A stretch of DNA of 16,065 bases. Source: a virus. The translations under genes were made by a program, and so were the position numbers. Numbering within the stretch: the stretch's first letter is position 1; every line of letters starts with the position of its first letter. The notes beneath the pieces were generated by a model that had not been told where the DNA came from, searched no databases, and saw only the letters and a program-made list of their open reading frames with translations. The DNA lies in the IMG/VR virus record IMGVR_UViG_3300009514_000697. The stretch is one strand, 5' to 3'. Shown here piece by piece: positions 1 through 16,065 of the stretch.

Positions 1-83
1 GGGGCAGGGTTTGGTTCTGAGGGTTACTAGCAACCTGTTTTGTTCTTGTTTAGTCATAGAGGTTAAATGGTATTTTTGGCATA

Positions 84-275
84 TTAGGCATTTGTAGAGG
101 TTTTGTTCAACAATTTGTCCAGATTTCTTAATTCTTTTGGTTCTAATAGCGGATAGAGCCTTGATAGCTTTTTTTTTGGTGGAGTATGTTTTTTTGGTAC
201 AGGCCATATTAGGTTAAATATCATATTTTCTAGCGGTATTAAGCCAATTCGTTTTAAAGGTTTCGATGTTATCAT
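84..275 (-). CDS. hypothetical small basic protein. The 63-aa ORF overlaps the 3' end of the upstream gene by ~60 nt. An internal ATG at 224 would give a 46-aa product overlapping it by only 11 nt.
   Basis: ATG start at 275. Lys/Pro-rich and basic. No recognisable domain and no clear SD. Confidence 0.25.
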   Translation of the reverse strand: MITSKPLKRIGLIPLENMIFNLIWPVPKKHTPPKKKLSRLYPLLEPKELRNLDKLLNKTSTNA

Positions 276-531
276 TTTCTATAATAACCCGCCAAGAGAT
301 ATTTTTATAGCAACGGGTGGCTAGGTTAATGATATCGAATAGGGAATTATAATTTTTATCAAACAAAACATTACTAAGTTCGTTCAGGTTAATGGGATAT
401 TGTTTAAGATACATGAGTCTTAGCAGACCTTTATCAGGACAGTTCAGGACAATGGTGGTATGACTAATAAAGGGGCAGATAAAAAAATTTCCGAATATTT
501 GTGAGGGCAGGGTATTGATTACTATGTTCAT
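214..531 (-). CDS. hypothetical protein, 105 aa from ATG 531. The ORF track extends it to a TTG at 582, which would overlap the 57-aa gene upstream.
   Basis: Open frame ending at TAA 214-216. The ATG at 529-531 lies 20 nt after the stop of the upstream Cys-rich micro-gene. No recognisable domain. Confidence 0.45.
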   Translation of the reverse strand: MNIVINTLPSQIFGNFFICPFISHTTIVLNCPDKGLLRLMYLKQYPINLNELSNVLFDKNYNSLFDIINLATRCYKNISWRVIIENDNIETFKTNWLNTARKYDI

Positions 532-551
532 TGTATTATATATTTTATGTT

Positions 552-725
552 TTAAAGTTTTATCAAAACGGGTGGTTCGCAACTATCACATTCACCACCA
601 AAATTGTAGTAGCACTGCCTACAAAAATAACTATAACAAACAGAACATTGGTAAAAGGCTTTCCTTGGTTTAATGTGTTCATTTGTTTCACAATATGGTC
701 TTTTTGTTTTTTTTTTATTTTTCAT
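552..725 (-). CDS. Cys-rich micro-protein, 57 aa, putative zinc-ribbon/treble-clef (MKNKKKTKRPYCETNEHIKPRKAFYQCSVCYSYFCRQCYYNFGGECDSCEPPVLIKL)
   Basis: Hand translation from ATG 725 to TAA 552-554. It has seven Cys arranged C-x2-C-x4-C-x2-C-x7-C-x2-C. AGGTGG lies 4 nt upstream of the ATG. It is below the 60-aa cutoff of the ORF track. Confidence 0.45.
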   Translation of the reverse strand: MKNKKKTKRPYCETNEHIKPRKAFYQCSVCYSYFCRQCYYNFGGECDSCEPPVLIKL

Positions 726-919
726 CTAACCACCTATGTCCTTTATTAAATTTTACCATATAGAAAAACCAATGTCCTATTTCGTGCAATAGATACTTAA
801 ACATTATGATAACGGGTGCTCTTTTTATATGTATTGAATTTGAAAACGGATGGTAGCAAGCCTTATCACTAGATGTTATCCATTGTGGCAATTCTTTGTG
901 TATGATTATTTTGGGTAAT

Positions 920-1015
920 TTAATTTTCACTAACTTCATACCAGATTTCATTATCGACTTCATACCAGACTTCATTCCAGACTTCGTTTTCTATCTCTTG
1001 AAATATGTTATTCAT
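920..1015 (-). CDS. fifth, truncated mini-ORF of the repeat-gene series, 31 aa (MNNIFQEIENEVWNEVWYEVDNEIWYEVSEN)
   Basis: Its ATG at 1015 overlaps the TGA of the previous mini-ORF as ATGA. It has the same MNNIFQEIEN leader as the four larger copies. It is below the ORF-track cutoff. Confidence 0.3.
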   Translation of the reverse strand: MNNIFQEIENEVWNEVWYEVDNEIWYEVSEN

Positions 1016-1245
1016 GATAATTTTTTACAGACTTCTTTCCAGACTTCATTCCCGACTTCATTCCAGACTTCATTCCTGACTTCATACCAGACTTCAGCCC
1101 TGACTTCATTCCAGACTTCATTACTGACTTCCTTCCAGACTTCATTATCGACTTCATACCAGACTTCATTACTGACTTCCTTCCAGACTTCATTATCGAC
1201 TTCATACCAGACTTCATTTTCTATCTCTTGAAATATGTTATTCAT
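1012..1245 (-). CDS. repeat mini-protein copy 4, 77 aa. It starts MNNIFQEIEN, continues as x-E-V-x tetrapeptide repeats and ends CKKLS.
   Basis: ATG lies inside the conserved junction module. AGGAA lies 9 nt upstream. Its TGA stop overlaps the next ATG. Whether this frame is the coding frame is not settled. Confidence 0.4.
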   Translation of the reverse strand: MNNIFQEIENEVWYEVDNEVWKEVSNEVWYEVDNEVWKEVSNEVWNEVRAEVWYEVRNEVWNEVGNEVWKEVCKKLS

Positions 1246-1487
1246 GATAATTCATTCCTGACTTCATTACTGACTTCATACCAGACTTCTTTCCAGACTT
1301 CATTCTCGACTTCATTACTGACTTCATTACTGACTTCCTTCCAGACTTTATTCCAGACTTCTTTCCTGACTTCATTCTCGACTTCATACCAGACTTCATT
1401 ACTGACTTCATTACTGACTTCTTTCCTGACTTCATTCCAGACTTCATTCCAGACTTCGTTTTCTATTTCTTTAAATATGTTATTCAT
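1242..1487 (-). CDS. repeat mini-protein copy 3, 81 aa. It starts MNNIFKEIEN, continues as (x-E-V-x)n and ends ELS.
   Basis: Same architecture as copy 4, with ATGA overlaps at both ends. Confidence 0.4.
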   Translation of the reverse strand: MNNIFKEIENEVWNEVWNEVRKEVSNEVSNEVWYEVENEVRKEVWNKVWKEVSNEVSNEVENEVWKEVWYEVSNEVRNELS

Positions 1488-1669
1488 AATAATTCTTTCC
1501 TGACTTCATTCCAGACTTCATTACTGACTTCATACCAGACTTCATTACTGACTTCATTACTGACTTCATACCAGACTTCATTCCTGACTTCATTCTCGAC
1601 TTCATACCAGACTTCATTCCCGACTTCATTCCAGACTTCATTTTCTATCTCTTGAAATATGTTATTCAT
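1484..1669 (-). CDS. repeat mini-protein copy 2, 61 aa. It starts MNNIFQEIEN, continues as (x-E-V-x)n and ends ELL.
   Basis: Same architecture, with ATGA overlaps at both ends. Confidence 0.4.
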   Translation of the reverse strand: MNNIFQEIENEVWNEVGNEVWYEVENEVRNEVWYEVSNEVSNEVWYEVSNEVWNEVRKELL

Positions 1670-1935
1670 GATAATTCATTCCTGACTTCATACCAGACTT
1701 CAGCCCTGACTTCATACCAGACTTCATTCCCGACTTCATTCCAGACTTCATTCCAGACTTCTTTCCAGACTTCAGCCCTGACTTCATACCAGACTTCATT
1801 CCCGACTTCATTCCAGACTTCATTACTGACTTCAGCCCTGACTTCATACCAGACTTCATTCCCGACTTCATTCCAGACTTCATTCAAGACTTCATTCCAG
1901 ACTTCGTTTTCTATTTCTTTAAATATGTTATTCAT
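1666..1935 (-). CDS. repeat mini-protein copy 1, 89 aa. It starts MNNIFKEIEN, continues as (x-E-V-x)n and ends ELS.
   Basis: First gene of the series. Its ATG at 1935 lies ~16 nt after a perfect hairpin. Confidence 0.4.
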   Translation of the reverse strand: MNNIFKEIENEVWNEVLNEVWNEVGNEVWYEVRAEVSNEVWNEVGNEVWYEVRAEVWKEVWNEVWNEVGNEVWYEVRAEVWYEVRNELS

Positions 1936-1950
1936 ATTTATCCAATAAAA

Positions 1951-1980
1951 TAAAACAACAATTAAATAATTGTTGTTTTA
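1951..1980 (-). terminator. perfect palindromic hairpin (AAAACAACAATT-aaat-AATTGTTGTTTT) followed on the minus strand by ATTTTATT. Candidate intrinsic terminator and boundary between the upstream genes and the repeat array.
   Basis: 12-14 bp perfect inverted repeat with a U-rich tail. It sits 28 nt downstream of the stop at 2008. The stem is AT-rich, so the predicted stability is modest. Confidence 0.4.
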
Positions 1981-2007
1981 ATTATTAAAACCATTAAAAG
2001 TTTAGGT

Positions 2008-2346
2008 TTAGTCTTTAGCGATCCTTACTTCTTCTGTAAGATAATCGTACTCATAACTACCTTCGATTTCCCAATTACCCGCAGGTATTTCGATAGTATC
2101 ATGTCGTGATTCGATTATGCATTTAACTTTAGCGGGTTTTTCGTTTCTCATATACATCAAATTTTCGTTTTCTTCATGTTGGTATAAACTCACACCGTCC
2201 ATGTCTTCAACCAAATGATGATTACCAGTAACTTCGGAATCTGCTACTTTATAATATCCTTTTTTCGGAATTATTTTTTTTACATTTTTGGGAATGCCTT
2301 TTTTTAATTGGTAAAAATTAACTTCCCCATGACTTGCGTGTAACAT
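2008..2346 (-). CDS. hypothetical protein, 112 aa, His/Glu-rich, possibly a small metal-binding beta protein
   Basis: ATG at 2346. AAAGGAG lies 7 nt upstream. No confident family assignment. Confidence 0.6.
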   Translation of the reverse strand: MLHASHGEVNFYQLKKGIPKNVKKIIPKKGYYKVADSEVTGNHHLVEDMDGVSLYQHEENENLMYMRNEKPAKVKCIIESRHDTIEIPAGNWEIEGSYEYDYLTEEVRIAKD

Positions 2347-2365
2347 ATTTTTTCTCCTTTTTTGT

Positions 2366-3328
2366 TTATTTTATGTTGAATGTTTTTAAATTGTCTCTTC
2401 CGTTATGTCGAAACTTCATGGCATCTTCGAGTGTTTTTATATGTGGTGGGACTGCTTCTAAATGAAAAATACCTGTTGTTTGGTTTTTCATTTTAACATG
2501 GGGTGCATATTGTATATTCTTAAATATAGAAGCCATATCTAATAGCTCATATTCTGATTTTACCCACCACAAATTATTTTTGTATTTTTCCCAGGTATCT
2601 ATGATTTTACCTTTTGAAACCATTCTATCAATGCCATATTTTCTAATAAATTCTGCTCTGATATCTGCATTTTTTTCTTTATTAAAAAAATCAAGAGATA
2701 GATCCTCTGCTTTGGTGATAACTAAGTATTTTGGAACTTTTACACCATTCAGATGATACAATTTTAGACCTTTTTTTCCAGCATAAATTAAAGAAGGGCC
2801 ATTTTCACAATGCAACCCTTTTTCGTTTTTATTTATTTCAATAGGTTTTTGAGTAACCACACAAAAATCGTTACAAGCCCAAACAACCCCAAGGAAAGAA
2901 AGTTTTTTGGTTATGTTGAATTTTTTTCTTTTCTTTAATTTTAAAACTTCAGAATCAAAATAATCATAAAAAGAATACCAAGAATCGAAACTTCCATATA
3001 TGTATGGCATTACTATGTTATTGTTTTCAACAAGTTTTTTTGCTTTTATTTTGTGTTTTTCATCACAATCAGCAATAATGGTTTCTGTAATTTTGATCTT
3101 TGCTTTTGAAAGCAATTTTAACAGAACCACTTGAAACCAACCTTCATGCGGATTATCCGCAAGAAAAATAGGGATTTTTTTTCTACTCATTACGCCTTCA
3201 TAAAATTCATCAATTATACTTCTGGCATAATCTTTATCAAATCTTTCAGTAGACAATCCAATTTTTATCCATTTATCTTTATAAACTGAAAGTTTTTTTC
3301 TTTGTTCGTCTGTAAGTGATGTTATCAA
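2366..3328 (-). CDS. hypothetical protein, 320 aa, with a TTG start
   Basis: The first in-frame start is TTG at 3328. TAAGGAG lies exactly 8 nt upstream of it. The next in-frame ATG is 46 codons further in. No recognised domain. Confidence 0.6.
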   Translation of the reverse strand: MITSLTDEQRKKLSVYKDKWIKIGLSTERFDKDYARSIIDEFYEGVMSRKKIPIFLADNPHEGWFQVVLLKLLSKAKIKITETIIADCDEKHKIKAKKLVENNNIVMPYIYGSFDSWYSFYDYFDSEVLKLKKRKKFNITKKLSFLGVVWACNDFCVVTQKPIEINKNEKGLHCENGPSLIYAGKKGLKLYHLNGVKVPKYLVITKAEDLSLDFFNKEKNADIRAEFIRKYGIDRMVSKGKIIDTWEKYKNNLWWVKSEYELLDMASIFKNIQYAPHVKMKNQTTGIFHLEAVPPHIKTLEDAMKFRHNGRDNLKTFNIK

Positions 3329-3394
3329 AATATTATCTCCTTATTAAGTTTTTAAGTAACATTCTAATATATGATATGAAAGTAAAGTTAAACA

Positions 3395-3538
3395 TTAGTA
3401 ACCCGCAAACCCTATGTAATTGTCTTCGAGCACAAAATAAGTGGTCATGGTAACTGTACATGTCTGGTTTTGTTCATTGTAATTCGGTTTTAGAATGGAG
3501 CTATCTTTTAATTGTTTTTCGATTTCGGATTTATCCAT
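3395..3538 (-). CDS. possible 47-aa micro-ORF (MDKSEIEKQLKDSSILKPNYNEQNQTCTVTMTTYFVLEDNYIGFAGY)
   Basis: Open from ATG 3538 to TAA 3395. It has no SD and lies inside what may be a leader, so coding is doubtful. Confidence 0.2.
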   Translation of the reverse strand: MDKSEIEKQLKDSSILKPNYNEQNQTCTVTMTTYFVLEDNYIGFAGY

Positions 3539-3540
3539 AC

Positions 3541-3569
3541 TTATTATGTTTCATAAATTTTAGTGTCAA
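3541..3569 (-). promoter_or_regulatory. sigma70-like promoter candidate reading leftward. On the minus strand the -35 is TTGACA (3569..3564), the spacer is 17 bp and the -10 is TAATAA (3546..3541).
   Basis: Perfect -35 hexamer but a weak -10. It lies in the 460-bp region without long ORFs between the micro-gene run and the 320-aa gene. In AT-rich DNA such matches are common by chance. Confidence 0.25.
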
Positions 3570-3795
3570 AAACACAATTTACAAAAAATTTAGCTTTTTC
3601 TAATGCTTTTGTCCAGTAATAATACATCTAAGCGGAAATATAAGCATTAAAACCTAATAAATGGGTTTTTTTATAAATCTACCACCATTATTTCATGCAA
3701 GTTCCATCGTATCCAGACCAATAAATATCTTATAGTCTGGCAGTAAGTTTTTATTTGTTTCTGTTTCAATGTACATTTTTATTTATCATAAGGTA

Positions 3796-3927
3796 TTATT
3801 GAGGTTTATCTTTAGAACACCAGATACACCATTCTTCAGGTTGCCAAGGAGGTTTGATGTATTGGTGTTTACGAAAAACCATGCATTTTATTTTACCCCA
3901 CACATCATCTAAGTAAATCTTTTTCAT
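3796..3927 (-). CDS. micro-protein, 43 aa (MKKIYLDDVWGKIKCMVFRKHQYIKPPWQPEEWCIWCSKDKPQ)
   Basis: Hand translation. AAGGA lies 3-4 nt upstream of the ATG. It has a CxxC pair near the C-terminus and is last in a chain of four coupled small genes. Confidence 0.35.
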   Translation of the reverse strand: MKKIYLDDVWGKIKCMVFRKHQYIKPPWQPEEWCIWCSKDKPQ

Positions 3928-3940
3928 AATTCCTTTTCAA

Positions 3941-4096
3941 TCAGCTTATTAAAATCATGCACTTGTTTTCTGGCTTTTGAATTGTGAACCGTTTTAAGTT
4001 GTGGGTATATCTGTTTCCAAAGTTATAACAAGCAGATAGACCGTTTAAATAATAAACAGTCGCTTCTTCTTTACAATTAAGATAATTACAGTTCAT
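3941..4096 (-). CDS. micro-protein, 51 aa with four Cys (MNCNYLNCKEEATVYYLNGLSACYNFGNRYTHNLKRFTIQKPENKCMILIS)
   Basis: Its ATG at 4096 overlaps the TGA of the upstream micro-gene as ATGA. It is below the ORF cutoff. Confidence 0.4.
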   Translation of the reverse strand: MNCNYLNCKEEATVYYLNGLSACYNFGNRYTHNLKRFTIQKPENKCMILIS

Positions 4097-4242
4097 CTGT
4101 TTTCTCTTATAGTTGCACTGCGATTTCTGTGATAAGTATCCATAGCTTCAATAAAAGATTTCAAAAGACTTTCCATATTATTCACTTCCTTATTAGAGGG
4201 GGCCGAAATATATACAGTGAAAGATTTTCTTTTAAGAGTCAT
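4093..4242 (-). CDS. micro-protein, 49 aa (MTLKRKSFTVYISAPSNKEVNNMESLLKSFIEAMDTYHRNRSATIRENR). Alternatively a 27-aa form from the ATG at 4176, which has AAGGAAG 8 nt upstream.
   Basis: The ATG at 4242 lies 1 nt after the TAA of the upstream 59-aa gene. The frame runs to TGA 4093-4095. Confidence 0.35.
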   Translation of the reverse strand: MTLKRKSFTVYISAPSNKEVNNMESLLKSFIEAMDTYHRNRSATIRENR

Positions 4243-4243
4243 T

Positions 4244-4423
4244 TTAAATTACCCAATCGGTAAAGACAAGTTGTTCAACATAGCTTTGAAATAGTTCTTT
4301 GATGGATTCTTTTTCTCTGGTTAGACCTAGAAAGTTCACCGCTATCCCTATAGGGAACACTAAAGGGAAAAGCAAAATACTGATTCCTTTCATAAAAATA
4401 TTTGTGAATTTTTTGCCCTTCAT
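4244..4423 (-). CDS. membrane micro-protein, 59 aa (MKGKKFTNIFMKGISILLFPLVFPIGIAVNFLGLTREKESIKELFQSYVEQLVFTDWVI)
   Basis: AAGGAG lies 7 nt upstream of ATG 4423. It has one clear hydrophobic helix. It is 1 aa below the ORF cutoff. The plus-strand 65-aa ORF 4299-4496 across the same DNA is judged spurious. Confidence 0.55.
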   Translation of the reverse strand: MKGKKFTNIFMKGISILLFPLVFPIGIAVNFLGLTREKESIKELFQSYVEQLVFTDWVI

Positions 4424-4588
4424 TTATGTTCTCCTTGCTGTAGTTTTTAATGGAAGAAGTTTGATATGTAATATTTCTATTCTAGTAATCCAATAGTATG
4501 TAACGATTAAGTTACTTATGTTTAAAAAAGCCTTGATATTGTGTACATCAGAATGGGAATAATCATCGGGTTCAATTTCCAGCATCAT
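4424..4588 (-). CDS. micro-protein, 54 aa (MMLEIEPDDYSHSDVHNIKAFLNISNLIVTYYWITRIEILHIKLLPLKTTARRT)
   Basis: AGGTGA lies 6 nt upstream of ATGATG 4588. Its TAA is immediately followed by the ATG of the 59-aa gene. Confidence 0.5.
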   Translation of the reverse strand: MMLEIEPDDYSHSDVHNIKAFLNISNLIVTYYWITRIEILHIKLLPLKTTARRT

Positions 4589-4657
4589 TTTTAGTCACCT
4601 GCTTTTTTCCACAGTTCATTTATCTTTCTCTCAATATTGGAATATTCCATCAAGATT

Positions 4658-4840
4658 TCACTCATTTAGCATTCTTCGTTTTCCTAGTTTTTTAACTTCA
4701 CCATTTTTATTCATTATGAGAAAAATCTGTTTACAGCTACAGGTAATGTCTATCGGGTATTCCCATCTGAAAATGTGTTCTGTGGTGAACGATTCTACGC
4801 ATTTCAAATTGGGGCATTTAATATGTACAGGTCTACTCAT
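4658..4840 (-). CDS. small Cys-containing protein, 60 aa, possible zinc ribbon (C-x4-C ... C-x-C)
   Basis: ORF track. ATGA overlap with the upstream 79-aa gene. Cys spacing KCPNLKC ... CSC. Confidence 0.5.
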   Translation of the reverse strand: MSRPVHIKCPNLKCVESFTTEHIFRWEYPIDITCSCKQIFLIMNKNGEVKKLGKRRMLNE

Positions 4841-5076
4841 GTGCTATGAACCTTTCCCCCTAGTGCTTTGACCAGTTCGGCAACAATCGCAGGTATATAA
4901 CCTTCATCTCTTGTGTAATCGAAATCGGCAAGTTCGTCTAGTTTGGAATCTTCATCTTCGATTTCATCTTGGGTATATTTCCCTTTGACCAAATAACAAG
5001 AACCATTATCATAATAATAGATAGTGAAATTTCCTGTTTTTATGGCTTTTTGTATCTCTTTTTCTTTCTTAGTCAT
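4837..5076 (-). CDS. hypothetical acidic protein, 79 aa
   Basis: ORF track. The ATG at 5076 lies 3 nt after the stop of the 41-aa peptide gene. Confidence 0.55.
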   Translation of the reverse strand: MTKKEKEIQKAIKTGNFTIYYYDNGSCYLVKGKYTQDEIEDEDSKLDELADFDYTRDEGYIPAIVAELVKALGGKVHST

Positions 5077-5079
5077 GTT

Positions 5080-5205
5080 TTAGTTACTCCCAATTTCATA
5101 TCCTATTGTAATTAATTTTACTGCCACCCCGATCCAGAAGCAGACCCACACCCAAGTAGGTGCAGACAAAGCGAACAGTACCCAACTCAAAACGATTATA
5201 AACAT
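5080..5205 (-). CDS. hydrophobic micro-peptide, 41 aa (MFIIVLSWVLFALSAPTWVWVCFWIGVAVKLITIGYEIGSN)
   Basis: Hand translation. TAAGGAAAA lies ~9 nt upstream of ATG 5205. It is almost entirely one or two transmembrane helices. Confidence 0.45.
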   Translation of the reverse strand: MFIIVLSWVLFALSAPTWVWVCFWIGVAVKLITIGYEIGSN

Positions 5206-5217
5206 TTTATTTTTTCC

Positions 5218-5532
5218 TTATTTGTAAAGATTATAAGCAAACGCTTCTTCTGAAATACCGACAACGGCATTGTGGATATTGTTTATATGCGGTATCACAT
5301 ACCTATGTGTTTTAACTTGGATTGTTTTTACTTCCATATCTTCTGGTGTTCTCTGCCAACCCCATGAAGATGTGATATCAATTGGAACGGAAAACGAAAT
5401 AACAGGATCAGTTCTCAAGTGTTTTGGTATCCTGAAGAAGTATTTTATGTTTTTAAGAATCCCATGATCTTGTTCTACCACTTGAATCAACTTCAAGAGT
5501 ATTAAATCATGTTCCAGTTCTATGAAATTCAT
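5218..5532 (-). CDS. hypothetical protein, 104 aa
   Basis: ORF track. AAGGTG lies 8 nt upstream of ATG 5532. It is the first gene after the terminator downstream of MVP. Confidence 0.6.
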   Translation of the reverse strand: MNFIELEHDLILLKLIQVVEQDHGILKNIKYFFRIPKHLRTDPVISFSVPIDITSSWGWQRTPEDMEVKTIQVKTHRYVIPHINNIHNAVVGISEEAFAYNLYK

Positions 5533-5693
5533 TTTACTTACACCTTACGGTATTCAAATACATGGACAAGAATTGCTCCACCTTGTAATTGACAGGAGCC
5601 TAAATGTTTTCGGTTTAATGAAAAAAATTCTTCAACCGTATTGGTTTCTGGCATCGGGATGGGGTATTTCCAGATAGTTTTAAACATACTTAG

Positions 5694-5736
5694 AACATAT
5701 ATTCTAAGCCAAAAGAAAATCCTAATTTTTGGACTT
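5694..5736 (-). promoter_or_regulatory. bipartite conserved intergenic element. Minus-strand AAGTCCAAAA, then 21 nt, then AGAATATATGTT. A second AAGTCCAAA copy sits at 5747-5757.
   Basis: The same two exact motifs recur with 22-nt spacing at 11778-11821. In plus-strand form they are TTTTGGACTT and AACATATATTCT. Both sites lie just upstream, in the transcription direction, of a gene start. This makes it a candidate phage promoter or operator. Confidence 0.35.
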
Positions 5737-5758
5737 TTTTATAAATTTGGACTTTTCT

Positions 5759-5790
5759 ATAAAAAAAGCACCCTACTTGCGTAATGTGCT
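5759..5790 (-). terminator. candidate rho-independent terminator ~110 nt downstream of the MVP stop
   Basis: Minus strand AGCAC-AT-TAC-GCAA-GTA-GG-GTGCT followed by T8. This is a 5+3 bp interrupted stem with a GCAA tetraloop. Confidence 0.4.
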
Positions 5791-5897
5791 TTTCGCTATT
5801 ATGGAAAAACATGATGGGATTATGAGTCTTGATTTGTGGTTTTGGCAAGAATCCTAGTTGTTAGAATATCTCATTATACCCCACCATGCTTATATTT

Positions 5898-14096: not shown

Positions 14097-14354
14097 TTAG
14101 TCATTTTTAAGGGGGTTTCTAGGTGAGTCTGGTAAAATGGGTAGGGGTGGACTAGAAACCCGTTGAAACGGGCTGTATTCGTTTCTCAGGGGTTCATATG
14201 AAGCTCTATTATCTTCTAGAGTCTCGCATTTTAATTGTATGTTTCTATATCTGTGTTCTGTATCCGACCACAAATATCCAAGCAAAACCCCTATCCAGAA
14301 CAGGGCTATTGTGGCTACAACTTTAAGTTGTTTCCATTGGATATGGCTATCCAC
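14097..14354 (-). CDS. possible membrane-anchored protein, 85 aa, GTG start
   Basis: ORF track. One TM helix (VVATIALFWIGVLLGYLW) and a Pro-rich tail. The GTG start overlaps the end of the upstream zinc-ribbon micro-gene by 8 nt. No SD. Confidence 0.35.
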   Translation of the reverse strand: MDSHIQWKQLKVVATIALFWIGVLLGYLWSDTEHRYRNIQLKCETLEDNRASYEPLRNEYSPFQRVSSPPLPILPDSPRNPLKND

Positions 14355-14520
14355 CAGTACCCAAGTCTGAACCTAAATCATCAAAGTAGTCTTTCAGGGC
14401 AATTCCTGTTTCTACTCTACATTGAGTAGAACAGTAGAAAGGGAATATTGAAGAATCGGATTCGATTAGCGGTTGGTGACAGTAAATACAGGTCTTGGTC
14501 TTTGTAGTAATTTTTTCCAT
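14347..14520 (-). CDS. zinc-ribbon micro-protein, 57 aa (MEKITTKTKTCIYCHQPLIESDSSIFPFYCSTQCRVETGIALKDYFDDLGSDLGTGG)
   Basis: Hand translation. CxxC and CxxxC pairs are 15 residues apart. GAGGT lies 4 nt upstream of ATG 14520. It sits 24 nt downstream of the metallopeptidase gene. It is below the ORF cutoff. Confidence 0.45.
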   Translation of the reverse strand: MEKITTKTKTCIYCHQPLIESDSSIFPFYCSTQCRVETGIALKDYFDDLGSDLGTGG

Positions 14521-14544
14521 TGTTACCTCACTCTTTTCAATTAT

Positions 14545-15288
14545 TTATACAACGGAATCTGATTCTGCTTTTTGGGCTTTTCTGGCTACCGCTTTAACAT
14601 AGTAATTAACTTTTTTCTGGTATTCCTTAGATTTCTTTTGGGCATTGAGCATAACCTTATCCCACTTTGCCAGTAGCTTTCTATTCTTTTCCAGTTTATA
14701 TTCGACAGTGTTTTTGAGTTTTCTTTGTTCTTTTTTCTTAGTTTTCTTCTCTGCTTCTTTTTTTCTCTTTTGGATTTTGGCTTGAAATATCTTTCTAGAA
14801 ACCATATTCTCTTTTCTCATTTCCTTGACAATTTTTTTCCAGACCGTATCTTGGACTTCCCTGAATTTGATAATCACCTTGTAAGAATGAACGTTTGCTA
14901 CAAACTCTTTTCTTGATCTGGTACTGGTTCGGATATTAGGGTCAACAGTGTGATATAGTTCATGGGCAATCAGATGAAGAATAACTTCGGTTCGATTGTT
15001 GATAATAAAAGAGGGGGAATACTTGAATCGGGAATCTGCAATATCGTATGGGAATTTATAAGAACTGAAAGGTAAAATATTTTTACTGATATTCAGGTTT
15101 ACCCATCTTTCCCACCCATCATAGTTTGCTGTACCAGACCAACTCCTATCCTTGTTCTTTACAATGATGGGGAGTTTCTTGAAAGCTCCGATTTCTGTAT
15201 GTTGAATAGCAAAGTCAATTAAGACTTTCAGATATGCTGTTGAGTATTTAGAAGTATTTTTTATCGTGTATGTTTTATTTTTCTTCAA
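14545..15288 (-). CDS. HExxH minimal zinc metallopeptidase (ImmA/IrrE- or SprT-like zincin) with a ~110-aa Lys-rich C-terminal tail. TTG start.
   Basis: ILHLIAHELYHTV is a HExxH motif in a hydrophobic context typical of minimal zincins. The C-terminal third is K/E/R-rich and predicted helical. The start is TTG at 15288, and AAGGAG lies exactly 7 nt upstream of it. Confidence 0.65.
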   Translation of the reverse strand: MKKNKTYTIKNTSKYSTAYLKVLIDFAIQHTEIGAFKKLPIIVKNKDRSWSGTANYDGWERWVNLNISKNILPFSSYKFPYDIADSRFKYSPSFIINNRTEVILHLIAHELYHTVDPNIRTSTRSRKEFVANVHSYKVIIKFREVQDTVWKKIVKEMRKENMVSRKIFQAKIQKRKKEAEKKTKKKEQRKLKNTVEYKLEKNRKLLAKWDKVMLNAQKKSKEYQKKVNYYVKAVARKAQKAESDSVV

Positions 15289-15469
15289 CTTCGATCTCCT
15301 TCAAATCAGCCATTGCTGTGATAAATTTCTGTTTGTGGGATTCTACTGAACCTAATAAATTTACCTGCCTTTTAGATGGTGTTAATAAATCTCTCCCCTT
15401 CGGTTGCATTAGCATAACAGGGTGGGATATAAAATGCTCCCACAATATTTCTGCCGATTTTGCATCCAT
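15275..15469 (-). CDS. hypothetical protein, 64 aa
   Basis: ORF track. GGTAGG lies 5 nt upstream of ATG 15469. Its TAA overlaps the SD and start region of the metallopeptidase gene. Confidence 0.5.
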   Translation of the reverse strand: MDAKSAEILWEHFISHPVMLMQPKGRDLLTPSKRQVNLLGSVESHKQKFITAMADLKEIEVEEK

Positions 15470-15476
15470 GCTGAAC

Positions 15477-15680
15477 CTACCTTTTCATAAACTTGCGGAT
15501 GTTCTTTCCTGCAATTTCCTTTGACCTGTGTTCAATTTTTTTGTTGATGATTTCCAGTTTTTTGTGGTACTCTTTTTTGAAATCGTTAAACTCTTTAGAC
15601 AATTTCTTTCTGGCATCCAAGAAACCTTCCAATGCCTTGTCCAGTTCCTTTACCTTTTTTTTGTTGTCTTTATTTTTCAT
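15477..15680 (-). CDS. Lys-rich helical/coiled-coil protein, 67 aa
   Basis: ORF track. AGAGGA lies 3-4 nt upstream of ATG 15680. It ends 7 nt before the next ATG. Confidence 0.5.
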   Translation of the reverse strand: MKNKDNKKKVKELDKALEGFLDARKKLSKEFNDFKKEYHKKLEIINKKIEHRSKEIAGKNIRKFMKR

Positions 15681-15689
15681 GGTTCCTCT

Positions 15690-15965
15690 TTAAATTTTAA
15701 ATGGGTTCACTTTTTTTACATCTTCACCATTGCGGGTGGCTAGTACGATATCCCGAACCATTTCTCGATCAGTACTATCCCCTACGAATTCCAAATTAGG
15801 TCTAATTTCTTTTCGGAGACTAATTGCCTTTTTCATTTCTGATTCAGTCAAACCATCAATGGGATACAGGCCACCTTTTCCATAAAAGGTAAAGAAATAT
15901 TCTTTGAAATATTCTTTGAAATTCGGGCTACTTGGTTCCATGTCTGCTTCGTTATATTTTTTCAT
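15690..15965 (-). CDS. hypothetical protein, 91 aa from ATG 15965. The ORF-track 102-aa version starts at ATG 15998.
   Basis: The internal ATG at 15965 has CAAGGAGAAAGAAAA upstream, giving an 8-nt spacer. The ATG at 15998 would need a leaderless or SD-less start. Confidence 0.5.
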   Translation of the reverse strand: MKKYNEADMEPSSPNFKEYFKEYFFTFYGKGGLYPIDGLTESEMKKAISLRKEIRPNLEFVGDSTDREMVRDIVLATRNGEDVKKVNPFKI

Positions 15966-16006
15966 TTTTCTTTCTCCTTGTTCAAGTTCCTTAACCATCT
16001 ACCTTT

Positions 16007-16035
16007 AATATAGCATTTTAAATCTCATAAAACAA
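16007..16035 (-). promoter_or_regulatory. extended -10 promoter candidate. On the minus strand the -35 is TTGTTT (16035..16030), the spacer is 17 bp and the -10 is TGcTATATT (16015..16007).
   Basis: The TG-extended -10 plus a TTG -35 is the best sigma70 match in the window. The predicted start site is ~16000, just upstream of the first gene in the rightmost operon. Confidence 0.35.
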
Positions 16036-16065
16036 GAGTCATATTAAAATAAAAAAGGTGATTTC

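Follow-up and report, generated by a model that had tools for sequence, protein, structure and literature searches.

The 12-bp repeat array at 896–1948 of this viral metagenome contig is best read as five tandemly duplicated, coupled genes for a repeat module that would act with a DUF6745 protein encoded nearby, probably in counter-defence. We give this reading a probability of roughly 0.6. Judged by its relatives, the array corresponds to the variable tetrapeptide-repeat module found inside phage DUF6745 (PF20530) proteins, here in free-standing form. The initial annotation had reported no match to a described element, a statement that is superseded both by this match to the internal repeat of a Pfam family and by the existence of published functional analogues. 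A search of the literature returned no publications on DUF6745 or PF20530, and no description of the stand-alone tandem-gene form was found in the literature searched. Throughout, the window is the whole stretch of DNA analysed, 16,065 nucleotides in length.

Results

Organisation of the array and its five mini-genes

Tandem Repeats Finder resolved a period of 12 with 72.7 copies at 1028–1905, plus a higher-order period of 182 nt, and parsing the five minus-strand ORFs gave 73 twelve-nucleotide units. The array and its ORFs of 89, 61, 81, 77 and 31 aa lie where the initial annotation had placed them (Table 1), but the core that it called invariant, GACTTCAT, was overstated: this word is present in 51 units, versus 66 of the 73 for the shorter core GAAGTC (plus-strand GACTTC). 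All 51 copies of GACTTCAT fall within 956–1895; shuffled sequences would be expected to hold 0.68. The array also has a strong GC skew.

Table 1. Features of the array region and its neighbours in the window.
Feature	Coordinates	Strand	Description
Adjacent downstream ORF	715..939	-	about 74 aa; HEIGH (HExxH) motif
Mini-gene 5	920..1015	-	31 aa; degenerating units (NEIW, YEVS); ATGA overlap with gene 4
Mini-gene 4	1012..1245	-	77 aa; ATGA overlap with gene 3; AGGAA 9 nt upstream
Mini-gene 3	1242..1487	-	81 aa; ATGA overlap with gene 2; AGGAA 9 nt upstream
Mini-gene 2	1484..1669	-	61 aa; ATGA overlap with gene 1; AGGAA 9 nt upstream
Mini-gene 1	1666..1935	-	89 aa; M-NNIF-KEIE-(xEVx)19-NELS; net charge about -16; 10 Trp
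Hairpin	1951..1980	-	perfect 13-bp, AT-rich stem, then UUUUAUUUUAUU; between partner gene and mini-gene 1
Partner gene of DUF6745	2008..2346	-	conserved, ~110 aa; relatives match phrog_27831
DUF6745 gene (P0003)	2366..3328	-	320 aa; PF20530 E=3.8e-9; 47 homologues; upstream AAGGAG Shine-Dalgarno

Within the predicted four-residue unit, position 2 is Glu in 71 of 73 cases and position 3 is Val in 68, with Val, Leu or Ile in all 73. Position 4 is far more variable (W33, S15, R11, G5, E3 and D3 of 73) and is specified mostly by NGG codons. At the nucleotide level, unit positions 6 and 9, which are synonymous sites, are invariant across the 73 units, and positions 1, 10 and 11 vary; the pattern of fixed third and variable first and second codon positions that had been noted earlier was thus confirmed. 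Since synonymous sites are invariant inside the array, its expansion would be very recent. A diversity-generating retroelement was rejected as the source of the variation, as the window has no reverse transcriptase and the variation falls on NGG codons, not on adenine-based ones.

All five mini-proteins share the N-terminus MNNIF[Q/K]EIE and have a pI of about 4.1. They end in EL[S/L] or KLS in mini-proteins 1–4 and in YEVSEN in the fifth. Judged by their register, the NNIF and KEIE leader and the NELS tail are themselves degenerate repeat units. The overlap of stop and ATG described in the initial annotation was found as ATGA at all four internal junctions. The AGGAA motif said to lie 9 nt upstream of every start held for three of the four internal starts; upstream of mini-gene 5 a Shine-Dalgarno-like motif was looked for and none was found, and mini-gene 1, downstream of a terminator-like hairpin, has only a weak GGA. 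Other genes in the window use the Shine-Dalgarno sequence AAGGAG. The two variants of the junction module had been described as alternating, but their order (K,Q,K,Q,Q) makes the alternation imperfect.

The successive starts, at 1935, 1669, 1487, 1245 and 1015, fall in frames 0,1,2,0,1. The reading frame thus changes at every junction, and NEVx is retained only through a restart at each ATG. At the ATGA overlaps, ribosomes would terminate and then restart on the next mini-gene, as the change of frame at every junction would require. We also considered programmed frameshifting as the way past the junctions and discarded it, as the overlaps measure 4, 11 or 17 nt depending on the lineage, which would call for different shift directions, and a slippery site is absent. 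Two cautions apply to how much these features can carry. Since the five genes arose by recent duplication, the junctions that they share amount to a single event; and a perfect repeat stays open anyway, so that its open frames are no independent evidence of coding.

The source is a metagenome contig, and as such arrays often collapse or break in assembly, the exact unit and gene counts are provisional. Many IMG/VR contigs terminate inside arrays of this kind. Two short contigs, L006 and L007, appear chimeric beyond the repeat. That the five genes are a mis-assembly of short reads, derived either from a single long internal array or from several strains, would fit this tendency of arrays to break assemblies, as seen in the contigs that end inside them and in the chimeric look of L006 and L007. 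We nevertheless regard such an artefact as very unlikely: the junction modules hold about 40 nt of unique sequence and come in two variants whose order is consistent, the tandem layout recurs in independent contigs of other samples, and the array joins cleanly to unique genes on both flanks, even if the gene and unit numbers may still be wrong.

Genes and signals flanking the array

The DUF6745 gene lies two genes upstream of the array, with the partner gene intervening, and unlike most of its relatives the encoded protein P0003 has no internal tetrapeptide array. The same ~110-aa partner gene also lies directly downstream of DUF6745 in seven other contigs (L005, L008, L009, L010, L012, L026 and L098). 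The hairpin that separates the partner gene from mini-gene 1 folds as RNA with -16.5 kcal/mol (z = -4.2) and looks like a terminator or attenuator; a consensus terminator scan left it uncalled, its stem being too poor in G-C pairs. On the other side of the array, the ORF at 715..939 probably begins at an ATG inside the last degenerate repeat unit. It had no match in Pfam or PHROG, and we treat it as a neighbour, with no membership of the system implied. Rfam and tRNA scans of the window returned nothing, and a promoter scan of the window performed no better than chance.

Neither the whole window (megablast) nor the DUF6745 protein (tblastn) matched GenBank phages, an exact 18-mer scan of IMG/VR gave only four single chance matches, and a back-translated leader pattern had no match in metagenome contigs, among which the window itself was also unmatched.

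The repeat is that of DUF6745 proteins

Searching with mini-protein 1 as the phmmer query recovered 502 representative clusters at E<=1e-3. Among the top nine matches, eight are of DUF6745 length (300–600 aa), and PF20530 was detected in six of these eight, in four of them at or above the Pfam curated cut-off; P0052 is, by sequence, a seventh member. The mini-protein also matched L010 and L012 by tblastn. Against GenBank phages, the same type of search gave a single match, a DUF6745 protein of a Mycobacterium abscessus prophage (prophiGD102-1 gp38) with an internal tetrapeptide repeat. Pfam found no PF20530 in the mini-protein; the domain is confined to the separate 320-aa gene.

In homologues of DUF6745, the conserved domains flank in-frame arrays of (xQVx), (xEVx), (xSVx) or (xQLx), from 4 to >60 units long, and some homologues have about 70 NEVW/NEVR/NEVS units. 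Units of the same type as those of the window (NEVW, NEVR, NEVS and KEVW) are found in L010 (5305–7002) and in P0052. Over 3338 units of the family, position 3 is Val, Leu or Ile (63, 24 and 13 %), position 2 is most often Gln, Ser or Glu (37, 21 and 17 %), and position 4 is the most variable (R23, W17, G14, S8, E7, Y6 and D6 %). The window array is of this type, with a period of 4, an aliphatic position 3, a polar position 2 and a variable position 4. It thus resembles the internal repeat in its unit (a polar residue, then E/Q/S, then V/L/I, then a hypervariable W/R/G/S/E/D, with NEVx in some lineages) and in its neighbourhood of a DUF6745 gene and a ~110-aa partner gene, and differs in lying outside the DUF6745 polypeptide, divided among five small genes with their own starts and stops.

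Small tandem genes with a conserved N-terminus and Trp-rich repeated motifs would also be expected of multi-core RiPP precursors, in which a leader is followed by repeated Trp-containing cores for a maturation enzyme. There is very little chance that this is what they are, given that the ORFs of the 16-kb window include no radical-SAM enzyme, cyclase, protease or transporter, and that the repeat is an internal segment of 300–600-aa proteins in relatives.

Comparison with relatives identifies the coding frame

The initial annotation had left the coding frame ambiguous, with three possible readings: a family of coupled repeat-peptide genes, an (MKSG)n protein or a non-coding protein-binding array. 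The comparison with homologous arrays that it suggested was carried out. In phage DUF6745 proteins, an x-[E/Q/S]-[V/L/I]-x repeat with a hypervariable fourth residue (W/R/G/S/E/D) is in frame with the rest of the protein. Since these homologous repeats lie in frame between the N- and C-terminal DUF6745 domains, we read NEVx as the coding frame of the window array, a question that we take this comparison to have settled. The Glu and Val codons vary among NEVx lineages (GAG/GTG in L007; GAA/GTT in L006 and L010; GAG/GTA in L012 and L055), and related arrays hold N-E-V/M-x despite these other codons; a replacement of V by M takes two base changes. Residues are thus preserved in the NEVx frame while codons differ. 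Together with the recurrence of the tandem mini-gene layout in many independent viral contigs, the in-frame arrays of DUF6745 proteins bear out the first of the three readings.

The alternative ORFs noted earlier do exist: (MKSG)n frames of 53–73 aa are open, as is a plus-strand (FQTS)n, and the most variable nucleotides of the array are synonymous in the (MKSG)n frame. Translation of that frame is nonetheless exceedingly improbable. In relatives the equivalent frame is altered to MKFG, MRWG and the like and is interrupted by stop codons in L007, L012, L055 and L110; an ATG in every unit would leave it with no defined start, and no homologues were found in this frame with DUF6745 domains. Fixed third codon positions do not argue against NEVx, since the same codon-position pattern is known from the tetrapeptide repeats of mycobacteriophage Tweety gp54, in which third positions are invariant and first and second positions variable (PMC2884959).

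The abundance of GACTTCAT far above expectation and the strong GC skew could instead point to a DNA element, either a set of 12-bp protein-binding sites of the iteron, origin or partition-like kind or a structural repeat. What related arrays have in common is an amino-acid pattern of period 4 (NEVx, SQVx, DSVx, SQLx, DNIx, SAVx) and no DNA word, and homologous arrays form in-frame parts of long ORFs that also encode conserved domains. A 12-bp spacing also mismatches the helical repeat of DNA, and an Rfam match is absent. These observations make a non-coding role highly improbable.

Split and internal layouts exclude each other and turn over fast

We defined a tandem mini-gene cluster as at least two head-to-tail ORFs of 30–130 aa that are built of tetrapeptide units, have overlapping stops and starts and lie beside a repeat-less DUF6745 gene. 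Such clusters are present in the window and in L043, L062, L026, L032, L051, L068, L096 and L098. The number of mini-genes reaches 12 in L043 and L062, 9 in L068 and 4 in L051, and there are several clusters in L026 and L032; in all six of these contigs the mini-genes have start/stop overlaps and adjoin repeat-less DUF6745 genes. In the NEVx clade, a mini-gene lies directly upstream of a repeat-less DUF6745 gene and its partner in L098 and directly downstream in L096. Tandem repeat-only mini-genes were found near none of 27 DUF6745 genes with an internal array and near 21 of 35 repeat-less ones (Fisher p=2e-7, from crude ORF criteria, flanks of <=6 kb and crude de-duplication, with kinship ignored). 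In the loci compared, an internal array and separate mini-genes are thereby shown to be mutually exclusive. Silent donor cassettes for the DUF6745 gene were rejected as an explanation of the mini-genes, as the recipient gene has no array in split loci.

Unit number and gene number were both shown, in the pairs compared, to change fast between close relatives. The pairs P0006/P0007 and P0012/P0013 have flanks that are 98–100 % identical, with 24 versus 16 units in the former and 9 versus 29 in the latter; L026 and L029, with flanks 95–97 % identical, have 7 versus 2 mini-genes. The contig of the nearest relative, L005, has no array within the 145 bp after its partner gene that constitute all of the available flank.

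An alternative is that the array is a selfish or neutral minisatellite, a repeat fragment of DUF6745 that was copied downstream and expanded by slippage, with incidental ORFs and ATGA overlaps and functionless peptides. The invariant synonymous positions 6 and 9 show very recent expansion, stop-free repeats stay open regardless, the translation signals of genes 1 and 5 are weak, and the short available flank of the nearest relative is devoid of an array, all of which such an origin would accommodate. It would leave unexplained that a Met cap, repeats, tail and overlapping restart are kept across diverged paralogues in L026, L032, L043, L062 and L068, that the layout is specific to loci whose DUF6745 has no array of its own, and that each restart restores the repeat frame after every junction shift. 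We therefore consider a functionless minisatellite unlikely.

The module is predicted to form two helices, probably as a hairpin

AlphaFold models of the 89-aa mini-protein contained helices at residues 3–44 and 46–88, with pLDDT values that were unstable across models (36–79). In the model of P0017 (pLDDT 84), the 16-unit array at residues 78–141 formed helices 77–111 and 114–139, with moderate confidence over the array (pLDDT about 70–79). In these models, the module would consist of two long helices broken at mid-array, probably an antiparallel hairpin that lengthens with unit number; the antiparallel packing is assumed from the position of the helix break. Each unit would bury one aliphatic residue and expose its hypervariable fourth residue, whose codons are mostly of the NGG type and differ by a single base. 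An ideal α-helical hydrophobic seam is poorly matched by a strict period of 4, and Gly is frequent at position 4 in relatives.

Discussion

The nearest precedents for the repeat module, by analogy, are the Tweety gp54, Rpn L/S and HsdS TAEL systems, in which specificity is tuned by repeat number. In the available accounts of Tweety gp54, changes in the number of its tetrapeptide repeats tune counter-defence (PMC9262239, PMC8549241). Its 12-bp, four-residue unit, [S/Y]-A-A-[G/W/Q], is present in tens of copies with W and G prominent at the variable position, its copy number varies among related phages, and its third codon positions are invariant as in the window. In contrast, two domains enclose the gp54 repeats, and the window proteins consist of repeats alone; as far as those accounts extend, only gp54 has been demonstrated to act against Phrann gp29/30. 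The flanking domains of gp54 are unrelated to DUF6745 (hhalign probability 0.1; phrog_3416 for gp54, phrog_31813 for DUF6745).

In the Rpn system, a four-residue repeat lengthens a helix, and RpnS blocks RpnL only at a matching repeat number (bioRxiv 10.1101/2023.05.02.539157). Alike are the dodecamer repeats for a unit of one hydrophobic and three polar or Gly residues, the very variable copy number and the tandem gene duplication reported for Rpn. In Rpn this unit lengthens a helix and a small repeat protein acts on a larger partner; the predicted helices of the arrays and the pairing of the mini-proteins with DUF6745 would be candidate counterparts. Rpn differs in that it is a nuclease of host defence, its genes are arranged gene-within-gene and its repeats are few, and the large partner in the window has no matching repeats. 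Pfam, PADLOC and NCBIfam searches found no Rpn (PD-(D/E)XK, YhgA-like) domain in the mini-protein, DUF6745 or partner. The TAEL repeats of HsdS set the spacing of the recognition sequence (EcoR124I/II; PMC3874165), and their unit, like that of the window, is of 12 bp and four residues; it lies in an antiparallel coiled coil, the arrangement assumed for the window module, and an added unit alters specificity. HsdS, however, has two to four units between DNA-recognition domains, and target-recognition domains are absent here. The mini-protein gave a weak PADLOC match to the HsdS central helical region (E=4.4e-5, 21 bits), too weak for homology, and no other match in PADLOC or NCBIfam.

By analogy with these systems, the split repeat module probably has a counter-defence role. 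Slippage or unequal recombination, acting on 12-nt units and on entire genes, would let arrays grow, shrink and shuffle; the mini-proteins, DUF6745 and the partner would together form a binding module tunable in length and surface for phage-host or phage-phage conflict, and five mini-genes of unequal length would be a ready-made panel of variants. Since the split form has no flanking domains to space apart, the 'ruler' logic of gp54 and HsdS cannot apply to it directly. A more specific but doubtful version is that the mini-genes supply pre-diversified, length-coded helical hairpins in trans, which would either plug into the pair of repeat-less DUF6745 and its partner and so retarget that pair, or mimic the four-residue-repeat helices of host defence proteins. 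Host candidates for such mimicry include Rpn-type toxin-antitoxin pairs and the coiled coils of Type I HsdS, where a matching repeat number decides binding. Mimicry of DNA, suggested by the pI of about 4.1, was set aside as a family-wide mechanism, as most relatives have a neutral Gln or Ser at position 2.

Four-residue repeats encoded by dodecamers are emerging as a means of fast retuning of protein-protein and protein-DNA specificity in phage-host conflict, and the known cases (HsdS, Rpn and Tweety gp54) are each a single protein with a modest array. In DUF6745, a large uncharacterised phage family, the repeat module comes in two interchangeable layouts, internal or as up to a dozen detached genes. 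This provides a rule for annotating the frame and genes of hundreds of puzzling 12-bp arrays in phage metagenomes, and a fused-versus-split (Rosetta-stone) argument that the repeat module would work with DUF6745 and its partner. With prophiGD102-1 gp38, the family extends to a cultured host, Mycobacterium abscessus, and this offers an experimental handle. Should the module turn out to be an anti-defence device that can be tuned, each tandem cluster would amount to a natural library of variants in specificity. Were the mini-proteins to act as a panel of hairpins in trans, one phage with several lengths could neutralise several host variants, and the clusters would be the 'phage factor' proposed to lie behind the variation of four-residue repeats in genes of host defence. 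They would then form a new class of anti-defence genes, modular and tunable, that is widespread in uncultured phages.

The array encodes five overlapping repeat-only genes

In the array region (896-1948), Tandem Repeats Finder detected 72.7 copies of a 12-nt period at 1028-1905, together with a higher-order period of 182 nt. We parsed the array as 73 units, 66 of which carry the GAAGTC core. The word GACTTCAT occurs 51 times, all within 956-1895, versus 0.68 expected from shuffles; its description as the invariant core in the initial annotation was overstated, the invariant core being GACTTC. Read on the minus strand, the strand of all large genes in the window, the array yields the five head-to-tail ORFs originally described, at the same lengths (mini-genes 1-5; Table), although these unit and gene counts come from a metagenome contig and are subject to possible assembly collapse. 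All five products start with MNNIF[Q/K]EIE, continue as x-E-V-x units (the NEVx frame) and are very acidic (pI about 4.1, net charge -9 to -16). Mini-genes 1-4 end in (N/K)EL(S/L) or KKLS and mini-gene 5 in YEVSEN. Two module variants are indeed present, but their order (K,Q,K,Q,Q) is not the strict alternation first proposed. Since an aliphatic residue recurs at every fourth position of M-NNIF-KEIE-NEVW...NELS, the "leader" and "tail" are degenerate capping units and not foreign sequence. Stop and start overlap as ATGA at all four internal junctions. By their coordinates the starts occupy frames 0,1,2,0,1; each junction is thus a frame shift by one, and the NEVx reading is kept only by restarting at each ATG.

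Coordinates of features in the window and of mini-gene clusters in related loci (L-handles, mostly IMG/VR contigs)
Source	Feature	Position	Strand	Details
Window	Mini-gene 1	1666-1935	-	89 aa, ORF translation
Window	Mini-gene 2	1484-1669	-	61 aa, ORF translation
Window	Mini-gene 3	1242-1487	-	81 aa, ORF translation
Window	Mini-gene 4	1012-1245	-	77 aa, ORF translation
Window	Mini-gene 5	920-1015	-	31 aa, ORF translation
Window	Hairpin	1951-1980		perfect 13-bp AT-rich stem, then U-run; between partner gene and mini-gene 1; fold z=-4.2
Window	Vault-like protein	5898-8501	-	867 aa, Pfam MVP_shoulder E=2e-22
Window	HExxH ORF	715-939	-	~74 aa, HEIGH motif (metalloprotease-like)
Window	Cys-rich ORF	552-725	-	57 aa, CSVCYSYFCRQCYYNFGGECDSC, zinc-ribbon-like; directly downstream of HExxH ORF
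Window	Small-ORF run	3333-5848	-	about 15 ORFs, 41-104 aa, between DUF6745 and vault-like genes
L043	Cluster	454-2701		12 genes, MTLKDSVYNSVRNSVW...KSYDT, 11-nt overlaps
L062	Cluster	2380-4501		12 genes, MKRSLNNSVWHSVRNSV...NKINETIT, 17-nt overlaps
L068	Cluster	6746-8177		9 genes, MNFTKPIK(xQLx)n...HKTNK
L051	Cluster	6985-7707		4 genes, ends ...EYEF
L032	Three clusters			ends ...EYEY
L026	Clusters	8043-9024 and 9961-10829		caps MNIFKTIEKQLW and MNIFETIKDQVLNQV

Homologous arrays in DUF6745 proteins identify the coding frame

As the repeat leaves three of six frames open, ORFs by themselves cannot decide which is coding, and we relied on relatives. Two short metagenome proteins came up when the 89-aa product was used in a word-indexed search. 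In one of them, P0002, an N-terminus resembling the 320-aa protein encoded at 2366-3328 of the window is followed by NEVGNEMENEVRNEVWNEMW. By Pfam match this neighbour is a DUF6745 (PF20530) protein, and we gathered 47 homologous proteins and 95 IMG/VR loci. In most homologues an array of four-residue units, numbering from 4 to more than 60, separates an N-terminal part of ~75 aa from a conserved C-terminal part; unit types include SQVW/SQVE/SQVR, NQVW/DQVS, QEVW/REVG, DSVR/DSVW, SQLD/SQLR, DNIR/ENIG and SAVD/SAVG. Neither the window protein (P0003) nor its closest relative, P0004 (58% identity), contains an array. An exhaustive phmmer search with the product of mini-gene 1 gave 502 representative clusters at E<=1e-3 (108 at E<=1e-10), and the best matches were 300-600-aa DUF6745 proteins aligned within their arrays.

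The 565-aa DUF6745 member at L010 5305-7002 contains about 70 NEVW/NEVR/NEVS/KEVW/DKVW units, and the homologue P0052 about 48 NEV[RWGE] units. In both proteins, conserved domains flank the array on either side in the same frame, which makes NEVx the homologous frame of the window. The comparison of homologous arrays frame by frame, proposed in the initial annotation, points the same way: the Glu-Val codons differ between NEVx lineages (GAA-GTC in the window, GAA-GTT in L006 and L010, GAG-GTG/ATG in L007, GAG-GTA in L012 and L055), yet the residues are preserved. The frame equivalent to the suggested (MKSG)n protein is altered across these lineages and interrupted by stop codons in L007, L012, L055 and L110, and we reject that reading. 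A non-coding protein-binding array, the third reading offered, is likewise rejected, as the arrays compared across the family share an amino-acid periodicity but no DNA word. With the in-frame homologous arrays and the same gene layout in relatives, we regard the reading of the array as coupled repeat-peptide genes in the NEVx frame as supported, with high confidence.

Mini-gene clusters and internal arrays occur in different loci

A scan of the collected loci found many cases of period-12 DNA outside the DUF6745 ORF, and translation showed these arrays to be clusters of small genes built like those in the window (Table). The L026 caps closely resemble the window cap MNNIFKEIENEVW. Within the NEVx clade, a single mini-gene of 108 aa sits directly upstream of a DUF6745 gene without repeats and its partner in L098; L096 has one directly downstream, L104 has tandem mini-genes, and L103 and L106 have internal arrays. 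Under simple criteria, with crude de-duplication, at most 6 kb per side and phylogeny ignored, no mini-gene cluster lay near any of the 27 DUF6745 genes that have 10 or more internal units, versus 21 of 35 with fewer (Fisher p=2e-7); the apparent mutual exclusion is clear by eye. We read this pattern as a fused-versus-split (Rosetta-stone) relation, in which the repeat module would work with DUF6745 in cis or in trans. Judged by sequence homology, the window element represents the DUF6745 repeat module in detached form.

A ~110-aa partner gene consistently accompanies DUF6745: it follows in the window (2008-2346) and in L005, L008, L009, L010, L012, L026 and L098, and lies upstream of it in L051 and L068; its relatives match phrog_27831, a PHROG without known function. 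In L008, a related phage contig, the gene for a pentapeptide-repeat protein (7674-8375) lies 2 kb upstream of DUF6745. The family belongs essentially to phages: compared with the 95 IMG/VR loci, 185,579 species genomes gave only six DUF6745 matches, all in metagenome-assembled genomes. One member, gp38 of Mycobacterium phage prophiGD102-1 (PF20530 E=6e-29), has about 50 (G/D)QL(W/R/G) units (L093 2575-4020, equal to MW584211 16546-17991, annotated hypothetical), and places the family in a cultured host, M. abscessus.

Unit composition and turnover

The 73 window units comprise N45/Y14/K10/A4 at position 1, E71/K2 at position 2, V68/L4/I1 at position 3 and W33/S15/R11/G5/E3/D3/L2/C1 at position 4. 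Across 204 family arrays (3338 units), position 2 is Q37/S21/E17% and position 3 V63/L24/I13%, while variability peaks at position 4 (3.5 bits; R23/W17/G14/S8/E7/Y6/D6%); 17% Trp at one protein position is extraordinary. Position-4 codons are mostly NGG (TGG; AGG in 448/792 Arg and GGG in 301/428 Gly codons), so W, R and G interchange through single first-base changes. The reported fixation of Glu and Val third positions was borne out in the core units: neither the Glu position nor the four-fold degenerate Val position ever varies, whereas codon 4 is highly variable at its first two positions. The same codon pattern in the 12-bp repeat of mycobacteriophage Tweety gene 54 was interpreted as selection for variation (Pham et al., PMC2884959); the alternative is a very recent amplification of a small number of older, distinct units.

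Unit number differs between proteins with 98-100% identical flanks (24 in P0006 vs 16 in P0007; 9 in P0012 vs 29 in P0013), and L026 and L029, 95-97% identical in flanking DNA, have 7 and 2 mini-genes, L029 (7995-8505) lacking one whole cluster present in L026 (8043-10829); part of these differences may be assembly collapse. Many IMG/VR contigs (L013, L018, L050, L052, L061, L082-L084, L088, L089) have a terminus located exactly within the DUF6745 array. The repeats systematically break short-read assemblies, and the family's database proteins are therefore often truncated. In the 516-bp contig L006, a NEVx mini-gene-like N-terminus, MKYPRKEIENEVRNGVFNEV..., continues in frame into a thymidylate-synthase fragment (104-442, P0001); the far end differs in base composition, and the junction is probably a chimera, though it could be a real fusion.

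Expression signals and genomic context

Well-defined window genes have AAGGAG 6-9 nt upstream. The AGGAA reported ahead of every mini-gene was found at three internal starts, at 9 nt and with the ATGA overlap, a combination that fits termination-reinitiation, but not at the remaining ones; mini-gene 1 has GGA only and starts 16 nt after the hairpin (Table), which the consensus terminator scan did not call because its stem has too few G-C pairs. Given this weak site and preceding hairpin, the mini-genes may need read-through from the DUF6745-partner operon to be expressed. A promoter scan of the window was uninformative, and Rfam and tRNA scans gave no matches. On these signals, translation of the mini-genes is putative.

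In appearance the contig is a piece of a large phage, AT-rich (about 34% GC), coding on a single strand and rich in small ORFs. It encodes a CCA-adding enzyme, GDP-mannose 4,6-dehydratase and a major vault protein (MVP) homologue. The latter, unusual on a phage-like contig, matches eukaryotic major vault protein in PDB (phmmer, E about 1e-7), with residues 536-761 colinear with MVP 525-759 and about equal total lengths. The HExxH ORF, without a Pfam or PHROG match, overlaps the end of mini-gene 5; its likely ATG, which is in the MKSG frame, falls within the final degenerate unit. The ORFs of the 3333-5848 run have no family matches; such runs are typical of accessory or early regions in large phages.

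Predicted structure and proposed role

AlphaFold modelled the array-bearing homologue P0017 (38-sequence alignment, mean pLDDT 84) with helices at 77-111 and 114-139 and a break midway through its 16-unit array (residues 78-141; pLDDT there about 70-79). From its single sequence, the window 89-aa protein was predicted as helices 3-44 and 46-88, split at mid-length (best model pLDDT 79, other four 36 to 66). We infer from these models an antiparallel helical hairpin whose length would scale with unit number; a period of exactly 4 and the many Gly residues are less than ideal for a regular helical seam.

Dodecamer-encoded four-residue units, as in the window, are known from three repeat tuners. 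In the HsdS subunits of EcoR124I/II, the number of TAEL units (two or three) in an antiparallel coiled coil changes the recognition spacer from N6 to N7 (PMC3874165). In the Rpn toxin-antitoxin pair, a unit that combines one hydrophobic residue with three that are charged or Gly extends a helix; RpnS can block RpnL only if their repeat numbers match, and the authors suspect a phage factor behind the repeat variation (bioRxiv 10.1101/2023.05.02.539157). Escape mutants of Tweety gp54 gain or lose tetrapeptide units, tuning counter-defence against Phrann or MichelleMyBell prophage systems by a mechanism still obscure (PMC9262239, PMC8549241). Tweety gp54 is not itself a DUF6745 protein (hhalign probability 0.1, different PHROG). 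As a form of the DUF6745 module that resembles these three tuners, the element can no longer be said to match nothing described; the novelty appears to lie in the split arrangement of tandemly amplified genes that encode repeat only, and in the way this arrangement and internal arrays exclude each other.

Unlike gp54 and HsdS, in which the repeat is a ruler between two domains, the window proteins consist of repeat only, so by analogy with Rpn the repeat itself would have to be the interaction surface. We infer a biochemical role with DUF6745 and its partner, in which the mini-proteins would act as helical modules of variable length and surface. Their duplication in tandem would raise dosage and at the same time provide a range of lengths (31 to 89 aa in the window), and the arena may be phage-host or phage-phage conflict.

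Follow-up and report, generated by a model that had tools for sequence, protein, structure and literature searches.

The stretch of DNA analyzed here, referred to as the window, comprises 16,065 nucleotides of the IMG/VR virus record IMGVR_UViG_3300009514_000697. Its long open reading frames (ORFs) all lie on the minus strand, among them the genes for a homolog of the major vault protein and for a CCA-adding enzyme (Table 1). A bipartite motif is present at two intergenic sites and is read on the same strand. The original prediction held that two exact motifs of 10 and 12 nt recur at both sites with the same spacing. Exact recurrence on the minus strand was confirmed for both motifs, whereas the spacing is not identical but amounts to 21 nt at site 1 and 22 nt at site 2. 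The two spacers are unrelated in sequence and simple duplication is therefore excluded.

Site 1 is located directly downstream of a hairpin with a run of T residues that resembles an intrinsic terminator and closes the transcription unit holding the vault protein homolog, just as had been proposed. Site 2 falls into a gap of 50 nt between the gene for the CCA-adding enzyme and an ORF of 164 amino acids. The first of these neighbors had been named correctly, as shown by its match to Pfam PolyA_pol, whereas the "peptidase" on the other side did not find support, the 164-aa ORF having no match in Pfam or PHROG. Site 2 is not preceded by a terminator. Therefore, only site 1 represents a clear operon start, and the view that both sites head operons holds for the first of them. 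The ATG of the 49-aa ORF follows the TATGTT hexamer of site 1 after 6 nt and that of the 164-aa ORF follows the hexamer of site 2 after 8 nt. Neither start is preceded by a Shine-Dalgarno sequence; sites of the AAGGAG type are present at many other ORFs of the window. An extra half-site near site 1 had also been reported and does exist, albeit at the coordinates given in Table 1 and not at 5747-5757. It is not followed by a TAnnTT hexamer at a distance of 27-28 nt, and alignment of all contigs did not reveal a duplicate half-site like AAGTCCAAAT at any other copy.

Table 1. Positions of motif elements, genes and other transcription signals in the window
Feature	Sequence	Coordinates	Strand	Remarks
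Site 1, upstream box	AAGTCCAAAA	5736..5727	minus	exact match; AAAAA immediately 5'
Site 1, spacer		5726..5706	minus	21 nt, sequence unconserved
Site 1, downstream 12-mer	AGAATATATGTT	5705..5694	minus	exact match
Site 1, downstream block	AGAATA-TATGTT-CTAA	5705..5690	minus	-10-like hexamer TATGTT at 5699..5694
Site 2, upstream box	AAGTCCAAAA	11821..11812	minus	exact match; TAA stop of the CCA-adding enzyme gene abuts the box
Site 2, spacer		11811..11790	minus	22 nt
Site 2, downstream 12-mer	AGAATATATGTT	11789..11778	minus	exact match
Site 2, downstream block	AGAATA-TATGTT-ATAA	11789..11774	minus	hexamer TATGTT at 11783..11778
Extra box-like half-site	AAGTCCAAAT	5754..5745	minus	imperfect; 18 nt upstream of the site 1 box
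Hairpin + T-run, intrinsic-terminator-like		~5794..5761	minus	centroid -13.5 kcal/mol, z -2.79; directly upstream of site 1
Major vault protein homolog gene		8501..5898	minus	867 aa; Pfam MVP_shoulder
CCA-adding enzyme gene		13082..11820	minus	Pfam PolyA_pol
First ORF past site 1		5538..5687	minus	49 aa; weak DUF7352 match, 28.5 bits
First ORF past site 2		11275..11769	minus	164 aa
Sigma70-type promoter	TTGTTT-N14-TGC-TATATT-AAAGGTAGATGG	16035..15995	minus	head of the window gene array
T4 late-promoter consensus	TATAAATA	14542..14549	minus	just upstream of ORF 14347-14520
T4 late-promoter consensus	TATAAATA	10169..10176	minus	just upstream of ORF 9666-10163

The statistical weight of the two sites was assessed with a weight matrix trained on 20 copies from other contigs only, i.e. 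with the window excluded. Sites 1 and 2 scored 43.5 and 41.5 bits, respectively, compared with 12.3 bits for the best of 30 shuffles, which bears out the claim that recurrence by chance is unlikely. The same matrix did not detect a third site in the window. When mismatches were permitted, single halves of the motif occurred in the window at an unremarkable frequency. With up to six mismatches in total, the extra matches in the window had 5-6 mismatches and their number was close to that expected from shuffles; most of them were shifted registers of sites 1 and 2.

An exact scan of viral contigs led to IMGVR_UViG_3300009514_000024, and a relaxed scan was performed afterwards. The scores of the relaxed scan were distributed bimodally, with a few contigs carrying many high-scoring copies and the remainder forming background. 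An apparent enrichment at one spacing in the first relaxed scan was rejected as a signal because it was due to the redundancy of three unrelated coding sequences. IMGVR_UViG_3300009514_000024 (merged pieces, 35 kb, termed the 35-kb contig in the following) contains 11 copies of the motif. Six copies over 15 kb are present in L187, a contig from Ace Lake, Antarctica (sample IMG 3300035698), that is syntenic with the 35-kb contig at 60-80% amino acid identity. One orthologous copy each resides on L017 and L257, contigs that share their sample of origin with the 35-kb contig. Further copies were found on contigs that encode relatives of the vault protein, namely one each on L003 (71% identity) and L004 (66%) and a degenerate one on L142 (53%). 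The window and the 35-kb contig are similar in G+C content (34.4% and 33.4%, respectively) and have one small protein in common (51% identity over 51 residues, E 1e-10).

In all, the box word AAGTCCAA[AG][AT] occurs 25 times in about 100 kb from eight related sequences. It is coupled to TAnnnT 27-28 nt downstream in 23 of the 25 cases (22 TAnnTT and one TATAGT), and all 23 coupled copies are oriented along the gene strand and lie either ahead of a gene or at the end of one. Of the two uncoupled words, one is the extra half-site near site 1 and the other falls within a coding sequence of the window. The copies are found 0-45 nt upstream of start codons, many of which have an AGGAG Shine-Dalgarno sequence, and several are positioned directly 3' of tRNA genes. 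Terminators consisting of a hairpin and a T-run precede site 1 and the L004 copy, while most copies are without an adjacent hairpin. In L004, the terminator is followed by AAAAAAGTCCAAAATTT and, at a distance of 27 nt, by TATATT, all upstream of the vault protein gene. In L003, AAAAAAGTCCAAAAATT-N-ATAATATATGTTGTAAGT is situated past the vault protein unit and is followed by AAGGAG and an ATG. The search for the motif in relatives that had been suggested as a check on the prediction thus found it upstream of genes there as well.

Alignment of the copies allows the motif to be defined anew. It consists of an A-rich stretch and AAGTCCAA(A/G)A, 27-28 nt of spacing and TA(T/A)GTT followed by ATA(A/G). 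The first eight positions of the box, AAGTCCAA, are invariant in all 22 aligned copies and are followed by A or G and then A; an A-rich run is located 5' of the box and a loose AWTnG 3' of it. Spacer position 5 is G in 17 of 22 copies and the rest of the spacer is not conserved. The hexamer is preceded by A-n-A-A-n-n; this reads AGAATA in the window group as well as in most copies of the 35-kb contig, but AAAACC in L187. In the hexamer itself, the T, A, T and T are present in 22 of 22 copies and the G in 20 of 22; ATA(A/G), often extended by GTA, follows. All copies have the TAnnnT signature, in the forms TATGTT, TAAGTT, TATATT, TAGTTT and TATAGT. AGAATA varies by lineage and hence this half of the originally described 12-mer is lineage-specific; the functional core of the second box appears to be the hexamer together with the following ATA. 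In five orthologous pairs, 49 of 50 box positions and 29 of 30 hexamer positions are identical, compared with 41 of 105 in the spacer and about 50% in the flanks. We did not detect folding anywhere in the motif, complementarity or covariation in its spacer, or any match to Rfam in the window. This pattern of conservation points to a bipartite protein-binding site and not to RNA structure or duplication.

The original prediction had stated that the motif fits sigma70 promoters poorly. This is correct for the -35 region, since the sequence 17 +/- 1 bp ahead of the hexamer is unconserved and does not contain anything similar to TTGACA, but not for the second box, in which the TAnnnT hexamer TA(T/A)GTT can be recognized. 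The only conserved upstream element is placed 27-28 bp from the hexamer, with a weak WTnG about 20 bp away. The bases in front of the hexamer are ATA, ACC, AGG and similar triplets and never the TGn of an extended -10 element. A MotA box of the TGCTT consensus is absent from the spacers of the aligned copies. The motif is likewise distinct from the T4-type late promoter in that its hexamer is TA(T/A)GTT and TATAAATA sites exist separately on the same contigs. The copy L001 3018 includes TATAAATA, by overlap only.

A scan of 185,579 bacterial and archaeal genomes yielded 30 matches, never more than one per contig and chance-like. None of the 30 had the extended consensus, a result obtained with a strict pattern of 19 fixed bases, among them the lineage-specific ATA that precedes the hexamer, so that degenerate host promoters could escape it. 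The matches from a strict scan of a metagenome collection were without extended consensus, too. In cyanophage P-TIM40, the 41 kb surrounding its homolog of the clamp-loader gene do not contain a copy. By its distribution the motif looks phage-specific. Among 50,697 phage records, none proved to be a near-identical match of the window as a whole. More distant relatives of the vault protein are encoded on L143-L145 (47-49% identity), where full-length genes for the beta' and beta subunits of RNA polymerase are situated a few kb upstream, and in the uncultured huge phages LR756500 and LR756501 (38-44% identity; 462 kb and 735 kb). Clear copies of the motif were found neither in L143-L145 nor in 40-kb samples of LR756500 and LR756501. 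In the vault-protein relatives, i.e. the small contigs, L143-L145 and the huge phages, the vault protein alone is common with the window. We found no description of the motif in the literature; matches to the sequence string were unrelated primers. The motif appears to be new, whereas the kind as such, a phage-specific promoter class that includes an upstream specificity box, is well known.

Judged by the proteins they encode, the motif-bearing contigs belong to a lineage of uncultured T4-like phages. The 35-kb contig encodes homologs of the T4 sliding clamp gp45 and of the clamp loader proteins gp44 and gp62. The best matches of the clamp loader in cultured phages are T4-like cyanophages (about 38%), with P-TIM40 as the strongest, and L017 encodes a baseplate wedge protein. 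Genes downstream of the motif comprise those for the sliding clamp, the clamp loader, a MoxR-like ATPase with its VWA partner, a lytic transglycosylase, a deoxyribosyltransferase-like protein and many small ORFs. One copy resides ahead of an operon with a gene for a 280-aa RpoD/RpoS-like sigma factor; its position fits a motif that precedes sigma and an autoregulated sigma gene equally well. The baseplate module is not among the motif-led genes.

Two further types of transcription signal occur in the same sequences. The first, exemplified by the sigma70-type promoter of the window (Table 1), matches three copies in IMGVR_UViG_3300009514_000024 almost perfectly along about 40 nt. Ahead of the minus-strand operons of the 35-kb contig this class reads TTG(ACA/AAA/TTT)-N14-TGC-TA(T/G)ATT-A(A/T)AGGTAGATGG, and its general form, TTGnnn-N14-TGn-TAnATT, identifies it from sequence as a canonical -35/extended -10 promoter. 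The second is TATAAATA, the T4 late-promoter consensus. On the gene strand it was counted 14 times in L187 (2.6 expected), 9 times in L142 (3.0 expected) and 11 times in the 35-kb contig (5.9 expected), while the two occurrences in the window are no excess over the roughly 2.6 expected. In the relatives, TATAAATA is present 5-10 nt ahead of nearly every tRNA gene and before baseplate genes.

The proposal that the motif is a candidate phage-specific promoter gains support from these comparisons, with the second box redefined. In our assessment, the motif very probably is a promoter. We further consider it likely, with less assurance, that it is of the activator type, a non-late, "middle"-like promoter needing a specificity factor. 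It would then constitute one of three promoter classes in the uncultured T4-like lineage. TA(T/A)GTT would act as the -10 element (-12 to -7) and be recognized by a subunit of the sigma70 family bound to the core of host RNA polymerase. The box AAGTCCAA(A/G)A with its flanking A-runs would come to lie at about -49 to -40, with A-runs near -52 and -42, and the -35 site would be empty, as there is no conserved hexamer at -35 to -30. A sequence-specific factor, most likely phage-encoded, would bind the box and recruit or re-target the polymerase, thereby replacing the missing -35 contact. Transcription is predicted to start about 6-8 nt past the hexamer, inside the conserved ATA(A/G)GTA. At both sites of the window this start would coincide with the ATG or lie within 2 nt of it, and the mRNAs would therefore be leaderless or near-leaderless; other copies have leaders of 20-45 nt with AGGAG. 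The class would drive non-structural genes, i.e. those for replication and for the metabolism of nucleotides, small ORFs and the gene for the phage sigma itself. Recurrence of the motif, its bias in strand and position, its pattern of conservation, its restriction to the lineage and the occurrence of the other two classes in the relatives are observed, whereas we infer from sequence where transcription starts, to which temporal class the promoter belongs and which type of factor reads it. Points against this reading include that the RpoD/RpoS-like phage sigma would be better suited to the canonical sigma70-type class, that region 4 of the phage sigma could not span 27 bp to the box and that the A-runs coincide with the places of UP-element subsites.

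Alternatively, the motif could be an early promoter for unmodified host polymerase, in which the A-run/GTCC/A-run segment at about -54 to -36 acts as a UP-type element and replaces the -35 hexamer. We regard this as unlikely but as a serious rival, with several points in its favor. Subsites of UP elements for the C-terminal domains of the alpha subunits are located around -52 and -42, and the A-runs flanking GTCC, which are centered about 10 bp apart, would fall near these positions with the hexamer at -12 to -7. As in UP elements, A-rich phased tracts at about -38 to -59 are found upstream of a core promoter. Many of the motif-led genes are small ORFs of unknown function as is typical for early regions, and a phage sigma gene behind a motif copy would be expected if host polymerase transcribes sigma first. 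However, GTCC is invariant in 22 of 22 aligned copies, which suggests base-specific recognition, whereas binding by the alpha subunit depends mainly on A-tracts and DNA shape and should not fix four G/C-containing positions. In further contrast to UP elements, which lack such an invariant GTCC between the A-runs, the core promoter here is without a -35 hexamer. The canonical -35/extended -10 class of the same phages suits host polymerase far better, and the strict pattern did not retrieve consensus-like copies from the 185,579 prokaryotic genomes.

It appears improbable that the RpoD-like phage sigma itself reads both elements and that the motif marks a sigma regulon with unusually long element spacing. 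A sigma factor with regions 2 and 4 is encoded on a motif-bearing contig, a protein 30% identical to this 280-aa sigma is encoded in L142, which also carries a degenerate copy of the motif, and the TAnnnT hexamer would suit recognition by sigma region 2. Yet the distance of 27-28 bp between box and hexamer, to our knowledge, exceeds any -35/-10 spacing of the sigma70 family by about 10 bp. Moreover, the sigma factor is closest to RpoD/RpoS models, for which a canonical -35/-10 class is available in the same genomes, and the 16-kb window itself does not contain a sigma gene.

The least probable explanation, to which we assign very little weight, is that the motif is not a promoter but a repressor operator, a boundary repeat for gene shuffling or an RNA processing site at cassette borders: the gene content around the motif does vary among relatives, the motif is found at cassette borders and after tRNA genes, and short blocks (CTAGTAACC, TAGCTTATA) common to some spacers hint at recombinational spread, but the orientation along the gene strand only, the fixed distance to TAnnnT and the proximity to start codons are needs of a promoter and not of a recombination site, and there is no predicted structure, Rfam family or covariation in the spacer. 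In T4-type phages, such boundary repeats are promoters in their own right; they combine promoter and stem-loop and carry early promoters of the sigma70 type. Like repeats from T4-type hyperplastic regions, site 1 presents a terminator hairpin followed by a promoter-like repeat at a variable cassette border. Unlike them, the motif has a non-canonical promoter part and is not accompanied by a hairpin in most of its copies.

Returning to the preferred reading of an activator-type promoter, the motif can be compared with well-studied phage systems. As with T4 middle promoters, it is found in a T4-like phage alongside sigma70-type and TATAAATA late-type promoters, retains TAnnnT, and has a phage-specific upstream box instead of the missing -35 hexamer. 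It also serves replication genes: a motif copy precedes the gene for the gp45-like sliding clamp, and a middle promoter is likewise known for T4 gene 45. However, the box AAGTCCAAAA differs from the MotA box (a/t)(a/t)(a/t)TGCTT(t/c)A. The T4 MotA box is positioned about 12-13 bp from the -10 element, is centered near -30 and is read via appropriation of sigma by MotA and AsiA, whereas the distance from box to -10 is 27-28 bp here. Homologs of MotA, AsiA or Mor were not seen among about 45 proteins from the window and its relatives, all of them partial genomes. Conversely, the motif-bearing lineage encodes an RpoD-like sigma factor, which T4 lacks.

In phage Mu, middle and late promoters have a recognizable -10 element, a poor or absent -35 element and an activator site in the -40s. 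The Mu site for Mor or C is centered at about -43.5, just upstream of the -35 position, and the center of the motif box would be at about -44.5. In contrast to the motif box, the Mu sites are dyad-symmetric; the phage type is unrelated as well, and no homolog of Mor or C was present among the scanned proteins of these partial genomes. From these comparisons, we would not place the motif in the T4 middle class; in function it seems closest to the MotA-dependent promoters of T4, in geometry to those of Mu that depend on Mor or C.

The early promoters of the jumbo phages phiKZ and AR9, which encode multisubunit RNA polymerases of their own, consist of phage-specific, highly conserved AT-rich blocks around -10 upstream of operons (PMC7598289). 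They resemble the motif in being phage-specific, highly conserved and findable upstream of operons by bioinformatics, but each is a single block of about 10 nt that is not paired with another element at a fixed distance. Furthermore, phage RNA polymerase genes do not occur on the motif-bearing contigs examined but only on the motif-less L143-L145. The late classes of jumbo phages are defined by TATG for phiKZ and AACA-N6-TA for AR9 (PMC7598289). Both were rejected as models for the motif, as TATG at the start is lost in the TAAGTT copies and the AACA reading is on the wrong strand. Three other candidates were also discarded. A promoter of the Bacteroidota type (TTTG at -33, TAnnTTTG at -7) is not consistent with a gene strand without TTTG and with genes that use AGGAG; a Bacillus sigmaH-type promoter (AGGAWWT-N12-GAAT) matches two copies only and is absent in L187; and a two-codon mini-ORF, ATG-TTN-TAA, is broken in the TAAGTT copies.

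Taken further, the activator reading leads to a proposal that we put forward tentatively, as a possibility that is well short of probable. The motif may represent an undescribed "middle" solution in a deep-branching T4-like lineage without MotA and AsiA, in which a new phage-encoded DNA-binding factor, possibly together with the phage RpoD-like sigma, reads an asymmetric 10-bp box near -45 on a promoter that has no -35 element and gives rise to some leaderless mRNAs. If true, some transcripts would begin with the ATG itself, although the phage relies on strong Shine-Dalgarno sites elsewhere.

Promoter classes are key to the temporal program of a phage, and the transcription signals of uncultured large phages are almost unstudied. 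Here, three separable classes are common to contigs with almost no detectable protein similarity. Such sharing of classes links the genome fragments of one lineage, sorts genes by expression class in a culture-free manner and points to the regulator that is still missing. Being short, strong and sharply delimited, the motif lends itself to in vitro tests with the phage sigma factor, and its interest would grow should the factor turn out to be new.

The sigma70-type promoter at the head of the window's gene array is nearly identical, across about 40 nt, to three copies in the 35-kb motif-rich contig IMGVR_UViG_3300009514_000024, although protein similarity between the two phages is almost nil. 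The spacer and the downstream block are conserved as well, which suggests that recognition of this element involves more than a plain host sigma factor. The true start of the neighboring ORF (15690-15998) is probably an internal ATG at 15965, which is preceded by an AAGGAG site. In the motif-rich contig, a putative macro-domain ORF adjoins the receiver-domain gene.

A T4 late-promoter consensus word was also found (features are compiled in the table). In four related contigs (L187, L264, L142 and L017), TATAAATA lies 5-10 nt ahead of almost every tRNA gene, and each tRNA gene in these relatives may therefore possess a separate late-type promoter. Baseplate genes of relatives are likewise preceded by this word, and the gene strand of L187, a 15-kb syntenic relative of the motif-rich contig, carries 14 occurrences where 2.6 are expected. 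Several copies of the bipartite promoter-like motif in L264 and L187 lie close to tRNA genes, beginning no more than 10-20 nt from their 3' ends. In some of these adjoining tRNAs, the 3' half of the T-arm (TTCAAGTCC) equals the motif box AAGTCC, a match which is probably coincidental.

Features located in the window and in related contigs
Feature	Contig	Position	Strand	Remark
Major vault protein homologue	window	5898-8501	minus	full-length, in phage contig
Canonical sigma70-type promoter	window	15995-16035	minus	TTGTTT-N14-TGC-TATATT-AAAGGTAGATGG
TATAAATA, T4 late-promoter consensus	window	14542-14549	minus	just upstream of ORF
TATAAATA, T4 late-promoter consensus	window	10169-10176	minus	just upstream of ORF
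12-nt tandem coding repeat	window	~700-1950	minus	ATGAAGTCTGGT / ATGAAGTCAGGA
47-aa ORF	window	3395-3538		51% identity over 51 residues to protein of motif-rich contig
49-aa ORF	window	5538-5687	minus	start 6 nt past promoter hexamer
Stand-alone receiver domain, cyclic-phosphate-processing (cREC) type	IMGVR_UViG_3300009514_000024	29519-29887 (merged coordinates)		in phage operon
Motif copy near tRNA 3' end	L264	13836-13937
Motif copy near tRNA 3' end	L264	15811-15903
Motif copy near tRNA 3' end	L187	1480-1593
Motif copy near tRNA 3' end	L187	3609-3711
Motif copy near tRNA 3' end	L187	14217-14314
tRNA, anticodon CTA (amber suppressor)	L187	12697-12770

Alongside the 12-nt repeat of the window reside four paralogous small ORFs, all of which start with MNN, and this region supplies the most over-represented 10-mers of the data set. 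The gene strand at 3329-3940 (~600 nt) is devoid of any ORF of at least 60 aa; the 47-aa ORF located there is alone among the window's proteins in having a clear homologue in the motif-rich contig. The DUF7352 match of the 49-aa ORF is confined to the C-terminal third of the family, and this ORF may be a truncated gene or encode a leaderless short protein.

Relatives of the vault protein with 47-49% identity are encoded in contigs L143-L145, where full-length RNA polymerase beta'/beta genes lie a few kb upstream of them, and those with 38-44% identity occur in huge phage genomes of 462 and 735 kb (LR756500, LR756501). L187 harbors 16 tRNA genes within 15 kb, one of them an amber suppressor, a hint that the phage lineage may recode TAG.
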